From Fibrobacterota bacterium (GTDB lineage Bacteria; Fibrobacterota; Fibrobacteria; UBA11236), in assembly GCA_947466585.1 (NCBI GenBank), contig CANIEU010000009.1, positions 14,923 to 78,922 on the forward strand: a stretch of DNA of 64,000 bases, written 5' to 3'. This document shows positions 1-64,000 of this stretch, in pieces. Position 1 is the first letter of the stretch. The number at the start of each line of letters is the position of its first letter. Under the pieces are notes generated by a model. That model did not search any database. It was not told where the DNA came from and saw only the letters and a program-made list of their open reading frames with translations. Made by a program: the position numbers and the translations under genes.

Positions 1-1
1 C

Positions 2-2383
2 AGCCTCTTCTTCGCACAAGGCTACGTCACCGCCCGCGACCGCCTTTGGCAGATGGACATTCAAAGCCGGGCCGGCATGGGTCGCCTCTCTGAAATCATG
101 GGTCCTTCGTTGGTCCGTTTCGACCAAGAACGCCGACGCATGGGAATGCCCGAAGCGGCGGCTGCCTCGCTCGAACGTATGCTCGCCGACTCCTTGACCC
201 GGGTGGCTCTCGAAGCCTATACCGAAGGTGTGAATGCGTGGATAACCAACCTAAAACCTGCGACTTACCCGCTTGAGTTCAAGTTGCTCGATTACGCCCC
301 CGAGCTTTGGACACCGCTTAAAAGTGCCGTGCTCATCAAGAACCTGCAGTGGACCCTGTCCCAAAGTGTCGACGACACGCGGCTCTCCCACGTACTTGAT
401 TCCCTCGGGTCGGGATTCTTCTCGCGCTACTATCCCGCGCGGCATCCCGGTGCGGAACCGGTGTTCCCCCAAGAGGTTTATCCCGGCGTCGATTCGACGC
501 ATGTTGGGAGTCGAGAAGCAGATCGAGGCGCAGGTCGAGAGGCGGGTCGAGGGATTGCGCAGGCCAACGCGTTGTCCGAGACTCCGGGCATCCTTCCTTC
601 GGGTCCGGTGGCAGGCGCGGCCCTTCAATCTCCCTCGATCACTTCTACCGGTCTTAAAGCCTGGTCCGACTCCCTGTGGCCGCGCCCGAATCGCGCCTCA
701 GGCTCGAACAACTTCGTCCTTGCCGGAACGCGCACCCGCACGGGTTACCCGATCCTCGCGAACGACCCGCATCTCGATCTGACCTTGCCTTCGTTGTGGT
801 ACGAGACACAGCTCAAGTCGGGTCCGGTGAACGCCTACGGCGTGAGCCTTCCGGGTTTGCCCGGTATCGTGATCGGGTTCACGGAGTCGACGGCGTGGGG
901 CCTCACCAACGGCATGGACGACGTGTACGATTGGGTGGCGCCCCAGTTCCGCAACGACTCGCTCAACCAATATTTGTGGCGCGGTCGGTGGCGCACTGTA
1001 CGTCGCGTGATCGATACGATCTTGGTACGCGGTAGCGAACCCGTGGTGGATACCCAGTTGTGGACGCACCTCGGGCCGGTGCCCGTGTTGCGCGGCGAAG
1101 CGCCCTTCGGTCCGAACACGCCGCCGCTCCACGCCCTGCAATGGACGGCGCTGCATCCCTCCAATGAGCCCGCGGCCTTTTTGCGGATGATGTCCGTCAA
1201 AAGTGTTTCCGACCTGGCGCGCATGTCGCGGTTTCTGGAAACACCCACGCAGAACGTGGCCTTCGTTACGCGCCGCGATATCGCCCTGTTCCACCAGGGG
1301 CGCATTCCCGAGAAGAGGGCGGGGCAGGGGAGACTGCTGGCCCGCGGCACAAGCGCCTCGACCTACAACAGTTCTTACAGCAGTGAGTGGCGCGCCTACA
1401 TTCCGGCCTCCGAGTTGCCGTTCGCGATCAACCCCGCACGGGGCTGGCTCGGCTCCGCCAATCAGGAGGCCACAAATGAAAAGTACCCTTGGTATCTCGG
1501 TTCCGATTTTTATCCTCCCGAACGCTCGCAGCGTTTGAACCGCCTGCTCGTCAACGAACAGGACGCAACCCTCTCTTCGGCCTGGAACATTTTGCTCGAC
1601 GATTACAGTCGACTCGCCGCCCGCGCCCTTCCGTTGCTGCTCCGGCACCTACCGGCACACGATTCGACCGCAACCGATACCGCACGTGCCGCCACCAACC
1701 AGCACTCTGCCGATTTACTCAGGGCCTGGGATTATCGCTACGCCGCCGGAGCGCAGGCGCCGGTGCTGTTCGATTTGTGGTGGGCGGAATTTTATCGCAT
1801 GGTGTGGATCGACGACTTGCGCGGAGACTTCGATGCCTACGTGCGCCCGTCGCGTGCGGTGACCTTGGCCTTGCTCGCCGGCGATACGCTCGATGAGGCC
1901 TTCGACGACATCCGCACGCAAACGGTGGAATCTGCAGGGGATTTGGCGCGCACCGCCTTCGCACATGCCTTACAAAAGGCGCGCCGCGCCGGGGCCGGCA
2001 AACCCAATCCCTTCAGTTGGGGGAATGCGGAGGTGGGGGAGATCCCTGTTTGGGGACGCTACCGTCCCTTGTCGATCCCGCACGTTCTGGGCCTCGCGCC
2101 GCTCGGTGTTTCGGGTCTGTCCGCCGATGGTTGCGGCGAGTGCTTGAACGCGCAACGCGGGAGCCACGGCCCTTCTTGGCGCATGGTGGTACAAACCGGC
2201 AAACGGCCCGAGGCGTGGGGCATCTACCCCGGAGGCCAAACGGGAAACCCTGGTTCGTCGCGCTACGATGCCTTCGTCAAGGATTGGGCGGCGGGGCGCG
2301 CCTATCGTCTGCTCTTCCTCAATTGGCCGCTCGAAGTTCCCGATTCGACCGGGTACATTCTGGCGCTGAAAGGCAAACGATGA
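2..2383 (+). CDS. Penicillin acylase/amidase family protein (Ntn-hydrolase S45); 5' end lies upstream of the window
   Basis: Frame is open from nt 2 (SLFFAQGYVTARDRLWQMD precedes the first in-window ATG at 53). The GSNNFVLAGTRT nucleophile region and NDPHL motif are typical of penicillin G/cephalosporin acylases. GC3 is high. Confidence 0.8.
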   Translation, partial: SLFFAQGYVTARDRLWQMDIQSRAGMGRLSEIMGPSLVRFDQERRRMGMPEAAAASLERMLADSLTRVALEAYTEGVNAWITNLKPATYPLEFKLLDYAPELWTPLKSAVLIKNLQWTLSQSVDDTRLSHVLDSLGSGFFSRYYPARHPGAEPVFPQEVYPGVDSTHVGSREADRGAGREAGRGIAQANALSETPGILPSGPVAGAALQSPSITSTGLKAWSDSLWPRPNRASGSNNFVLAGTRTRTGYPILANDPHLDLTLPSLWYETQLKSGPVNAYGVSLPGLPGIVIGFTESTAWGLTNGMDDVYDWVAPQFRNDSLNQYLWRGRWRTVRRVIDTILVRGSEPVVDTQLWTHLGPVPVLRGEAPFGPNTPPLHALQWTALHPSNEPAAFLRMMSVKSVSDLARMSRFLETPTQNVAFVTRRDIALFHQGRIPEKRAGQGRLLARGTSASTYNSSYSSEWRAYIPASELPFAINPARGWLGSANQEATNEKYPWYLGSDFYPPERSQRLNRLLVNEQDATLSSAWNILLDDYSRLAARALPLLLRHLPAHDSTATDTARAATNQHSADLLRAWDYRYAAGAQAPVLFDLWWAEFYRMVWIDDLRGDFDAYVRPSRAVTLALLAGDTLDEAFDDIRTQTVESAGDLARTAFAHALQKARRAGAGKPNPFSWGNAEVGEIPVWGRYRPLSIPHVLGLAPLGVSGLSADGCGECLNAQRGSHGPSWRMVVQTGKRPEAWGIYPGGQTGNPGSSRYDAFVKDWAAGRAYRLLFLNWPLEVPDSTGYILALKGKR

Positions 2384-2408
2384 GCGGAATTCTGAAACGA
2401 GGTCGGCC

Positions 2409-2801
2409 GTGATTCGCGCGCCGCTGATGTTTCTCATGTGCCTGCTCGGCGGAATGGTTTTTCCGTGGTGGTGGCCCGCCGTACCCGGACTGATCGCCGG
2501 GTTCTGGAAACCGGCCCGATTGGTGCGCGGCTTTCTGGCATCCGCTCTCGGGGCCTCTCTGGCCTGGGTGGTGGTGGCGATCTGGTACGATGCCCGTAAT
2601 CAAGGTTTGCTCTCGGGGCGCATCGCACCACTGTTCCATCTTCCCGGTCCCGGAGGATTGATTTTCGCCGCAGGCGTAGTGGGCGGTGTTTCCGGAGGCC
2701 TCGGGTCACTGTTCGGCGCGTGGTTTCGGCGCTTTTGGGCCAGCCTGCATGACGCCTTGGTCGAGGTCGCGGCACCCGTTCCGGACGAAGAGGATGAGTA
2801 G
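2409..2801 (+). CDS. Small hypothetical integral membrane protein (GTG start)
   Basis: 130-aa ORF with 3-4 hydrophobic segments (WWWPAVPGLIAGF..., LAWVVVAIWY, GGLIFAAGVVGGVSGG), high GC3 and an acidic C-terminus. No recognisable family. Confidence 0.55.
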   Translation: MIRAPLMFLMCLLGGMVFPWWWPAVPGLIAGFWKPARLVRGFLASALGASLAWVVVAIWYDARNQGLLSGRIAPLFHLPGPGGLIFAAGVVGGVSGGLGSLFGAWFRRFWASLHDALVEVAAPVPDEEDE

Positions 2802-2803
2802 AG

Positions 2804-2961
2804 GGTAGTAGGTAGACGGTAGATGGTAGTCGATAAAGAAAGAAGGACAAGAACAAGAACAACCCCTTTCCGGTCCGCTGCCTAAATTCTAATCCTCGGG
2901 ATATCGTTTTTTCTGGAATCTCATCAGTCTACCTACTACCGTCTACCGTCTACCTACTATC
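2804..2961. repeat. Compound inverted-repeat element, GGTAG/CTACC type (copy A)
   Basis: Left arm ggtagtaggtagacggtagatggtag (2804-2829) and right arm ctacctactaccgtctaccgtctacctactatc (about 2929-2961) are reverse complements. The core GGTAGTAGGTAGACGGTAG matches perfectly. The spacer is ~90 nt and A-rich. Confidence 0.8.
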
Positions 2962-2970
2962 TTACCCCCC

Positions 2971-3567
2971 ATGCAAAATCTGACCGATTCCATTCAGCGT
3001 TCCCTGGACTCGTCCCGCGATGTTTTGGCCGCGTTCGTCGCCGATCGTGAAAACGCCGCCACCATACGGCGCATGGCCGAAGCCGTGGCCGCGTGCTTTC
3101 AGGCCGGCAACAAGGTGCTCTCCTGCGGAAACGGCGGCTCCGCCTGCGACGCGCTGCACTTCGCCGAAGAATTCACCGGGCGCTTCAAGGGTGACCGCAA
3201 GGCCCTGCCGGTCATTCCGCTGCTCGACGGCGCGAACCTCACCTGCATCGCCAACGACTACGGCTTCGAGCACATCTTCTCGCGCGGTGTCGAAGCTTAC
3301 GGTAAGCCGGGCGACATGCTGCTCGCCATTTCTACCAGCGGCAATTCGGTCAATGTGATTCGGGGCATTGAGGCCGCGCGCGCGGGTGGTCTCAAGGTAT
3401 TGCTCTTCACGGGCAAGGATGGCGGAAAATTGCACGGAACCTGTGACGAAGAAGTTCTCGTGAAGTCCGTCGACACCGAACGCATTCAGGAAGCGCACAT
3501 GGTCGCGCTGCACATCCTCATCGAGTCGGTGGAGCGGATTTTGTTCCCGGAGAATTACAAGGACTAA
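2971..3567 (+). CDS. gmhA: Phosphoheptose (sedoheptulose-7-phosphate) isomerase, SIS domain
   Basis: KVLSCGNGGSACDALHFAEEFTGRF...ISTSGNS..VI...A...G.KV..TGKDGGK is near-collinear with E. coli GmhA. Confidence 0.8.
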   Translation: MQNLTDSIQRSLDSSRDVLAAFVADRENAATIRRMAEAVAACFQAGNKVLSCGNGGSACDALHFAEEFTGRFKGDRKALPVIPLLDGANLTCIANDYGFEHIFSRGVEAYGKPGDMLLAISTSGNSVNVIRGIEAARAGGLKVLLFTGKDGGKLHGTCDEEVLVKSVDTERIQEAHMVALHILIESVERILFPENYKD

Positions 3568-4257
3568 TCAGCCCTGCCCGTAGCTCGCATTCGGGCCGTG
3601 CTTGCGGTTGTAATGCTCGCTCAGAATGTGCCCGGGAATCGCGCCGATACCCGGGTTGAGCGCATACGTGCGCTGGGCCATTTCGGCCACGTGTTCCAGA
3701 GCCACCGCATTCTTGAGCGCCTGTGAGGCGCTCTTTCCCCACACGAACGGCGCATGATGCGCCACCAAAACCGCAGGCATGTCGAGCGGATTGATGTGTT
3801 CGAAGCGCTCGATGATGACCTTGCCGGTGTTGCCTTCATAGTCCGCGGCGATTTCCTCGGGCGTGAGATTACGGGTGACCGGGATGGTGCCCAGAAAATG
3901 GTCGGCGTGCGTGGTGCCGAGGCAGGGGATTTCGCGCAAGGCTTGGGCGAAGGCGACCGCATAAGTGCTATGCGTATGCACGATGCCGCCCACACCGGGG
4001 AACGCGCGATAAAGCATCACGTGGGTGATGGTATCCACCGAAGACCGGAGGGAACCTTCGACTTTCTTGTTTTCGAGGTCGACCACCACCATGTCTTCGG
4101 GCTTGAGTTTGGAATAGGCCACGCCGCTCGGCTTGATCACGACCAGACCCGTGTCACGGTCGATGCCGCTGACGTTTCCCCAGGTCAAGCCGGCGAGCGC
4201 GAGGCGTTCGATGTCTTTGTTGGCTTCGAGAACTTCGATTTTCAGGGCTTCCAGCAT
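3568..4257 (-). CDS. araD: L-ribulose-5-phosphate 4-epimerase (class II aldolase/adducin family)
   Basis: Motifs GNVSGIDRDTGLVVIKPSGV, HTHSTYAVAFAQ and GTTHADHF are present. The internal ATG at 4257, preceded by aaaggaaaag, is the preferred start (the ORF track extends to 4299). Confidence 0.75.
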   Translation of the reverse strand: MLEALKIEVLEANKDIERLALAGLTWGNVSGIDRDTGLVVIKPSGVAYSKLKPEDMVVVDLENKKVEGSLRSSVDTITHVMLYRAFPGVGGIVHTHSTYAVAFAQALREIPCLGTTHADHFLGTIPVTRNLTPEEIAADYEGNTGKVIIERFEHINPLDMPAVLVAHHAPFVWGKSASQALKNAVALEHVAEMAQRTYALNPGIGAIPGHILSEHYNRKHGPNASYGQG

Positions 4258-4334
4258 GGTCTTTTCCTTTGTTTGCCTGTGTTCAGGCGAATCTGGCAAG
4301 TTCTTGTTTTAATAGGGCTTGCGCGAATTGTGTT

Positions 4335-6035
4335 CTAGTTTCCCGCCTCGGCGCGGATCTGCAATAATTCCTTCATGACGTGGAACAATTCGGTTCCGTT
4401 TGTTTTGGTTGTACCAAAGGCGTCATGGAGATCGACGTAGAGGGCGTAGAGTTTTCGGTACGTTGCATGGGCTGCCGGGTCCGGCTGGTAAACCGTGTCC
4501 CGGAGTCCGCACAAGGCGGCCTGCGCCGCCGCCGTGTCGGCGAAACCACCTGCGGAGACCCCTGCCGCCACTGCACCGAAGGCAGCCGCGCCGAGTGCGC
4601 AGGTTTGAGCGCTGCGAGCGACCTTCATGGGGCGGCCGGTGATGTCGGCGTAGGTTTGTATGAGCAAGGCGTTTTTGTCGGCGAGGCCGCCGCAGTTGAT
4701 AACTTCGCGCACCGGTACGCCGTATTCTTCGATGCGCTCGATGATGCGCAAGGCTCCGTAAGCGGTGGCTTCGATCAGTGCGCGATAGATCTCGTGGGCC
4801 TTTGTATGCAGGGTCTGACCCAGCAGCAGGCCGGTGAGTCGTTGGTCGACAAGGATGGTACGGTTCCCGTTGTTCCAGTCGAGCGCGAGCAGGCCGCTGG
4901 CTCCCGGGGCGAGTTTCGCCGCTTCGCGTTCGAGCGCGGCGAATTTTTCGCCCGGCGTGGCACCGTACGACTCGGGCACATGGTTGTGCACGTACCAGAG
5001 GAAGATGTCGCCTACGGCGCTCTGTCCGGCTTCGATGCCGAAATACCCACCGAGTACGGATCCGTTCACGATGCCGCATACGCCGGGAATGTCTTCGAGC
5101 GGTCGGTCGGCGGGTGAGACCATGATATCGCAGGTGCTGGTGCCGAGGATTTTGACGAGGCTGCCTTCGCCGACTCCCGCACCCACGGCCCCCATATGTG
5201 CGTCGAAAGCGCCCACGGCTACGGCGGTGCCGGCACGCAATCCGGTTTTATGGGCCCACTCTTCCGAAAGCCCGCCGGCACGCACGTCGGAGGCGTGCGC
5301 CATATCATAGAGGCGGGCGCGCAAATCAGCCAGGGCCGGGTCGAGCGAGGCGAGGAAGGCGGTGTCTGGCAGTCCGCCCCAGGCGGGATTGAACATCGCT
5401 TTGTGTCCGGCGGCGCAGACGCTGCGCAGAAGTTTATCGGGCCGCGTTTCACCGGTGAGTACGGCGGGCAGAAAGTCGCACAGTTCGACCCAGGAATGAG
5501 CGGCGGCGAATACGGCAGGTGCGGTGTTTTTGCAATGCCAGATTTTGGCCCAGAACCATTCCGACGAATAGGTGCCGCCGCATTTGGCGAGGTACTGGGG
5601 CCGCTGCGCTTGCGCGGCGGCCGTGAGCGCCGCCGCTTCGGCATGCGAGGTGTGATCCTTCCAGAGCCAGCATTCTGCCGCGAGCAGGCCGCGGTATTCC
5701 GGGAGCAAGGCGAGCGGGGTGCCGTTGTGGTCGACAGGGAGAACCGTACTCCCGGTGGTGTCGACACCGATGCCGATCACTTCCGAGGGATCAAATGCCG
5801 GTTCCGCTTTGCGTGCTTCCGCAAGCACGCCGATCAGCAGCGCCTCAAGGCCGAGCAGATAATCACCGGGGTGTTGCCGTGCGATGTGCGGATCGGATGG
5901 GTCCGTCAGCACGCCGAGGTGACCGGAGGGATAGTCGAATACGGTGGTGGCGAGTTCGCGTCCGTTTGCGAGGTCGATGAGCAGGGCACGGCAGGAGTTG
6001 GTGCCGTAGTCGAGTCCGATGGCGTAACGAGACAA
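4335..6035 (-). CDS. araB: L-ribulokinase (FGGY carbohydrate kinase)
   Basis: N-terminus MSRYAIGLDYGTNSCRALLID is AraB-like, with FGGY N- and C-domains. It is adjacent to and co-oriented with araD. Confidence 0.8.
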   Translation of the reverse strand: MSRYAIGLDYGTNSCRALLIDLANGRELATTVFDYPSGHLGVLTDPSDPHIARQHPGDYLLGLEALLIGVLAEARKAEPAFDPSEVIGIGVDTTGSTVLPVDHNGTPLALLPEYRGLLAAECWLWKDHTSHAEAAALTAAAQAQRPQYLAKCGGTYSSEWFWAKIWHCKNTAPAVFAAAHSWVELCDFLPAVLTGETRPDKLLRSVCAAGHKAMFNPAWGGLPDTAFLASLDPALADLRARLYDMAHASDVRAGGLSEEWAHKTGLRAGTAVAVGAFDAHMGAVGAGVGEGSLVKILGTSTCDIMVSPADRPLEDIPGVCGIVNGSVLGGYFGIEAGQSAVGDIFLWYVHNHVPESYGATPGEKFAALEREAAKLAPGASGLLALDWNNGNRTILVDQRLTGLLLGQTLHTKAHEIYRALIEATAYGALRIIERIEEYGVPVREVINCGGLADKNALLIQTYADITGRPMKVARSAQTCALGAAAFGAVAAGVSAGGFADTAAAQAALCGLRDTVYQPDPAAHATYRKLYALYVDLHDAFGTTKTNGTELFHVMKELLQIRAEAGN

Positions 6036-6197
6036 ACAATTCCTCGCAGTTCGGTGAGAGCTGAAGAAGCGGAAAATGAAATTTTAACTGAATATAGGCC
6101 GTCGCACGCGACTCGATGCCGGATTTATGAGGGAAGATCGAAGCAAGAGTTTTCGATTCTCTCGTCCGTTCAATACGTCACAAATTAATGGGTCCAG

Positions 6198-6623
6198 TCA
6201 AAGAGCGGGCTGGGCGCGACGGCGACGATCCCAGCGGCGAGCCGCCCAAAAACCCAATAAAATTCCGGCGATGTCGACCGCCAGATCCTTGAGATCGAAC
6301 GTCCGGTTGGGCGTGAACAGCTGATGAATTTCGTCTAGCAGGCCGTAGAGCACGCCCACAGCCGGGGCGATCCATCCGCCCTTGGTCCAATGCAAAACCT
6401 CGTTGCCCAGCAACCGGGCCGTGAGGCCGGAACGAAAGGCGATCAGCACGCCGAGTCCGAAATAGGTGATGCCGTGCGCGACCTTGTCGGCGAAGGGAAA
6501 GTGCGGCAAGGGAAGATCCTGTCCGGGAATGCTGGACAAATAGAAGATGCCGCCCATGTAGAGCAGCGCGGCGAACCAGCCGAGGCGCGCGAAGATTCGG
6601 CGACCGGTATGCTTGCGGGGCAT
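6198..6623 (-). CDS. VanZ-like family membrane protein
   Basis: 141 aa, 3-4 TM helices, with the conserved LLDEIHQLF.P.R..D..D...D..G motif of VanZ-like proteins. Confidence 0.6.
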   Translation of the reverse strand: MPRKHTGRRIFARLGWFAALLYMGGIFYLSSIPGQDLPLPHFPFADKVAHGITYFGLGVLIAFRSGLTARLLGNEVLHWTKGGWIAPAVGVLYGLLDEIHQLFTPNRTFDLKDLAVDIAGILLGFWAARRWDRRRRAQPAL

Positions 6624-6646
6624 GCCGGTGCCGGGAACTTCGTGAA

Positions 6647-9256
6647 TCAGGCTTCAGGCTCCCCGTCGGTGGCATCCTGGGCTTCGTCAGCCACGGTATC
6701 CTCCGCTTCGGTTTCACCGTCGGTCTCCACGACAGGACCGGCTTCCGCCGCCTGCTGTGCGCGGGCCTGTTCGGCCGACTCAAGCTTCTCGGGATCGACG
6801 TCGTCCTTCTCGACGATGGTCACGCCGGTGACGGCGTCGCCTTCTTCGAGTCGGATCACGCGCACGCCCTGCGTGTCGCGACCGATCACGTTGATACCCC
6901 CGACTTCCTGCCGGATGATGTTACCCGTGCGGGTGATGATCAGGATTTCCTGATCTTCGCGCACCGACGCCATGCAAACGGCCGGCCCGGTCTTTTCGGT
7001 GATGCGGAAGTTGCGCACGCCCTTGCCGCCGCGGCCTGTGACGCGATATTCACCGGGTTCGGTGCGTTTGCCAGAGCCGTTTTCGGTAATGGTCAGTACG
7101 GTGATACCGTCTTCGACCACGTTCATCCCGATCACGACATCGCCTTCTTCGAGGTTGATGCCGCGTACGCCGCGGGTACCGCGTCCCATGGAACGGAACT
7201 TGCCCATGCCGAAGCGGTTGGCTTGTCCGAGGCGCGTGCCGATCATCACATCGTTAGCCGGGGAGGCCAACGCCACGCTGACGAGGCGATCGCCTTCGTT
7301 GAGTTCGATGGCGTTGATACCCGCCTGACGCGGACGTGAGTAAGCCTCCAGCGACATTTTGTTGATGACGCCGCGTTCGGTCGCGAACACGAGGAAGCGC
7401 GGATCTTCAAAGCCGCGCACCGGTACGAATGCGCTGACCTTCTCATCAGGTTGCAACTGGATCAGGTTGATCACCGCCTTGCCCTTGGCCGTGCGGGCCG
7501 CCTCGGGAATGAGGTGAACGCGCAACCAGTGGCAGCGGCCGAGGTTGGTAAACACCAACACGAAGCCGTGGGTCCAACCCACGAACAGGTGCTCGACGAA
7601 ATCTTCGTCTTTGAGGCCGGCTGCGGAGATGCCGCGTCCGCCACGACCCTGCAACTTGTAGGCGTCGGTACCGATGCGTTTGATGTAGCCGCCGTGCGAG
7701 ACGGTGATGACCATCGGTTCGTTGGGGATGAGGTCGAGCGCGTCGATGTCGTCGGCGTGATCCATGATCGCCGTGCGGCGTTCATCGCCGTGCTTTTCGA
7801 CGATGGCGATGAGTTCGCCCTCGATGATGGCCATGCGGCGGTCGCGGCTGCCGAGGATGTCTTGGAGATCGGCGATGGTTTTGAGGAGTTCCTGATACTC
7901 GTGCTCGATCTTGTCGCGCTCGAGACCGGTCAGGCGTTGCAGACGCATTTCGAGGATGGCGTCGGCCTGGCGTTCGGAGAGTTCGAACTGCTCCATCAAG
8001 CCTGCGCGCGCGGCGGAAGTGTCGTTGCTGGCGCGAATCAGCGCCACGATGGAATCGATATGGTCGAGCGCGATGCGCAGACCTTCGAGGATGTGCGCGC
8101 GGTCTTGTGCCTTGCGCAGGTCGAAGGCGGTGCGGCGTTCCACCACGTTGTGGCGGTGCTTGAGGAAGTAGAACACCAGATCGCGCAGGCCGAGGGTGCG
8201 CGGACGGCCTTCCACCAGAGCCAGATTGTTGATGCCGAAGGTTTCCTGCAATTGCGTGTGCTTGTACAGGGTGTTCAGCACCACTTCGGCAAAGGCGTCC
8301 TTTTTGAGCTCGATGATGATGCTCATGCCGTTGCGATCGCTCTCGTCGCGCAGGTCGGAGATGCCTTCGACTTCTTTGTCACGCACGAGCGCTGCCATTT
8401 TTTCGAGCAAGGTGGTCTTGTTGACCTGGTAGGGGATTTCCGATACCACGATGCGGTTGCGGCCGTTGGCCATTTCCTCGATCTCGCAACGTCCGCGCAC
8501 GACCACGCGCCCACGGCCCGTGAGATAGGCGTCGCGGATGCCGCTGCGGCCGTGGATGATGCCGCCGGTGGGGAAGTCGGGGCCGCTGACGAAAGGGAGC
8601 AAATCTTCCGCGCTGATGTCGGGGTTGTGGATCATCGCGATACAGGCGTTCACGATCTCACGCAGGTTGTGGGGGGCCATGTTGGTGGCCATACCTACCG
8701 CGATGCCCGTGCTGCCATTGACGAGCAGGTTGGGGAAGGCGGACGGAAGAACGGTCGGTTCCTTCAGGGACTCGTCGTAGTTCGGGACGAAGTCGACCGT
8801 ATCCTTGTCGAGATCCTGCAACACGAGCTCGGCGATTTTGTCCATGCGGGCTTCGGTGTAACGCATGGCCGCAGCGCGGTCGCCGTCGATGGACCCGAAG
8901 TTGCCCTGACCATCGACTAGCGGATACCGCATCGAGAAGCCTTGGGCGAGACGCACCAGCGTATCATAGATCGATGAGTCGCCGTGCGGATGGTACTTGC
9001 CCATCACCTCACCGACGATATTGGCGGACTTCTTGTAGGGCTTGTCGTTGGAAAGCGAAAGCGTGTCCATACCGAACAACACGCGCCGATGCACGGGCTT
9101 CAGTCCGTCGCGGACGTCGGGAAGGGCGCGCGACACGATCACGGACATCGAGTACCGGAGGTACGACATCTTCATCTCGTCTTCGATGAAGGCGTCGACC
9201 ACCTTTCCGCTGTTCGTGCCCCCGGCTGCGGGGATGGCGCTGATTTCGTTGCTCAT
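6647..9256 (-). CDS. gyrA: DNA gyrase subunit A
   Basis: [31 protein letters not shown] and the active-site Tyr region are present, followed by a C-terminal beta-pinwheel. There is an acidic, low-complexity C-terminal tail. Confidence 0.95.
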
Positions 9257-9333
9257 GACGGTACTCCTGGACTTTTAACGAGAGAATTCAAGAAAATGCG
9301 GATCGGATCGAACGGTTTGAAAAACGGGTGCGG

Positions 9334-10149
9334 TTACCGCGCGGCTTGAATGGTTGCTTGAGTCGCAGCGGGGCTGGGCGAGAGACTGTTCAGCCAGGCG
9401 GCGCGGAGCTGAAGGTCGGCCAGGGCGGATTCGTCCGACTGGGAGACGCGCAGCGGCGTCACCGCGATGTAGTTCTCCCGCAGCACGGCGTCGTCGGTTC
9501 CCACCTCGAACAATTCGGCCGGTTTGTGACCGAGCAGGCGGTGGGCGGAAATTCCGTGCGAGGTGGTTTCGTCAACGTAGTGGTCTCGGAACATCACGGT
9601 GCTCATCCGCGTAAAACGGGAGCCGGCCACATCTGAGGGCGCACAGGCCGGGAAGTTGATGTTCCAGAAGGTTCCGGGCTTGGGCAGCGATTCCGGGGCC
9701 CGGAGCAGGTTCAGGAGCCATTCCAAGGCATATTCGAGATGCACCGGGGTGCTTTCGGAGAGGCTGACCGCCAGTGCGGGGATGTTCCACAGCGCGGCTT
9801 CGCGGGCGGCGGCCACGGTTCCGGAGTACACGGCGCTGATGCCTGCGTTTTCGCCGAGGTTCGGGCCCGAGATTACCACATCGGGAAGCTGGTCGCGCAA
9901 CAAATGCGACACGGCAAACTTGACGCAATCGCTGGGCGTTCCGTCGACCCGGTACAGCGGCCAAGGCGTGGTCATCTCTTGCTCGTAGGTGAGGAACTTG
10001 CCGGTACCATGCGTGAAGGCGTGCGACTTGCCGCTTTGATCGTTTGCGGGGGCGGCCACCACGACATCGTGCTCGCCCGCCAGTGCGTCCGCGGAGCGGT
10101 ACAGCACGGGGCTCAGAACGCCGTCGTCGTTGGTCAGGAGAATGCGCAT
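9334..10149 (-). CDS. surE: 5'/3'-nucleotidase SurE
   Basis: MRILLTNDDG start and SGPNLG.N motif. Start placed at the internal ATG at 10149. The longer ORF to 10302 merely reads through the upstream repeat array. Confidence 0.85.
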   Translation of the reverse strand: MRILLTNDDGVLSPVLYRSADALAGEHDVVVAAPANDQSGKSHAFTHGTGKFLTYEQEMTTPWPLYRVDGTPSDCVKFAVSHLLRDQLPDVVISGPNLGENAGISAVYSGTVAAAREAALWNIPALAVSLSESTPVHLEYALEWLLNLLRAPESLPKPGTFWNINFPACAPSDVAGSRFTRMSTVMFRDHYVDETTSHGISAHRLLGHKPAELFEVGTDDAVLRENYIAVTPLRVSQSDESALADLQLRAAWLNSLSPSPAATQATIQAAR

Positions 10150-10159
10150 GAAACCTTTT

Positions 10160-10477
10160 TCAATAGGGTTTTCAATAAGGTTTTCAGGTGTGCGTTCGGA
10201 GCCGTTTTTAGAGCGGTTTTCCGAACAGTTATTCGAACAGTTTTCCGTACAGAATTCCTGCGCATTTTGAGCAGGAATTTTAGGGACTTTGAACCTTATC
10301 AAAGGTAGCTTCGGGGGCGTTTTTTCGCAACAAAAACCCGCTTTATTCCCAAGGTTTCTGAGGTGTTTTCCGGGCCAGTTTTCAAGGCGTTTTCTAGATT
10401 CCGCGCTTCGTGTTTTCCGGCCCGAATTCCGGTTCCGGTTTCACAGTTTTTCCATGGTTTTCCCAAGGTTTTTTTTC
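10160..10477. repeat. Array of degenerate ~12-bp tandem repeats (consensus ~GTTTTCCGAACA) in the divergent surE/hisS promoter region
   Basis: At least 14 GTTTTC/GTTTTT cores in ~320 bp, for example gttttccgaaca gttattcgaaca gttttccgtaca gaattcctgcgca ttttgagcagga. Locally AT-rich. Both strands stay open across it because the repeats lack stop codons. Confidence 0.8.
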
Positions 10478-11761
10478 ATGGCCGCAGAGCACATTCAAAC
10501 TCCCAAGGGAACGCGCGATTTCTTCCCCGCCGACATGCGTTTACAAAACCATGTTTTCGATGGTTGGCGAAGTGTTTGTCGTTCCTTCGGTTACGAAGAA
10601 TACGAGGGCCCGACCTTCGAGCATCTCGAGTTGTACGTCGGTAAATCCGGTCCCGAGATCGTGGAGCAGCTCTATCACTTCAAGGACAAGGGCGATCGCG
10701 ATCTTGCCTTGCGGCCCGAGCTGACGCCGACCTTGGCCCGCATGGTCAACGCCAAGGGTCCCGCGCTGCGCAAGCCTCTCAAATGGTTCTCCATCCCGCG
10801 CCTGTACCGTTACGAACGCGCTCAGCGCGGCCGTTTACGCGAGTTCTTCCAGCTCAACATGGACATCGTTGGGTGCGACACCGTGGCGGCCGAAGCCGAT
10901 TTGATTGCGGCAGTGATCGAGATGCTGCGCGGGTTCGGCCTGGGCTCGAGTGACTTCGCGGTCCGCATTGCCAGCCGGGCCCTGCTGTCGGAATTCCTCG
11001 ACCGCCTCGGCGTCGCCGCCGACTGCAAAGCCGGGGTCTATGCCGCGCTCGACAAACGCGCCAAAATTGGCGAAGCAGAATTCCGCCGCCTGCTCGATGA
11101 ACTCGGCGCCGGGAACGTTACCCCCGATCTGGAGCGTTTCTTTCAGTGCCGTTCGTTGCAAGACCTGACGCAGGTGTTTCCGGATCCATCGGCCGGGGAA
11201 CATGCCGCGCTGCAAGATTTGCAAAACCTTTTCACCCTGCTTGCAGGGCTTGGTTTGGAAGATTCCCTCACCATCGACACCTCGGTGGTGCGCGGACTGG
11301 CCTACTACACCGGCATCGTGTTCGAAGTATTCGATAAGGGCATCGGCCTGCGCGCCTTAGCCGGCGGCGGACGCTACGACAGCCTGATGGCCAGCCTCGG
11401 CGGCGCGCCCGTTTCGGCGGTGGGCTTCGGCATGGGCGACGTCGTGCTTGCGGAACTTCTGAAGGAAAAGGATCTCTTGCCGCAGGGCCGTTCCGGGGTG
11501 GACTACTACCTCGCCGATCTCGCTTCCGGAGAATTGCCGCGCGCCGAAATGCTTGCGCTGGCACAACGCCTGCGCGGCGCGGGGCGTTCGGTGGCCTATT
11601 CCCTCAAGGGCGGCAAGTTCAAAAAACAGATGGAAGAAGCCAATGACGCGGGCGCGAAACGCGTCCTCTTTTTCGGCTCCGATCGTGCGCCTGCGGGCAG
11701 CTTCGAAGTGAAGGATCTCGCCAGCGGCGAACAACAAGTTTTAGAGGAAGCGTTACTATGA
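10478..11761 (+). CDS. hisS: Histidine--tRNA ligase
   Basis: Class II aaRS motifs (LRPELT, GGRYD, GFGMG) and a C-terminal anticodon-binding domain. Start at the ATG at 10478 (MAAEHIQTPKGTRDF). Confidence 0.9.
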   Translation: MAAEHIQTPKGTRDFFPADMRLQNHVFDGWRSVCRSFGYEEYEGPTFEHLELYVGKSGPEIVEQLYHFKDKGDRDLALRPELTPTLARMVNAKGPALRKPLKWFSIPRLYRYERAQRGRLREFFQLNMDIVGCDTVAAEADLIAAVIEMLRGFGLGSSDFAVRIASRALLSEFLDRLGVAADCKAGVYAALDKRAKIGEAEFRRLLDELGAGNVTPDLERFFQCRSLQDLTQVFPDPSAGEHAALQDLQNLFTLLAGLGLEDSLTIDTSVVRGLAYYTGIVFEVFDKGIGLRALAGGGRYDSLMASLGGAPVSAVGFGMGDVVLAELLKEKDLLPQGRSGVDYYLADLASGELPRAEMLALAQRLRGAGRSVAYSLKGGKFKKQMEEANDAGAKRVLFFGSDRAPAGSFEVKDLASGEQQVLEEALL

Positions 11762-12213
11762 AAAAATCCGCCAAAAAATCGATTAAGAAATCCGTCGCAG
11801 TGGCCCATGTCGCGGGCGCAGGTTCCTCCGAGACCTACGAGGGGCGCCAGTCCCATATCCCCGGGATGAAGATGCCCGAGATCGAGACCTGGGAGTTTCT
11901 GTACCCCGGAAGCGCGACCACGCTGGAAGTGAGCGTTCCCGAGTTCACCTGCATCTGTCCCAAAACCGGTTTGCCCGATTTCGCAACCTTGGTCATAGCT
12001 TACGTGCCGAATAAACTTTGCCTCGAGCTCAAGAGTTTCAAGGAATACATCAATTCCTTCCGCGAGATGGGCATCTTCCACGAGCACGTGGTGAACCGCG
12101 TGCTGGCCGACTGCGTGAAGGCCTGCAAGCCGCGTGAAATGGAAGTCCGCGGCGTATTCAACGCTCGCGGCGGCATTCAGACGACTGCGTCAGCCGCCTT
12201 CCGTTCCCGTTAA
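11758..12213 (+). CDS. queF: NADPH-dependent 7-cyano-7-deazaguanine (preQ0) reductase, type I
   Basis: QueF motif ELKSFKEY and catalytic Cys in TCICPKTGLPDF. ATGA overlap with the hisS stop. Confidence 0.85.
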   Translation: MKKSAKKSIKKSVAVAHVAGAGSSETYEGRQSHIPGMKMPEIETWEFLYPGSATTLEVSVPEFTCICPKTGLPDFATLVIAYVPNKLCLELKSFKEYINSFREMGIFHEHVVNRVLADCVKACKPREMEVRGVFNARGGIQTTASAAFRSR

Positions 12214-12427
12214 TCGTTCCCACCATGGAGCGCTTCTTTCGCTGGCGGGAGTGGTAGGGTTCCACACCCGCCCTGCCTAATCCCTACCATCGATAAGGAT
12301 CAAGGTCTTATTGACACGGGATCTCGAGCGGAGAATCGCCTCCGAAGGCGCATCGATCACTCCCCGTTTTTTACATTTGCGGCTCTAAAATCGGCCCAAA
12401 CCTCTCCAAACCTGGAAAAGGAATCCC

Positions 12428-13501
12428 ATGAAAAAGGTCTACAACTTCAGCGCCGGCCCTGCCATCCTCCCGCGTGAGGCGATGGAAGCCGGTTCGCGTG
12501 CGTGCCTCGAATTTCAGGGCATGGGCATGTCCCTGCTCGAGATTTCGCATCGCTCGAAGGAGTTCGAGCAGGTTGTGGCCGATGCCGTCGCCATCGTGAA
12601 GGAATTGCTGGGTGTTCCCGATGGATACAAGGTGCTGTTTCTTCAGGGCGGCGCGAGCCTTCAATTCGCCATGGTTCCGATGAACCTGCTGGGAGACAAC
12701 GAAACCGCCGCTTACACGAACACGGGCGTCTGGGCCGACAAGGCGATCAAGGAAGCCAAACTGTTCGGCAACGTGAACGTGGTCGCTTCGAGCAAGGAAG
12801 CGAATTACACCTTCATCCCGAAGGACTATACCGTACCTGCCGACGCGCAGTACTTTCATGTCACCTCGAACAACACCATTTACGGCACGCAATTGCAGAG
12901 CTTTCCCGAGTCGCCGGTACCGCTGGTAGCGGACATGAGCAGCGATATCTTCAGCCGTCCGGTGGACGTGTCGAAGTTCGGCTTGATCTACGCCGGCTCG
13001 CAGAAGAACATGGGCATCGCGGGTACGACCTTGGTGATCATCCGTGAAGACTGGATGGGCAAGGGCAAACGCAAGCTGCCGTCGATGCTCGACTACAAGG
13101 TGCACGCCGACAACGATTCGATGTACAACACGCCTCCGGCGTTCGCCATCTACATGGCGCTTGAGACACTGAAGTGGGTGAAGGCGCAGGGCGGCGTGTC
13201 GGCCATGCAGACGCGCAACGAGGAAAAGGCCGCGACGCTGTACGCCGAGATCGACAACAACCCGCTGTTCAAGGGCACCTGTGCGGTGGAAGACCGTTCG
13301 CGCATGAACATCACCTTCGTGATGGAGAAGCCCGAACTGGAGAAGGAGTTCTTGAAGGAAGCCGAAGCCGCAGGGTTGTCGGGCCTCAAGGGACACCGTT
13401 CGGTGGGCGGCTTCCGTGCGAGCATCTACAACGCCATGGGCCTCGACGGCGTGCAGGCGTTGACTTCACTCATGCAGGACTTCGCCAAGCGTCACGCCTG
13501 A
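12428..13501 (+). CDS. serC: Phosphoserine aminotransferase
   Basis: [12 protein letters not shown] start and the PLP-lysine region (GSQKNMG), collinear with SerC. Confidence 0.9.
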
Positions 13502-13525
13502 TCCAAGCGGCGCTGTCCGAGAACG

Positions 13526-13558
13526 AGCCCGACCGGTTTTCCGGCCGGGCTTTTTTTT
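13526..13558 (+). terminator. Rho-independent terminator after serC
   Basis: Hairpin gcccgaccgg-tttt-ccggccgggc followed by T8. Confidence 0.75.
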
Positions 13559-13793
13559 GTGCTGCCGCATCAAAATTCGTCGAAAACCCCAAAATGACGT
13601 AAATACCGAAAAAGTACCTGTTAGAAGGCTGATTCGGTACGAGAGGAGGACCGCCATCCCCGTCTCATAGGGGATAATTGCGCCGAAAAGGCCATTTGTT
13701 GCAATGTATGGATAATGAAGGCACCGCGTGATAGTACCAAAATATGCCGATTTAATGCAAATACGTGCGTTCAATTGGTGTTTAATTCATACC

Positions 13794-15254
13794 ATGCCCG
13801 TTACCAGAGCCCAGGAATTCCAGCAATGGATTCTTGCCGAGATCGCAAAATTACCTGCGGACACCTGTCTGCCTCCCGATCGGGAATTAAGCGCGCAATG
13901 GGGACTTTCGACCATCACGGTGCAGCGTGTGCTAGCCAAGCTGCGCGACGAGGGCACGGTGATCCGAATTCCCGGCAAGGGTACGTTCACGCCCAACGGC
14001 AACAAGATGGGCCTGACCACCTTGCAGATCAAGGCCGGCACCCTGCGTGAATCCTCGGTGGAACATTTGGTCAGCAGTTTGGTGCGATTGATCTCCGAGG
14101 GCGTGTATCGCAAAGGCAAGGCGCTGCCCCCGGTCAAGTTCGTGCGCAATCAGTTCAAGGTGTCTTCCGAGACGGTGACCACGGCCTACCAGCGGCTCGA
14201 GCAACTCGGGTATGTCGAAAAAATCGGGAAGAGCTATTGGGTGGGCCGGCTCGATCAGCTGATGACGCAGCATGCCGTTCAGGAAGTGTTCTTTTTGCGT
14301 TTCGGGACCGACGATTTCCAGGAGATCTTCAATTCCGAACCGATCGCCTTGGCCTTCCAGAAAATGGAGCGCGAGCTTTACAACGGCGGATACTTTCTTC
14401 ATCCCGAAAAGGCCGAGAACCTTCCCGAGCTTGCCCGGGAGTGGGAAGCCAAATGGCGCTACCCCGCGGGCATCGTCTTTTACGCGGTGGACCCGTCGCA
14501 CCTGCCCTTTCTGCGCGACTTCTTCGACAAGCACGGCGCGCAACTTAAAAACCGCGTGCGCGTGCTGGTGCACGGAGCCAACGGCAATCTCACCGAGCTG
14601 GTGCCGCACGCCCAGGTGTTTCTGCGTGGGAACGTCGATACCGAGAAGGCACGCGTACTCGCGTACTATCTGCTCAACGCAGGATACCGGGAGGCGAATT
14701 TCTGTATCGATGAAACCGATCTCTCGGAGTTCGTGGATGTGCGCTTCTTTTTGAAGATCGCGCTTTCGGTAAAGAACATCATTCCCGACTTCGTGTTCCG
14801 CTTCATCATCCGGCCCAAGCCCGGGTCAACGGTGCGCCTGGCGTTTTCAGACCATCTCGACGAGGGGTATCGCACCTACCTCAAAAGCAAGTATCCCAAC
14901 GCCAATCTCGAAAACCTCGAGAGTCACGTGCAGTTCAGCACCGAGCCCTTTGCCGCCTGCGCGGAGCACCCTGCCACTCGCATCTGGATTTTCTTCCGGG
15001 ATCAAATGGCCGCCGAGGCGATGGATTGGCTCCGCGCACGGGGAAAGAGCGTTCCGCAAGACGTGGCGATCGCCGGGTTTCAGAACGACCCGCGCTACTA
15101 CCACCTCGGCATCAGTACCTGCGGGCCCGATTGGGACAACATGGGTTATGTGATGGCCCACGCCATCATCGGCGACATCAAGCTGTCGAAATCCCGCAAG
15201 GGCTTTGTGAAGGTCCGCTGCCACATGGTGGACAAGCTGACGACGCCGCGGTAG
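13794..15254 (+). CDS. Transcriptional regulator with two tandem GntR-type wHTH domains and a LacI/PBP-type sugar-binding C-terminal domain (AraR-like)
   Basis: wHTH 1 is LPPDRELSAQWGLSTITVQRVLAKLRDEGTVIRIPGKGTF. wHTH 2 is LPPVKFVRNQFKVSSETVTTAYQRLEQLGYVEKIGKSYWV. The C-terminal DVAIAGFQNDPRYYHLGISTCG is a LacI-family C-domain signature. Start chosen at M23 (MPVTRAQ...). Confidence 0.65.
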   Translation: MPVTRAQEFQQWILAEIAKLPADTCLPPDRELSAQWGLSTITVQRVLAKLRDEGTVIRIPGKGTFTPNGNKMGLTTLQIKAGTLRESSVEHLVSSLVRLISEGVYRKGKALPPVKFVRNQFKVSSETVTTAYQRLEQLGYVEKIGKSYWVGRLDQLMTQHAVQEVFFLRFGTDDFQEIFNSEPIALAFQKMERELYNGGYFLHPEKAENLPELAREWEAKWRYPAGIVFYAVDPSHLPFLRDFFDKHGAQLKNRVRVLVHGANGNLTELVPHAQVFLRGNVDTEKARVLAYYLLNAGYREANFCIDETDLSEFVDVRFFLKIALSVKNIIPDFVFRFIIRPKPGSTVRLAFSDHLDEGYRTYLKSKYPNANLENLESHVQFSTEPFAACAEHPATRIWIFFRDQMAAEAMDWLRARGKSVPQDVAIAGFQNDPRYYHLGISTCGPDWDNMGYVMAHAIIGDIKLSKSRKGFVKVRCHMVDKLTTPR

Positions 15255-15263
15255 GAGACGAAG

Positions 15264-15412
15264 AGTGGCTGGGCATGAGTGGTTGGGAATGAGTGACTAG
15301 TGGCTAGCAACACGTCAGGAAACGAGAGATCCTGGATTTCCTTGTTCTCTCTTTACAAGCCACTAACCACTTGTCACTACCCACTACCCACTAGTCACCA
15401 ACCACTCAAGTG
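15264..15412. repeat. Compound inverted-repeat element, AGTGG/CCACT type (copy E)
   Basis: Left arm gagtggctgggcatgagtggttgggaatgagtgactagtgg; right arm ccactaaccacttgtcactacccactacccactagtcaccaaccactc. The ~46-nt spacer contains gatcctgg...ttgttctctc, similar to the copy B spacer. The right arm overlaps the stop of the convergent hydrolase gene. Confidence 0.75.
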
Positions 15413-16202
15413 TCGAGGAATTGAATTCCTCCACCGCTTCCCAGTGATGCACGTGGCCCCAGCGCCCGAACACCTTGAGTTTGCTGCCCGCGATGCGGCT
15501 GTGCAAATACTCGCTGTAGCTCATAGGCGTGAAGATATCCGCTGAACCGATGGTGATCAGGCAGGGTACCTTGATCTCGTGCACGTTTGCGGTGGTGTCG
15601 TGGGTGATGCAGGCGGAAGCCTGCGCGGCGAAGGCGTGCTGCGGCATCCAATCACCCCTTGCTGCGGTATCGGGGCCGGAGCTCTGAATCGCGGCCTTCA
15701 GTTCCGCGCTGTGCGCATTGGTCCACTCCGGTGTCCAAATCCAGAGGAAGAGCAGTTCCTGGAAATCTTCGGGCTTCACCACCGCGCGCACCTTGGAGAG
15801 GTTTTCGAATACCGTGGCGGCGTAGGGGCTGAACTTCGCCCAAGTGCATACCAGCACCATGGAGCGGACGAGATCAGGATGACGCAACGCGATTTGCTGG
15901 GCGATGGCTCCGCCCATGGAAATGCCCGCAAGCCGCACCTTGCCCAAACCCAGGCCGCGGATCAGACCCGCGTAGTCATCCGCCATTTGTGCGGTGGTGT
16001 ACGGGCCTTCGGGTTTGTCCGATTCGCCGGTGCCGCGGTTGTCGACGAGAAAGCACCGGAAAATGTTGGCGTAGGCTTGGGCATGAGCTTCCCACACCTG
16101 TCCGTCGGCTCCGAGGCCCATGATCAGCACTAAAGGTTCTCCGGTGCCGCGTTCTTCGTAAGCAATGCGTATGCCGTTGGTCTCAATGAATTTCTTGATC
16201 AC
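15384..16202 (-). CDS. Alpha/beta-fold hydrolase
   Basis: G-x-S-x-G nucleophile elbow (GISMGG), HGW, and an overall alpha/beta-hydrolase fold pattern. Confidence 0.7.
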   Translation of the reverse strand: MIKKFIETNGIRIAYEERGTGEPLVLIMGLGADGQVWEAHAQAYANIFRCFLVDNRGTGESDKPEGPYTTAQMADDYAGLIRGLGLGKVRLAGISMGGAIAQQIALRHPDLVRSMVLVCTWAKFSPYAATVFENLSKVRAVVKPEDFQELLFLWIWTPEWTNAHSAELKAAIQSSGPDTAARGDWMPQHAFAAQASACITHDTTANVHEIKVPCLITIGSADIFTPMSYSEYLHSRIAGSKLKVFGRWGHVHHWEAVEEFNSSTLEWLVTSG

Positions 16203-16334
16203 GGGGCTCCTTGACCGGTTGCGGGACTCTCACATTCTAACCTCTAGGAGACCGGTGCGCCCGGGAAATTCAACCTTCCCCGTACCGGTAATGCATCGAA
16301 ACCGCACCGCCCCGCAAGGGCGTTCCGTGCGGGC

Positions 16335-17615
16335 TCAGCGGATTTTGGTCGGTTCCGCTTTAGTTTCCACCTTGGGTTCCAATTTCGGTTCCAGCTTGGG
16401 TTCCACCGCATCCCGCGGTTTGGTCTCGCGGATTTTGGGGTCCTTGTTCACCATTTGATTCTCCTGCACGATCGGCGCTTCGGTGCCCGTATTGTCCGAG
16501 ACCATGCCTTCTGCGGCAGCAGCTTCCGCCGCCGATGCCGCAGAGTCGGCGCGCAGCGCCAGCATGGCCCGGTAGCGCGCCCGGTTGCCCGCAGCGATGA
16601 TGATGAAGCCGTTGTGCTCGGCGTAGGTTTCACTGAAATAATGAGCGTGCGACCCGTCGTCCTTGGCCACAAAGAACATCATTCGGGTACCCTCCGGATG
16701 GAGCGCGGCGCGCAACGCCGATTCCCCCGGGCTGCAAATAGGTCCCGGAGGCAGTCCGGTAAAGCGGCGCGTGTTGTACAGGGAGTGCGACTGCAGATCT
16801 TCTTTGCGCAGGGGAGAGGTCATCTTGCGCACGGCGAAACGCACCGTGGGATCGGCGCCCAGCGACCAGCCTTTGCGCAGGCGGTTGTGAAACACGCCGG
16901 AGATGGTTTTCTGCTCGCGCTTCACCGCTGCTTCCTTCTCCACGATCGAGGCCATGGTGACCAGCCCGTTCACCCCGTACTGTTTTACGAACTCCGACTC
17001 TTCGATCGGCAGCGTGGCGAGCACCTCCTGAAAGCGCGACACCAGCAGGCGGAGCACATCCTGTTCCTTCAGTTTCCACGGCACGATATAGGTGTCGGGA
17101 TAGAGGTAGCCCTCCAGGTCGGAAGCCTGCAGTCCTAAGGAGTGTGCGAATTCTTCCGAGTGCACCAGCGACTCGAATTGCAGCGAGTCGAGAGGAAAAT
17201 ATTTTTTCAGAATGCCGTAAATTTCCCAACTGGCCCTGCCTTCGGGAATGGTCATGGAGCGCGTGGCCATTTCGCCGAAGGTCAGCTTGGTGGCGATTTC
17301 CATAATCGAATTGCGCGGGGGCAGGTAATAGAACCCCGAACGGATGCGACGCTCCCAACCGGTGATACGCAGCACCACCTTGAGCACGCGGGGGAAGGCG
17401 ATCAACCCTTTTTCATGCAGGTCGGTCACCAAGGCATTGGCCGTAATGTTTTCGGGAACTTCGTAGAGAACGCGTGGCGGGAGGTCGGCGGCGGCGCTTT
17501 CGAACAGCGGCCATTTGCCCCACAACAGAAATCCCGTGATGGCGACCAACAAAGCGGCCAGCACGATCGCGCGCGTCACAAATGTTCGGGTTTTTTTGAT
17601 CCAGGCCGCGGTCAT
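16335..17615 (-). CDS. mltG: Endolytic murein transglycosylase MltG (YceG-like) with low-complexity C-terminal tail
   Basis: N-terminal TM helix, YceG motifs (LASIVEKE, GLPPGPI), and a C-terminal PKLEPKLEPKVETKAEP tail arising from 12-bp tandem repeats. Confidence 0.75.
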   Translation of the reverse strand: MTAAWIKKTRTFVTRAIVLAALLVAITGFLLWGKWPLFESAAADLPPRVLYEVPENITANALVTDLHEKGLIAFPRVLKVVLRITGWERRIRSGFYYLPPRNSIMEIATKLTFGEMATRSMTIPEGRASWEIYGILKKYFPLDSLQFESLVHSEEFAHSLGLQASDLEGYLYPDTYIVPWKLKEQDVLRLLVSRFQEVLATLPIEESEFVKQYGVNGLVTMASIVEKEAAVKREQKTISGVFHNRLRKGWSLGADPTVRFAVRKMTSPLRKEDLQSHSLYNTRRFTGLPPGPICSPGESALRAALHPEGTRMMFFVAKDDGSHAHYFSETYAEHNGFIIIAAGNRARYRAMLALRADSAASAAEAAAAEGMVSDNTGTEAPIVQENQMVNKDPKIRETKPRDAVEPKLEPKLEPKVETKAEPTKIR

Positions 17616-17756
17616 GGTCAGAGCTCCTCCGGCGTGTTCACCTATTTCACCTAATGTAGGCGTTCCCGAGGCGGTTCATGGGGCACTTCGGAAGAAAGTA
17701 CAAGAACGGGGCGCGCGTTCGTACGGATCGATTGCGAACCGCGTGCCCGTCGTTGG

Positions 17757-18755
17757 TTAGTTCCAGCCGTCGCTGGCGGGTTTCCCTGCGCGCGAAAGGC
17801 CGTAAGCCTCGAGCTTGAACTCCGCCAAGCCAAGGCGGCTTGCAGAAGAGGTCAGTAGTACCGGGCACTTTTCTTTTTTGAAACGTTTGTCGATGGGGAA
17901 TTCCCCGAGGTCGCATTTGCTCAGCACGATGAGCTTCGGCTTTTCGAGCAGCAAGGGATGGAACTTTTCCAGTTCCTTGCGCAGGATTTTGTACTGGCCA
18001 TACGGATCTTCACCCGAAGCGTCGATGGTGAACGCAAGGCAACGCGTGCGTTCGATGTGACGTAAAAAGCGATGACCCAAACCCTTGCCTTCGGCGGCAC
18101 CTTCGATGATGCCGGGAATGTCGACCAGAACGAAGCTGGCGCCGGGAGCGATGCTCACCACGCCGAGCGCGGGCTTGAGGGTGGTGAAGGGGTAGTCGGC
18201 AACCTTCGGGGTGGCCGAAGAGACCGCGCGCACCAGCGAGCTTTTGCCCGCATTCGGAAAGCCGACCAAACCGCAATCGGCCAGCAGTTTCAATTCGAGC
18301 GCCAAGCGGCGGCGTCCGCCGGGAGCGCCGGGGGTGAATTGACGGGGAGCCTGGTTGCGCGAGCTTTTAAAGGCCGTGTTGCCGGCGCCGCCGCGACCGC
18401 CTTCGGCGATGATGACGCGCTGACCGTCTTTTTTAAGGTCGGCGAGAACTTCGCCGGTGTCGGCGTCTTTGACCAAGGTGCCGGCAGGGAGCAGCAGGAT
18501 CTGATCCACGCCGCTGCGGCCGGTACAATCGCCGGTGCCGCCCTTTTCGCCGTTTTCCGCCTTGAAAATGCGGCTTTGGCCGATGTCGTAGAGGGTGTGG
18601 CGATCCTTGCTGGCCACCAGAATCACGTGGCCGCCGCGGCCTCCGTTGCCACCGGCGGGACCGCCCATGGGCACGTATTTCTCGTGCCGGAAAGCGACCA
18701 TTCCGTCGCCCCCTTTGCCCGCAAGGACCTCGATCTTCGTTTCATCCAAAAACAT
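17757..18755 (-). CDS. obg: GTPase Obg/CgtA
   Basis: Obg-fold N-domain (MFLDETKIEVLAGKGGDGMVAFRHEKYVPMGGPAGGNGGRGG) and G-domain motifs GLVGFPNAGKSS and DIPG. Start placed at the internal ATG at 18755. Confidence 0.9.
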   Translation of the reverse strand: MFLDETKIEVLAGKGGDGMVAFRHEKYVPMGGPAGGNGGRGGHVILVASKDRHTLYDIGQSRIFKAENGEKGGTGDCTGRSGVDQILLLPAGTLVKDADTGEVLADLKKDGQRVIIAEGGRGGAGNTAFKSSRNQAPRQFTPGAPGGRRRLALELKLLADCGLVGFPNAGKSSLVRAVSSATPKVADYPFTTLKPALGVVSIAPGASFVLVDIPGIIEGAAEGKGLGHRFLRHIERTRCLAFTIDASGEDPYGQYKILRKELEKFHPLLLEKPKLIVLSKCDLGEFPIDKRFKKEKCPVLLTSSASRLGLAEFKLEAYGLSRAGKPASDGWN

Positions 18756-18871
18756 GAGATCGGTAAAGGTAGAATCAATGCCGGTCGAGCGTTGCCTTCC
18801 CTTTACAGTCCTTTCGACTGCCCTGCAGTCGTATTGTCTTCCCTGCATGGGGGAACTAACTTGCCCGTTCC

Positions 18872-19390
18872 ATGTATTCCAAAGGTCCCACCCGCTTCGG
18901 CACCCCCGAAGGCTATATCGAATCCCTGCTGCAACGTTTGCGCGAGGACGATGCCAGCGTGTTGGCCGATTTTCTGGACTGGCAAAGCAAGCCGCTCGAG
19001 TTTTTTGAAAAGGTCGAGGGTGCCCACGAATTTCTCGACCAACTGACGTTCAAGATCAAGGAAAGCAAATCGCGGATGAGCAAGGACATGCTCACCCAGT
19101 TTTCCCTCGATTTTCTGCGCAATACGTTGGTCTCGTACGGCTACAATCCGAAGTTCGTGGCGGTGCAGTGTAAGGCGCTGATCACCTATTACCAGAATCA
19201 GAAAAATCTGGCCAAGGCGATCGAGGTTTGCGAGTTTCTGATTGAGAATGGAATCACCGACGACGACGCCCGGGGATTTCACGTGCGTCTCGACGAATTC
19301 CACCGCCTCAAGAAAAAGGTCGACGAACGCGGGGGAGACCTCAGCGGCATCACCTTCGTCCCGATCGAAGACGATGAGGACGAAGAGTAG
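18872..19390 (+). CDS. Hypothetical protein, acidic C-terminus
   Basis: 172-aa ORF with high GC3. No recognisable family. Confidence 0.5.
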   Translation: MYSKGPTRFGTPEGYIESLLQRLREDDASVLADFLDWQSKPLEFFEKVEGAHEFLDQLTFKIKESKSRMSKDMLTQFSLDFLRNTLVSYGYNPKFVAVQCKALITYYQNQKNLAKAIEVCEFLIENGITDDDARGFHVRLDEFHRLKKKVDERGGDLSGITFVPIEDDEDEE

Positions 19391-19394
19391 GGAA

Positions 19395-19512
19395 GGGTAG
19401 GTAGTCGGTAGTAGGTAGACGGTAGCGAAAACGTCTCGACCACGCGCCGCGTAGTTTCCCGAAAAGATCTTCCGTGTTCTCTACCGTCTACCTACTACCG
19501 ACTACCGTCTAT
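19395..19512. repeat. Compound inverted-repeat element, GGTAG/CTACC type (copy B)
   Basis: 26-bp perfect inverted repeat: ggtagtcggtagtaggtagacggtag paired with ctaccgtctacctactaccgactacc. 55-nt spacer. It abuts or overlaps the stop codons of both convergent flanking genes. Confidence 0.85.
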
Positions 19513-20126
19513 TTCACAATTCCCTGTAGCTCTTTGAACTCCGCCGTACCGGCTTTGCGGAGCCATTCGAACATGACCATTTCAACCGTCACGATTTGCG
19601 CACCATGGGTTTCCATGCGGCGCAGCGCCGCGCGCTTGTCCGACTCCTTGCGCGACGAAACCGCATCCTCCACTACAGAGACGGCCACATCGGGGTTTCG
19701 GGCCAAATCCAGCGCGGTTTGCAAAATGCACACGTGCGTTTCGACGCCGCAGAGCAAAAGCTGATCGCGTCCCGAGTCCGAAAGCTTTTTCAGGGCCGCT
19801 ACCCATTCCGGAACGTCGCAGGCGCTGAAGGCGAGTTTTTCGAGGATCGGGGTCCCTGTCTGCAGCTCTGCCGCGATGGTTCCCAATGTGGGCCCGAGTG
19901 CCTTGGGGTACTGTTCGGTGACCAGCGCAGGAACGCCGAGGCGTGCGGCGGCCTTCGCCAAAATCGCGATGCGATTTCCCACGGCGTCCATGTTCTCGAC
20001 GGCGCCGTAAAACTTTTCCTGCGCGTCGATGATGAGTAACACGGAACGCGACGCGTCTAGTAGGGAAGGGCTGCGGTTGGCCGGGGATTTCTCGGGGAAG
20101 AGCATGGGCGTAAGATAACCAGACAA
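19509..20126 (-). CDS. Isochorismatase-family (cysteine) hydrolase
   Basis: LLIIDAQEKF and LLLCGVETHVCILQTALD (catalytic Cys) fit the isochorismatase-like fold. An alternative start exists at 20105. Confidence 0.7.
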   Translation of the reverse strand: MSGYLTPMLFPEKSPANRSPSLLDASRSVLLIIDAQEKFYGAVENMDAVGNRIAILAKAAARLGVPALVTEQYPKALGPTLGTIAAELQTGTPILEKLAFSACDVPEWVAALKKLSDSGRDQLLLCGVETHVCILQTALDLARNPDVAVSVVEDAVSSRKESDKRAALRRMETHGAQIVTVEMVMFEWLRKAGTAEFKELQGIVK

Positions 20127-20411
20127 ATCTCACGCTGTGCCGGGCTGCGACCGTCGTCCCGTGAAGGCGGGCAAGGCATCCAGTCAGCGTAGGGCCTTCC
20201 GAAAATACTCGCTCTCTGTTGGCGTTTCTTTGCAGTCTGGACCCCGGCCTTCGCCGGGGTGACGGATTAGCAGGAAAGGTGGCGAAGAAAAACAGGGAAC
20301 GACAGGGACGCCGGTGCGAGACCGAGGCCCGCTAGGCGGCCCGACGCAGACATACCGTTAGTATGGCGAGGAGGGCCAACGCCGCGGGACAAAGGTCGCA
20401 GCCCGGTGCCG

Positions 20412-20455
20412 GAGGGCAAAAGAAAATCCTCCAGCTTTGGGCTGGAGGATTTTCG
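20412..20455 (-). terminator. Rho-independent terminator for ilvC
   Basis: Perfect 13-bp palindrome aaaatcctccagc/gctggaggatttt with a T-rich tract on the minus strand (ttttcttttg). Confidence 0.8.
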
Positions 20456-20473
20456 AGAATCACGAGACGAGGA

Positions 20474-21490
20474 TTAAACCTCTTTCGAATCGATCCACTT
20501 CATGTTCTTGCGAAGCTTGCGACCCACGACTTCGAGCGGGTGCTTCTTTTCCTTGGCTTCCCATGCGCGGAACTTCTTGCCACCGCTCTGGAGTTCCTTG
20601 AGGAAGTTCTTCGCGAAGGTGCCGTTCTGGATCTCCTTGAGGACCTTCTTCATCTCGGCCTTGGTCTTGGCGTTGACGATGCGCGGGCCGGTGACCATGT
20701 CGCCGTATTCGGCGGTGTTGGAAACGGAGTAGCGCATGTACGAGAGGCCACCCTGGTAGAACAGGTCGACGATGAGCTTGAGCTCATGCAAGCACTCGAA
20801 GTAGGCCAGCTCTTCCGGGTAGCCGCCTTCGGTGAGGGTCTCGAAGCCGGCCTTGACCAGTTCCGACACGCCGCCGCAGAGAACGGCCTGTTCGCCGAAC
20901 AAGTCGGTTTCGGTCTCGTTCTTGAAGCTGGTTTCGATGGCACCGGCGCGGAGGCCGCCCACACCGCGGGCGTGGGAGAGGGCAATGTCACGGGCTTTGC
21001 CGGAGGCGTTCTGCTGGATCGCGATCAAGCAAGGCACGCCGCCGCCCTTGAGGAATTCGCTGCGGACGAGGTGACCGGGTCCCTTGGGCGCGACCATAAT
21101 GACGTCGACATCCTTCGGGGGCTTGATGTTCTTAAAGTGGATATTGAATCCGTGCGAGAACACGAGCACCTTGCCCTTGGTGAGGTGGGGAAGGATGTCG
21201 GTCTCATAGACCGCCTTCTGCACTTCGTCGGGGAGGAGAATTTGGATCACGTCGGCCTTGGCAGCCGCTTCGGTGGCCGACACGAGCGTGGTACCGGCCT
21301 TGAAGCCGTGCTTGAGGGCGAGCTTGTAGTTGGCCGAACCCTTGCGCTGGCCGATGATGACCTTGACGCCGCTGTCGCGGAGGTTCTGCGCCTGGGCGTG
21401 GCCCTGGCTTCCGTAACCGATGACGGCTACCGTCTTGCCCTTGAGTGCTGCGCCCGTGCTGTCTTTGCTCGTGTAAACCTTCAATGCCAT
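20474..21490 (-). CDS. ilvC: Ketol-acid reductoisomerase (class I)
   Basis: [24 protein letters not shown] Rossmann motif and a knotted C-domain. Start at the internal ATG (MALKVY). Confidence 0.9.
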
Positions 21491-21612
21491 GGTCGAAACC
21501 TTTCGCGGAGTTAGGGGCGGAATAGTAGTAAAACGGGGGGAGCGGGGCATCCTGTTCAGGGGGCTGAAAACAGGCGCCTTCCGAGGCCGTTTCCGAGGTA
21601 ACTTTTCCCCCC

Positions 21613-22989
21613 ATGTTCGAACAGCTAACCGACAAACTGGACAACGTGTTCCGCCGCCTACGCGGGCAACACCAAATTACCGAAGAAAACGTCTCCGAAT
21701 CGCTCCGCGAAGTACGGGTGGCCTTGCTGGCCGCCGACGTGCACTTTCAGACGGTCAAGGAGTTCATCGCCGCAGTGAAGGCCAAGGCGCTAGGTGCCGA
21801 GGTGTTGGCCTCTGTGAGTCCGGGGCAGATGATCGTCAAGATCCTGCATGACGAAATGGTGACCTTGCTCGGTGGCCAATCCGAGGAGCCCCGTTTTGCG
21901 GGCAGCCCCCCGGTCGGCATTTTGATGATGGGTTTGCAGGGCTCGGGTAAAACCACCGCTTCGGGCAAACTGGCTATGTTGTTGCGCGACAAGTGGCATC
22001 GCAAGCCCCTATTAGTGGCGTGCGACGTGTACCGCCCCGCAGCCATCGAACAGCTCAAGGTGCTGGGGGCACAGCTTGGGGTGCCGGTGTACGACGAAGG
22101 CCTCGGTGATCCGGTGCGCATCGCGAAGAACGGATTGCAGGCCGCCCGCGAGCAGGGCTGCGACACGGTGATCTTCGACACCGCGGGCCGCTTGCAGATC
22201 GACGACGACCTCATGATCGAGCTGGAGAAAATCCAGGCGGCCGTGAAGCCTTCGGAGCGGTTCTTCGTCGCCGATGCGATGACCGGTCAAGAGGCGGTGA
22301 ACGTCGCCAAAACCTTTAACGACCGTCTCGACTTCACCGGTGTGATTTTAACCAAGATGGACGGCGATGCGCGCGGTGGTGCGGCCCTGTCGGTGAAATC
22401 GGTTACCGGCAAGCCGGTGCGCTACGTGGGTACAGGCGAAAAACTCGACGCGCTCGAACTTTTTCATCCCGACCGTATGGCTTCGCGCATCCTCGGCATG
22501 GGCGACGTGCTCACGCTCGTTGAAAAGGCGCAGGAAGTTTACGACGAGAAGGAAGCCAAACAGCTTCAAAAGAAGATGATGGGGAACAAGTTCGACCTGA
22601 ACGACTTCCTCATGCAGTTGCGCCAAATGAAAAAGATGGGATCGATGGCCGACATGATGGCGATGATCCCCGGCATGGGCAAGCTCGCGAACGCCAAAGT
22701 GGACGAGAGCAAACTCAAATACACCGAGGCCATTCTCAGTTCGATGACGGCGAAGGAACGCATCAGCCCGAAGATCATCGACGGGCGTCGCCGCTTCCGC
22801 ATCGCCGCCGGCAGCGGCACCACCTTGCAGGAAGTGAATCAGGTGCTCAAGCAGTTCGAGCAGATGCAGAAGATGATGAAGCAAGTTTCAGGCATGGCCG
22901 GCAAGGTGGGCGGCATGAAGCAGCTTCAAAAAATGATGCACAGTAAGGGCGGCGGCGGCGGTTTCCCCGGGCGATTCCCCGGAATGTAA
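21613..22989 (+). CDS. ffh: Signal recognition particle protein Ffh
   Basis: N/G domain motifs ([24 protein letters not shown]) and a Met-rich M domain. Confidence 0.95.
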
Positions 22990-23355
22990 GGGTGGCGGCC
23001 GTCCGCACTGCTTAGAAGGATTCCTTTGGCTTTTTGCGTGGAGCCGAGGTTGCAGTCTTCGGCGTCTTTGTTTCCGTCGATGCCGGCCAAATTGCAGACT
23101 CCGGGTTTGCGGAAAGAGGTCTCGGCTGGGGCCGAGAATAATTGGCTACCGAAAGCGGAAAACGGGCGAACGGAAAAAAACCGGGTTGATCGAGCCCGAC
23201 CGGCAACAAAATGTCATCGCCGGCTTCCAGCTGTTTGTCTGATTTTTGATGCGCCATGGTTTGTTCGCTCCTCATTCGAATGTTCCCGGAATTCTTCGGA
23301 TACCGGGTTGCCCCGGCAGGTTCTCGAACCCCGCTGCGTCGGCTATGCGGTCGAT

Positions 23356-24261
23356 CTAGCCGTACTTCTTGTTGAAATCGTCCACGGCCGTTTTGCATTG
23401 CTGCGTGGCGGGCCAGGCATTGGGCCAAAAGCACAGGTCTATGGTCCACCAGTCGTGCTTCACGCCGCCGTGCTGGGTTAGCTCCTGTAGCACCGGTCCG
23501 AAGTCGACATTGCCGTTGCCGATGGGCGTGTGCGTGCTGGTGCCGTGTTCATTGAGCGAACCATCGCAGTCGATCAATTGGATGGCGTTGATCTTGCCGC
23601 GCAGTTTTTTGGCCAGATCTAATACGCCGCCTTCGGAGACTTCTCTCTCACCGCCGGTCTGACGTAGGCCCACCACGGCGCAGGTATAGGCGTGGCAGGT
23701 GTCGAACATGGCGCCAAAGTTGGGTTCCTGCACCGCATCCACGATTTCGATGATGTCGCTGGGGCGGTTGAAGATGAAGCCGGGTTCGAACTCCCAGGTC
23801 ACGTCGATGCCCATGTCGGCGGCCATGCGGCACACCTGTTTCCAGGTCTTCACGATGCGGTCGCGCGCCACGTCCTTGCCAATGGTGTCCATCAGTTCGG
23901 GCGGTTGCACGGTGTCGACGCGGAACAGTGTGATGCCGAGATCCTTGGCGAACTCCAGATTCTTGCGCACCGTGGCGAGGTAGGCCTTGCCGCCGTCTTC
24001 GGCGTCCACCAGATGCTCGCTCCACATGTCACCGGCGATGCCCGAGAACTGCAGGCCATTCGACTCGACGAGATCCTTGAGGGTTTGACGCGATTCCTTG
24101 GTGGGATGATTGTCGGGTTTGGGATGCGATCCGAACGCGCCGAGTTCGAGGCCGTCGAACTTCATGTCGCTGAGTCCTTCGACAACGGTGCGGAAGGGAA
24201 TGGGTTTCTCGGCGTAGGGGCCCACGGAATAGGCCCATGTTCCGATCGATACCTTGTGCAT
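23356..24261 (-). CDS. Sugar phosphate isomerase/epimerase (xylose-isomerase-like TIM barrel)
   Basis: TIM-barrel family signatures (ITLFRVDT, WEFEP, FDTCHA). Start at the internal ATG (MHKVSIG). Confidence 0.7.
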   Translation of the reverse strand: MHKVSIGTWAYSVGPYAEKPIPFRTVVEGLSDMKFDGLELGAFGSHPKPDNHPTKESRQTLKDLVESNGLQFSGIAGDMWSEHLVDAEDGGKAYLATVRKNLEFAKDLGITLFRVDTVQPPELMDTIGKDVARDRIVKTWKQVCRMAADMGIDVTWEFEPGFIFNRPSDIIEIVDAVQEPNFGAMFDTCHAYTCAVVGLRQTGGEREVSEGGVLDLAKKLRGKINAIQLIDCDGSLNEHGTSTHTPIGNGNVDFGPVLQELTQHGGVKHDWWTIDLCFWPNAWPATQQCKTAVDDFNKKYG

Positions 24262-24441
24262 CTGCTCTGTCTCCTGAATCAAAAGTGGTGACGTCTAGTG
24301 ATTGTACCGGAAATCAGCGCGCGATGTGGTAGTAATTGCGGAACTATGGGTATTATTTCGGCGTCGAAACAAACCGACTTCCGTCGCCATCCGTTGCGAG
24401 GGAGGCCAAAAGTTGTATCATAAGGGTATTTTTCGGGCACT

Positions 24442-25191
24442 ATGAAACCAGACGTTTTCAAACGGGAGTTCCTCGATTCGCTTGACAGTCTCGGCGGACT
24501 GGAGGAGTTGTTCGAGAACCTTCCCAACCTTTGGTTCTTCGTGAAGGATACCGAAGGGCGTTTTATTACGGCCAATCAGAACGTGGTCAAGATGTGCGGG
24601 CAGCGCACAGTGGCCGACTTGGTGGGGCGCACCGACTTCGAGTTCTTTCCCAAGCACAATGCGGAAGCCTTTCAGCGCGATGATCTGTCGGTGGTCAAGT
24701 CCGGGGTGAAGATCGTGGACCGAGTCGAACCGATCTCGAACGAAGACGGCAGCATCCGGTGGTACACGACCAACAAGATTCCGCTGTTCGGCCGCGACGG
24801 TTCCGTGATCGGCGTGGCGGGCACAACCCGGGAACTCGATGCAGACCACAACCCCGACCCGGTGTACGCCGAGTTTTCGGGGGTGATCGACCATATCAAC
24901 AGGAACTTTTCACAATCCATTGAAATTGAAAGCCTTGCAAAAATGATGTCGCTCTCGGTCAGCCAGTTCGAGCGGCGGTTCAAGGCGGTTTTCCAGGAAG
25001 CTCCGGTACGGTTCATTTTGAAAATCCGAGTGAGCGAGGCCTGTAAACAGCTGGTCAACTCGCGCAAGCCGGTGTCGTGGATCGCCCGGGCAACGGGGTT
25101 TTTCGACCAGAGCTATTTCTCAAAGCAGTTCTCCCGTCGCATGGGGGTGACGCCGCGCCAGTATCGGGAGAAGTATTACCAAGGGTCTTGA
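24442..25191 (+). CDS. PAS-domain AraC-family transcriptional regulator
   Basis: N-terminal PAS-like fold (FFVKDTEGRFITANQ...SGV...WYTTNKIPL), then a C-terminal AraC HTH (SLAKMMSLSVSQFERRFK...SWIARATGFFDQSYFSKQFSRRMGVTPRQYR). Confidence 0.75.
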   Translation: MKPDVFKREFLDSLDSLGGLEELFENLPNLWFFVKDTEGRFITANQNVVKMCGQRTVADLVGRTDFEFFPKHNAEAFQRDDLSVVKSGVKIVDRVEPISNEDGSIRWYTTNKIPLFGRDGSVIGVAGTTRELDADHNPDPVYAEFSGVIDHINRNFSQSIEIESLAKMMSLSVSQFERRFKAVFQEAPVRFILKIRVSEACKQLVNSRKPVSWIARATGFFDQSYFSKQFSRRMGVTPRQYREKYYQGS

Positions 25192-25427
25192 CTTGCTTCT
25201 GCGGGGGTGGTGTCAAATTCCGGTCCGTTCATTTGATTCATTACAGGAATCGTCCGGCGCATAAATTTCGCCGAAAAGTCGAATTCGGTCCCGATTCAAG
25301 CGGCAAAAAAAGCGCCTCCGGCATAGATTCAGCAATACGTGAGGGGGTCCATCGATCCCCTTGTTCCGATCCGTACCATCCGGATCTTCAGGATCGTATG
25401 CGGGGGTTTTCCCCGGGAGAGTTTCAA

Positions 25428-27248
25428 ATGCATCACAATCATTTTTTTACCACCGCATTTACTGCGACTGCATTTGCCACCGTGCTCGGACTTTCGATTC
25501 CGGCGAGCGCCCAGTTTACTTACAACGGTTGTTCCGCGCTCTCTTCCTCCGAATTTTCGAGTCAGGAACTCTTCAACCGGCGCGGCGGAGCGGGTTTGCT
25601 CACGCCCTTCGCCCGTGACTCGGTCGCCGAACCCACCTACATGGCGGTGCAGGGAATCTATAGCGGCGACAGCGTGATCGGCACGAACGTGTACTTCGTC
25701 GAACGCAAGGGCAAGGTCAAGTTTTACGACGGCGTTGCCAAGCGCGTCGACAGTGTCGGCTACATCCCCAACTGGGCGGGCCAATCGGGTGCAGGCAACA
25801 ATAACGACAACGGCCTGATGGGTATCGCTCTAGATCCCGCCTTCGCGACCAACAAGCGCATCTATTTCTGGTACTCGCCTACACTCAGCAACACAAGCGC
25901 GAACCGGCGCCTGCGTCTCTCGCGCATCACTCTGAACGACCAGAACAAGCTAAACATGGCCTCCGAACAGATTCTGATCGACATCAAGGCCAGCAAAACC
26001 GACCAATGGCACAGCGGCGGCCCGATGACGTTCGACGCTTACGGTGACCTGTGGCTCACCATTGGCAACAACACCGTGGACGTCACCACCGGCGGGGGAC
26101 AGTACTCCACCACCGACAGCAGTGCCAGCGCCGAATGGGGCTCTTCGAATACCGCCAACCTCCGCGGCGGCGTGCTTCGCATCCACCCAGACGAATCCGT
26201 CCGCGGCTACACGATTCCCGCAGGTAACTTCGGCGAATACTGGGCCAACTATTTCGAGGGCAAGGGCAATACCACGCTCGCCGCGCAGTACCGCGACACC
26301 GCCCTTGTGAAGCCCGAGATCTACGTGAAGGGTACGCGCAGCAACTATTCCATCGCCGTGCATCCCACGCGCCGTTGGCTCGCCTGGGGCGAGGTGAATT
26401 ACAACGCCGCCGACGACGAGTTCAATCTGCTCTCGGCCCCCGCCTTCACAGGCTTCCCTTACTGGCATGGCAACAACGTGGTACTTCCGCGACCAGGCAC
26501 CGTGGCCGCCAAAGACACCGCCGCGCCCACCAACCTCTCGCCTTTCAACTCGGGAGTCACAACCCTGCCGCCGGTCAAACGCCCGGTGATGTGGTACGGT
26601 ACCTCCATCACCGCAACCACGCTGAGCAACAGCAACGTGGCCATCGGCGGCCCCATCTACGTCTATGACGCTTCGCTCAAGGCCGCGGGCAAATTCCCGC
26701 CGCACCTGCATCATCACTGGGTGACCATGAGCGAGCTCAGCAGCCAGATGTGGATCACCGGACAGATCGATTCCTCCACGGTGACGCTCACGGGTACACC
26801 CACACGCGTCGACAACGGCATCTTCAACAAAACCTTGCGCCAGCCCATTCAGGCGCAGTTCGGCCCCGATGGCGCACTGTACGTGTTGTTCTATGGCAGC
26901 GGGTCCAACTACGCCATCGGCAACTCGGGCGTGGTGCGCATCGCCTACACCGGAACCTGCTTGCCCGTTGGCACCGCCATCCGCAACGACCGCCTCGCCG
27001 GCGGTGTCGAGGGTTCGCGCATCGCCGTCTCGTTTGAAGGCAATGCGCTTCGCATCCAGGAACCAGGCAACCACGTGTTCACGCTGCAAGACGTTTCGGG
27101 CCGCGAATTGTTCCGCCGCAACGGAGCGATGGGTGCGGAGTACCGTCTCGACGCACTGCGCGGCAACCTGAACCTGGGCACCGGCGTTTACACCCTGCGG
27201 GTGCGCACCAACCGCGGCACTTTCGTCCGCAACGTCTCGTTCTTTTAA
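25428..27248 (+). CDS. Secreted beta-propeller protein (soluble glucose/sorbosone dehydrogenase-like fold) with T9SS C-terminal sorting domain
   Basis: Signal peptide MHHNHFFTTAFTATAFATVLGLSIPASA. Dehydrogenase-like blades (GLMGIALDPAF...IYFWYS, HSGGPMTFDAYGDLWLTIGN, LRGGVLRIHPD). C-terminal ~80 aa match the Por-secretion CTD pattern. Confidence 0.65.
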   Translation: MHHNHFFTTAFTATAFATVLGLSIPASAQFTYNGCSALSSSEFSSQELFNRRGGAGLLTPFARDSVAEPTYMAVQGIYSGDSVIGTNVYFVERKGKVKFYDGVAKRVDSVGYIPNWAGQSGAGNNNDNGLMGIALDPAFATNKRIYFWYSPTLSNTSANRRLRLSRITLNDQNKLNMASEQILIDIKASKTDQWHSGGPMTFDAYGDLWLTIGNNTVDVTTGGGQYSTTDSSASAEWGSSNTANLRGGVLRIHPDESVRGYTIPAGNFGEYWANYFEGKGNTTLAAQYRDTALVKPEIYVKGTRSNYSIAVHPTRRWLAWGEVNYNAADDEFNLLSAPAFTGFPYWHGNNVVLPRPGTVAAKDTAAPTNLSPFNSGVTTLPPVKRPVMWYGTSITATTLSNSNVAIGGPIYVYDASLKAAGKFPPHLHHHWVTMSELSSQMWITGQIDSSTVTLTGTPTRVDNGIFNKTLRQPIQAQFGPDGALYVLFYGSGSNYAIGNSGVVRIAYTGTCLPVGTAIRNDRLAGGVEGSRIAVSFEGNALRIQEPGNHVFTLQDVSGRELFRRNGAMGAEYRLDALRGNLNLGTGVYTLRVRTNRGTFVRNVSFF

Positions 27249-27265
27249 GCGCGCGGTAGAGTGAC

Positions 27266-28108
27266 ATGGCCAACATCCGTTTTACCTGCGAAACCTACGC
27301 CTGGATCATGTGCGGCGACACCTTTATCGGTAAGATCGATCACATGGCCGACACGGCTTCGCAAGCCGGTTTTCAGGGTCTAGAGCCCATGAACCTGCAA
27401 CTCGGGCCCTTCTGGGATCACGCCAAGTTGAAGGACGCGCTTGATGCCCGCAACATCCGGTTGTCCTCCGTGGCGCTGGTGTGCGACTGGTTGGGTGATG
27501 GCGAGTCCTCCGCCGAGCGCGCCGAAGCCGACAAGATGATGGATCTCATTCAGAGCTTTCCGTACGATGTGCTGCTCATGCCCGTGCAGATGCCGCAGAA
27601 GAACCGGGACAACCTCGACCTGCGCCAAAAGAACTTCATCACCTGCGTCAACGGGCTCGCCCGCCGCGCGGCAAACCGTGGCATCGTCAGTTCGTACCAC
27701 CCCAACTCGCCCGACGGCTCGATCTTCCGCACGCGCGAAGATTACGACAAGCTGTTGCCGCGCCTCGACCGCGATGCGCTGGGTTGGACTCCCGACGTCG
27801 GCCACATCGCCAAGGGCGGCATGGATCCGGTCGTGCTCATCCGCGAATACCGCAGCCTGGTGAACCATATCCACTTCAAGGATATGTTCGCTGACGGCAC
27901 CTGGGCTCAAACGGGTGAGGGCGACATCGACTTCAAAAGCGTCATCGATGATCTGGTCAAAACCGACTTCGCCGGCTGGGTTGTGTTCGAGGACGAATGC
28001 GATGACGCCATCGGCGACCCGGACGGGGTCACGCTCAAGGACGGCATCTACATCCGCGACACCGTAAAATCGTGGATTCCGGCGGAAGCCCTCGCATCAT
28101 TCAGCTGA
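27266..28108 (+). CDS. Sugar phosphate isomerase/epimerase family protein (TIM barrel)
   Basis: Xylose-isomerase-like TIM-barrel motifs (HIHFKD, WVVFE). Confidence 0.65.
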   Translation: MANIRFTCETYAWIMCGDTFIGKIDHMADTASQAGFQGLEPMNLQLGPFWDHAKLKDALDARNIRLSSVALVCDWLGDGESSAERAEADKMMDLIQSFPYDVLLMPVQMPQKNRDNLDLRQKNFITCVNGLARRAANRGIVSSYHPNSPDGSIFRTREDYDKLLPRLDRDALGWTPDVGHIAKGGMDPVVLIREYRSLVNHIHFKDMFADGTWAQTGEGDIDFKSVIDDLVKTDFAGWVVFEDECDDAIGDPDGVTLKDGIYIRDTVKSWIPAEALASFS

Positions 28109-28262
28109 ATTCGACAGTTTTCGGCCCGATCCAGCCGTTTTAGAGGGGATTCGCGGGTTCAAAAGGGGAGAGGGTCGAATACCTTTCCGGGCGCAGCCGG
28201 GAACCGGTACCCCCTGGAGACTCGAAAACCCCGTAATTACGCAAAGAATACCGATCCTATCC

Positions 28263-28290
28263 TTGCAAATTCGTCCCCTTTTTCTACACT
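28263..28290 (+). promoter_or_regulatory. Sigma-70-type promoter for rpsP
   Basis: TTGCAA (28263-28268), 16-nt spacer, TACACT (28285-28290), about 30 nt upstream of the rpsP start. Confidence 0.55.
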
Positions 28291-28323
28291 TTGCCCTCCA
28301 ATTCCGAATTCGGGAGTAATACT

Positions 28324-28881
28324 TTGGCCGTTGTCATTCGCCTCGCCCGCATGGGCAAAACGCACAAGCCGTTCTATCGCATCACCGTCGCGGACTCGCG
28401 TGCGGCCGCCACCGGCAAGTTCCTCGAGCAAATCGGACACTACGATCCGAACCTGAACCCGCCGGCCATCAAGGTCGACGAGGCCAGCGCGCTCAAATGG
28501 CTCAAGAACGGCGCCCAGCCGAGCGACACCGTGCGCTCGCTGTTCTACCGTCAGGGTTTGATGGAGAAGTCGACGCTGACCCGCAAGGGCAAGGCTTCGG
28601 CCGATTCCGCGCTCAAGACCCGCGAATCCTTCCAGGCCAAGAAGCCCAAGGTGCACAAGAAGGCCAAGGAGAAGGCAGAAGCCAACGCCAAGGCCGCTGA
28701 AGCCGCCGCTGCTGCTGAAGCCAAGGCTGCTGCTGAAGCCAAAGCCGCCGCCGAAGCTGCTGCTGCCGCAGAAGCCGCAGCCGCTACCGCTGCTGCTGAA
28801 GAAGCCAAGGCTGCTGCCGAAGCACCGGCCGCCGAAGCTCCCGCTGCTGCTGCTGAAGAAGCCGCTCCGGCCGCCGAGTAA
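28324..28881 (+). CDS. rpsP: 30S ribosomal protein S16 with ~90-aa Ala/Lys/Glu-rich C-terminal extension
   Basis: LAVVIRLARMGKTHKPFYRITVADSRAAATGKFLEQIGHYDP is the S16 core. A TTG start at 28324 matches the canonical N-terminus; an upstream ATG at 28291 is the alternative. The tail is the KAAAEAAAA repeats. Confidence 0.85.
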   Translation: MAVVIRLARMGKTHKPFYRITVADSRAAATGKFLEQIGHYDPNLNPPAIKVDEASALKWLKNGAQPSDTVRSLFYRQGLMEKSTLTRKGKASADSALKTRESFQAKKPKVHKKAKEKAEANAKAAEAAAAAEAKAAAEAKAAAEAAAAAEAAAATAAAEEAKAAAEAPAAEAPAAAAEEAAPAAE

Positions 28882-28911
28882 CGCATTCTCCGGTTCGCCG
28901 GAAATCTTTAA

Positions 28912-28943
28912 AGCCGTCGGAGCGATCCGGCGGCTTTTTTGTT
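28912..28943 (+). terminator. Rho-independent terminator downstream of rpsP
   Basis: gccgtcgg-agcgat-ccggcggc followed by T6. Confidence 0.6.
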
Positions 28944-28986
28944 GCCCCCGGATTCCAAAAGCCGAATTCTTAACTTCCAGCACGTC

Positions 28987-29589
28987 ATGAAATCCTATCA
29001 CATCACCTTGGGCATCCTCGCGCTGTTCCTGCTGGTATCCTTCCCGGGTGCGCACGATCGCGTGACCTGGTGGCTTGAAGTCTTTCCGATCTTCCTGGCT
29101 GCGCCCGTGGTGTGGCATTTCGGACGCAGCGGGCGACTCAGCCCGTTTCTGCAGGGTGTGATCGTCTTCCACGCGCTCATCCTCTGTATCGGCGGTCATT
29201 ACACCTACGCGCTCGCGCCGCCGGGGGAGTGGGTCCGCGATCTAGGCATCGGAATGCGCAACAACTACGACAAGCTCGGGCATTTCATGCAGGGCGTCAC
29301 CCCGGTGATCGCGATCCGCGAAATCCTGATGAGGCAGAATCGCTGGGAGCCGAATACAGGCTTCATGGCCACGCTGGCTGTGCTCGCCGCAGGCGGCATC
29401 AGTGCCGTATACAAGGTTGTGGAAATGATCGCCGCCTTGGTTATGGGCGGCGGGGCCGATGCCTTTTTGGGGACGCAAGGTTTTGTTTGGGACACCCAAA
29501 CCGACATGGCCACCGCCTTGGTCGGCGCCCTATTCGCGGTGTTGTTGTTCTCCAAAACGCACCTGCGCTCTATGACTGCTTCCGAATAG
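28987..29589 (+). CDS. DUF2238-family (YjdF-like) membrane protein
   Basis: Multi-TM protein whose conserved core (CIGGHYTYA..P.G.W) is typical of DUF2238. Start chosen at ATG 28987 (MKSYHITLG). Confidence 0.6.
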   Translation: MKSYHITLGILALFLLVSFPGAHDRVTWWLEVFPIFLAAPVVWHFGRSGRLSPFLQGVIVFHALILCIGGHYTYALAPPGEWVRDLGIGMRNNYDKLGHFMQGVTPVIAIREILMRQNRWEPNTGFMATLAVLAAGGISAVYKVVEMIAALVMGGGADAFLGTQGFVWDTQTDMATALVGALFAVLLFSKTHLRSMTASE

Positions 29590-29652
29590 CGAATTCCGAT
29601 CCGCCGAAGGTGGATCGATCTTCGGCGGACTTCGGGGCTTCGCCCCTCAGCT

Positions 29653-29692
29653 TCCAACAACCTACTACCTACTACCTCCTACCTACTACTTT
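29653..29692. repeat. Solo CTACC-type repeat arm (half element of the GGTAG/CTACC family)
   Basis: cctactacctactacctcctacctactac. No partner arm within ~200 nt. Confidence 0.6.
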
Positions 29693-29698
29693 TTACCT

Positions 29699-30226
29699 AT
29701 GCCTGTTCTTCCTAACGATTACACGCTTGTCGGCGTCTTGCAAAAACCCTACGGCCTGCTCGGCGACATGAAGGTGCGCCCTGAGACCTTCGACTTCGCT
29801 CGTCACGAAACCCTCAAGCGGGTCTTCGCCCGCAACCACGCCGGTGACATCACCGAGCTCGAGGTGCGCGCCACGCGCGGCGACAGTCAGTTCTGGTATC
29901 TCAAGTTCGAAGGTCGCCGCACCCCCGAATCGCTAATCGAATTGTGCGGTCAGGAGCTGTTGATCGACTCTGCGGAGCGTTTGCCGCTTCCCGAGGGCAT
30001 GGTGTACTTCTCCGAGCTGCCGGGCATGCGCGTGCACGACGAGCGCGGCGAAGACATCGGCGAAATTCTCGAAGTGCGTGAAACCGGACCGGTGGAATAT
30101 CTCGCGGTGCGTTCGGTCAAAGGCGAACTCCTGGTTCCCTGGACCGACCACTTCGTCAAGAAAATCGACAAGCAAACCCGTATCGTGCACATGGATTTGG
30201 CCGAGTTGCGCGGCGTGATCCTCTAG
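29699..30226 (+). CDS. rimM: 16S rRNA processing protein RimM
   Basis: RimM N-domain (LVGVLQKPYGLLGDMKV) and a PRC-barrel C-domain. Confidence 0.85.
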   Translation: MPVLPNDYTLVGVLQKPYGLLGDMKVRPETFDFARHETLKRVFARNHAGDITELEVRATRGDSQFWYLKFEGRRTPESLIELCGQELLIDSAERLPLPEGMVYFSELPGMRVHDERGEDIGEILEVRETGPVEYLAVRSVKGELLVPWTDHFVKKIDKQTRIVHMDLAELRGVIL

Positions 30227-30229
30227 CCC

Positions 30230-31021
30230 ATGCGCATAGACGTCATCACGCTTTTCCCTGAAATGTTCGAGGCACTCAGCGCCAGCATTCCGGGGCGCGC
30301 CATGACGGCGGGGGCGCTGGAATTACACACGCATCAACTGCGGAACCACGCCATTAACAAGCACAACCAGGTCGACGACGCCCCCTACGGTGGCGAAGCG
30401 GGCATGGTGCTGCGGCCCGAACCGTTGCGCGACGCGCTGCAAGCCCTGCTGGCAAACGTTTCCGAACCCGATACGCTCCCGGGCGCTGCCCGGGAAAAGC
30501 CCCGCGTGATTCTGATGAGCGCGCAGGGGAGACTGCTCGATCAACAACGCGCCGCCGAAATCGCTGCGATGGAGCGCGTGGTTCTCGTCTGCGGACATTA
30601 CAAGGGTGTGGATCAGCGCTTCGTCGACACCTACGTCGACGAGCAAATCTGCGTCGGTGAATACGTGCTCTCGGGCGGAGAATTGCCCGCCATGGTGTTG
30701 ATCGATGCCGTGGCGCGCCTGTTGCCCGGCGTGATCGGCGATATCGAATCCGCCGACACCGATTCGTTTGCGCGCCCGGGTCGACTGGGTTGGCCGGTGT
30801 ATACGCGCCCCGCCCACTTCGAAGGAAAAAGCGCTCCCGAAGTTTTGCTTTCGGGGCATCACGCCCTGATCGAAACCTGGCGGACGCTCGAAAGTTTGCG
30901 GCTTACCCGCGAGAACCGACCCGACTTGTTGGAGCGTTTTCCGGTAACCCAAGCCGAGCAAAACCTGATGGATCCGCCCCGGAAGAAGCGTAAATCCCGC
31001 CGTCCGGCCACTGGAGAATAA
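30230..31021 (+). CDS. trmD: tRNA (guanine37-N1)-methyltransferase TrmD, basic C-terminal tail
   Basis: MRIDVITLFPEMF, DDAPYGGEAGMV and SGG..PAMVLIDA are present. The extra DPPRKKRKSRRPATGE tail is unusual. Confidence 0.9.
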   Translation: MRIDVITLFPEMFEALSASIPGRAMTAGALELHTHQLRNHAINKHNQVDDAPYGGEAGMVLRPEPLRDALQALLANVSEPDTLPGAAREKPRVILMSAQGRLLDQQRAAEIAAMERVVLVCGHYKGVDQRFVDTYVDEQICVGEYVLSGGELPAMVLIDAVARLLPGVIGDIESADTDSFARPGRLGWPVYTRPAHFEGKSAPEVLLSGHHALIETWRTLESLRLTRENRPDLLERFPVTQAEQNLMDPPRKKRKSRRPATGE

Positions 31022-31174
31022 CGCTTTTTTAGTTAATTAGTCGATTTTAGCTAGAAGTGCCGAGATCTAGTCCCAATCTCCTGAGCAAGGTAAAATCGAT
31101 TATTTGATTCGTTAAATCGGTAAATAAGCTTTAAAAAAGCCATATCCCCATAATATTTCGATACTATAGGGATA
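31022..31174 (+). promoter_or_regulatory. AT-rich regulatory region upstream of the carH-like gene; candidate operator
   Basis: Strongly AT-rich in a GC-rich genome. Contains direct repeats aaatcgattat.../aaatcggtaaat and an inverted repeat ctaga-N11-tctag. Confidence 0.45.
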
Positions 31175-32236
31175 ATGATTGAAACCGAAACGGACTTCCT
31201 TACCACCTCGCAGGCCGCTCTTTTACTCCAAGTTCACGAATCCTCTGTGAAGCGGTGGAGCAACTCGGGCGAACTGAAACTCGAAAAAACCTCCGGCGGT
31301 CACCGCCGTATTCGTTTCGAGGCGCTTCTCGATTTCGCCCGGGCCAAGGATCCGGGAGGAGATCTCTTGTTCTTCGCCCCGCACGAAGAGGAAGTCGCAC
31401 GCGCGGCGCTCGATGCCCGCGACCGCAATCAGTTCGACGGGGTGGGCGAACTGATCCTGCGCTTTTGCGACACGGAACCTCCGCGTTGGCTCGCTCATCT
31501 GATCCGCTACCTGGAGGGACCGTGCGGCATTCCCCTCACGCGCATCTTCGACGCCGGCATCGGCGGGGCGCTGGCCGATGTCGGCACCCAATGGCAAAAC
31601 GGGTCGCGCACGATCGCGCTCGAACACCGCTTCACTCAAAAGATCCTCGACGCCCTGCATGCCATTCTCACCCATCTCGAAGATGTGGACGACGCCGAAG
31701 AATCGGCGGAGCAAGCCTTGCGTGCGGTGCATGCCCTGGATCCCAAAAACGCAGTAGCATCGGATCGAGGAACCGTGGAAGGGCGCAAGCGCCCCCATGC
31801 GGTGGTGGGTTGCTCCGAGGGCTGCCACCATGAGATCGGCGCCTTGATGGCGCGCATCCTGTTGCAACGCGCCGGCTGGAGCGTAACCTATCTCGGTGCC
31901 AACGTGCCGTTCGAAGAGATGGCCGGTATTCAGGAGCTGGAACGCGCGCAAGTGATGTGCGTTTCTTTCGTGTCGCCGCTGGGTGCTGGGGATGTGCGCC
32001 GCTGCCTCAAAGTGCTGAACGCCTTGCAACAGCCCAATGCGCCCTATCGGCTCGTCACCGGAGGCCTGTCGTACCTTGCGGGCACCGAAGACCAGTATGA
32101 AACGCGCATCCCCATCAAGTTCGTGGAATCCATGGAAGGCTTTGAGCGGTGGTTCCGCACACAATTTGCCAAGGAGTTGGCGCGAGCCGCCAATTTCCGC
32201 AATGCAGTGGCCGGGGTCGCTGGGGTACCCCGATGA
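31175..32236 (+). CDS. CarH/LitR-like light-responsive regulator (MerR HTH + B12-binding domain)
   Basis: N-terminal MerR HTH (LTTSQAALLLQVHESSVKRWSNSGELK). C-terminal cobalamin-binding Rossmann with HAVVGCSEGCHHEIGALMARILLQRAGWSVTYLG, a H-x-x-G motif resembling the CarH E-x-H-x-x-G. Confidence 0.75.
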   Translation: MIETETDFLTTSQAALLLQVHESSVKRWSNSGELKLEKTSGGHRRIRFEALLDFARAKDPGGDLLFFAPHEEEVARAALDARDRNQFDGVGELILRFCDTEPPRWLAHLIRYLEGPCGIPLTRIFDAGIGGALADVGTQWQNGSRTIALEHRFTQKILDALHAILTHLEDVDDAEESAEQALRAVHALDPKNAVASDRGTVEGRKRPHAVVGCSEGCHHEIGALMARILLQRAGWSVTYLGANVPFEEMAGIQELERAQVMCVSFVSPLGAGDVRRCLKVLNALQQPNAPYRLVTGGLSYLAGTEDQYETRIPIKFVESMEGFERWFRTQFAKELARAANFRNAVAGVAGVPR

Positions 32237-34026
32237 AGGCCGCGATGAATGATGAGATGAATCGTAACAGGAAATGTGACATGCCTTCCAAGATGTCCAT
32301 TGAGGACAATCAATCGAGCCTGCCCGCATGGTTGCGCGCGCAATCCGATACCTTGTCCACCGAAACCTCGATGGAATATCTAGCGCGGCACAGTCACTCC
32401 TTCCGCTATGCCGCGCGCTTTTTACCCCCGCCGTTCGACACGCATGTCGCCGATGTGTACGCCTTTTGCCGATTCACCGACGATCTGGTCGACGGGTCCA
32501 CGCTGCCTGTTCCCGAGTTGCGCGCGCGCCTCTCCGACTGGCGGCGCTTGGCGCAACAAGCGCATAGAGGAGTGCCCACGGGCTTCGCTCTGCTCGACCG
32601 CCCCCTGATCGACATGGGGCGGCGCGGCATCCCCTTTGATTACGCCAGCGAGTTGATCGCTGGTGTGGCCATGGATTTGGAGCCGCGCCGCTACGCCACA
32701 CTCGCAGAACTCGATCTTTACAGTTACCGCGTGGCCTCAGTGGTAGGCCTGTGGCTCACCCGGCTCGTCGGAGTGAACGATCCGCAGGTACTGAAGCGTG
32801 CCGCCGATCTGGGTCACGCCATGCAGGTGACCAATATCCTCCGGGATGTGGGGGAGGACTGGGCCGTGGGTCGTTTGTATCTGCCGCTCGATGTGCTGGC
32901 CCGTCATGGAGTTCGCGAGGAAGACTTGGCAGAGTCCATGGCTTCCGCATCCGTCGATTCCCTTCCTCTGGGCTGGCAGGGTGCGATGGAAGAACTGATG
33001 TCCCTCGCCGATGCCCGCTACTGGAGTGCCTTCGGTGCGATTCCCGCCTTGCCCCGGTTTTTCCGCGTTCCCGTCGCGGTGTCGGGTCTTGTGTATCGCG
33101 ACATCCACACCGCCATCCGCCGCAACCGGTATGACAACCTGCGCTGCCGGGCACACACCTCGCGCACTCGTAAACTGTGGCTGGGCCTGAAGGCCCGCAT
33201 GCAAGTGGGCCTTTCAGGTATCGGCATCGGAGTCGAACGAGAGCAGGTGACTTCGCATTCCCTCAAGGACGCGCCGGAAAGTGCGGCAGCGCGGGGGTTC
33301 AGCCTGCGGAAGGCCGGCCTGCGCATCGTGCTACCGCTGTTCCTGTTGTTGTTGCTGTTTCTCGCGGGTGCCGCCGCAGGTTCGGCGCAGCCTCAAACTC
33401 CGCCCGCGCTCGAGTCGAGCGCAGAAGCGCGGGCGCGCCGGGAGTTGACTCGCATCGAGACCGAAATGCGGGGGCAACCGGAGAACCTCGATCTGCAGCT
33501 GCAACGCCTGCGTATTTTGCATCCCCTCAGCGTTCAGGATGCGGCGCTGCTGCCCGTGTCGCGGTCGGCGCGCGATCAGGCCGAACGCACGGTACGTGAA
33601 AATCCGGGAACGGCGCTGCAATCCAAGCAGCGTGGGGCAGAGCCGCTCAACCTGCTGCTGGCCTACGCAGGCGCGCTCGACGTGGTGGAAGCGCGCCATG
33701 CCTTTTGGCCGCGGGCCCGCCTCGAACCCTTGGAGCGCGGATTGCCGCGACTCGATTCGGCGGTGCAGCGCGATCCCGACAACGCCGAGATCCGTTATTT
33801 AAGACTCACCAGCAGCTATTACCTGCCGTTTTTTCTGGGGCGCAAATGGAGCGTGCGCGAAGATTTTAAGGCGTTGGCGGAATTGTTGCCGCGCGCGCGC
33901 GACGCCTACCCGGCGGAGTGGTATGCCGCCATCACCGATTTCGTACTGGAGAAGGGCGATCTCGGCGAGCGCGAGAGAAGCCGGTTGCAACGCGCGCGGC
34001 GCGAAGCGTTCGCGCGGAACCCGTGA
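32233..34026 (+). CDS. crtB: Phytoene synthase fused to ~250-aa C-terminal TM-anchored domain of unknown function
   Basis: N-terminal ~330 aa carry squalene/phytoene synthase motifs (YAFCRFTDDLVD, MQVTNILRDVGED). A hydrophobic helix IVLPLFLLLLLFLAGAAAG and a charged alpha-helical domain follow in the same frame. ATGA overlap with the regulator. Confidence 0.8.
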   Translation: MKAAMNDEMNRNRKCDMPSKMSIEDNQSSLPAWLRAQSDTLSTETSMEYLARHSHSFRYAARFLPPPFDTHVADVYAFCRFTDDLVDGSTLPVPELRARLSDWRRLAQQAHRGVPTGFALLDRPLIDMGRRGIPFDYASELIAGVAMDLEPRRYATLAELDLYSYRVASVVGLWLTRLVGVNDPQVLKRAADLGHAMQVTNILRDVGEDWAVGRLYLPLDVLARHGVREEDLAESMASASVDSLPLGWQGAMEELMSLADARYWSAFGAIPALPRFFRVPVAVSGLVYRDIHTAIRRNRYDNLRCRAHTSRTRKLWLGLKARMQVGLSGIGIGVEREQVTSHSLKDAPESAAARGFSLRKAGLRIVLPLFLLLLLFLAGAAAGSAQPQTPPALESSAEARARRELTRIETEMRGQPENLDLQLQRLRILHPLSVQDAALLPVSRSARDQAERTVRENPGTALQSKQRGAEPLNLLLAYAGALDVVEARHAFWPRARLEPLERGLPRLDSAVQRDPDNAEIRYLRLTSSYYLPFFLGRKWSVREDFKALAELLPRARDAYPAEWYAAITDFVLEKGDLGERERSRLQRARREAFARNP

Positions 34027-34814
34027 TGCGTATCGATATGTCTCAATCCCTCCCTGTTTTTTCGAACCTGCTTGCGCGCGGCTTCGAAATCGTATTTGAC
34101 CTTGTGAAGAGTGTCGGCCTCGCCGGGGTGCATTGGAGCATCCCCGCTGGCCTGGCGCAGCGCCTGCCGGCCGATCGACCCGTGGTGCTGTTCGGAAACC
34201 ACTCCAGCAATTGGGATGGTTTTCTGTACCGTGACCTGCAAAAGAAACTGCGCCCCGGCATGCCGATCTACAGCCTGATGCTCGAGCGTGAATTGCGGCG
34301 TCTGCCGCTCTTTCGTGCCCTGGGCGGCATCGGTATTGATTCGACCTCTCCCGGCTCCGTGGCTCGTGCCTTGCGGTCTGCAAGAGCGCTGCGAGGGCCC
34401 TCTTTTACTTCCGCCGGCTTTTTCTTCAGCGTGTTTCCGCAAGGCTCCACCTATCCCGCCGGCAAACGCCCGCTGGGATTTCAGGAAGGCCTCCGGCACT
34501 TTGCAAAAGCGCTGGGCCCGGTGACCTTGTTGCCGGTGGCGTTGCAATTCGAACTGCTGGGCAGCGTGCGTCCGCATGCCTTTGTTTCCGTAGGCGAGCC
34601 GATCGCGGTTCCAGAATCCGCGGGGAAGGTCATTGACCTCGGCTCCATTCCCTCGCTCGATGTGCTCGAAGCACAGGTGACGGCTCTGTTGGATGGGCTG
34701 AACGCCGATCTCTCGGCACGCGGCGAAGCCGCGGTTTCAATACCTGGCGAAGCCACGGTTTCAATGCCGGGCGAAGCGGCGGTATCCAACGTAGTAGGGG
34801 AGAGTCCCGTATGA
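34026..34814 (+). CDS. Lysophospholipid/1-acyl-sn-glycerol-3-phosphate acyltransferase-family protein (likely carotenoid glycoside acyltransferase, CruD-like)
   Basis: H-x4-D acyltransferase motif (NHSSNWDGF) and FPQGST. The C-terminal 27-bp x3 tandem repeat encodes GEAAVSIPGEATVSMPGEAAVS. ATG overlaps the crtB stop. Confidence 0.65.
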   Translation: MRIDMSQSLPVFSNLLARGFEIVFDLVKSVGLAGVHWSIPAGLAQRLPADRPVVLFGNHSSNWDGFLYRDLQKKLRPGMPIYSLMLERELRRLPLFRALGGIGIDSTSPGSVARALRSARALRGPSFTSAGFFFSVFPQGSTYPAGKRPLGFQEGLRHFAKALGPVTLLPVALQFELLGSVRPHAFVSVGEPIAVPESAGKVIDLGSIPSLDVLEAQVTALLDGLNADLSARGEAAVSIPGEATVSMPGEAAVSNVVGESPV

Positions 34815-36022
34815 TCGCTGCCCTGTTGCATGCCGGCTTCTTCGCCGCAAACCTCGAGTCGGTAGCGGCCACCGCTTCGTTGTGCATCCTTGCGGGCATG
34901 GTTTGCATGGTCGTATTCAACACCCTGACTGCGCCACGCGCAGGGGGCCAAAAGTCGCCAACGGTGTTCCCGAAGGTGAGTTTGCTGGTGCCCGCGCGCA
35001 ACGAGGCGCACAACGTGCCCATTCTCGCCGCGCATTTCGAAAAGCTGGAGTATCCGAATTTGGAGATCATTCTCCTCGACGATGCTTCCGACGATGGCAC
35101 GGGGGCGGCGCTCGGAGATCTGGTAAACCTCCCGGCATTGCGCGGGCGCGCCCGCTCGTTGCGGGGCGCAGAATTGCCCACCGGTTGGCTCGGGAAAAAC
35201 TGGGCCTGTCATCAACTCGCTCAAACTTCCTCGGGAGATGTGCTGATCTTTTGCGATGCCGATGCGCGCCCCGGGCCGCAAGCGGTGACCCGCACCGTGG
35301 CGTTGTTGGAACACTATGGCGTCGGCTGCGCCACCTTGATGCCGCGCCAGGTGCTCGGGTCGTGGGCCGAGCGCGCGGTGATTCCGGTACTGCTGCACAT
35401 CTCGCTGTTCTGCTTCCTTCCCATCGCCCTCGTGCCGCGCCTGCGCTGGAAGCGCCTCGGGGTGGGGAACGGGCAATGGCTTTCGTTCCGTCGCTCCGCA
35501 TACGCCGCGGTGGGCGGCCATGCGGGCGTGCGCGACAAGGTGGTGGAAGATATCGCCCTTGCGCAGCGTGCCCAGACCCATGGAAACGGTCTGGTCGTGG
35601 GGTTGGCGACCGATACGCTTGCCGTGCGCATGTACCGAAACTTCCGCGAAGTGTGGGATGGTTTCGGCAAAAACGTGTTCGTGCTCACAGGCGGTACGCT
35701 GTGGCAGACGCCGTTCTTCGGCTTGTTTTTTGCGCTGATCCACATTCTTCCCTGGCTGCTCTTCCTCCTGCATCCGCAGTTGTGGGGGCTGCCGCTCGCT
35801 TTGCTTTTGGTTTGTCGCGTGCTCACCGCCCGTGCCTTGGGCGAACCGCTGGGGGCCATTGCCGGACAAGTCGCCGGGTCCATCCTGGTTCCCCTCATCG
35901 TCGCGCGCTCGCTGTTCGATTTCCGTTTTCATCGCCTGCAGTGGAAGGGCCGCATTCTGAATGCCGGTCCGCCTCCGGTGCAAAGTTTGGCCCAGAATCG
36001 GGCCTCCAAGGAGTCTTTGTGA
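34811..36022 (+). CDS. Family-2 glycosyltransferase (likely carotenoid glycosyltransferase, CruC/CrtX-like role)
   Basis: GT2 motifs (SLLVPARNEAHNV, ILLDDASDDGT, FCDADAR) and C-terminal TM helices. It sits inside the carotenoid operon. Confidence 0.7.
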   Translation: MIAALLHAGFFAANLESVAATASLCILAGMVCMVVFNTLTAPRAGGQKSPTVFPKVSLLVPARNEAHNVPILAAHFEKLEYPNLEIILLDDASDDGTGAALGDLVNLPALRGRARSLRGAELPTGWLGKNWACHQLAQTSSGDVLIFCDADARPGPQAVTRTVALLEHYGVGCATLMPRQVLGSWAERAVIPVLLHISLFCFLPIALVPRLRWKRLGVGNGQWLSFRRSAYAAVGGHAGVRDKVVEDIALAQRAQTHGNGLVVGLATDTLAVRMYRNFREVWDGFGKNVFVLTGGTLWQTPFFGLFFALIHILPWLLFLLHPQLWGLPLALLLVCRVLTARALGEPLGAIAGQVAGSILVPLIVARSLFDFRFHRLQWKGRILNAGPPPVQSLAQNRASKESL

Positions 36023-37551
36023 ATTCCGTGACCGAACAAAAAAAAGGGGCAGTGCCCCGAACCGCCATCGTGATCGGCTCCGGCTTCGGCGGGCTGTCCG
36101 CCGCTATTCGCCTGCAAAGCCGGGGTATTCAGGTCACACTGGTGGAGCAACGGGAAAAGGTCGGCGGCCGCGCCTACCAAATGAAAGAAGGCGGGTACAC
36201 CTTCGACATGGGCCCGTCCCTCATCACCGCGCCGCAGATCCTCGACAAGGTGTTTGCCTGTGCGGGCACATCGTTGTCGGCAGCCTTGCCGCTGTTGCCG
36301 CTCGATCCGTTTTACCGCGTGTTCTTTCACGATCACAGCCGCTTCGAGTACAACGGATCCCCGGAAGGCATGAAGGCGCAGATGCGCCAGTACAATGCCG
36401 CCGATGCGGACCGCTACGACGATTTCATGAAGGCCGTGGCGCCCATTTATGCGGAAGTGATCGAGAAGGGATTGGGCAGTCGTTCCTTCGGGAATCCCTG
36501 GACGATGATTCGTTTTATCCCCACGGTGATTCGCCTCGGGGCGTGGCGTACTGCGACGCAATTCGCCAACAAGTACTTCAAGGACTGGCGTCACCGCTTC
36601 GTGTTCAGCTTCCATTCGCTGTACATCGGCGGCAACCCGTTTCACTGCCCGGCGATTTACCAGATGATTCCGTTTTTGGAGCGGGCACAGGGTGTCTGGT
36701 ACACGCCGGGCGGCATGTATTCGTTGACGCGGGCACTGGAAAAGGCCTTTATCGGACTCGGTGGTGTGGTGCGCACGTCCACCCCGGTAACGCGCATCCG
36801 GGTTGAAGGAGGCAGAGCGACCGGTGTAGAAATTCCGGAGGGATTCCTTCCCGCCGATCTGGTGGTGAGCAACGCCGACGTGGGATTCACCTACGCGAAA
36901 CTGATCGCACCGGAGCATCGCCGCAAGTGGACTGACGCGAAGGTGAACCGTCAGGAATTCACGATGAGTTGCTTCCTGATCTTCTTGGGCGTGAAGAAGC
37001 GCTATCCGGAATTGGCCCATCATACCCTGATTCTGGCGGAGCGCTATAAGGATCTGTTGAAAGACATTTTCAAGAACAAGATTCTGCCTGGTGATTTCAG
37101 CATGTACGTGCACGCGCCCACGCGCACCGACGACACCATGGCGCCGCCAGGGTGCGAGAGTCTGATGGTGCTGGTTCCGGTGGCGAATCAGGCGTCGGGT
37201 ATCGACTGGAAGACTCAGGCGCAGCCCTATGCGGACAAGATCCTGGACTTTTTGGAACAGTGGGGTTTGACTGATTTACGGGAGAACCTGGAAGTCTTTA
37301 AGCTGTTCACGCCCGATGATTTCGAATCGGAGCTTTCGGCGTGGCGGGGCAATGCCTTCGGCATCGAGCCGCGTTTGTCGCAGACGGGTTACTTCCGCCC
37401 GCACAACCGGAGCGAGGATCTGGCGGGGTTGTACTTTACCGGGGCGGGCACGCATCCCGGCGCGGGTGTTCCCGGCGTGATGCTTTCTGCCGAGGCCGCA
37501 GAGCGGTGTATCGTCGAGGATTGGCCCGCGTTAACGAAGAAAGGTTTATGA
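36019..37551 (+). CDS. crtI: Phytoene desaturase
   Basis: FAD-binding IVIGSGFGGLSAAIRL and a CrtI-family C-terminus (GLYFTGAGTHPGAGVPGV). GTG start overlaps the upstream stop. Confidence 0.9.
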   Translation: MNSVTEQKKGAVPRTAIVIGSGFGGLSAAIRLQSRGIQVTLVEQREKVGGRAYQMKEGGYTFDMGPSLITAPQILDKVFACAGTSLSAALPLLPLDPFYRVFFHDHSRFEYNGSPEGMKAQMRQYNAADADRYDDFMKAVAPIYAEVIEKGLGSRSFGNPWTMIRFIPTVIRLGAWRTATQFANKYFKDWRHRFVFSFHSLYIGGNPFHCPAIYQMIPFLERAQGVWYTPGGMYSLTRALEKAFIGLGGVVRTSTPVTRIRVEGGRATGVEIPEGFLPADLVVSNADVGFTYAKLIAPEHRRKWTDAKVNRQEFTMSCFLIFLGVKKRYPELAHHTLILAERYKDLLKDIFKNKILPGDFSMYVHAPTRTDDTMAPPGCESLMVLVPVANQASGIDWKTQAQPYADKILDFLEQWGLTDLRENLEVFKLFTPDDFESELSAWRGNAFGIEPRLSQTGYFRPHNRSEDLAGLYFTGAGTHPGAGVPGVMLSAEAAERCIVEDWPALTKKGL

Positions 37552-37883
37552 GGGTTGTCGTGGAAGGAGATCGGACAACCAGTTCGTGCTCGGAGCGGCT
37601 CCGCTCCGGACGCTATAAACAGGCCCTGCGGGCCAGTTTGTCGCTAGGCTATCCGGTGCTCGCCGCTCTTCCGCGCGAACCGGTGCGCCCGCTCTCCACG
37701 ATGACAGTTTGCAAGCTTTCCCAGATCAAAACACCTTGGCACGACCGCCGGGCGGAGGCGGAAAAACTTCTCGAAGCGGAGCGAGACGCGGGGTCCCCTC
37801 TGGGGACGTCGAGCGAGCATCGAAAGTTTTTCCGTCGACCATCCCGGCGCATGCACGAGCCCTCGTTTGGAAATGGTCGATGA
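37548..37883 (+). CDS. Possible small hypothetical protein between crtI and the cyclase (uncertain)
   Basis: 111-codon ORF whose ATG overlaps the crtI TGA (tATGAg) and whose TGA overlaps the cyclase ATG (cgATGa). GC3 (~65%) is lower than in neighbours, so it may be a non-coding spacer. Confidence 0.3.
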   Translation: MRVVVEGDRTTSSCSERLRSGRYKQALRASLSLGYPVLAALPREPVRPLSTMTVCKLSQIKTPWHDRRAEAEKLLEAERDAGSPLGTSSEHRKFFRRPSRRMHEPSFGNGR

Positions 37884-38602
37884 GTTTCTGGAATTCTCAC
37901 CTCACATACCTCACGATCGACCTGCTCACGATCGCGTTTCCGCTCGCGTACAGCTTTACCGCACGGTCGGGCTTCAGCAAGCACCTGGGTCGCGTATGCG
38001 CGGCCATCGCATTGGTCGCCGTCCCCATGCTCGTCTGGGACGCCGTGTTTACGGCCCACGGAGTCTGGGGATTCAATCGAGATTACATCCTCGGCTTCTC
38101 TCCATTCGGGTTACCGGTGGAGGAAATCCTCTTCTTCCTCTGCATTCCCTTCGCCTGCCTGTTCATCTACGACACCGTTAAAAATTTCCCCCGCCTCGCA
38201 CTGCCCGAACGCCCCGTCCGCATTCTTGCCGGCCTGCTCGCCGTCGTGTTGATCGCGTTCGCTACGGCGAACACACACCGCGCCTACACGCTGCTCGCCT
38301 GCCTCGGCGCCGCGCCTTTCCTGGTCGCCCTCGCCGCTGGTCACCTCCGCTTTCGCCTCGGCCACATCGCCAGTGCCTACATGTTCCACCTGATTCCGTT
38401 CTTCCTCGTCAACGGAATCTTGACCGGCATGTTTACCGCGCAACCCGTGGTGTGGTACAACAACGCCGAAAACCTCGGCATCCGTTTGGGCAGCATTCCC
38501 ATTGAAGATGCCGCATACTCCATGATCCTACTGTTCGGTGCGATCTTTCTACTGGAACGACCGACCTCGCAGAAAACCGAAAAACCCGGAAGCCCACTGT
38601 GA
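37880..38602 (+). CDS. Lycopene cyclase domain protein (CrtYcd-type, fused heterodimeric cyclase)
   Basis: ~240-aa polytopic membrane protein with the duplicated cyclase-domain pattern (W..HL.YL..DL...FP and a second half with PVEE.LFF). Position between crtI and crtZ supports the call. Confidence 0.6.
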   Translation: MSFWNSHLTYLTIDLLTIAFPLAYSFTARSGFSKHLGRVCAAIALVAVPMLVWDAVFTAHGVWGFNRDYILGFSPFGLPVEEILFFLCIPFACLFIYDTVKNFPRLALPERPVRILAGLLAVVLIAFATANTHRAYTLLACLGAAPFLVALAAGHLRFRLGHIASAYMFHLIPFFLVNGILTGMFTAQPVVWYNNAENLGIRLGSIPIEDAAYSMILLFGAIFLLERPTSQKTEKPGSPL

Positions 38603-39039
38603 TTCTCGACCTGCTGATTTTCTTCTCCGTCTTTTTTCTGATGGAAGCTGTCGCCTGGGCCGCGCACAAATACGTGATGCACGGGTTTTTGTGGTCGCTG
38701 CATGAATCGCACCATCTGCCGCGCACGGGGGCGTTCGAGAAGAACGACTGGTTCGGCGCGTTCTTCAGCTTGGTGGCCATGGCGCTGTTCGCGGCGGGGT
38801 ATTTCATCGACGTCCGCTTTACCGCGGCGGGGTTGGGCATGACGGCGTACGGCTTCGCCTACCTGTTTCTGCACGACATTCTCAATCACAAACGTTTCGG
38901 AATTCACATCAAGCCGAACAATCGTTATCTGCGGTCCGTGCTGCAGTCCCATCGCATCCACCATGCGACCCAGGGCAAGGACGGCTGCGTGTCGTTCGGG
39001 TTTCTGGTACCGATGCGAGCCAAAAGGCGCATTTTTTAA
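38599..39039 (+). CDS. crtZ: Beta-carotene 3-hydroxylase
   Basis: His boxes AAHKYVMHG, HESHH, HDILNHKRF and HRIHHAT..GKDGCVSFGF are collinear with Pantoea CrtZ. GTG start overlaps the upstream stop. Confidence 0.85.
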   Translation: MILDLLIFFSVFFLMEAVAWAAHKYVMHGFLWSLHESHHLPRTGAFEKNDWFGAFFSLVAMALFAAGYFIDVRFTAAGLGMTAYGFAYLFLHDILNHKRFGIHIKPNNRYLRSVLQSHRIHHATQGKDGCVSFGFLVPMRAKRRIF

Positions 39040-39213
39040 AAAAACCGCTCCGGATTCGTCGGAACAGGCGCTTTTTTGCCGGCCCGAATTGGCAATTTCG
39101 GCCACAATTCCTATCATTTCGCCCCAATCTTACCGGATGCGCGTGTTACGGGTTCCAAGGAACCGACCGCTGTCCAGACGGCTTTTGAGAAATTTTCGAG
39201 AAGGAAACGTGCC

Positions 39214-39582
39214 ATGCATCCCAAAATCGCCCTCGTCCACGCCAGCGTTCACCGCACCGATCTGCCGGAATTCCGTTCCGGCGACACCGTCAGCGTCGAC
39301 TTCAAGGTTATCGAAGGCAACAAGGAGCGCGTCCAGACCTTCACGGGCGTTGTGATCCAACGCCGCGGTTCCGGCGTGTCGGCCACCTTCACGGTGCGCA
39401 AGATCTCGAACGGCATCTCGGTGGAGCGTATTTTCCCGCTCGAGTCGCCCCGCCTCACCGGCATCAAGGTCAGCCGCCTCGGCAAGGTCCGTCGCGCCCG
39501 TATCTTCTACATGCGCGGACTGTCTGGCAAGAGTGCCCGCATCAAGGAGCGCAAGGTTCCTTACGCTGGCAAGAAGGCGTAA
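39214..39582 (+). CDS. rplS: 50S ribosomal protein L19
   Basis: [29 protein letters not shown] is present, with RBS aaggaaa 8 nt upstream of the ATG. Confidence 0.9.
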
Positions 39583-39607
39583 GAAGCTCTTTCCGAGCAA
39601 ACACAAT

Positions 39608-39645
39608 GACCCGCTTTCGGCTCGCGCCGGAGCGGGTTTTTTGTT
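39608..39645 (+). terminator. Rho-independent terminator after rplS
   Basis: acccgctttcgg-ctcgcg-ccggagcgggt followed by T6. Confidence 0.7.
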
Positions 39646-39650
39646 GCCTA

Positions 39651-39795
39651 GAAGTGGAGTGGTTAGTGGATAGTGAATAGGGTGCTGTGGCTGGAGAGGT
39701 GACTCGTGTTTCGAGAAAACTACCCGCAGCATCCTTATTTGCATGTCTAACCACTATCCACTACCCACTATCCACTAACCACTCTTATCTACCTT
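39651..39795. repeat. Compound inverted-repeat element, AGTGG/CCACT type (copy D)
   Basis: Left arm gagtggttagtggatagtg is the exact reverse complement of the right arm cactatccactaaccactc. The right arm also contains ccactacccacta, shared with copy E. ~60-nt spacer. Confidence 0.8.
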
Positions 39796-39801
39796 CCCTC
39801 C

Positions 39802-41814
39802 GTGGCCACCTCCGAACTCATCCGTCTTACCGGCGTGGGGCCCAAGCGCCTCGCGGCGCTGCAAGCGGCGGGGATCCAGACCTTTCGCGACTTGGTGTAC
39901 CGGGTGCCGCGCCGCTACGTCGACCGCACGCGGCTGACGCCGATCGCCACGCTGAACGAGGGTGACGACGCCTTCTTCGTGGCCCGTATCGACTCGGTCA
40001 AAACCCCGCCGGGCCGTCTCAACGTCACCGTTTCGGATGAGACGGGCAGCTTCGAACTCGCCTTCTTCAACGCCGCGCAATTCCTGCGTCAAACGCTGCT
40101 CCCCGGCCGCCGCATCTCGGTGGCGGGCGTGGTCAAACGCTTCCGCACCTTGCAGATCGCGCACCCCGAGTGGGAGATTTTGCGGGAGGATCAAGACCCG
40201 CGCGGCGGCTTGCTGCCGTTGTACCCGCTCACCGAGGATTTGGCAGAGACCCGCGCCGAGCACAAGTTGCTGCAAAAGCTCGCCCTCGAAGCCCTCGACA
40301 CTTACGCATTCTCAGATCCGATTCCGTTGCCTGAGCGCACCTTCCTGGGCCTGCGTCCCGAGAAGGACGTCCTCAAAATCCTCCACGCGCCCGAGACCCT
40401 TGCCGATGTGGCCGCCGCGCTCGCCGAGTTGAAGACCCGCGAGCTGTGGCCGCTGTGCAGGGCCCGTGCCGAGGCCCGCCGCCTGCGTCGCACGCGCGGC
40501 AGGGCCTTTCCTTCTACTCCCACCGTTGAAGCGGCAGAGAAGGCCGTACGCGCGGCCTTGCCCTTCACGCTCACCGGCGGGCAGGAAGAGGTGCTTGCCC
40601 AGATTCACGCTGCAATGGGCGGAGGGGAGCAGGGACGAGGCCAGTTCTTCGGATTGCTGCACGGCGATGTGGGTTCGGGTAAAACGGCTGTGGCCTTGCT
40701 CTCTGCCGTGCGCGTGGTTGCGTCGGGATCACAAGTGGCCTTGCTCGCCCCAACCGAAATACTGGCGGTGCAGCATTACCGCAATCTGGAACCGTGGCTC
40801 CGCGCCGCCGGCATCGAGATCGCACTCCTCACGGGAGATACTGCGCCCGCGGACCGTCGCCACATCGAAGCGAAGCTGGCGGACGGAACCTTGCCGATCA
40901 TCGTGGGGACGCACGCCTTGCTCTCCAGCGGCACGGTGTTCAAAGATCTGCGTTATGTGCTGGTGGACGAGCAGCATCGCTTCGGCGTGGAGCAGCGCGC
41001 CCTGCTGACGCAGAAGGGCGTGGAGCCGCACGTGCTCTACCTCTCCGCCACGCCGATCCCGCGTACGTTGGCGCAGTCGCTGTACGGCGATCTCGAGGTA
41101 TTGACCCTGGCCGAAAAACCTGCGGGCCGCCTGCCGGTGAAAACGCGCATCGTGCCCGCCGCCAAGCAGGCGGAGCTGTTGCAGTTCCTCCGGGGCGAGA
41201 CGCTAACGAACAATAATCAGGTTTACTGGGTGGTGCCGCGCATCAGTTCGAGCGGCGAAGAAGAAGATGGTGTTGCCGGAATCGAGAGTGCAGTCAAACG
41301 CTTGAAAGCCGCCGCACCTAAAAACGAATGGAAGGTGGAGTCGGTTCACGGCCGGGTTCCCTCTGCCGATCGGGACCGCATCCTGTCCGCTTTTCGGCGG
41401 GGCGAAATCCACGCCCTGGTGGCGACCACGGTGATCGAGGTGGGCGTGGACGTGCCGGGCGCGAACCTGATGGTGGTGGACGGCGCGGATCGCTTCGGCA
41501 TGGCGCAGTTGCATCAGCTGCGCGGTCGCACGGGGCGCGGCGCGGCGCAGGCGTGGTGCTTTTTACTGGAGCCCTCGCCGCTGGGTTGGAACGAAGACAC
41601 TGAGGCCCGTCTGCGCGATTTCGCCGGTACCGAAGACGGGTTCGCGATTGCGGAGATGGACCTGAAGCGACGCGGTGCGGGCAGCCTCGACGGCAAGCAG
41701 CAAAGCGGGTTCGGCCTGTTGCGCTTTGCGGATATTCTGGAGGATGCGGATTTGATCCGCGAACTCGGCGCGCGCGCGGAGGCGTTCGCCGAGAGGGGCG
41801 TTGCCGGAACTTAA
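39802..41814 (+). CDS. recG: ATP-dependent DNA helicase RecG
   Basis: Wedge/OB N-domain, SF2 helicase motifs (GDVGSGKT, DEQHRFG, SATPIPRT), and a TRG motif region. GTG start. Confidence 0.9.
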   Translation: MATSELIRLTGVGPKRLAALQAAGIQTFRDLVYRVPRRYVDRTRLTPIATLNEGDDAFFVARIDSVKTPPGRLNVTVSDETGSFELAFFNAAQFLRQTLLPGRRISVAGVVKRFRTLQIAHPEWEILREDQDPRGGLLPLYPLTEDLAETRAEHKLLQKLALEALDTYAFSDPIPLPERTFLGLRPEKDVLKILHAPETLADVAAALAELKTRELWPLCRARAEARRLRRTRGRAFPSTPTVEAAEKAVRAALPFTLTGGQEEVLAQIHAAMGGGEQGRGQFFGLLHGDVGSGKTAVALLSAVRVVASGSQVALLAPTEILAVQHYRNLEPWLRAAGIEIALLTGDTAPADRRHIEAKLADGTLPIIVGTHALLSSGTVFKDLRYVLVDEQHRFGVEQRALLTQKGVEPHVLYLSATPIPRTLAQSLYGDLEVLTLAEKPAGRLPVKTRIVPAAKQAELLQFLRGETLTNNNQVYWVVPRISSSGEEEDGVAGIESAVKRLKAAAPKNEWKVESVHGRVPSADRDRILSAFRRGEIHALVATTVIEVGVDVPGANLMVVDGADRFGMAQLHQLRGRTGRGAAQAWCFLLEPSPLGWNEDTEARLRDFAGTEDGFAIAEMDLKRRGAGSLDGKQQSGFGLLRFADILEDADLIRELGARAEAFAERGVAGT

Positions 41815-41972
41815 ACCTTGGCGTCGACCTTGGGCGTAAGCTGGATGACGCCGGTGGGCGTTCCGTAGAGTTCCAAGAGGGTCGGGGGGGCTTCGACGAC
41901 GACTTCGGGTTCGGGGGTCTGGAGCGCTTTGGCGGCGGCTTCGTTGCTTTTGATGTTGTCTTTGTGGGCCAT
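41811..41972 (-). CDS. Small hypothetical protein (53 aa)
   Basis: Strong GC3 bias in frame (MAHKDNIKSNEAAAKALQTPEPEVVVEAPPTLLELYGTPTGVIQLTPKVDAKV). Convergent with recG and overlapping it by 4 nt. Confidence 0.4.
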   Translation of the reverse strand: MAHKDNIKSNEAAAKALQTPEPEVVVEAPPTLLELYGTPTGVIQLTPKVDAKV

Positions 41973-42101
41973 GGTACGTCTTTGGTGACGGGAGCAAGAT
42001 TGCACCCGCGAGGGACTCGCGAAGGATGCAAAATGCGCGGGTCCATAACGGTTTGCTGCGAAAATACCGGCTTTAAATGACGGGATTGTTCAAAAGGCGC
42101 C

Positions 42102-43219
42102 TTATCCTTTTGGTTGAGGTTGCTTGAGGTGCTGGAGTTCGCGCTTTAGTTCCCGCATAAGTTCCCGTTTCAATTCGGCTTCGGTAGGGAGGTGGAGCTT
42201 GTATCGACTGGCAAATATTTTTTGGGCCTTTTCATTTCCGAGCGTATACCGGACGACAGCGTCATTCTTATCGGTACAGAGTAAGAGCCCTAAGGTGGGC
42301 TGGTCTGTACCACATCGGCGCTTTTGGTCGAAGTAGTTGACATAAAGCTGCATCTGTCCCAAATCTTGGTGCGTGAGCTTTCCCGTTTTGAGATCGATGA
42401 TCACGAAGCACTTGAGCACGGTGTGGTAGAAGACGAGATCGATGTAAAAATGGTCGCCGTCCAACGTGATGCGCTCCTGCCTAGAGATGAATGCGAACCC
42501 ACGTCCCAATTCAAATAGAAACGACTGAAGGTTGCTGATAAGGCCCGATTCCAGTCCTGATTCTACGAGCCTTGGGGATTCGGGTAAGCCGAGGAATTCG
42601 ATTACGATCGGGTCTTTGAATACATCACCAGCAGACTTGTTTCCTGACCTTTTTGGGCGAGTCTCAAGAGACCTTTTTTGTCTTTGCTGAGCGCGAGTCG
42701 TTCATAGAGTAATCTGTTGATTTGACGTTCGAGTTCGCGTGCGGACCAGTTGTTTCGAGTCGCTTCGATTTCGTAGAAGGAACGTCCCTGTGGGTTGTCC
42801 ACCCTTAAGAGGTTTCGATAGTGGGTCCAGGAGAGGCCTAGGTTAATCTCACCGTGTTGAAAAGAATTTCCACTCACTGCGTGGAAATTCTCTCCCTCTT
42901 TGATCAGCCTTGGATAGGTTTGATAAAATTGTTTCATGTAGGCGAGATTCTGTGGCGAGTACCCAGGGCCCAGATCTTTCGTCATTCTTTTTGAAAGTTG
43001 TCGGATAAGGCCTCTTCCATATTCGGCCCGTCCGTTGCCTTTTTGTTCTTCTTCTACGATTTCGCGACCTACAAGCCAAAAGGCAATGACCTGCGCACTG
43101 TTCACAGAACGGGCAGCAGTGTCCCTTGCTTTTTCGAGTATTCCCAGAATCCTTTTGTAAAAGCCGGGTTTTCCGCGATTCGTTTTAGGCCCGACAATAG
43201 TGTGGGATTTGGTCAGCAT
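42102..43219 (-). pseudogene. DUF1016/YhcG-like PD-(D/E)xK nuclease, disrupted by a frameshift
   Basis: The N-terminal 205-aa ORF (42602-43219) and C-terminal ORF (42102-42509) belong to one family. The conserved KDPIVIEFLGLPE...GRGFAFISRQERI...IDLVFYH...IIDLK region is in a different frame from the N-part. The single-nt shift lies near 42600-42625. Confidence 0.7.
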
Positions 43220-43497
43220 AGGCTTCCTTTGTCAGAAGAAGCCTGAGAAGTTGATTTTTGGCGGTCTTAAATGCGAGTGACGATGGGTGCAATTTGAAGG
43301 GGAATAATGGGAACCTAAAAGAGGTCTGAAAATCGAGACGAAATGATTTGTCGCCGTTATCGAATTTCGGGTTTTGCCTTTCGAGGCGGTTTACAGGGAA
43401 TGTTCTGTGCCTAAGTTCGAGATGGTCAGGATGATCGATCTGATTTGTAATCCGGTTTCACCCAACGGTTCCATGGACTCGAACAAAGGAGACTCCA

Positions 43498-43656
43498 ATG
43501 CCCAAGCGTCGCACCCACCGGTATTTGATGATTACCTGCATGATCGCTCTCGCGTTGATTACGGCGGAGACGGCTCATCTTGAGGGTGCACAGGACCGGG
43601 CTCCGGCTTCGGCGCCGGTGGTGTTTGAGCATGCCCTGATGGCCAGTAACAGCTAG
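43498..43656 (+). CDS. Small hypothetical membrane protein (52 aa) with strong SD
   Basis: aaaggagactccaATG; the product MPKRRTHRYLMITCMIALALITAETAHLEG... has one predicted TM helix. Too short for the ORF track. Lies in the low-GC islet. Confidence 0.3.
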   Translation: MPKRRTHRYLMITCMIALALITAETAHLEGAQDRAPASAPVVFEHALMASNS

Positions 43657-43921
43657 TTGCGGGCCTTTGGAATGTTATCGGAATTGGGATTTGGATTCGA
43701 TCTGGCGGCTACGGTTTTTTCAGCACGAACCGCCCGGTCTTTTTGCCACCGACACGTTCTATCCAAAGGATCTGAACACAGCCGTGGGCTATTTCATAAG
43801 TAAAGCATATGGAAATTCATAAGTAAAGCGCAAGAGATGGTCGAGCCGATGTGGGTCGGCTCAAGGTCCGGCGTGCGGTGGGGTTAAGTCTGTGTGCCTG
43901 CGGCACGGATGGCCCTACTCC

Positions 43922-45796
43922 TCAGGTACTTTGGTTTTTTATTGAAAGTCTGGACTTGAAATAATCCCTTGTTTCGGAATCTGTGAAGTACACATAGCAG
44001 CCCTTTTGCCCACGCGTCATAAGCGTGCGGTAGGTATTCTTGATGATCAGGTCGGTCTGAATGGCCGTTGCAATTGGGTTTTCCCTCGACCGTTTCTTCC
44101 AACCGAACACCGACTTGTCGCCCCGTGCTCGTTTTGATGGATCAGTAACAACCTTGCCGTCACGGACAATTAGGTCGGGTCCTACGATGACTCCGACATA
44201 GTCGATTTCGAGGCCTTGGCAGGTGTGTATGCAGCCCACTTCGCTGACGGAATTTTTTTGAATGATCCAAGCCTGCCCGTGTTCATTAAGATTCCAAGTG
44301 GCGGCATATTCGCCGATATGGATATCCTTTTTTTCTGGATTATTCTTGCTGACCCATTCCCAGCAATACCCTGCAACAATGCGGGCTTTATTCTTCTCTT
44401 CGTTTTTGTATTTAATGAAATCGTGAAGAGCCTCTGGGTCATCAAACACCTTGAAGTCGTATTCGAGATCGGTAAGATCCGTGTTCGCGGTTTCTCGCAC
44501 CTGGAGCATGTTGTCGAGCCACGCGAGGTAACCATCGGAACCATTGCAGCGGAATTGGGATTCAAGCTGAAGCTCCGTAACTTCGGCTCCGGCTGCATTG
44601 GCAAACGTCCGAATTTGATTCATATCCCCGATATCTTCGAGGGTGACTCGTTGGTCTTCATCGAGAAAGAAAATGGCACAATTCGAGGCGTTGATGATTT
44701 CCATTACCTGATTTTCGCCCAGGTGTTTAAACATTCCGGATTTGAGATTCAACCTATGGGCTTCATCGACGATTAATGTGTCGTATGCGGACCGTTCAAG
44801 CGCGTGAAAACTTCCAGATCCACTGAAAAGTCCGGCAATGCGGTTCTTGCGCATTGTACCCGCGAGTTTGGCTTCATATACCAATCGGGGGGCAGAGTTT
44901 CGGGTGACGTAGAGCGCGTTGTGTTCGCGTTTACTCGTGAGCTCAACGAGTAGGTTGATTGCGAGAACCGATTTACCCGTTCCGGGGCCACCCTGAATAA
45001 TGAGAACTTTTTTGTGGGAGGGGGTGGCCAGCATGGCAAGGCGCAGGGCATGCTGGTAGGCGACTTTCTGGTCGTCGATCATGACGAACTCAGCGTTGCC
45101 TGAAAGCATGCCGGCGATGTGGTCGGCAAGGCCTTTGGAGGGCCGGATTCTGCCGTGTTCAATGCGGGTCATGATCCGGCTATCGTCGCCATGTTTGATG
45201 CGTTCGCCGATATAACCGCGGAGCTTTAAAGCGTCGGGCTTTAAGAATAAGGGGGCGCGCTCGATGTGTTCGGCGTAGCGATCATTCCGAATGACCTCAT
45301 CTGGTGCGTAGTTGTGCAAATATGCGCAGGGATGAAGCTGGATGGCGTCTTCTTCGACGGTGGCATTGTAATCCTCTAAGAGCCGTTTATACGACCAAGC
45401 CTGATAAGAGGGGTGGGTGAGTTCCCGTTCTCCTTTGCCTACAAAGGTGGTGACGACGGCATCAAGTTCGGTGATCCCTGCTGTTTGCCACTGTTTGAGT
45501 TCAATGAGTACCACGCTTTCTTGGCATTCGCCGTCGCGCCCGGTGATGATGAAGTCGATGCGCTTGGAAGACCGGGGAATGTGGTATTCAATGGCGACAC
45601 CGGAGTCTTTGGCGATTTCGTCGGTGGCGAGGACTCGCTCCATGTGTTGGAGCGAGTTGGCCCAGGAGCGGATTTCTGCGGCTCCGACTTTGTGGCCGCC
45701 GGTGGCCTTTTTGAAGGCGTCCAGAATGATGTTTTCGATGTCGTTACTCAAGACATCGATTTGGAATTGTTCCTTGGTCGCGGAGTAGACGATCAT
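43922..45796 (-). CDS. DUF2075-family protein: N-terminal PD-(D/E)xK nuclease-like domain fused to SF1-like P-loop ATPase
   Basis: N-terminal IDFIITGRDGECQESVVLIELKQW (D...E.K nuclease signature). Walker A VLIIQGGPGTGKSVLAINLL and Walker B DTLIVDEAHRL. Low-GC context, so likely horizontally acquired. Confidence 0.75.
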   Translation of the reverse strand: MIVYSATKEQFQIDVLSNDIENIILDAFKKATGGHKVGAAEIRSWANSLQHMERVLATDEIAKDSGVAIEYHIPRSSKRIDFIITGRDGECQESVVLIELKQWQTAGITELDAVVTTFVGKGERELTHPSYQAWSYKRLLEDYNATVEEDAIQLHPCAYLHNYAPDEVIRNDRYAEHIERAPLFLKPDALKLRGYIGERIKHGDDSRIMTRIEHGRIRPSKGLADHIAGMLSGNAEFVMIDDQKVAYQHALRLAMLATPSHKKVLIIQGGPGTGKSVLAINLLVELTSKREHNALYVTRNSAPRLVYEAKLAGTMRKNRIAGLFSGSGSFHALERSAYDTLIVDEAHRLNLKSGMFKHLGENQVMEIINASNCAIFFLDEDQRVTLEDIGDMNQIRTFANAAGAEVTELQLESQFRCNGSDGYLAWLDNMLQVRETANTDLTDLEYDFKVFDDPEALHDFIKYKNEEKNKARIVAGYCWEWVSKNNPEKKDIHIGEYAATWNLNEHGQAWIIQKNSVSEVGCIHTCQGLEIDYVGVIVGPDLIVRDGKVVTDPSKRARGDKSVFGWKKRSRENPIATAIQTDLIIKNTYRTLMTRGQKGCYVYFTDSETRDYFKSRLSIKNQST

Positions 45797-46140
45797 AGCT
45801 CGGTGTATTTGGCGGAACTGCCCTTGGCTTTGTCAATCGGGTACTTGGCCTCGTTTTCAACCATCTTTTGCTCAAGGGCGGCCATGAGGTCGATGCCATG
45901 CTTGTCGGCGAGCATGAGGGTCCAGTAGAAGACATCGGCAAGCTCGGCGGCGAGTTTGTCCTCGGACCCGGGTTTGATCTGGTTGTCTTGAGTCCACTGG
46001 AAGAGCTCTAGGACCTCGGAGGCTTCGAGCTGGAGGCTGATGGCCAGATTTTTTGAATCGTGAAATTGTGACCAGTCCCGGGCTTCACAAAACTTCCGGA
46101 TTTTGCCGATGATCACACTTAATTGCGCAGAAGTTCCCAT
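45793..46140 (-). CDS. MazG-like nucleotide pyrophosphohydrolase (all-alpha NTP-PPase) small protein
   Basis: EExxE...ExxD-type metal-binding pattern (LEASEVLELF...AAELADVFYW). ~115 aa. Stop overlaps the DUF2075 start (ATGA). Confidence 0.65.
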   Translation of the reverse strand: MGTSAQLSVIIGKIRKFCEARDWSQFHDSKNLAISLQLEASEVLELFQWTQDNQIKPGSEDKLAAELADVFYWTLMLADKHGIDLMAALEQKMVENEAKYPIDKAKGSSAKYTEL

Positions 46141-46565
46141 GGGGTGAAGTTTAGCATCACAGTGGAATAAAAGTGTGACACCAGAAAAGGACTCCCCCTT
46201 CGATCGAATCACACGCCTACAACTTACTGACCCACCCCACATCCACCTCACCGCCGCATCCCCAACGAAACCCGAAACCCGCGTTCCCACACCGAACCCG
46301 ACTCAAACAAAAATCAAACGCCTACCCATAACCCTCCCTGATGAAACCTTTGCAAACCTATGACACAGCTGTGATACTCCACCTCTCCGCACCCCGTATA
46401 TTCCCCATGTCGACAACACGTCGCAACCCGGACGGCCGGATCAGTAGGGGGGACCCTCCCAACGATTCAGGACGAGAAACAGAGGTCCCTGCGGCGGGGG
46501 TAAAGCAAGAGCGGTTCGCAATACAGCGGACCGCCCTTTTCTATTGACCAAATCCTATCGGCCAC

Positions 46566-46598
46566 AAAAAAAACGAGCCCCCGAGGGAGGACTCGTTT
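46566..46598 (-). terminator. Rho-independent terminator (minus strand) after the frameshifted secreted-protein gene
   Basis: Minus strand reads aacgagtcctccc-tcgg-gggctcgtt followed by T8. Confidence 0.65.
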
Positions 46599-46713
46599 TG
46601 CAATCAGGGCCACGGGTTAATCACCACCCGAGACCCTCACTACGCCCTACAAAAACAGCTTACTTCAAGACTCCGCCTACGGCGGACTTCGGGCCTTCGG
46701 CCCTCAGCATCAC

Positions 46714-47525
46714 TTATTTGAGGACCATTACGGCCAGCGGCGAACCGGTGTGTTGGCGGTTGTGCAGATAATAGCCCCGGTTGTAATCCAGGTACACATC
46801 ATCCGACGAATGCCACTTCGTGTTCCAGTTTTCCGGATACGGATCCACGATCACGAACTCATCGCCCTCATGCTTGAAATGCGCATAGCCGTCGATCATC
46901 GTCGGCTCGTCGCCGATGCGGAAATCATGCGCCACGGTGTAGTACTTCTCATAGGCCGGCTGCGTAATGAAAGCGCCGCCGTAACCGCCGCGTGGGTCCA
47001 GGTCGAACGATCCCGCTTCCAGTTCTTGGAGCGCGCATTGTTCCAATCCTTACCACCCTGCCAGGTACCGGTCTGGCGCCACATGCGTTCGTCTTGCCAC
47101 TTCTTCGCATCCTCATCCGAACGAACGGGATGATCCTCGTGATGCGTATGCCCCTTCATGGTGGCGTTCACGTGGGTCATCTTGTTCTTGGAGCCCGGGC
47201 CCTTGGTGCCGGCGGCAGCTTCCATTCGGTGCTCATGACGCCAGCGCATTTCGGCATCGCGACGCTCCTGCGCTTCTGCGGAGTCCTTCGGCGGGTGCGC
47301 GTATTCGAACTTGTGACCGGGTTCGTACTTGTCATCCTCCATGCGCTCGGAAGCACTCGTTTTCGGCTTGGCAAAGCTCGGCTGTGTGGTCACCAAGCCA
47401 AGGCCCGCCAACACCAGCAGCGTCATCGTGCCGAGCAAAATCTGCGGCATGGGTGAACGCGTCAGAATATTGGCGGATGAAGGGGAAGGAGGTTTGTTAA
47501 AAGGGGTCGGAATTTTTTGGGTCAT
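46714..47525 (-). pseudogene. Secreted hypothetical protein with internal frameshift
   Basis: The signal-peptide-bearing N-part (ORF 46896-47639) and C-part (46714-47046) overlap in different frames. Coding signal (GC3) switches frame near 46975-47010. An upstream in-frame ATG at 47639 is the alternative start. Confidence 0.5.
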
Positions 47526-48164
47526 CTGAATCTCCGGGTTATGGGGGTCCATCAATGAACTTGGAACGCCTCCGCGGGCGTAGGGGGTCTTGACCCCAAG
47601 TCCTTCGAAACGACGATGAAGACCGGACGTTGAAAACACAACCTTTGAAACCTACGGCATCGTCTCCATCGATAATCCCGCATCAGAGTGGGGATGGCTC
47701 CGAATAGAATCCTCCACCACGATCGCGAGTACCGCTGAAGCCGTGAGCAACGACAGCAGTACCGCGCCGATGGTCAGCATCGAACGACGCACCCTCAGGC
47801 TATGGAAGGAATGGGCATCTTGGGAAGGCGGTTTCAGGTACAACGGCATGGCGGAACTCCGGGGCAGGGGCGGGCGGAGCTACAAGAGACACCCCGAAAG
47901 ACAGCAAATGAAGGAGGTTTAACCCGGTGTTTTCGAAATTTCCCAAAAAGCGGGAAATTTCGATTACGGCGGGTGAAACCTAGGGAATGTGTGGCCCCAA
48001 CTTTGGCGCAACTATGACACAAATGCGACACTTCGTTACTGGGGGCGCGGTAGATTACAAGAAGTCAACCTGCTCTGTACCCCGGACGGATGAACCAAGG
48101 CTCTCTCTCCCCTGAGGTTCAAACGAGAAACAAGGGTCACTGCGGCGCATGATGACAAGGAAGG

Positions 48165-48196
48165 GGCGGCTCTAGCGGGCTGCCCTTTCTTTTTGG
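48165..48196 (+). terminator. Candidate intrinsic terminator with no annotated upstream gene
   Basis: ggcggctc-tagc-gggctgcc (2 GU pairs) followed by ctttctttttgg. Nearest upstream plus-strand coding is more than 5 kb away. Confidence 0.35.
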
Positions 48197-48475
48197 CCTC
48201 CAATCCCGCTGCGCGCCTATTTCCCGTATTGACAAGCACTTACGCGAAGCCCGTCCCCCCGGCAGAACCTCGAACCCGCGCGCGCTCGGGCAGGCAATCG
48301 ATCTGAAGCCGGTTCCGAACAACCCGATGCCTTGTTAATGACGAAAAGAGGGGTAGGGAAGGGCCCTGTAAAGAACTAACTTTCCCCCGGTTTTGCGATT
48401 TTTCGCCCTTTTTTAAGTCTTCCGAAGTCGCTGCTGCAGTCAAATACAAGCTTTAACCGAGAACGGGACCGGTTC

Positions 48476-51709
<3,234 letters not shown>

Positions 51710-51796
51710 CCGGTGGAATCGATTGTAGGGGCGAATGATCCTTCGCCCCTACACCCCGCGTGGGAACCCGCCCTCATTTTCGTACAATATCCCCTT

Positions 51797-53893
51797 ATGT
51801 CCCGCCTCCGGAATATTTGCCGCCGCGCCCTGATCCTGGGAGGGGCGATCGCCCTGTCCACGGGATTTTCGGCCTGTTCCGGGATTTACTTCAACACCAC
51901 CTTCAACGCCGAAAAAGCCTATCGCCAGGCGATCGACATGCGCGCCAAGCGCTTGCGGTTGAACCCCGACGATACGGTGTCGGTCACCGCCGACGAAAAA
52001 GCCAAACTCACCCGCGCCGTGACCAAATCGTCGAAGGTGCTCGAGCTCTGGCCCAATGATCCGAAGTACACACCGCGCGCGGTGTTCCGCATTGCCGAGT
52101 GTCAATTGCTGATGGGCGATTACGGGAATGCGGCTTTCAAGTATGGCGAGTATATCCGGTATTTTCCCAAAGCCGACAACATCCCGTTGGCCCGCGTGCG
52201 CATGGCGAAGGCGTTGTACCTCGACGGCAAGCGGCTGTCCGCGCGCGACGCCCTCGCCGAAGTGCAGGCCACCCATCCGCAAGGCGAGGTTAAGCGGGAA
52301 GCGTTGTTGCTCGCCGCGCGCATGCGCATCGACGATCAATCCGGGGCCGAAGGGCTGGAGCTGTACGAAGAACTGTTGAAGGACAATGCCTTGCTGGCCA
52401 GCGAGTCGCGCTCTGAACTGCATTGGCGCGCCGCGCAACTGGCCTACGATTTGGGGCAATGGCAAAAGGCCCGCGATCACGCTATCGCCGCCGACAATTC
52501 CGCCTTGCCCGCACGGGTGCGCTTCCGGAACCAGCGCCTCGCCGTGTTGGCGCTATACGGGCTGGGGCGTCAAAAGGAAGGCCTTGCCGAGGTGGAGGAC
52601 ATGTGGGGCAAGCGCGAGTTCCGTGTTTTCCGACCCGACATTAAATTGCTGGAAGCGCGTGGAGTAGAAAGCCAGGGTTTGGCAAATTGGCCTGCGGCCT
52701 CAAAACTGTATCGCGAGACCGTGCGTCTGGGTAACCGGCGTCCCTCCGCCGCCGAAGCGTGGTATCGCATCGGTGCCCACGTACTTGATGTACAGAACCG
52801 CGAAGACAGCGCCAAGGTTTATTTCGACTCCGCTTCGGCGGCGGGGAGCAGCTTCGAGTTTGGCACCTTGGGCGCGGACTACTCCAGTGCCCTAGGCCGT
52901 TTGGCGGATTTAAGAACGGTCGATTCCGTAACCTTGGCCGCCCAAGCTGAGACGCGTTGGTTGCTTCTGCATCCGGTGGACAGTCTTGCATTGCGCGATA
53001 GTTTGCTGGCCCGTGATTCGATTCTGCATGCCGACAGCCTGAACGCGCTTGCCAAAAAAGACGCAATCTTGAAGAAAGGGTCGAAGAAAAAAAGCGATAA
53101 GACCGCTGCAGCCGACTCGGTTAAAGCGGCCAAAGAAGCTGCGGCCAAGGTCGCCAAGGTTCAGAAAGCACCCAGCCCGCAATACGCGCCCTTCCTGATC
53201 GCCGAGCTGTTTCACTTCCGATTGCCCAAACCCGACAGCGCGCACGTATTCCTCAACCGCATCGTTTCCGATACGTTGGAAGACACTCTCTACACGCGCA
53301 GGGCGATCTATGCGCTGGCCTGGCTGGAAGAAAACCAATACCACAACAAGAATCGCGCGGATTCGCTCTACCGCGTTTTGCTGACGCGCTATCCTGAAAC
53401 CGAATGGGCCAAGCAAGCCGAGAAGAACCTTGAGTTGCCGCCCACCGTGCAAACGCCCGACGACAAGGCGCATACGTTGTTTCTGGCAGCTGAAAACCGC
53501 CGCTTTGCGGGGGAAGACTTGAAAACCCGCGTGTGGCCTGCCTACCGGATCGTAGCTGACAGCTTCCCGCAAAGCCGCGATGCGGCCAAGGCCCTGTTTA
53601 CCGTCGCCTTTACCGAAGAGCAGGCGGCCATCGCAAAGGCGGATACGGCGAAGGTGGATACGGTGCGCGCTGCGTACGCCATGGTGCGCGACAAGTTCCC
53701 CGGTACCCCGCAGGCAGTGGCGGCGGAATCGTGGATCAGTGCGGTGGAAGCGGCACCTGCCAGCAGTGGTTCGTCTACCGAAACCCCGAAATCCAATAGG
53801 GAGGAAGAAGCCGATACCCAATCGGAAGAGGACACGAATGGGCCGCCCAAGGTGGAACTCCTCGACCCGGCTGCGGAGCAGGATTTGTATTAA
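51797..53893 (+). CDS. TPR-repeat lipoprotein
   Basis: Lipobox-like signal LSTGFSAC, multiple TPR-like helical repeats, and an acidic C-terminus. Start placed at the internal ATG at 51797. Confidence 0.6.
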   Translation: MSRLRNICRRALILGGAIALSTGFSACSGIYFNTTFNAEKAYRQAIDMRAKRLRLNPDDTVSVTADEKAKLTRAVTKSSKVLELWPNDPKYTPRAVFRIAECQLLMGDYGNAAFKYGEYIRYFPKADNIPLARVRMAKALYLDGKRLSARDALAEVQATHPQGEVKREALLLAARMRIDDQSGAEGLELYEELLKDNALLASESRSELHWRAAQLAYDLGQWQKARDHAIAADNSALPARVRFRNQRLAVLALYGLGRQKEGLAEVEDMWGKREFRVFRPDIKLLEARGVESQGLANWPAASKLYRETVRLGNRRPSAAEAWYRIGAHVLDVQNREDSAKVYFDSASAAGSSFEFGTLGADYSSALGRLADLRTVDSVTLAAQAETRWLLLHPVDSLALRDSLLARDSILHADSLNALAKKDAILKKGSKKKSDKTAAADSVKAAKEAAAKVAKVQKAPSPQYAPFLIAELFHFRLPKPDSAHVFLNRIVSDTLEDTLYTRRAIYALAWLEENQYHNKNRADSLYRVLLTRYPETEWAKQAEKNLELPPTVQTPDDKAHTLFLAAENRRFAGEDLKTRVWPAYRIVADSFPQSRDAAKALFTVAFTEEQAAIAKADTAKVDTVRAAYAMVRDKFPGTPQAVAAESWISAVEAAPASSGSSTETPKSNREEEADTQSEEDTNGPPKVELLDPAAEQDLY

Positions 53894-53899
53894 TCCCTT

Positions 53900-55120
53900 C
53901 TACTTCGCGGCCTTCCTCCCCAGCTTCTGACCTTTCCAGGTGAAGCTACCGAAGGAACCGGCGACGGTGGCGGAGAGCACCAGCGGAATGTGCAGCGCCG
54001 CGGTGAAGGGGAAAAAGCGCAACAGCGGCATCAGTCCGAAAAGGCGAAACCCCGAGCGCATCACCCACAGATCGGCAAGGGTCTTCACCAAAAAGCCGAT
54101 CACGCCGAGCAGACCCAAACTGCCATCGCCAACGTGGAACAGACCGAGGGTCAAGAGCACCGCAATGGCGGCGTAAAAGGCAAATACCGCCAGCAGAAAC
54201 GCCAGCTGTGCCGGACGATAGTGGACGCACTTGCCTGCCCAGCGTTTGCGCTGCTCCCAAAAGTGACCCCAGGTTTCCGGAGGCGTGGTCTCCACGCGCG
54301 CTTCGGGAGCGGCGCAATAGCGGATGGCCCAGTTACCCGTGGCGTGAATTTCTTGCAACGTGAAGTCGTCGTCGCCGCTGACTACCGTGCCGTGGCGCGC
54401 AAAGGCCCCCGCTTCATCGAACGCCCGGCGGCGGTAGGCCAGGTTGTTGGCGTTGGCGATCACGGGAAACCCGAGACCCACCAGCGCCGCCGCACTGATC
54501 CCGTACGAGATAAACTCCAAGGCGCGCGTGCCGCCGGAAGGTGAATAGCCGGAGTCGGGTTCTAGGTAGGCCGTGAGCCCGATCACCATGCCGGTGTCGT
54601 CGTAGAACTCGGTACCGAGTGCGGTGAGCCAGCGTTTGCCCATGGTGCAGTCGGCATCGGTCACGGCGATCCACTCGCCGCGCGCTTGTTCCAGTCCGCG
54701 TAAAAGGGCGTGTTTCTTGGGGCTCATACCAGGCGGCAAGGCCTCGATGCGCAATGAATCCACCCGTCCGGGATAGCGTGCCGCATAATCGCTTAAAACC
54801 GCCGGAGTACCGTCCACGGAGCGGTCGTCCACCACCACGATTTGAAGACGATCTGCCGGCCATTCCTGTTGCAGCAAAGCGTCCAGGGTGCTGGGGAGGT
54901 TGGACTCTTCGTCGCGCGCGGCGATCAATACGGTGACCATAGGGCGCTGTTCCGCTAGATGCGGAGGGGTCTGATCAGGCCCATTTTGACCTTCTGGCCG
55001 GTTTTGATCATCCGTTCGCTTCCCATCCCGCAGATTCTCGAGCCTTTTCAGGCCGCGCACCAGCCAAAAATCGAGAATTGCGTACATCACGCAGGCCGTC
55101 AGAAAGATCGGAGTGAACAT
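53900..55120 (-). CDS. Family-2 glycosyltransferase, membrane-anchored
   Basis: VTVLIAARDEESNLPSTL, IVVVDDRSVDGT and TDADCT (GT2 DxD). N- and C-terminal TM helices. Confidence 0.7.
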   Translation of the reverse strand: MFTPIFLTACVMYAILDFWLVRGLKRLENLRDGKRTDDQNRPEGQNGPDQTPPHLAEQRPMVTVLIAARDEESNLPSTLDALLQQEWPADRLQIVVVDDRSVDGTPAVLSDYAARYPGRVDSLRIEALPPGMSPKKHALLRGLEQARGEWIAVTDADCTMGKRWLTALGTEFYDDTGMVIGLTAYLEPDSGYSPSGGTRALEFISYGISAAALVGLGFPVIANANNLAYRRRAFDEAGAFARHGTVVSGDDDFTLQEIHATGNWAIRYCAAPEARVETTPPETWGHFWEQRKRWAGKCVHYRPAQLAFLLAVFAFYAAIAVLLTLGLFHVGDGSLGLLGVIGFLVKTLADLWVMRSGFRLFGLMPLLRFFPFTAALHIPLVLSATVAGSFGSFTWKGQKLGRKAAK

Positions 55121-55320
55121 GAAGGGGGAAGGTAGTTTACAGCACCTGAATGTTGCCTCCGGGGTCAAAACGCCCCCATTTTATAGGAACAAACCGGAGA
55201 AAATCGACGAAGCTTCGGGCGCACCCGTCTACGTTGGGCGGTATCACATCCACGGGTCTCGTGTGTAAACGCATTCCGGATTCCGTGTCTCCTTCCTGAA
55301 CAAAGGACAAAGCAATCCAC

Positions 55321-58008
55321 ATGCGTCTAAATTCCCTTTTGAACAAATCGGCTAGGATGATACCCCTCGGGGCTCTCTTCTTGGGCGTGTCTGTGGTGTC
55401 TGTGCAAGCCGCGCCGATCACGATGCTGGCCTATAAAGACTCCACCAAACTTGCCGACACCCTTGCGCTGCGTCGTGAGGTGGCCGTCACACTTACGCCT
55501 GTCGTCGTCGGCGGACCCGTGGACAGTTTCGCCATCGTCGGGTTTACCACCACGCTTCCCACCGGGATCACTTTCGATAAGGTGACCGGTGTATTGTCCG
55601 GAACCCCGACGGCCGTCTTCACCGCGGCGAATCGCACCATCCGTGCGTATGCAACCGGCGGCGTCGACAGCATCACCCGCACCGTGCGCATCTCCTGCGC
55701 GCTGGTGACGAGCCTCGCTTGGCGCGATTCCACCAAACCGGCGGATACCCTGCTTTTGCGTCGCAATGTCGCGGTCACGTTCACGCCGACCTACTTCGGC
55801 GGCACGCTCGACAGCTTCAAGGTGGTCACCACCTTCGGCGGCGGCGGCGGCGGGATTGCCGCAACCACTCTGCCGGACGGCATCACGCTAAACCCACTTA
55901 CGGGTGTGATTTCCGGAACACCCACGAGCACGTTCCCCGTTGCGAATCGCACCATCCGCGGGTACGGATCCGCAGGCACCGATAGCGTCACGCGTACCAT
56001 TCGTATCTCTTCATTTTTGGTGACGAGCCTGTCTTGGAAGGATTCAACCAAACCCGCGGATACCTTGAGTTTCACCACCGGAATTGCGGTCAACCTCACG
56101 CCGACCTATTTGGGCGGAACCCTCGATAGCTTCAAGGTTGTGGCGACCGGCGGTGGCGGCGGGGGTGGCGGCGGTGCCGTCACTCTTCCTGCGGGCATCA
56201 CCCTCAACGCCCTCACCGGCGTACTTTCGGGCACGCCTACCGCGGCTTTTACCGCCGCCAATCGTTCGATCCGCGGCTATGGCTCCGCCGGTACGGACAG
56301 CATTACCCGGACCCTGCGGATCACGGCCGTACTCGGCAGCACGCAAAACCTCGGATACACGCGCGATACGGTGACCGTTGCCGTTGGGGTGACGTCCGTC
56401 AATTCTCCCGTGTTTACGGGGCGCGTCCCCACGGGCTGGTCGGTGACGCCGTCCTTGCCCGCGGGTCTTGCCTTGAACGCGACCACGGGTGTGATTTCGG
56501 GGAGGGCTGCTGCGACCTCCGCTGCAACATACTATACGGTGAAGGCCCTCGATCTCACCGACACGCTTACGAAGGTGTTGCGCATCACGGTGGCGGCCTC
56601 GGAGGATTACACGACCTGGGGTCAATATGCTTCCCTCTGGCTGAACACTTCCCCGTCGACAGGCGGCGTCGTGCTCACGGGTAACGTCACGAAATTCCCC
56701 GTGCTCGTGCGGTTGGATGCCACCAACTTCGCCGCCGGATTTTCGCAAACGGCCCCGCAACAAAGCGACCTGCGATTCACCAAGTCGGATGGCACGACCT
56801 TCCTTCCGCATGAGGTGGAGCGTTGGGATTCCGTGGGGCAGGCCGCCGACGTGTGGGTTTTGGCCGATACGGTTTACGCCGGCAACGCCACGCAAAACAT
56901 TCGTTTGCATTGGGGCAAGAGTGGGGTATTGAATGCCTCTTCCGGCGCCACGGTTTTCGACACGGCCTTCGGCGACCGCGCGGTGTACCACTTTACCGGC
57001 ACGGTCAACACCGTGAATGAAACCGACGTGACGCCAAACGCCTTCGTTGCGACCAACCTCAGCACCGTGGATATCCAGAACCCGGCCGTGATCGGTCGCG
57101 GACGCGACTTCAACGGCACCAACGAACATTTCCGCGTGCAGGCGAACCCCGCCGGTGTGCTCGATTTTGCGGCCAACGCGAATTACACGGTATCGGCTTG
57201 GGCCAGCGCCAATATCGCGCAAGACGACCGCATCATTCTTTCAAAGGGTGGGCTGGCCTACACGCTCAAGGTCAACGCCACCGGCAACTGGGAGTTCTCC
57301 GAATACAATCGCAACGCCGGCAGCGCGCCGGGCGGCGACACCGCCGTCCCTTGGGCTCTGCAGGCCGTGGTGGATTCGCAATTGGCCTCCGCAACGGATT
57401 GGCAGTATGTGGTTGGCGTCAGCAACGGCGCCACCAAGCGTCTCTATGTGAACGGCGTCTTGCTCGCCACCAACACGGGTGCCGCACTTTCCAACTTCGG
57501 CACGCCCAGCGCCACCGCGCGGGTCAGCACCGACACTTTGACCTTGGGACGCCAGGCCGAAGCCTCTGCCGGTTTCTGGGCCGGTGATCTGGACGAAGTG
57601 CGCCTCTCCACAGTCGCTCGCAGCGCCGATTACATCAAGTTGAGCTATGCGAACCAACTCACGACGCAAAATCTGGTTTCGTTCACGCTCCCTGTTTCGG
57701 TACGTGCTTCCAACCGCGCAGCGCTCCAGCGGTCACCCACGTTGGCGTTCAAGTCTTCGGGTTCCGGAATTCTGTTCCGCATTCAGACGACGGAATTCGC
57801 CAGCGCGCAGCTCTCGCTCACCGACATGCAAGGCCGCACCGTCTGGAGTCGCAGCGTTTCTGCAGGCACGGAACAGATTCAATGGGACGGGAATAACCGT
57901 GCCGGGGCGCTCGCACCTTCGGGAATCTACGTGGCTCGCATCGTCCTTCTGGATGGAAACGCGCGCACCTTGAACGTGCTTGAGACACGGGTGCCCTTGA
58001 TGCGGTAA
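55321..58008 (+). CDS. Large secreted protein: tandem Ig-like (putative Ig/dystroglycan-type) domains + LamG/ConA-like lectin domain + T9SS C-terminal domain
   Basis: Signal peptide. Three or four ~95-aa repeats with the LP.GIT....TGV.SGTPT motif. ConA-like segment (FNGTNEHFRV...YTVSAWAS...LYVNGVLLA...WAGDLDEVRL). C-terminal Por-secretion CTD. Confidence 0.7.
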   Translation: MRLNSLLNKSARMIPLGALFLGVSVVSVQAAPITMLAYKDSTKLADTLALRREVAVTLTPVVVGGPVDSFAIVGFTTTLPTGITFDKVTGVLSGTPTAVFTAANRTIRAYATGGVDSITRTVRISCALVTSLAWRDSTKPADTLLLRRNVAVTFTPTYFGGTLDSFKVVTTFGGGGGGIAATTLPDGITLNPLTGVISGTPTSTFPVANRTIRGYGSAGTDSVTRTIRISSFLVTSLSWKDSTKPADTLSFTTGIAVNLTPTYLGGTLDSFKVVATGGGGGGGGGAVTLPAGITLNALTGVLSGTPTAAFTAANRSIRGYGSAGTDSITRTLRITAVLGSTQNLGYTRDTVTVAVGVTSVNSPVFTGRVPTGWSVTPSLPAGLALNATTGVISGRAAATSAATYYTVKALDLTDTLTKVLRITVAASEDYTTWGQYASLWLNTSPSTGGVVLTGNVTKFPVLVRLDATNFAAGFSQTAPQQSDLRFTKSDGTTFLPHEVERWDSVGQAADVWVLADTVYAGNATQNIRLHWGKSGVLNASSGATVFDTAFGDRAVYHFTGTVNTVNETDVTPNAFVATNLSTVDIQNPAVIGRGRDFNGTNEHFRVQANPAGVLDFAANANYTVSAWASANIAQDDRIILSKGGLAYTLKVNATGNWEFSEYNRNAGSAPGGDTAVPWALQAVVDSQLASATDWQYVVGVSNGATKRLYVNGVLLATNTGAALSNFGTPSATARVSTDTLTLGRQAEASAGFWAGDLDEVRLSTVARSADYIKLSYANQLTTQNLVSFTLPVSVRASNRAALQRSPTLAFKSSGSGILFRIQTTEFASAQLSLTDMQGRTVWSRSVSAGTEQIQWDGNNRAGALAPSGIYVARIVLLDGNARTLNVLETRVPLMR
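55425..56340 (+). repeat. Three ~300-bp tandem nucleotide repeats encoding the Ig-like domains
   Basis: The three units beginning around 55425, 55718 and 56031 are ~70-80% identical. Confidence 0.7.
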
Positions 58009-58054
58009 AATGTGGCCCTATGCGGTAACTCCCGCATTCAGAACTCGGTCCATC

Positions 58055-58092
58055 AAAAAAGCCTCCGCTCGAATCGAGCGGAGGCTTTTTGT
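58055..58092. terminator. Bidirectional rho-independent terminator between convergent genes
   Basis: A6-gcctccgctcg-aat-cgagcggaggc-T5, a perfect 11-bp stem. Confidence 0.85.
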
Positions 58093-58133
58093 TTCCAAGG
58101 GAGAATCACCGAATCGGTATCTTAGAGCGACAC

Positions 58134-59708
58134 TTAGAGCCACACCGCAGAGGTCATCGCTCTCCGGCCCTGATGAGTGATCGCTTCGAGTCGGAGATAG
58201 CCGGAACCGGTGCCCACATTCTTGCTTTCCAGCGAAGCCGCACGCAGGCCCGCCAGCACATCGGCTCCCACCGTTTCATCAACCCGTAAGAGACCCGAGG
58301 ATTTGTCTTCGCTGCCCCCGAAGGTCCAATCCGCCAACACGCGTTCGCGCGTTTCTCCGCGCGCCGCCCCGTACACGGTGACCGAAACGAGCGGCCCGTA
58401 GTCGGAGGTCGAGACGGCGATGACTTGAAAATGATTGCCCGCGGCGCGCAGCTCTGCGTAGGGCCCATCGGTGATCAGGCAACGCGGGTAAGCCAAGCTA
58501 CCGCGGAAGGTTGCGCGCAACGACTCTGCATCGCGCCCCGCCGCCGGCACCAACGTGCGCACGCGTCCGAATAAGTGGCTGCGGCCCTGTTTCAGCGACA
58601 CCAGCGGCAGCTTCACGCCCGTATTGCGGTTGAAATCGCCGTGGGCATCGTTTGCGCCGATAGGGAGGAGGCGATGGCCCTGCAGAAGTTGTTCGATCCA
58701 GAACGCCTTGCCCGCCAGGTAGTCGGGCCCGAGATTGCCATTCCAGAACTGCAGGCCGCGCACGCCACGCATACCGCGATCCCATTGCAAATCCTCGGCA
58801 CGCCACTCGCCGCGCCGAAAGATCTGGCGTTCGAGCCAGCCGATGCGGGCCTTGGGGTGCGCCGCGAACGAGGGCGTTTCGCCCAGTAAATCCAAGGTCT
58901 CCGCGATGGTGAGGTCGGGACGGTTGCGCAGTCCGCGCCGCCCGCCATCGCCCAGACCGGGTAAAAATTCAGGATGCCCAAAGGTGAGCAAATGCACGTT
59001 TTCGCCGCGACTGTTCCCGCACGAAACCTCCTCGCCGGGCACCAAGGTCGGACGCTCCGGGTGTTCGCGGTTCAGTGCCTCGGCCTGCGCGCGATACTCC
59101 GCAAAATTGGCCTTGGGAACGCATGTCTCTAGGAACCGTTCGCGCTTGTAATAAAAGTCGTACGAATGATCGGTGCAGAGCACGAAATCGAGCCCCACCG
59201 CATCGGCGGTTTGCTGCATCAAATCGAGCGGCGCTCCGAACTCCACCGGGTCGGACGAATACTCGCTGTGGCAATGCATCTCACCGGCAAACCATCCCGG
59301 AGGGTAGGGCAGGGGAGATTCCAGTCGCAACACTTCCAGGGGTGTAGGGAGCAGGCCGGGGAGGTTGTGGTTCTCAAAGGTTCGAGTCTCTGCGCGGGAG
59401 GTCGTGCCCAATTTGCCCAATGTGCCCAATGGGCCGCTCTTCTGCTCGATGGTGATCTTACCGGAGATACGCACCAACCCGCGCAAGGCACCGGATTGCA
59501 GCTCGGGTAGGGGAAAAGCGAGGTGTTGTAGGTTTCCCTGGCATACCTGATCGGGCTCAAAACTGCGAACGGCCGTGCCGCCGAAATCGTCCCACAGATG
59601 AAAACGGACACTGCAAATACGAATGGGGTAGAGGTCCGCATCCTTGACCAAGAGCCAAACCGTCAGCGGTTTGCCGGGCAACAGCTGATGCGGCGCATCC
59701 AGAAACAC
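58134..59708 (-). CDS. PHP-domain metal-dependent phosphoesterase family protein with N-terminal extension
   Basis: PHP motifs GEMHCHSEYSSD, CTDHSYDF, HLLTFGH and GANDAHG. Confidence 0.65.
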   Translation of the reverse strand: MFLDAPHQLLPGKPLTVWLLVKDADLYPIRICSVRFHLWDDFGGTAVRSFEPDQVCQGNLQHLAFPLPELQSGALRGLVRISGKITIEQKSGPLGTLGKLGTTSRAETRTFENHNLPGLLPTPLEVLRLESPLPYPPGWFAGEMHCHSEYSSDPVEFGAPLDLMQQTADAVGLDFVLCTDHSYDFYYKRERFLETCVPKANFAEYRAQAEALNREHPERPTLVPGEEVSCGNSRGENVHLLTFGHPEFLPGLGDGGRRGLRNRPDLTIAETLDLLGETPSFAAHPKARIGWLERQIFRRGEWRAEDLQWDRGMRGVRGLQFWNGNLGPDYLAGKAFWIEQLLQGHRLLPIGANDAHGDFNRNTGVKLPLVSLKQGRSHLFGRVRTLVPAAGRDAESLRATFRGSLAYPRCLITDGPYAELRAAGNHFQVIAVSTSDYGPLVSVTVYGAARGETRERVLADWTFGGSEDKSSGLLRVDETVGADVLAGLRAASLESKNVGTGSGYLRLEAITHQGRRAMTSAVWL

Positions 59709-59822
59709 CTCGGGCCAACGCTTGTGCAGCGGCGACCACGGCAGGTTGAACTTGTAATGCGTTTCGGCGTAGGAATGAATGGGGAACCTCGGTGAAGGAA
59801 ATTAGGTAATGGGGAAAGGAAC

Positions 59823-60032
59823 CTAGGGTTTTACCGGGGTTGTCGCCACAGTGGTCCAATACGCACTTGTGTATTCCCGGCAGGCCTTGCGCACCAGATC
59901 GGCAACGGAGATGTCTTTGCCGGTGCGCTTACGCTCGTGCACCACGATGGCCTCAAGGTCGAGGTATTCCTGACCCATGTAGATGTTGCGGCGGGTCTTG
60001 ACTGGCTTGGAGAATCCTGTGTTCGAATTCAT
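59823..60032 (-). CDS. Ribbon-helix-helix (CopG/ParD-like) DNA-binding protein, solo
   Basis: RRNIYMGQEYLDLEAIVVHERKRTGKDISVADLVRKACREY fits the RHH beta-alpha-alpha pattern. Upstream ATACAC repeats. Low-GC patch. Confidence 0.55.
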   Translation of the reverse strand: MNSNTGFSKPVKTRRNIYMGQEYLDLEAIVVHERKRTGKDISVADLVRKACREYTSAYWTTVATTPVKP

Positions 60033-60608
60033 GGCAACCTCCAAAAAGGGGTAAAATCTGCCATAAATATACACAACATACACCATATACACAAGTAATA
60101 TTGGCGGATAGGGGAGTCTGCCCTACTGAATTATGGGAGTAAAAGTCTTGCCTGTAAAGTCCACAATCCCAATTAATTAAAGGTTATACAGTATTCTTGT
60201 AAGGTAAAGGATGAATATAAGCGGCGAAATTTGCCAAAAAACCGACATACCGTTCTCTTGGGAGTCTTAGGCTGGTTTCACCGAACACCAAGGCTAAGGC
60301 GCTTCGGACAGCTTCAAAGGCCGAAATATTGGAATCAGGGCCCCACGGTTCAATAATATCAGGGTCCTGGTGAGCATACGGAATTGGCTGAAGTCCTAAT
60401 CGACCTGTGGTCCTGGTGGATTTCCTCTAGCTCTCTGAGGCGATCTGGATTTCGCCGCGGACCAAGCCTGCATCGGACACGGAACCAGATTCCACATCGC
60501 ATCGCTTGAAGTCGACACCACAACAGCTGACGCATAGAAATCCTTGTCCACACGGACTCGAAGTCCAGCCTGATCAAGCGCACACTGCTTTGAGCCCACG
60601 CAGCTTGG

Positions 60609-60677
60609 ATATTATGTAAACTATTTGGTTTTTCGCCAAAAATCCTAGTCTACCAAACCAAATAGTTTACATAATAT
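60609..60677. repeat. Perfect 23-bp inverted repeat with 23-nt spacer
   Basis: atattatgtaaactatttggttt ... aaaccaaatagtttacataatat. AT-rich. Lies in the low-GC patch next to tRNA-Gln. Confidence 0.85.
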
Positions 60678-61075
60678 AACTTATGCGAACCAAATTATCT
60701 CAAAATGAAGGTCAAAAAGCAGGTCAAAAACGGGATCTTCCCGAGGCTGTTTTGGGGTCAGGATTTCTCATGGCCCGACGCGATTAGGATCGATACAACC
60801 CGCCGCGCGTTATCGGTATTCCGTGTTTCCACGGATTCCCGAACCGTGTGCAATGCCAGAGCAACTCGATCCACCCTGTTTTGTGGTTGTCCTGGTTGTG
60901 CTTGATCAGACTTCCAGAGTGGACGGATTACGGGCAGGGAGCCGCACAAAAGGGAGACTGAACGGAGGGAGGATTGTCAGGGTTAACCGAGGCGGGGTGC
61001 AACAACGGTGCCACCCCTACCCTGTTTTAATGGCCCGGCTGGACCGGGCACGGCAAAGTTGCCGAAGGAAAATGG

Positions 61076-61149
61076 TGGTTGGGGTGCAAGGATTCGAACC
61101 TCAATAAGCAGAACCAGAAACTGCTGTCCTACCATTGGACGACACCCCA
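61076..61149 (-). tRNA. tRNA-Gln (anticodon CTG), CCA encoded
   Basis: Minus-strand sequence TGGGGTG-TC-GTCC-AATGGTA-GGAC-A-GCAGT-TTCTGGT-TCTGC-TTAT-TGAGG-TTCGAAT-CCTTG-CACCCCA-A-CCA. 7-bp acceptor stem. Resembles E. coli tRNA-Gln (UGGGGUA...GGUUCGAAUCC). Confidence 0.75.
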
Positions 61150-61639
61150 ACGAGCGGTGAAAAATTACTTGCATGCCGGCTCTTCGTCAAAGGGTTCGTG
61201 CAAGTGTGGGGGCCGTTATTGGATTCGGCTGATTGCCGGTTTGGGCAATCCATTCGCCCCCGGTTCCGTGTAGATTCGGTTCAGGGAATGACAGGGGAAT
61301 TTTGCAAAGGGGGGAAACATGCATGATTCACTTTTTCCGCGGACGCTTGCCTTGGACTGGAGTATCCCGTTTCTGTCGGGCCGGCTGGAACGCAACAGCT
61401 GCATCGACAACGACGACGTGTTCAATTTGCGGATCGCGCTCGGGCTGCATCACGATGTGGTCGAGGTCTGCGCTGACCCGCATTTGTTCGGGAACGTGGC
61501 CGACAACCCGCATCCGATGACCAAGGGTTCTGTTTTGACACGGTAATCGCGAGGTTCGGGACGTTACCGGGCTGTCGCACCGGGGTATAGTCAGGAAAGA
61601 CCCGCATTTCCTTTCCAGTACCCCGGACATTTACGAGAT

Positions 61640-63520
61640 TTGAGTCCTGCCTGTTTTTTTAGCGCGGGAATCTCTTTGTCTACTAACTCATCTTCCGCCG
61701 CTGCGACCAAATCCGTGCCGGCCGCCAAATTCAAATTGTCGGACCGCTGGGCCCTGCTGAAGCCGTATCTCGCGGAGCACAAGGTTCCCATTCTGTGGGG
61801 CTGGACCTTCGTGGTGGTTTCCACCGCGCTCGATCAGGTCAACCCGTGGATGATCAAGATCATTCTCGACAGCCTGGGTGCGGGCGCGGGAAAGGCCCCT
61901 GTGTTCGGGGCGCTCGGCGGCATTCTTGCCGCCACGGCGGTATCGGCTGGGTTGCTCTTCTATCAGCGGTTGTGGGTGATCCGCGCGTCGCGTGATATCG
62001 AGTATGCGCTGCGCCGCGATTTGTTTTCGGCCCTGATGGCGCAGCCGCGCGCGTTCTTCGACCGCCAAAACACGGGCGATCTGATGTCGCGCGCCACCAA
62101 CGATCTGGACCGTATCCGCGATATGGTAGGCCCGGTGGTGTTGCATTTGGCGCGCATGGGTTTTCTGCTCATCTTCACCACGATCTGCGTGGCGATGCTG
62201 AATCCCAAACTGTTGCTCACGGGATTGTTGCCGGCGTTGATCATGCCGGTGCTGGCGAACTTCTTTCTGATCCGCATGTACACGCATTTCGGGCGCATTC
62301 AGAAGAACCTCTCGTCCCTTAACGGGTTTGTGCAGGATACGCTAACCGGCATTCAAGTGGTGAAGGGCTTTGGGCGCGCTGATCCGTTCGAGCGCAAGTT
62401 CGCGGCGGCCTCGGCCGATTTGCGCGACTCCTCCCTGAAGATCGCGCGCTTCAATGCCGCCATCTGGCCCGCCATTGGCGTGCTCGGTGTGATCGGCATC
62501 GTGCTTTCGGCCTGGCTTGGCGGCCGCATGGTGATTCAGGGCGAGATCAGCTTGGGCACGTTGTCCGCCGCGATCCTGTACCTGCTGCGCCTCCAATTTC
62601 CTCTCGTGGGTCTCGGCTGGGTGGCCAGCATGATCCAGCGCGGCAACGTGTCGGTCGATCGACTGCTGCAATTGCAGTCGGAGTTCGTGGTACCCGTGGG
62701 CCTCTCCCCTTCCCTGTCGACCTCCTCACCGACTTCATCACCAACCTCATCACCAACCTTTTCCACCCTCGAAGCGCACGGTCTGGCATTCACCTACAAC
62801 GACTTTGACAAGGTGTTGTCGGACGTCTCCTTCACCTTAAAACCTGGCACCTCGCTGGGAATCGTCGGCCCCACGGGTTCGGGCAAGACGACTCTGTTGC
62901 ACCTGCTGTGCGGTCTCTATCCGCCCACCGCGCCCGACATGCTGCGCCTCAACGGCGTGTCGCGCGAATCGGTTTCGGACGAAGCGTGGCGTTCGCGTTT
63001 TAGCTACGCCCCGCAGGACGGATTTTTGTTCTCGACCACGATTCGGGAAAACATCGAGTTCGGTGCGGCGAACACTCTTACTCAGACTGCTGGACTGACG
63101 TTGGAGAAAGCCGCGGAGTGGTCGGGTCTGTCGCGCGATTTGCCGCAGTTCCCCAACGGGTACGAGACCTTGCTGGGCGAGAAGGGCATCAACCTGAGCG
63201 GCGGCCAACGCCAACGAGTGGGCCTGGCGCGGGCGCTACTTTCACCGGCGCCCATTCTGTGCCTCGACGATACGCTCTCGGCGCTCGATGCCGAGACCGA
63301 AGAGATCGTGCTGACGCATTTGCGCGGATTATTCCGCGAGCGCTGCCTCGTGGTGGTGGCGCACCGTTATTCGGCGGTGAAGCATTGCGACGAAATCATC
63401 TATCTGCAAGACGGGCGCGTCACGGAACGCGGCTCCCACGAAGAATTAATCCGCCTCGGCGGGGCCTATGCGGCGATCTGGGAAAAGCAACGGATCTCCG
63501 AAAGTCTGGAGCAAGCATAA
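61640..63520 (+). CDS. ABC exporter, fused permease/ATP-binding subunit (MdlB/MsbA-like), with low-complexity linker
   Basis: 6-TM exporter domain, then NBD motifs (GPTGSGKTT, LSGGQRQRVGLARAL, LCLDDTLSALD). A 12-bp tandem duplication (tcatcaccaacc x2) encodes the SSPTSSPT linker insert. Confidence 0.8.
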   Translation: MSPACFFSAGISLSTNSSSAAATKSVPAAKFKLSDRWALLKPYLAEHKVPILWGWTFVVVSTALDQVNPWMIKIILDSLGAGAGKAPVFGALGGILAATAVSAGLLFYQRLWVIRASRDIEYALRRDLFSALMAQPRAFFDRQNTGDLMSRATNDLDRIRDMVGPVVLHLARMGFLLIFTTICVAMLNPKLLLTGLLPALIMPVLANFFLIRMYTHFGRIQKNLSSLNGFVQDTLTGIQVVKGFGRADPFERKFAAASADLRDSSLKIARFNAAIWPAIGVLGVIGIVLSAWLGGRMVIQGEISLGTLSAAILYLLRLQFPLVGLGWVASMIQRGNVSVDRLLQLQSEFVVPVGLSPSLSTSSPTSSPTSSPTFSTLEAHGLAFTYNDFDKVLSDVSFTLKPGTSLGIVGPTGSGKTTLLHLLCGLYPPTAPDMLRLNGVSRESVSDEAWRSRFSYAPQDGFLFSTTIRENIEFGAANTLTQTAGLTLEKAAEWSGLSRDLPQFPNGYETLLGEKGINLSGGQRQRVGLARALLSPAPILCLDDTLSALDAETEEIVLTHLRGLFRERCLVVVAHRYSAVKHCDEIIYLQDGRVTERGSHEELIRLGGAYAAIWEKQRISESLEQA

Positions 63521-64000
63521 TGGTCGCCGAACCCTACCTCCATTCCGATAAAACCACGTCGTTCCTCGACCGCAAGTTGTGGATGCGCATCCTTGGTTTG
63601 GCCCGGGAACAAAAGTGGCTGGCGATCGGAGCCTTGTCTCTCTTGGTGGTCGCCGAAATTCTGCCCCTGTTTCAACCGCGCATCTTGCGGAGCATGATCG
63701 ACGGCCCCATCCACGACAAGAATCTGGACGGGATCTTGCATTACCTGCTGGCGTTCGGGGCGGTGGCCTTGGTCGGCGGTGCCTTGGAATATGTACGGTC
63801 GATGCTGACGCAGCGTCTGGGCCTCGAGGTGATCCACAATCTGAGGCTCAAGCTCTTCGGGAAGCTCAAGGGCTTTCACATGGACTTCTTCAACCGCACG
63901 CCGGTGGGGCGTTTGATGACGCGCCTCGGCAACGATGTTGACAGCCTGAACAGCATGTTCACCGAGGGTCTGGTGGAGCTTTCGGGCGCGCTGCTGGTGA
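63520..64000 (+). CDS. ABC exporter permease/ATP-binding subunit, partner of the preceding gene (3' end beyond the window)
   Basis: ATG overlaps the upstream TAA. TMD start (LWMRILGLAREQKW...LSLLVVAEILPLF) is typical of heterodimeric ABC exporters. Open to the window end. Confidence 0.7.
   Translation, partial: MVAEPYLHSDKTTSFLDRKLWMRILGLAREQKWLAIGALSLLVVAEILPLFQPRILRSMIDGPIHDKNLDGILHYLLAFGAVALVGGALEYVRSMLTQRLGLEVIHNLRLKLFGKLKGFHMDFFNRTPVGRLMTRLGNDVDSLNSMFTEGLVELSGALLV

Follow-up and report, generated by a model that had tools for sequence, protein, structure and literature searches.

A probable B12-based, CarH-like photoreceptor that heads, and probably represses, a carotenoid operon in a Fibrobacterota bacterium through a multi-site upstream operator

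Described cobalamin-based regulators

To our knowledge, no green-light gene switches other than the B12-based photoreceptors are well understood, and one of these, CarH, has found use in optogenetics and in light-responsive materials. Proteins of the CarH/LitR type (Thermus thermophilus, Myxococcus xanthus and Bacillus megaterium; PDB 5C8A and 5C8D-5C8F) control carotenoid genes as dark tetrameric repressors on multi-site operators that lie on one DNA face, with a MerR-type domain placed on three or four tandem 11-bp nnnnTnnACAn repeats over the -35 element and with RxWERRY as the recognition-helix motif (PMC9304148). A second type of DNA-binding domain on a B12 sensor was described in 2024 for CtMerR of Chloracidobacterium thermophilum (WP_157850694; PDB 8JBS for the dark state and 8JBT for the light state), which binds AdoCbl, responds to green light and passes from tetramer to monomer; that work did not extend to its DNA target or regulon (Yu et al. 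2024, FEBS J, PMC11796333). A literature search on HTH_17-B12 regulators, their operators and links between BldC and CarH returned only that study and a mention of the domain architecture in PMC8717448. As the DNA site and target genes of CtMerR are unstudied, the operator proposed below has no published counterpart.

Other proteins share parts of this design. The photocobilins SasPcob and AbDPcob (PDB 8J2W, 8J2X and 8J2Y) have a related cobalamin-binding domain with the same signature residues (E 3e-22 to 3e-16 with the profile of the family studied here), but they have no DNA-binding domain and carry instead a biliverdin-binding globin domain, plus a GGDEF output in AbDPcob. CarA of M. xanthus and AerR/PpaA (PDB 7TE2) likewise belong to the B12-binding-domain family and take part in light or pigment regulation; CarA is B12-independent and lacks the Trp of the Wx9EH motif (PMC9304148), while AerR/PpaA proteins are antirepressors without a DNA-binding domain, and the AerR profile match was weak (E 8e-6).

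The regulator and its light-sensing residues

The regulator gene (31175..32236, + strand) lies in the window, that is, the whole 64-kb stretch of DNA analysed, and encodes a protein of 353 aa in which a BldC-type winged helix is fused to a CarH-type cobalamin-binding domain, an architecture like that of CtMerR. The winged-helix DNA-binding domain (31196..31345, + strand; aa 8-57), whose recognition helix is HESSVKRW and whose wing is GGHRR, is of the HTH_17/excisionase type (Pfam PF12728, 40.8 bits; NCBIfam TIGR01764, 34.3 bits), and is followed by a sensor region of about 290 aa. Pfam B12-binding (PF02310) matched aa 208-298 at 39.9 bits, the peptide HAVVGCSEGCHHEIGA having aa 208 as its first residue, and both the HTH_17 and the B12-binding matches exceeded the Pfam cut-offs. 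The Pfam MerR model PF00376 reached 17.7 bits, below its cut-off of 28.2, and PF13411 (MerR) gave no match to the protein in the Pfam search. An earlier note on this DNA had proposed a MerR helix-turn-helix combined with a cobalamin-binding domain, with PF13411 and PF02310 as the models to match; the cobalamin-binding half of that proposal was confirmed, whereas the DNA-binding half had to be reassigned to the HTH_17/excisionase type.

The closest sequence match in the PDB was CtMerR (8JBS; E 1.6e-16 and 63.6 bits with the single sequence), which the family profile matched over its full length (E 7.8e-57, profile positions 5-277) and the DNA-binding domain alone at E 8.4e-11. The AF2 model of the regulator (mean pLDDT 92.7) found as its best Foldseek matches full-length TtCarH, at the top, and the cobalamin-binding domain of CtMerR (target-normalised TM-score 0.79). 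CtMerR and the regulator have in common an HTH_17-type winged helix with ESSVKRW...GGHRR, a helical bundle, a Rossmann cobalamin domain, and the absence of a His directly after the signature Trp; relatives in the Acidobacteriota are likewise linked to crt genes. They differ in that the two sequences are distant, the regulator falling in a separate, Fibrobacteria-centred clade, in that CtMerR has Asp where the regulator has Cys217, and in length (327 against 353 aa), the regulator having a longer linker between bundle and Rossmann domain and a longer C-terminal tail. By sequence, the regulator belongs with CtMerR and not with CarH in the strict sense, and is very probably a member of an already known kind of photoreceptor, the light-responsive set of CtMerR-like HTH_17-cobalamin-domain proteins as defined by SignatureFinder; what is new here is the operator prediction.

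A canonical CarH/LitR protein would also account for the fold match to full-length TtCarH, for the match of the family profile to the TtCarH cobalamin-binding domain (E 1e-16) and for the JGI name 'MerR family, light-induced transcriptional regulator' carried by some homologues. Against this, the NCBIfam CarH equivalog NF052513 (cut-off 400 bits) scored 34.1 bits, with no more than aa 207-266 matched, the DNA-binding domain of CarH gave no significant sequence alignment to the regulator, and the recognition helix, HESSVKRWSNSG, reads KRWSN in place of RxWERRY.

The light-sensing signature was complete. The adenosyl-side motif of the helical bundle, G137-x-x-W140-x9-E150-H151 (31583..31627, + strand; GTQW at 137-140), was found by regular expression and aligned to CtMerR and TtCarH; its intact Wx9EH part, WQNGSRTIALEH at aa 140-151, aligns to W131...E141-H142 of TtCarH and to W156/E166/H167 of CtMerR. 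The predicted cobalt-ligand motif G216-C-H-H219-E-I-G222 (31820..31840, + strand; GCHH at 216-219) aligns to G201/H204 of CtMerR and H177 of TtCarH, and His219 is the predicted lower axial ligand. A signature search also located the GxxxP element at the oligomer interface, G241-A-N-V-P245 (31895..31909, + strand), whose role in CtMerR is described in PMC11796333. Among 25 homologues these positions were invariant or nearly so (H219, G241 and P245 invariant), as were, in the winged helix, E22, K26, R27, W28 and G41-R45 (invariant). The earlier note had regarded loss of the His ligand and of Trp-x9-EH as evidence against a light sensor; both are present and kept across the family. Its description of the ligand motif as close to the (E)-x-H-x-x-G of CarH held for the His and failed for the acidic residue: the motif is C-x-H-x-x-G (Cys217-His218-His219), with Cys217 at the classic Asp/Glu position, and a regular-expression search of the protein for [DE]xHxxG found none. 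In the homologue alignment the residue at this position varies (C, G, E, N or D). HxxG-x41-SxV is present, and the GG at 296-297 follows after 29 residues, compared with a classic spacing of x22-27.

These departures bear on whether the protein senses light at all. A regulator responding to B12 availability or redox state, one that is B12-independent like CarA, or an AerR/PpaA-like antirepressor would be in line with the fact that many B12-binding domains are not photoreceptors, with Cys217, which forms a CxxxC with Cys213 beside the His ligand, and with Gln141 standing where TtCarH has the His of the bis-His light state. We consider such a function unlikely. The GxxW/EH/GxxH/GxxxP signature, which separated light-responsive from non-responsive domains by experiment (PMC11796333), is present and conserved in full; the regulator retains the Trp that CarA has lost; CtMerR has Arg at the bis-His position, yet is photoactive (PMC11796333); and the conserved genomic partners are photoprotective carotenoid genes. 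For a light sensor of the CtMerR type, Gln141 implies that the photochemistry following Co-C cleavage may differ from that of TtCarH.

The carotenoid operon and its upstream motif array

The regulator gene heads a carotenoid operon on the + strand, as the earlier note had stated and as the 4-bp overlap (ATGA) of its stop codon with the ATG of crtB and the domain matches of the following genes bear out. The crtB gene (32233..34026; gene call from L001) encodes a phytoene synthase domain (PF00494, 212 bits) with an unassigned C-terminal extension of about 250 aa, and its product scored under the cut-offs of both the NCBIfam HpnD and CrtB models. The remainder of the operon (34026..39039, + strand) comprises, by Pfam/NCBIfam matches, genes for an acyltransferase (34026-34814), a CruG-like family-2 glycosyltransferase (34811-36022), CrtI (about 36019-37551), a lycopene cyclase domain protein (about 37880-38602) and a CrtZ-like hydroxylase (38599-39039), after which recG is next at 39802. 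The product is probably a carotenoid glycoside ester. The nearest relatives of the locus are Fibrobacteria MAGs, and of 16 Fibrobacteria-type loci, 12 have the regulator adjoining crtB or crtI, as do 19 of 40 others. Synteny of the operon recurs in Fibrobacteria, Rhodothermales/Bacteroidota, Myxococcota and Acidobacteriota, and the linkage of regulator and crt genes extends to Bacteroidota and, in a divergent arrangement, to Acidobacteriota.

The region between trmD and the regulator (31022..31174, + strand), the candidate operator and promoter, had a GC fraction of 0.33-0.34, compared with about 0.6 in its flanks, in agreement with the AT-richness reported earlier. Gibbs sampling of Fibrobacteria upstream regions yielded a motif (a matrix of 42 sites) with the conserved, quasi-palindromic core AAnCGnTT. 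Four copies were placed in the control region, none assigned to a strand: the candidate operator sites A (GTAAAATCGATTATTT, 31090..31105, CpG at 31097-31098; 16.3 bits) and B (GTTAAATCGGTAAATA, 31111..31126, CpG at 31118-31119; 11.1 bits), a distal copy, site D (AATTAGTCGATTTTAG, 31035..31050; 15.9 bits), which is inverted relative to A, and a degenerate site C (AATATTTCGATACTAT, 31152..31167, CpG at 31159-31160), recognised from a weak matrix score in the window and from its conservation in relatives. The 153-bp region held 3 sites of at least 11 bits, compared with 0.035 expected from composition-matched shuffles (none of 2000 had as many), a comparison that is slightly circular since 3 of the 42 matrix sites came from this window. 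The direct repeats of the earlier note, AAATCGATTAT (31093) and AAATCGGTAAAT (31114), are offset by 21 bp and correspond to sites A and B; they are real, far beyond chance, and conserved. Its ctaga-N11-tctag inverted repeat did not fare as well: the spacer is in fact N10 (31051..31070, strand unassigned), and the element was rejected as an operator, being at chance level (4 inverted repeats with 5-bp arms observed in the control region, 2.4 +/- 2.0 in shuffles) and, by eye, seemingly unconserved in relatives.

Site A is a conserved block whose CpG lies 78 nt ahead of the ATG in 12 crt-linked Fibrobacteria loci, and of 11 loci, 10 have A and B spaced by 21 bp and one by 22 bp. The CpG columns of site B are invariant (alignment A2); the copy in the window is weaker than those of relatives. 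Site C stands at a spacing of 41 bp from B, and 16 nt separate it from the ATG; its TTTCGATAyT sequence and this 16-nt distance are kept in the closest relatives (L004-L007), and a B-C spacing of 40-41 bp recurs in more distant crt-linked loci. Site D forms with 31088-31105 an 18-nt inverted repeat (83% complementary), and was seen solely in the window, no copy at that position being conserved in related loci. Five sites of at least 11 bits were found in the whole 64 kb. Matches at 11773, 49893 and 54785 were rejected as members of a regulon, as they are isolated, lie inside GC-rich ORFs and occur at background rate. A palindrome with 14-bp arms (31143-31174), centred on site C and resembling a minus-strand terminator, was on inspection not conserved in L004-L007 and was treated as local.

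The motif accompanies the regulator gene across four phyla. In 39 loci outside the training set, 42 sites lay at most 170 bp upstream of the regulator, compared with 1.8 +/- 1.4 in shuffles; the density there was 52-fold that of the remainder of those loci, and 41 of 58 inter-site distances deviated by no more than 2 bp from a multiple of 20.8 bp (24% expected), the P values of these comparisons being overstated as the loci are species representatives and not phylogenetically independent. Loci carried 2-4 copies, spaced by varying multiples of about 21 bp, in arrays of 60-125 bp. L014, L018 and L019, Fibrobacteria loci in which no crt gene is adjacent, lacked the array, and acidobacterial relatives of the regulator have tandem 9-bp AAATCGCTn repeats. 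On these grounds the AAnCGnTT sites are predicted to be the operator of the regulator.

In this light the CarH-type multi-repeat operator suggested earlier was correct as regards a multi-site array upstream of the gene, and incorrect as regards its elements. A regular-expression search of 31022-31174 found neither TnnACA nor TGTnnA on either strand, and the conserved sites are spaced by 21 and 41 bp, not by 11 bp. Together with the differing DNA-binding domain, this makes a canonical CarH/LitR system barely tenable.

The make-up of the motif agrees instead with the reading mode of BldC of Streptomyces (PDB 6AMA and 6AMK; Schumacher et al. 2018, PMC5859096), the closest solved DNA-binding domain besides CtMerR (E 2e-5), which recognises 9-bp direct repeats by an AT tract and a C:G pair. 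Its base-contacting Arg30 and the His46 of its minor-groove wing correspond to R27 and H43, both invariant in the regulator family. BldC is a stand-alone domain of 68 residues that forms head-to-tail oligomers through the winged helix itself, whereas the domain of the regulator would be tethered to a light-dissociable cobalamin domain, with sites 21 bp apart; the NCBIfam BldC model NF033787 scored 33.4 bits against a cut-off of 77. To judge from these matches, the regulator has the same type of DNA-binding domain as BldC and is not a member of the BldC family.

The array could have another use, serving as sigma-factor promoter elements or as sites of a different regulator, with the photoreceptor acting at other places or via protein partners. 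The 21 bp between A and B are near the distance of -35 and -10 elements, site C overlaps the -10-like hexamer TACTAT (31162-31167), and AT-rich intergenic DNA is generally full of A/T motifs. A sigma-70 consensus scan of 30900-32400 gave no promoter match. By eye, -35/-10 pairs inside sites A and B had the wrong spacers (8-15 bp or more than 18 bp), and an ECF-sigma reading of AAAC...CGT had a 20-nt spacer in place of the usual 16-17 nt; both were dismissed. An Rfam scan of the 64 kb found no cobalamin riboswitch, its only hit being one tRNA. Another use of the array is improbable, as promoter elements do not recur 2-4 times in a locus at varying multiples of about 21 bp, the motif count is far above that of composition-matched shuffles, the motif tracks the regulator gene through four phyla whose promoters should differ while the recognition helix stays nearly invariant across the same phyla, and the AT-tract-plus-CG composition suits a BldC-like domain.

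Proposed mechanism and its implications

The reading that we consider fairly probable is that of an AdoCbl-dependent photoreceptor-repressor of the CtMerR type, which represses the carotenoid operon in the dark via the AAnCGnTT sites and is relieved by light. In the dark, the AdoCbl-bound regulator would form a tetramer whose DNA-binding domains, presumably one per site, would sit on the helically phased sites A and B, the weaker site C and the distal site D. Occupancy of these sites, just upstream of the gene of the regulator itself, would block transcription of the operon; such repression is an extrapolation from CarH. UV-to-green light would cleave the Co-C bond, upon which the tetramer would dissociate, cooperative DNA binding would be lost, and synthesis of the carotenoid, probably a glycoside ester, would be switched on. 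Since the regulator gene heads the operon, this arrangement would imply negative autoregulation, with repression restored in the dark. The -10 element may lie within site C, in which case the mRNA would be leaderless.

The same sites could instead serve a light-switched activator, MerR-like or of class I. Were transcription to start at the ATG or close to it, sites A and B would fall at about -78 and -57, typical activator positions, and proteins of the MerR superfamily are frequently activators. This appears decidedly unlikely: dark repression agrees with all characterised AdoCbl/CarH-type regulators and with the passage of CtMerR from tetramer to monomer, site C covers the start region as well as the -10-like element, an oligomer able to bridge phased sites would exist in the dark only, and constant dark activation of a photoprotective pathway is physiologically implausible.

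A broader interpretation, which we offer tentatively as one possibility, is that dark repression by this regulator represents a second, mechanistically distinct form of B12 photoregulation. BldC-type winged helices carried on a light-dissociable cobalamin tetramer would read AAnCGnTT sites placed two helical turns (about 21 bp) apart along 60-125 bp, and promoter DNA would be wrapped or looped, in contrast to the compact CarH operator of 3-4 repeats of 11 bp. The promoter-proximal site would contain the -10 element of a leaderless or near-leaderless mRNA, and the protein-operator pair would have been kept in Fibrobacterota, Rhodothermales/Bacteroidota, Myxococcota and Acidobacteriota.

This locus and those related to it provide this kind of photoreceptor with a conserved predicted target, autoregulated carotenoid operons, and with a testable operator model, AAnCGnTT in a 21-bp register, that is clearly unlike the operators of CarH. 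If correct, the model would offer an orthogonal light-controlled repressor-operator pair, a green-light switch for optogenetics. To judge from the locus, uncultured environmental Fibrobacteria may also produce carotenoids in a light-controlled manner, which would imply exposure of these bacteria to light and oxygen and access to B12.

Domain architecture and light-sensing signature of the regulator

The regulator at the head of the carotenoid (crt) operon (31175-32236, plus strand; 353 amino acids) carried the Pfam domains HTH_17 (PF12728, residues 8-57, 40.8 bits) and B12-binding (PF02310, residues 208-298, 39.9 bits). An earlier note had described a CarH/LitR-like protein with a MerR helix-turn-helix and a B12-binding domain; the latter was recovered, but its MerR model PF13411 gave no match to the protein, HTH_17 being found instead, and MerR PF00376 reached 17.7 bits, below its gathering score of 28.2. 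Among NCBIfam models the excisionase-type TIGR01764 passed its cut-off, and the BldC subfamily model (33 bits versus 77) and the CarH equivalog NF052513 (34 bits versus 400) fell below theirs. The top sequence match among solved structures was 8JBS/8JBT (E 1.6e-16); 8JBS, identified in a structure search, is CtMerR, the B12 photoreceptor of Chloracidobacterium thermophilum. A family profile aligned with 8JBS/8JBT over the full length (E 7.8e-57) and with CarH of Thermus thermophilus (TtCarH) in the cobalamin-binding domain only (E 1e-16); neither this profile nor a search with the N-terminal domain aligned the CarH DNA-binding domain to the regulator. Searched alone, the N-terminal domain had CtMerR as its first match, followed by BldC (6AMK/6AMA, E 2e-5), whose base-contacting Arg30 and minor-groove wing His46 corresponded in the alignment to R27 and H43. 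In a Foldseek search of the PDB, an AF2 model built from the family alignment (mean pLDDT 92.7, pTM 0.90) was closest to TtCarH in full length and to the cobalamin-binding domain of CtMerR (target-normalised TM-score 0.79).

The light-sensing signature defined by Yu et al. 2024 (GxxW, EH, GxxH and GxxxP; PMC11796333) was complete (G137-T-Q-W140, E150-H151, G216-C-H-H219 and G241-A-N-V-P245). By HMMER, W140, E150 and H151 aligned to W156, E166 and H167 of CtMerR, and G216 and H219 to G201 and H204; the same regulator residues also fell on W131, E141, H142 and H177 of TtCarH. Across 25 aligned family members (at least 26% identity), G137, E150, H219, G241 and P245 were invariant, and W140 and H151 nearly so. 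The conserved His ligand and Trp-x9-EH feature, on which the earlier note had let its reading depend, were present as His219, W140 and E150-H151, and the cobalamin-domain peptide that it quoted was located, starting at residue 208. Its CarH-like AdoCbl ligand motif held for His219 and HxxG but not for the Asp/Glu of D/ExHxxG, replaced by Cys217 at a position variable across the family; the rest of the classic B12 motif was found (HxxG-x41-S264-x-V, then G296-G297). The residue after the Trp is Gln141, where TtCarH has His132, which forms the bis-His light state, and CtMerR has Arg and is still photoactive (PMC11796333). In the same study, the isolated cobalamin-binding domain of CtMerR bound AdoCbl, which was photolysed by green light, and light turned the tetramer into a monomer; the protein used lacked the DNA-binding domain, and DNA binding and target genes lay outside that study (PMC11796333).

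The regulator lacked the MerR-type RxWERRY DNA-binding domain, an equivalog-level score and the tandem 11-bp TnnACA operator of CarH/LitR, whereas it had every computable feature of the CtMerR-like group, and therefore belongs to that known group; in working mode it would resemble CarH/LitR. Separately, Cys213-x-x-x-Cys217 (31811-31825, residues 213-217) directly precedes the predicted cobalt ligand His219. Cys213 is common in the family, CtMerR included, while Cys217 in place of Asp/Glu marks almost every member of the Fibrobacteria clade and is absent from the other family members; a redox role for the pair is conceivable. The linker between helix bundle and Rossmann domain (31685-31795, about residues 171-207), where pLDDT falls to about 60, and the C-terminal tail (32180-32233, residues 336-353) are longer than in nearly all homologues, the whole protein measuring 353 residues versus about 305-345.

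Family distribution and linkage to carotenoid genes

A search of a 5.8-billion-protein collection retrieved 116 homologues, nearly all combining HTH_17 and B12-binding domains; when one genome per species was scanned, 61 loci were obtained, mainly from MAGs labelled Fibrobacteria/Fibrobacterota, Rhodothermales/Bacteroidota and Myxococcota. The window was identical to a contig of MAG GCA_947475575.1, and the nearest relatives, from which its taxonomic assignment was drawn, were Fibrobacteria MAGs (58-62% identity for the regulator, about 70% for trmD). Synteny was assessed by tblastn of the window's neighbour genes against the regulator loci. In 12 of 16 Fibrobacteria-type loci crtB...crtI lay directly downstream (in one of the remaining four, hardly any downstream sequence is available), and crtB or crtI was near the regulator in 19 of 40 other loci. 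In a Bacteroidota locus, what looked like a gap between regulator and crtB was Caroten_synth, the N-terminal domain of a fused crtB, and the regulator of a Pyrinomonadaceae (Acidobacteriota) locus was divergent from NUDIX-crtB-crtI-hydrolase-polyprenyl synthase. With loci in Fibrobacteria, Bacteroidota, Myxococcota and Acidobacteriota, the regulator-carotenoid link therefore spans at least four phyla.

Three loci labelled 'uncultured Bifidobacterium sp.' or 'Bifidobacteriales' (L007, L015 and L063) had the trmD-regulator-crt arrangement typical of Fibrobacteria MAGs, and these labels probably reflect errors of binning or naming. Several Rhodothermales/Bacteroidota MAGs carried two or three regulator paralogues (loci L025/L027, L032/L035, L033/L041/L045, L048/L055, L031/L058 and L052/L056); in some, one copy adjoined crt genes and the others lay elsewhere, often with upstream motif sites. 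The paralogues hint at a wider light regulon.

Motif sites upstream of the regulator

The 153-bp intergenic region 31022-31174 had a GC content of 0.33-0.34 versus about 0.6 in the rest of the window, bearing out its description as AT-rich. A 16-nt matrix (consensus AAATAATCGTTTTATG, quasi-palindromic core AAnCGnTT) was derived from the upstream 200 bp of 16 Fibrobacteria-type genes by Gibbs sampling and then iterative scanning. It placed site A at 31090-31105 (16.3 bits), site B at 31111-31126 (11.1 bits) and site D, inverted relative to A, at 31035-31050 (15.9 bits). Sites A and B coincide with the two repeats already noticed, AAATCGATTAT at 31093 and AAATCGGTAAAT at 31114, and a repeat finder returned there a 9-nt direct repeat (GTAAAATCG/GTTAAATCG) with a spacing of 21 bp. 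Site C (31152-31167) scored poorly with the matrix; it keeps the TTTCGATAyT and the 16-nt distance to the ATG common to the closest relatives. Five sites of at least 11 bits occurred in the whole 64-kb window, three of them in 31022-31174, where shuffles of the region gave an expectation of 0.035. Matches at 11773-11788, 49893-49908 and 54785-54796 were not counted as part of the regulon, being isolated, inside GC-rich ORFs and at about the background rate. The ctaga/tctag inverted repeat of the earlier note exists (31051-31070), but with a spacer of 10 rather than 11 nt, and was discounted as an operator feature, inverted repeats with 5-bp arms numbering 4 against 2.4 ± 2.0 in shuffles.

Across crt-linked Fibrobacteria-type loci the CpG of site A lay 78 nt before the ATG; the A-B spacing was 21 bp in 10 of 11 loci and 22 bp in one, and site C followed B by 40-41 bp, 16 nt before the ATG, in crt-linked loci. 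Aligning 13 upstream regions independently with MAFFT again showed the three CpG-centred blocks to be conserved, and the array was absent from the three Fibrobacteria-type loci without adjacent crt genes (L014, L018 and L019). In 39 Rhodothermales/Bacteroidota/Myxococcota loci, none used for the matrix, 42 sites of at least 10 bits lay within 170 bp upstream of the regulator (1.8 ± 1.4 in shuffles), a density 52-fold above the rest of these loci, with at least one site in 26 of the 39; phylogenetic non-independence of the loci means that these enrichment statistics are overstated, the effect sizes still being very large. Distances between sites clustered at 21-23, 39-42, 61-65, 83-85, 101-104 and 123-125 bp, and 41 of 58 deviated by no more than 2 bp from a multiple of 20.8 bp (24% expected).

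An imperfect palindrome with 14-nt arms (TATCCCCATAATAT / ATACTATAGGGATA; 31143-31174) is centred on the site C CpG and ends at the start codon; a T run follows on the minus strand, and it was flagged as terminator-like. Its conservation was not apparent in the closest relatives. Upstream of an acidobacterial homologue (L065, 4869-4893 and 4980-5004), tandem 9-bp AAATCGCTn direct repeats (AAACGCTC-AAATCGTTC and TAATCGCT-AAAATCGCT) form two clusters 111 bp apart, recalling the 9-bp head-to-tail repeats bound by BldC.

Proposed operator, regulation and pigment

The recognition helix HESSVKRW and wing GGHRR were almost invariant in the family alignment across all of these phyla; family members would therefore be expected to recognise the same DNA, and the motif accompanies the gene. 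AAnCGnTT is probably the regulator's own operator, since it combines an AT tract with a C:G pair, as read by BldC protomers (PMC5859096). The quasi-palindromic core would be compatible with either orientation of a site, and would not fix the number of domains per predicted site.

A sigma-70 promoter scan of the upstream region gave no match. Most crt-linked loci carry a TAnnnT hexamer ending 7-10 nt upstream of the ATG (here TACTAT, 31162-31167), and with low to moderate confidence the transcript may be leaderless or near-leaderless, its -10 element inside site C; a GG conserved at -6 to -4 might just as well mark the ribosome-binding site of a longer leader. An Rfam scan of the 64 kb returned no cobalamin riboswitch, its sole match being a tRNA gene (61079-61149, minus strand).

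A literature search found no earlier description, for the CtMerR-like group, of a conserved carotenoid linkage, of an operator in 21-bp register or of an autoregulatory place at the head of the operon. We infer cofactor binding, light response, oligomeric state, DNA binding and direction of regulation, on the model of CarH (PMC9304148) and of the light-driven tetramer-to-monomer change of CtMerR. In the dark, an AdoCbl-loaded tetramer would sit on one face of the DNA at the phased sites and repress the operon; in the light, it would dissociate and repression would be lifted. The regulator would be autoregulated, because it is the operon's first gene.

The genes rimM and trmD precede the regulator on the same strand, and its stop codon overlaps the crtB start (ATGA, 32233-32236, plus strand). 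Past crtB, genes on the same strand, joined by overlaps or small gaps, encode an acyltransferase, a CruG-like family-2 glycosyltransferase (102 bits, below cut-off), CrtI, a fused lycopene-cyclase-domain protein and a CrtZ-like hydroxylase of the fatty-acid-hydroxylase family with His-rich motifs (34026-39039); recG follows, starting at 39802. The 597-residue CrtB has a C-terminal part (33220-34026) in which a hydrophobic helix (LRIVLPLFLLLLLFLAGAAAG) after the phytoene synthase domain leads into about 200 residues with no Pfam match; by tblastn, many Fibrobacteria and Rhodothermales loci likewise have this part 3' of crtB, sometimes as a separate match. Together these genes suggest a carotenoid that is hydroxylated, glycosylated and acylated, and they point to an uncultured Fibrobacteria lineage making a carotenoid glycoside ester of the kind found in Salinibacter and Rhodothermus.

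Follow-up and report, generated by a model that had tools for sequence, protein, structure and literature searches.

The question raised by this locus is why a gene for phytoene synthase, the enzyme that commits precursors to carotenoids and usually limits the rate of their synthesis, continues in the same frame into a hydrophobic stretch, IVLPLFLLLLLFLAGAAAG, and about 210 residues behind it. The locus lies in a stretch of 64,000 nucleotides that was analysed as a whole (the window), to which all positions refer; the described features are located on the + strand. The tail belongs to an unnamed protein family, labelled here X, and the gene is therefore called crtB::X. It is best read as a genuine, selected and evolutionarily maintained fusion of crtB with the gene usually found 3' of it.

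The crtB::X gene and its operon

In the list of open reading frames, the frame is open without a break from 32149 to 34026 (625 aa). The probable start of crtB::X is the ATG at 32233 and its stop is the TGA at 34024-34026 (32233-34026, 597 aa), and exactly this protein is present in public assemblies. The start overlaps the stop of the upstream gene (ATGA), some gene callers begin the protein at M17 (32281), and the ATG of the next gene at 34026 overlaps the crtB::X stop (TGATG), the ATG-overlapping junction at which an earlier note on this DNA had the tail end. A separate internal start at M323 (33199, an in-frame ATG after GAAGG) was also considered; it is not conserved in the fused relatives and is kept as a caveat only.

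The phytoene synthase (SQS_PSY) catalytic domain occupies residues ~30-330 (32320-33222), modelled by AF2 with pLDDT >90 over aa 30-330. The Pfam SQS_PSY profile (PF00494) matches aa 79-341 of the 625-aa frame, equal to aa 51-313 of the 597-aa protein, over profile positions 2-263 of 263; the score is 212.3 bits, the cut-off 26. Two Asp-rich DxxxD motifs of the Mg2+/diphosphate-binding type can be read from the sequence, D83-D-L-V-D87 (32479-32493) and D205-V-G-E-D209 (32845-32859). In the Pfam search SQS_PSY, with about 50 residues ahead of it, was the only domain, and an N-terminal CruF/Caroten_synth domain (PF04240) was absent. The cut-offs of the NCBIfam 15-cis-phytoene synthase equivalogs were not reached (CrtB models at 133-173 bits versus 480-550), nor was that of the HpnD model (183.5 versus 278.6). 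The enzyme is called CrtB because of its operon context with crtI, a cyclase and a hydroxylase, and on this basis it is predicted to be a phytoene synthase converting GGPP to phytoene.

The first operon gene (31175-32236) encodes a MerR/HTH and B12-binding regulator of CarH/LitR-like type (Pfam HTH_17, B12-binding, MerR); such a gene also precedes crtB in five related loci (L001, L002, L003, L006 and L045). Behind crtB::X follow a PlsC-type, CruD-like acyltransferase (34026-34814, PF01553), with an equivalent position in L001, L002, L005 and L006, and a GT2 glycosyltransferase of CruC/CruG/HpnB-like type (34811-36022; Pfam Glycos_transf_2 and Glyco_transf_21), whose NCBIfam HpnB and CruG matches stay under their cut-offs. 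The phytoene desaturase CrtI (36019-37551, start approximate) scores 557 bits with TIGR02734 crtI_fam, over the cut-off. The operon continues with a lycopene-cyclase-domain protein (37709-38602, true start probably downstream of 37709), matched by TIGR03462 in two stretches, and a small membrane hydroxylase of FA_hydroxylase/CrtZ-like type (38599-39039) with 45-63% identity to PF04116 genes in L001, L002 and L006.

The X family and its fusions with CrtB

Sequence searches with the tail revealed a large family, with 2926 cluster representatives at E<=1e-3, falling to 1119 at E<=1e-10; the window tail matches it over the full length, and its homologues reach E = 4e-57. Every invariant column of the family motif, GAL..V.AKH.FWP ... 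E.RYLRL.S.YYLPFFLGR..SV.EDF, is present in the window sequence, and the similarity lies far beyond chance. Searches of Pfam, NCBIfam and PDB sequences, with single sequences and profiles of both the tail and family members, returned nothing above threshold. The earlier statement that the tail has no assignable similarity thus stands for the curated libraries and falls for sequences at large, where many uncharacterised homologues exist. A chi-conotoxin match (E 0.007) in these searches was dismissed as low-complexity noise, and an identity of X as an orange-carotenoid-protein-like (PF09150) or OR/DnaJ-like domain was rejected, as no match was found.

X is usually a standalone protein of 180-270 aa with a signal-peptide-like N-terminus. 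In Fibrobacterota, Gemmatimonadota, Rhodothermia and Bacteroidota its gene belongs to carotenoid operons and lies directly 3' of crtB, the two frequently overlapping by 4 nt; among the related loci, a separate X gene stands right behind crtB in L001, L002, L003, L006 and L045. In the related-locus search, for which an 8-sequence alignment served as the query, carotenoid-type genes were present within 6 kb of X in all 38 GTDB species-representative loci, with crtB directly upstream of X in 24 of them. Other carotenoid genes adjoin X in Poribacteria and Kapabacteria; the latter couple X to a CrtD-like desaturase instead of CrtB, so that CrtB is not its exclusive partner. The tail is not a novel appendage of CrtB; it derives from an independent and broadly conserved gene that normally lies 3' of crtB and has fused with it here. 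Separate genes beside crtB, which the earlier note had proposed to look for, are in fact the usual state of its homologues.

Fusions of the type CrtB-X comprise the window protein and P0002, P0102, P0123, P0057 and P0172, while eight representatives have the order CruF-CrtB-X and six the order CrtE-CrtB-X. P0076 and P0162 are examples of relatives with a CruF (PF04240) domain. Rhodothermia MAGs encode CruF-CrtB-X as one ORF, and the same architecture is present in the closed genome of the cultured Rhodocaloribacter litoris (WP_166975541.1). In all 20 long family members examined, X is located directly C-terminal of CrtB and the hydrophobic segment is kept, flanked by basic residues towards CrtB. 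One of the outcomes that the earlier note had counted against its reading is half realised: fusions of the domain with CrtB are common, but it is neither known nor named. The fusion with X also accounts for the unusual length of these CrtB proteins, which are annotated as "phytoene synthase" or as "carotenoid biosynthesis protein". In the X tree, fused and split forms are interleaved.

The split state of most of the family, including P0001, the closest X relative (split, 4-nt overlap), would fit a sequencing or assembly error that lost the crtB stop or shifted the frame between what are really two genes. The NCBI MAG and the Logan run assembly, which both contain the identical 1794-nt ORF, may moreover derive from the same reads. 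The junction, however, is not a 1-nt slip: about 35 residues of linker separate the two parts, GC3 stays at 0.70-0.82 throughout the linker in the crtB::X frame, as is typical of coding sequence, and the remaining two frames contain stops within aa 299-338 and at 404/454. Moreover, P0002, from another MAG, and P0102 are orthologues of about 58% identity with the same fused layout and a comparable linker, and the fusions recur in Rhodothermia and in the closed genome of the isolate. An artefact is accordingly very improbable; no hidden frameshift came to light, and the in-frame extension with a transmembrane helix (aa 365-383) and an all-helical domain (aa 396-597) is real, as first noticed.

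Fold and membrane topology

Behind the catalytic domain, a flexible linker (aa 331-364, 33223-33324; pLDDT <50 for aa 335-358) is delimited by alignment with split and fused relatives; it is missing from the split homologues and ends in an Arg/Lys-rich sequence (RGFSLRKAGLR). The hydrophobic helix IVLPLFLLLLLFLAGAAAG follows (aa 365-383, 33325-33381; AF2 helix aa 359-383). Alignment shows its homology with the signal peptide or anchor at the N-terminus of standalone X proteins, and it leads into the small-residue motif GSA/Q (the slash marks a possible cleavage point). The X domain itself (aa 396-597, 33418-34023), delimited by the AF2 model, Foldseek and family searches, contains the motif that the family conserves best, EIRYLRLTSSYYLPFFLGRK (aa 519-538, 33787-33846; alignments A1, A2 and A5). 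According to DSSP on the AF2 model, its YYLP loop is non-helical and connects helices 7 and 8 (pLDDT ~95).

Modelled alone, the X domain is predicted with high confidence (pLDDT 94.4, pTM 0.90) as ten helices. Its best Foldseek matches in the PDB are TPR proteins, at a weak level (E 5.5e-3, TM <=0.47), and no TPR profile exceeded its cut-off, the best being TPR_14 (E 0.033, sub-threshold, in 7 of 53 family members). The modelled fold is an all-alpha helical-hairpin repeat that may be described as TPR-like. The full-length model consists of two confident domains with linkers of pLDDT <50 and a pTM of only 0.58, and for this reason a rigid packing of CrtB against X is absent; the architecture of CrtB and X is that of beads on a string.

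The N-termini of standalone X proteins resemble signal peptides, with a basic n-region, an h-region of 12-18 aa and a small-residue c-region, e.g. MKFFAALLLAAGLAFA/S. A hydrophobic signal or anchor segment precedes the X domain in 57 of the 78 standalone members starting with Met, as well as in the fused members, where 2-4 K/R residues flank it upstream and 0-1 downstream. The hydrophobic segment of the tail is therefore likely to be the X partner's own signal peptide or anchor. Together with the positive-inside rule, the signal-peptide-like N-termini suggest an N-in/C-out topology with X predicted to be periplasmic. The charge distribution would place X opposite CrtB, and X would therefore not act as a cytoplasmic scaffold for the enzyme. 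From the earlier proposal of a membrane anchor or scaffold, the membrane helix tethering CrtB is retained, and the cytoplasmic scaffold is given up. With CrtB and X on opposite sides, contact between them would be possible only through the membrane helix. This counts against the arrangement, since so close a genetic linkage with a cytoplasmic enzyme would be understood more readily if both proteins touched.

The following arrangement is proposed. In the split state crtB and X are translationally coupled through the 4-nt overlap. In the genome studied here the crtB stop would have been replaced by the linker of ~35 aa, whereby the X signal or anchor becomes an internal transmembrane helix. CrtB would then be permanently tethered to the cytoplasmic face of the membrane, where lipophilic phytoene must go, and the X domain would pass through to the periplasmic face, with one copy for each enzyme molecule (1:1). 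The invariant aromatic loop YYLPFF may dock on the membrane or bind a polyene. A genuine fusion, in which the X signal-anchor tethers cytoplasmic CrtB and the TPR-like X domain is predicted to be periplasmic, is the probable explanation of the locus.

Two other arrangements have to be weighed against it. X may stay in the cytoplasm as a membrane-associated, OR-like subunit of CrtB with a regulatory, holdase or assembly function, held on the same face by an in-plane or hairpin anchor and touching the enzyme. The constant position of X directly behind CrtB in the fusions and the translational coupling of the split genes are a classic sign of physical interaction, and TPR-like folds are protein-binding modules. 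Such a partner is nevertheless unlikely: standalone X proteins begin with what resembles a cleavable Sec signal peptide, the bias of the flanking charges in the fusions fits N-in/C-out, AF2 gives no confident interdomain packing, and X lacks similarity to the OR/DnaJ zinc-finger domains. The second arrangement is a polyprotein, cut by signal peptidase after AAAGSA/Q into a soluble periplasmic X and a CrtB with a C-terminal anchor. A small-residue c-region is kept in the window (AAG-SA/Q) and in fused relatives (ASF/S, AMA/A), and the free exchange of fused and split forms in the tree would be expected if the mature products were identical, whereas the long h-region of the window protein (19 aa) favours an uncleaved anchor. 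Cleavage is about as doubtful as a cytoplasmic location; it is a variant compatible with the tethered fusion.

Possible role and comparison with known systems

Under the tethered-fusion explanation, X is most likely a module for the handling or scaffolding of carotenoids or isoprenoid lipids, which we infer to act on the periplasmic surface of the inner membrane. The alternative of an unrecognised carotenoid-pathway enzyme, e.g. an isomerase or a periplasmic tailoring step, draws on several polar residues invariant within the crtB-linked X clades (in A2 numbering K95-H96, R128, R131, D151 and R144). These charged residues are lost, however, from the branch formed by Poribacteria and Kapabacteria (RYLRL to ALFIYG), and only the aromatic YYLP loop, kept even in the most distant members, WP and one Gly are universal in the family. 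Neither the helical-repeat fold, devoid of a cofactor motif, nor the widely differing end-product gene sets near X speak for an enzyme. A catalytic function is quite unlikely, and a non-catalytic role is the likelier one.

More tentatively, X might be a hitherto unrecognised, periplasm-facing component of bacterial carotenoid pathways, made 1:1 with phytoene synthase. It would take up or organise carotenoids on the periplasmic surface of the inner membrane, perhaps to begin their transfer to the outer membrane or to carotenoid-binding envelope proteins. The internal signal of the fused genes would either tether CrtB or be cleaved, yielding two products from one polyprotein. If this is true, a periplasmic X would add a non-enzymatic, extracytoplasmic step to a pathway treated as purely cytoplasmic and membrane-bound. 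The family is large and unnamed (>1000 sequence clusters in at least five phyla) and is genetically linked to CrtB by adjacency, translational coupling and fusions of at least three architectures. Its apparent location is nevertheless the opposite side of the membrane. Heterologous crt operons are routinely assembled without X. An effect of X on carotenoid yield, membrane targeting or trafficking would be relevant to metabolic engineering and to how carotenoids reach the diderm outer envelope.

In the fungal CrtYB/CarRA proteins, a lycopene cyclase is fused to phytoene synthase. As in the window protein, a pathway partner embedded in the membrane is thereby linked covalently to phytoene synthase and serves as its membrane anchor (mentioned in PMC7414004). 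The fungal partner is a known, N-terminal enzyme, whereas that of the window protein is C-terminal and consists of a single helix and a non-enzymatic-looking helical-repeat domain, predicted across the membrane. The best structural matches of X are periplasmic or membrane-anchored TPR proteins (Thermus TTC0263, 2pl2; NlpI, 1xnf; MamA, 3as5). In contrast to these, X has no TPR HMM match at threshold and a TM of <=0.47, and its YYLPFFLGR loop is not a TPR feature. Literature searches yielded no description of a crtB-linked TPR protein or hypothetical protein.

The conceptual precedent for a non-enzymatic phytoene synthase partner is plant ORANGE (OR), a membrane protein dedicated to PSY that controls flux as its post-translational partner. 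OR, a DnaJ-like protein with a Cys-rich zinc finger, shares its side of the membrane with PSY, whereas X shows no similarity to OR in sequence or fold and is predicted to be extracytoplasmic. We know of no recognised bacterial phytoene synthase partner comparable to OR, and literature searches for such a counterpart found none.

The carotenoid operon of Rhodothermus marinus contains, in this order, a MerR regulator, a CruF-CrtB fusion, a "hypothetical protein" gene 10, the cruD acyltransferase and crtI (Kristjansdottir et al. 2020, PMC7414004). The X family is not described in that paper, and gene 10 may be regarded as a candidate X homologue. A query with one Rhodothermia X domain gave only 10 matches, all metagenomic and none from R. 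marinus. Gene 10 and WP_166975541.1 of R. litoris offer experimental starting points. Since R. marinus CrtB is inactive once its cruF part is deleted, CrtB fusions can be functionally obligatory (PMC7414004). The two systems share the operon type and the fusion of crtB to a membrane-associated partner; in contrast to R. marinus, the window protein lacks CruF (PF04240), and its partner is C-terminal and belongs to the X family.

The crtB::X gene and its operon

In silico analysis of the window identified an uninterrupted open frame (32149-34026, + strand), in which the ATG at 32233 is most likely the start of a 597-aa product, crtB::X, joining phytoene synthase (CrtB) to a domain of an unnamed family, here called X. 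This ATG shares the sequence ATGA with the stop of the preceding MerR/B12-binding regulator gene; public gene calls begin at M1 (32233, 597 aa) or M17 (32281, 581 aa, family member P0191). The CrtB part matches Pfam SQS_PSY over its full length (212 bits, aa 51-313 in the 597-aa product) and contains both DxxxD motifs. It is followed in frame, after a linker, by the hydrophobic run IVLPLFLLLLLFLAGAAAG (aa 365-383, 33325-33381, + strand) and ~210 further residues, up to a TGA (34024-34026) overlapping the ATG at 34026 of the following gene.

The in-frame C-terminal tail described in the earlier note is borne out by the continuous frame, coding GC3 and the same layout in the relatives P0002 and P0102. 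The frameshift check recommended there revealed no artefact: GC3 is steady at 0.70-0.82 throughout the junction, and both alternative frames contain stops. The same 1794 nt occur, identical, in the NCBI MAG GCA_947475575.1 and the Logan assembly of run ERR3761205, possibly from common reads; greater weight was given to the diverged orthologues P0002 and P0102 (~58% identity), whose uninterrupted layout argues against an artefactual fusion, which is highly improbable. An in-frame ATG (33199, M323) lies just past the CrtB domain, with GAAGG 5 nt upstream; an internal start giving a separate X is conceivable there, and M323 is not kept in fused relatives.

The operon (31175-39039) is tightly packed, several junctions having overlapping stops and starts. 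It encodes successively: the regulator, crtB::X, a PlsC-type acyltransferase, a GT2 glycosyltransferase, crtI, a lycopene-cyclase-domain gene and a small hydroxylase; no GGPP synthase gene was seen within it. The predicted end product of these genes is a hydroxylated carotenoid glycoside fatty-acid ester, similar in type to thermozeaxanthin or salinixanthin. An inverted repeat with 14-bp arms (TATCCCTATAGTAT...ATATTATGGGGATA, 31143-31174) is located in the AT-rich gap 31022-31174, directly upstream of the regulator gene, which is CarH/LitR-like; the repeat is a candidate operator site through which light could control the operon.

The X family and its gene neighbourhood

The earlier note had assigned no similarity to the tail. 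This holds for Pfam, NCBIfam and PDB sequences, with no match for the tail as single sequence or profile, but many uncharacterised homologues turned up: 55 in a word-indexed search (best E 4e-57), and 2926 at E<=1e-3 (1119 at E<=1e-10) when 1.8 billion cluster representatives were searched in full with a profile. The majority stand alone, are 180-270 aa long and have N-termini resembling Sec signal peptides, e.g. MKFFAALLLAAGLAFA|SRE. The family signature is GAL..V.AKH.FWP ... E.RYLRL.S.YYLPFFLGR..SV.EDF, of which only WP, one Gly and the YYLP loop are fixed in the most distant branches. No description of the family was found in the literature.

By stop-to-stop analysis, a single ORF holds both crtB and X in the window, another Fibrobacteria MAG and three Rhodothermia genomes. 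Of the 150 top-ranking family representatives, 20 are at least ~385 residues long; in each of these, and in the partial P0071 (342 aa), SQS_PSY lies immediately N-terminal of X. Three architectures occur: (i) CrtB-X; (ii) CruF(PF04240)-CrtB-X, in eight representatives; (iii) CrtE(polyprenyl synthase)-CrtB-X, in six. The second includes WP_166975541.1 (P0162, 826 aa, annotated merely as 'carotenoid biosynthesis protein') from the closed genome of Rhodocaloribacter litoris, a cultured member of the Rhodothermaceae and a tractable entry point for experiments. When the X domains are arranged in a neighbour-joining tree, fused and split forms are intermixed, which indicates repeated fusion or fission even among close relatives. 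The truly split P0001, the closest relative of the window X (59% identity; locus L006 2450-3145 against window 33223-34023), has a 4-nt overlap with the crtB stop and groups within the fused sequences of the window, P0002 and P0102. The fused and split states are probably functionally equivalent.

Homologues of the tail as separate genes beside crtB, suggested earlier as a check, are present. Fibrobacteria MAGs carry an operon colinear with that of the window (regulator-crtB-X-acyltransferase-GT2-crtI-lycopene-cyclase-domain gene-hydroxylase), with X as its own gene abutting or overlapping the crtB stop. A survey of one genome per GTDB species yielded 38 loci, 24 with crtB immediately upstream of X; these belong to Fibrobacterota, Longimicrobium and other Gemmatimonadota, Rhodothermia and one Bacteroidota locus, where the two genes overlap by 4 nt. 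In the remaining loci, from Poribacteria, Kapabacteria and further lineages, X sits directly beside a gene for a CrtI/CrtD-family desaturase or a lycopene-cyclase-domain protein. These neighbours identify X as a carotenoid-cluster gene in at least five phyla; all of its carriers seem to be diderms, most of them in the FCB group. On a Kapabacteria chromosome (L040 5749-7858) X overlaps a CrtD-like 1-hydroxycarotenoid 3,4-desaturase gene with no crtB within 6 kb, thus X is not an exclusive partner of CrtB. The Bacteroidota carotenoid cluster L045 comprises MerR/B12, crtI, crtB, X, NUDIX, two unknown genes and lycopene cyclase, directly followed (8495-10326) by a Blc-type lipocalin and a DNA photolyase. 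The lipocalin may act in the envelope as an acceptor of lipophilic pigments.

Predicted structure and topology, and proposed role of X

The AlphaFold2 model of the X domain (53-sequence alignment) is of very high confidence and contains ten helices (pLDDT 94.4, pTM 0.90). Foldseek against PDB ranks TPR proteins first, weakly (E 5.5e-3, TM <=0.47), and sub-threshold TPR_14 matches occur in 7 of 53 members; TPR profile thresholds are not reached, and the description can go no further than 'TPR-like helical repeat'. The full-length model (pTM only 0.58) has two confident domains, CrtB (aa 30-330) and X (aa 396-597). Between them come a disordered linker, a helix (359-383) and another disordered stretch; confidence is low over the first ~30 residues. 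The domains are modelled as beads on a string, without a predicted interface.

All fused proteins keep the hydrophobic segment between CrtB and X; 2-4 Lys/Arg immediately precede it and 0-1 follow. By the positive-inside rule, and from the signal-peptide-like standalone N-termini, CrtB is predicted to be cytoplasmic and X periplasmic. The earlier idea of a membrane anchor is partly right; a scaffold for the enzyme is unlikely, since the predicted topology puts X opposite CrtB. X is probably extracytoplasmic, and a cytoplasmic CrtB-binding regulator resembling ORANGE (OR), the plant partner of phytoene synthase, is unlikely.

As a rule, crtB and X are co-translated from overlapping genes. In the window a linker of ~35 aa stands in place of the crtB stop, and therefore the export or anchor signal of X would have become an internal transmembrane helix. 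This helix would tether CrtB to the inner membrane on its cytoplasmic side, where phytoene has to be deposited, and place X on the outer face in 1:1 stoichiometry. The small-residue motif AAAGSA|Q after the helix may be a signal-peptidase site, whose cleavage would leave tail-anchored CrtB and free X.

Carotenoid/lipid handling or scaffolding at the periplasmic face is the favoured candidate role, because (i) the aromatic loop (YYLPFF) and WP motif are the sole universal features; (ii) clade-specific charged residues are not conserved across the family; (iii) the fold is a binding-type repeat; (iv) the tailoring gene sets beside X differ greatly. That X is an unrecognised enzyme is likewise unlikely, slightly more so than the OR-like regulator. 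The analysis brings to light a so far unstudied partner of the enzyme that commits to carotenoid synthesis, directly testable in cultured Rhodothermaceae or by reconstitution in E. coli.

Comparison with known phytoene synthase fusions

The fusion of CrtB to this unnamed, widely conserved carotenoid-cluster protein is real and recurrent. Carotenoid enzyme fusions are already known; X as partner family is undescribed. Fungal CrtYB is one precedent for phytoene synthase fusions that anchor in the membrane. The closest published case is the fused cruF-crtB gene of Rhodothermus marinus, whose CrtB is inactive once the CruF part is removed (PMC7414004). In contrast to this type, the window protein has no PF04240 domain and is hence not a member of it. 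In R. marinus, an undescribed 'hypothetical protein' (gene 10) comes next after cruF-crtB, ahead of cruD and crtI (PMC7414004); by position, gene 10 is probably X.

Follow-up and report, generated by a model that had tools for sequence, protein, structure and literature searches.

The window analysed here is a stretch of 64,000 nucleotides from a Fibrobacterota bacterium (contig CANIEU010000009.1), in which an islet of low GC content lies between recG and carB. In a 500-nt profile, the GC content is 0.64 at 41.5 kb, drops to 0.46-0.55 over 42.0-46.0 kb, amounts to 0.54-0.59 up to 48.5 kb and exceeds 0.61 thereafter. The preliminary description of this DNA had reported a sharp drop over the whole of 42.0-48.45 kb; this holds for the islet proper, delimited at 42000-46300 on the basis of GC and GC3, whose 51.0 % GC compares with an average of 60.1 % (sd 2.8 %) over 1-kb segments of the rest of the window, while the part from 46.3 to 48.45 kb, at 56.3 %, is only mildly low. 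GC3 is 49-69 % in the four recognisable genes of the islet and 67-72 % in its two ORFs without assignment; the flanking genes recG and carB have values of 79 and 85 %, respectively. Base composition thus deviates, and that of the islet is foreign-looking. The islet adjoins recG. Its ORF layout is as originally given, and the reported absence of an integrase was borne out: a tRNA gene, an integrase and flanking att-like repeats were looked for in the islet and none was found. An integrative element was considered and rejected, as nothing of this kind delimits the islet. No Rfam family was detected in 41.5-49 kb.

A frameshifted gene for a YhcG/DUF1016 PD-(D/E)xK nuclease (PADLOC candidate PDC-S02) is located at 42102-43219 on the minus strand. 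Pfam places DUF1016_N at 42602-43219 (7e-40) and YhcG_C at 42102-42509 (8e-43) with one frameshift between them, and the halves match PADLOC PDC-S02 with values of up to 1e-55 and 3e-56. The frame switch is visible in the translation, so that no intact gene can be read in a single frame, and the split is identical in two independent assemblies. The frameshifted state of this gene had been recognised correctly; that of a supposed secreted protein (46714-47639) had not, as this region consists of two overlapping ORFs without family match that a gene caller treats as two genes. A terminator-like hairpin with a 13-pair stem and a T run (46570-46599, minus strand), which is a consensus match only, ends the upstream minus-strand unit, and the two genes described below therefore probably form a transcription unit of their own.

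The larger of these genes (43922-45796, minus strand) encodes an intact nuclease-helicase of 624 aa with the architecture of AbiO and Nhi, which is collinear from end to end with more than 150 cluster representatives. Its DUF2075/Schlafen group-3 SF1B helicase domain (aa 262-606; 43979-45013, minus strand) matches Pfam PF09848 (SLFN-g3_helicase/DUF2075) with an E-value of 5.2e-103 and 345.5 bits, the cut-off being 24, over profile positions 1-354 of 354. The Walker A sequence GGPGTGKS (aa 269-276) and the DEAH sequence (aa 344-347) are present within this domain as had been described, with no variation in GGPGTGK or DEAH among 32 homologues. With Walker A, Walker B (DExx) and a two-lobe RecA-like fold the protein has the hallmarks of an SF1B helicase, and its fold matches those of RecD2, SLFN11, SLFN14, Dda, Upf1, and nsp13.

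The N-terminal domain (aa 1-250; 45047-45796, minus strand) has a predicted PD-(D/E)xK core, in which E70, D81, E99, and K101 are invariant; the conservation of D81...E99-x-K101 among homologues agrees with the nuclease-like domain proposed at the outset. The domain probably folds like a restriction endonuclease. The evidence for this fold is moderate because residues 1-255, modelled separately with AlphaFold, gave a poorer result (pLDDT 62) than they did as part of the full-length model. Pfam gave no match to the domain at E-values of up to 5, and the family profile retrieved no solved structure at E ≤0.01. None of the restriction-modification or NCBIfam repair equivalogs matched the 624-aa protein. 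When PADLOC models were used, the nuclease-helicase gave only weak partial matches, to the defence models AbiO (6.5e-14) and Nhi (3.5e-12) and to PDC-S41 (7e-19), whereas the small protein encoded next to it gave none.

This small protein (45793-46140, minus strand) is a MazG-like (DCTPP1-like) all-alpha NTP pyrophosphohydrolase of 115 aa. Pfam assigns it to PF12643 (1.7e-17; 63.8 bits, cut-off 27), so that both families named in the preliminary description were recovered by profile searches. The ATG at 46140 is taken as the correct start because homologues are 104-122 aa long. Mouse and human dCTP pyrophosphatase 1/RS21-C6 are the best solved relatives, with an E-value of 5e-17. Judged by its sequence, the protein is a DCTPP1 homologue that has kept all catalytic acidic residues: E39, E42, E45, E66, and D69 are conserved at 99-100 % among 127 distinct partner MazG-like sequences. 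It does not cluster with a set of housekeeping orthologs; instead, the subfamily of which it is a member is found mostly in company with DUF2075 helicases.

The stop codon of the MazG-like gene overlaps the start codon of the nuclease-helicase gene as ATGA at 45793-45796 (minus strand), which was confirmed by reading the sequence directly (gag cta TGA / ATG atc). The overlap couples the two genes translationally, and an identical 4-nt overlap occurs in 10 related loci, 9 with the MazG-like gene upstream and 1 with it downstream. That the two genes recur as neighbours was seen in both search directions. In 55 of 80 independent, unrelated genome loci found with the helicase, the MazG-like gene is present on the same strand beside the helicase gene, immediately upstream in 39, downstream in 15 and 4.8 kb away in one. 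Conversely, a DUF2075 helicase, often one that has a GIY-YIG nuclease in place of the PD-(D/E)xK domain, is encoded next door in 44-46 of the 64 metagenome loci (about 70 %) that were found via the MazG-like protein. Approximately 28 of these 64 loci have a second layout, different from that of the window; the two studied in detail combine a GIY-YIG nuclease, DUF2075 and a C-terminal S24 LexA-like peptidase. Swapped effectors of this kind are typical of defence systems. The two proteins diverge in a correlated manner between loci (Mantel r 0.54 on pairwise divergences, a value reached in 0 of 2000 permutations), and chance pairing would be expected in far fewer than one locus, given roughly one MazG-like gene per genome. 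Same-strand adjacency is thus conserved in distant taxa across many phyla, as in a two-gene operon. A 762-aa ORF in one locus (L043) was rejected as a MazG-helicase fusion: its upstream part is out of frame with the MazG match, and its length results from read-through in high-GC sequence.

The MazG-like gene is absent from the remaining 25 of the 80 helicase homologue loci (about 30 %), and an all-against-all comparison of the flanking ORFs in these loci revealed no recurrent family that substitutes for it. It is therefore dispensable for at least some members of the helicase family and, as about 30 % of the homologues lack it, probably an accessory partner and not the core effector. With a small gene placed upstream of a large one for a nuclease and overlapping it, the layout is reminiscent of an addiction pair left in a decaying mobile islet, in which a toxic nuclease-helicase would be bound by the small protein, the catalytic activity of the latter being irrelevant. 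AbiO shows toxicity when present in many copies and the adjoining YhcG gene is a pseudogene, both of which would fit. However, strict conservation extends to every residue of the MazG-like protein that binds metal or lines the substrate pocket, gene order is reversed in the 15 loci mentioned above, and the nuclease motifs are still intact in the 25 loci without the partner, which makes a toxin-antitoxin-like role very unlikely.

Relatives of the 624-aa protein form a large, highly conserved subfamily of 765 clusters at 50 % identity (E <1e-30). Their distribution over bacteria, archaea, and CPR is patchy, with identities of 44-64 %. They occur on plasmids and rarely in phages. A phage origin was rejected: only 4 of 50,697 phage records contain a relative, and in the best of these, the Microcystis 'phage' Mwe-JY31, there is a gene for a Rep3 plasmid initiator. 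The preliminary description had proposed to survey whether the pair recurs in defence islands of other genomes; known defence genes are indeed common around it there. Neighbours of relatives include Shedu SduA (2.8e-67), HEC-09 (2.5e-51), a type IV mREase (4e-194), ParE/Phd, a restriction-modification system on a Hymenobacter plasmid and Mrr_cat; SoFic, HNH, RmrA, AbiEii, PDC-S23, PDC-S04, and PDC-S05 were detected among 119 neighbour ORFs. A SauUSI-like modified-cytosine restriction enzyme directly adjoins the module in 7 loci and a NUDIX gene lies within a few kb of it in 8; apart from these and occasional TPR/HNH genes no third gene is recurrent, and none is general. In this qualitative census, which has no matched background, the module is a recurrent resident of defence islands.

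In around 20 % of the family, the C-terminus consists of a self-cleaving domain of the S24 LexA/UmuD-like type, with GDSM and a Cys-Gly site; the protein of the window is without it. Such fusions could point to a role in DNA damage or repair. The pair would then be a mobile module for DNA damage or replication stress instead of immunity: under SOS-like control, its helicase-nuclease would act on damaged or stalled DNA and its pyrophosphatase would clear dNTPs that have been damaged. Cleaning the nucleotide pool is a classic task of MazG and NUDIX enzymes, which would suit such a module, as would the proximity of recG. The absence of S24 from the window protein does not agree with it, nor do the patchy, seemingly horizontally transferred distribution, the foreign composition and the failure of NCBIfam repair equivalogs to match. 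Moreover, the genes around the relatives are restriction, Shedu, toxin-antitoxin, and transposase genes and not repair operons, and S24 domains also serve mobile elements and immunity as switches that sense damage. A damage-response module is considered quite unlikely.

The reading we prefer, with a probability of roughly 0.6, is that of a horizontally acquired two-gene module directed against phages (or other mobile DNA), consisting of a nuclease-helicase core and a MazG-like enzyme acting on the nucleotide pool. The DUF2075 SF1B motor of the 624-aa core would load onto invading or replicating foreign DNA, the presumed target, and the N-terminal PD-(D/E)xK domain would cut the DNA on which the helicase is loaded. 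The 115-aa protein would be made together with the helicase from one message by means of the ATGA overlap, may form a complex with it and, as an active DCTPP1-like pyrophosphohydrolase, would act on the deoxynucleotide pool. Extrapolation from mammalian DCTPP1 suggests that dCTP-type, base-modified dNTPs are the likeliest substrates, which would be converted to dNMP and pyrophosphate. Their removal might keep a phage from making modified DNA that withstands nucleases, and it might also block the salvage of modified nucleotides from degraded phage DNA into the host chromosome. On the other side, PADLOC is silent on the MazG-like protein and the Nhi/AbiO matches cover the helicase only, which speaks against this reading.

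The nucleotide depletion or abortive-infection logic invoked in the preliminary description is a guess. In its explicit form, the helicase-nuclease senses phage DNA or replication intermediates and the MazG-like effector drains the pool of canonical dNTPs (or NTPs), halting phage and host replication alike. The strict conservation of the MazG-like catalytic residues and the translational coupling are consistent with such a trigger, as is the fact that MazG accompanies DUF2075 helicases whichever nuclease domain these have. The catalytic residues of the nuclease are invariant too, however, so that the large protein is no mere sensor, and 31 % of the homologues are without MazG. To our knowledge, DCTPP1-type enzymes are constitutive house-cleaning tetramers for which no switch is known. 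A precedent for depletion exists in PUA-HAD conflict systems, in which MazG-like domains substitute for the dNTP-degrading effector (preprint 10.64898/2026.01.15.699771), while the validated Nhi, AbiO, and Nhi-like defences are single genes. Triggered depletion thus seems an unlikely explanation compared with the nuclease-helicase core assisted by a pool enzyme.

A functional pairing would tie direct DNA degradation to nucleotide-pool control in a compact operon and offer a simple two-gene system for the host response to modified-base phages. A wider and rather speculative idea, which we would not rate as probable, is that small NTP pyrophosphohydrolases, both the DCTPP1-like MazG protein and the NUDIX enzymes of sister loci, are dedicated 'nucleotide-pool hygiene' partners of DNA-targeting immunity that destroy base-modified dNTPs and would thereby deny phages modified, restriction-resistant genomes. 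Modified nucleotides salvaged from digested phage DNA into that of the host could otherwise lead to self-attack by modification-dependent nucleases such as the co-located SauUSI-like enzymes. If true, this would add a new functional layer to bacterial immunity and provide a prokaryotic root for the pairing of the human genome guardians DCTPP1 and Schlafen helicases. Human relatives of both proteins, DCTPP1 and those with the SLFN11-type helicase domain, take part in genome surveillance, which makes the module of evolutionary interest as well.

In the literature, no paper was found that brings MazG together with DUF2075, with Schlafen (in any relevant way), or with the combination of defence islands, helicase and nuclease. 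The pair had not been recognised as a named system in the preliminary description, and neither a paper nor a PADLOC model describing it was found. As for the large protein, an N-terminal PD-(D/E)xK domain followed by a DUF2075 helicase is the architecture of AbiO, Nhi, and Nhi-like, which are validated single-gene anti-phage defences. The 624-aa protein is thus not of an unknown kind, and it appears to be only remotely related to all three. Nhi of Staphylococcus epidermidis (SERP2475; Bari et al. 2022), which degrades phage DNA replication intermediates, and lactococcal AbiO, likewise anti-phage, combine PD-(D/E)xK and SF1B/DUF2075 in one polypeptide. The PADLOC models of Nhi and AbiO do not match over their full length but reach only residues 245-468 or thereabouts, in the helicase region (E 1e-12 to 1e-14), and the N-terminal domains have no detectable sequence similarity to that of the 624-aa protein. 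Unlike the gene studied here, those for Nhi and AbiO stand alone.

Nhi-like, a verified single-gene anti-phage system from Bacillus cereus FSL H8-0482 (SG141; Millman et al. 2022), shares the N-terminal nuclease, the DUF2075 (PF09848) helicase and a length of about 610-625 aa. Alignment by hhalign with the first 399 residues of the verified protein was collinear over residues 5-347 (probability 85 %, E 6e-6) and superimposed the E..D..ExK motif. Identity is about 20 %, however, and BLASTP detects the Walker A/B segment only. Three genomes with the 624-aa subfamily are absent from Table S17 of Millman et al., and Nhi-like was tested singly, with no MazG partner described.

The MazG-like protein resembles DCTPP1/RS21-C6 over nearly its whole length, including the metal-binding E..E..E / E..D and the RDWxQFH and FQW pocket motifs, but is operon-coupled to a nuclease-helicase and has no eukaryotic N- or C-terminal extensions. 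The dCTP deaminase and dGTPase defences (Tal et al. 2022) and PUA-Cal-HAD also place a nucleotide-pool enzyme in a defence context; their enzymes belong to an unrelated superfamily and are lone effectors, whereas the one described here is an optional partner. Schlafen group III proteins (SLFN11, SLFN14) have a homologous helicase domain (Foldseek E about 5e-9), but their N-terminus is a tRNase core, while that of the 624-aa protein is PD-(D/E)xK DNase-like, with no sign of tRNA targeting. SauUSI-type type IV enzymes (PLD, SF2 helicase and DUF3427), which have been noted beside DUF2075 NTPases (Lutz et al. 2019), are a separate protein family absent from the window; as neighbours in the 7 related loci they have modified cytosine as a common theme with the module.

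AbiO/Nhi nuclease-helicases represent a validated, poorly understood form of single-protein immunity, and it is credible that the pair in the window is a widespread, as yet unnamed two-gene version of this known type of defence.

The islet between recG (39802-41814, + strand) and carB (48476-51709, + strand) is set off by its base composition. A sliding profile shows GC of about 0.64 at 41.5 kb, 0.46-0.55 over 42.0-46.0 kb, 0.54-0.59 from there to 48.5 kb, and above 0.61 beyond. The region 42000-46300 contains 51.0 % GC vs. a mean of 60.1 % (sd 2.8 %) in 1-kb windows elsewhere in the 64-kb window. GC3 is 49-69 % in the four islet genes that can be recognised, whereas recG has 79 % and carB 85 %; two unassigned ORFs have 67-72 %. 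The islet is therefore real, GC and GC3 being deviant and not uniform, although only part of the low-GC stretch proposed in the preliminary description (about 42.0-48.45 kb) drops sharply, namely that up to 46.3 kb; the remainder (46.3-48.45 kb, 56.3 %) deviates mildly. A second low-GC patch is present at 59250-60750 (1-kb GC down to 47.7 % vs. a 60 % background); by it, no ORF of ≥100 aa was seen from about 59860 to 61200.

ORF and family analysis recovered the gene content described earlier. The MazG-like gene (45793-46140, − strand) and the gene of the 624-aa nuclease-helicase (43922-45796, − strand) overlap by stop and start in ATGA, as can be read directly from the sequence. A strong terminator-like hairpin (46599-46570, minus strand) precedes the pair, which probably has its own transcript. 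The sole recognisable neighbour of the pair in the window is a YhcG/DUF1016 nuclease gene, PADLOC candidate PDC-S02, in two pieces (42602-43219 and 42102-42509, − strand) separated by one frameshift; the reported split is visible in translation and identical in two independent assemblies. No tRNA, flanking repeat or Rfam match was found at the islet, nor an integrase, none having been visible at first reading either. What had been taken for a frameshifted secreted protein (46714-47639, − strand) consists of two overlapping ORFs of 110 and 247 aa (209 aa from an internal ATG) with zero matches in Pfam, NCBIfam and PADLOC; the longer has a hydrophobic, signal-like stretch, and the two could equally be coupled small genes. 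An imperfect direct repeat of about 215 nt (46345-46560 and 47999-48215; roughly 60-70 % identity, two well-matched cores, no Rfam match) brackets these ORFs, its first copy lying within the upstream region of the MazG-like gene.

Both proteins belong to the families initially assigned to them. The 624-aa protein matches the full profile of PF09848 over residues 262-606 (E 5e-103); this family is DUF2075, presently named Schlafen group 3 helicase. A full-length AlphaFold model (pLDDT 74) matches the SF1B helicases RecD2, SLFN11/14, Dda, Upf1, and nsp13. Pfam has no family for the N-terminal 250 residues, the predicted topology of which (helix, three strands, helix, strand) is that of a restriction-type nuclease core. 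E70, D81, E99, and K101 are invariant across 32 aligned homologues, as are GGPGTGK and DEAH. The 115-aa protein matches PF12643, and its nearest solved structures, over nearly the whole length, are those of mammalian dCTP pyrophosphatase 1 (DCTPP1/RS21-C6; E 5e-17). DCTPP1 enzymes prefer 5-modified dCTP. The metal-binding acidic residues E39, E42, E45, E66, and D69 show 99-100 % conservation among 127 distinct partner sequences, and the RDWxQFH/FQW pocket mostly 89-100 %, which argues that the small protein is maintained as an enzyme and not merely for binding. In one Cellvibrionaceae MAG (L026:7627-7998) an in-frame stop interrupts the conserved ELxEHFQW motif of the helicase-adjacent MazG-like gene, owing either to decay of the partner or to an error in the assembly.

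The pair recurs widely. The helicase family comprises more than 8000 scored database matches, many at 63-68 % identity, and 765 clusters at 50 % identity (E <1e-30), with collinear relatives down to about 32 % identity. When one genome per species was scanned, 80 loci (44-64 % identity) were obtained from Proteobacteria, Bacteroidota, Verrucomicrobia, Firmicutes, Actinobacteria, Chloroflexota, Saccharibacteria, and methanogenic archaea. A same-strand MazG-like gene occurs in 55 of them, directly upstream (39), directly downstream (15) or 4.8 kb off (1), with the identical 4-nt overlap in 10 loci; the other 25 contain no recurrent substitute for it. In the reverse search of metagenomes with the MazG-like query, a DUF2075 helicase gene adjoined in 44-46 of the 64 loci whose flanks were long enough. 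The two proteins are correlated in their pairwise divergences (Mantel r 0.54, a value that none of 2000 permutations reached), to which shared organismal history could contribute. Relatives are found on 110 plasmids but rarely in phages (4 of 50,697 records). The best of these phage records, that of Microcystis phage Mwe-JY31, carries TPR, MazG-like, and DUF2075 genes; as its Rep3 replication initiator is of a plasmid type, this element may be plasmid-like and not a phage. A TPR-repeat protein gene lies directly upstream of a MazG-like gene in two elements (L173:3629-7863, PP438423.1; L083:18215-20576).

The helicase occurs in several forms. In about 28 metagenome loci with a matching spacing pattern its first 175 or so residues are different. 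The two read in detail (L102, 4345-6387; L107, 4351-6510) combine a GIY-YIG nuclease, DUF2075, and a C-terminal LexA/UmuD-like S24 peptidase beside close MazG-like relatives. Roughly one in five PD-(D/E)xK-type members, the Geobacter sulfurreducens protein among them, also bears an S24 fusion; the protein of the window has the PD-(D/E)xK head and lacks S24. By sequence, then, the nuclease head is swappable and the self-cleaving domain optional, the MazG-like protein and the DUF2075 motor being the constants. From the GDSM motif and Cys-Gly site in L102 and L107, S24 is plausibly a RecA/ssDNA-sensing switch.

Elsewhere the module is often accompanied by defence genes. In L107 it neighbours Shedu SduA (2.8e-67) and a PD-T4-1-like protein, and in L102 HEC-09 (2.5e-51). 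In G. sulfurreducens it lies near transposases, ParE/Phd and a type IV methyl-directed restriction enzyme (4e-194), and a Hymenobacter plasmid has a restriction-modification system and another DUF2075 gene close to it; an Mrr_cat nuclease is a further neighbour. A qualitative census of the flanks of 20 loci (119 ORFs; E 1e-10 or better, without a matched background set) matched SoFic, HNH, and PDC-S04 (three ORFs each), DpdF-like and PsyrT-like helicases, RmrA, AbiEii, PDC-S23, and PDC-S05. Judged by the family's distribution, its neighbours, and the conservation of the catalytic sites, a mobile DNA-damage module is unlikely and an addiction pair very unlikely. We favour, at a probability of roughly 0.6, a defence module in which the helicase-nuclease would attack foreign DNA as Nhi does.

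In seven unrelated genomes (L028, L031, L044, L057, L070:939-3788, L076, L086:12427-15552) the DUF2075 gene, with or without MazG, adjoins a PLD, SF2 helicase, and DUF3427 enzyme (PADLOC mREase_IV). This is the architecture of SauUSI, which recognises 5mC/5hmC; DUF3427 enzymes beside DUF2075 NTPases have been noted before (Lutz et al. 2019). The adjacency points to a larger cassette directed against DNA with modified cytosine. A NUDIX hydrolase gene (about 130 aa) lies within a few kb in eight loci (L028:10396-10791, L070:3800-4192, L031, L032, L044, L057, L061, L077); in MazG-less L028 it follows the helicase gene after 460 nt, as if replacing MazG. Less certain than the defence reading is the part of the MazG-like enzyme, which would sanitise the pool of modified dCTP-type nucleotides. 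Three points speak for this role: the nearest relatives to have been characterised are DCTPP1 enzymes, about 30 % of loci dispense with the MazG-like enzyme, and in sister loci the module occurs together with a restriction enzyme dependent on modified cytosine and with NUDIX, a second sanitising hydrolase. The main rival, a triggered depletion of dNTPs by an abortive-infection effector, seems considerably less probable than defence by attack on DNA; MazG-like domains have been predicted as NTP-targeting effectors in another conflict system (2026 preprint, 10.64898/2026.01.15.699771).

The PD-(D/E)xK-DUF2075 architecture is shared with three validated single-gene defences, lactococcal AbiO, staphylococcal Nhi, and Nhi-like (Millman et al. 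2022), and PF09848 serves the Sorek group as a defence marker. The PADLOC models of AbiO and Nhi match the helicase region only (1e-12 to 1e-14), and PDC-S41 matches the C-terminal half (7e-19). With the verified Nhi-like protein, BLASTP aligns the Walker segment only; profile comparison is collinear over residues 5-347 with the E..D..ExK motifs aligned (probability 85 %, E 6e-6). Three genomes carrying the present subfamily are absent from the Nhi-like gene list of Millman et al. Given this weak sequence-level membership, the large protein is filed as a distant, separate subfamily of the AbiO/Nhi class. No PADLOC model matches the MazG-like partner, and our literature search found no publication on the pairing. 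The view of the pair as an uncharacterised candidate defence module is thus supported, with the refinement that the large gene falls into a class already known; new are the conserved, unnamed MazG-like partnership and its variants.
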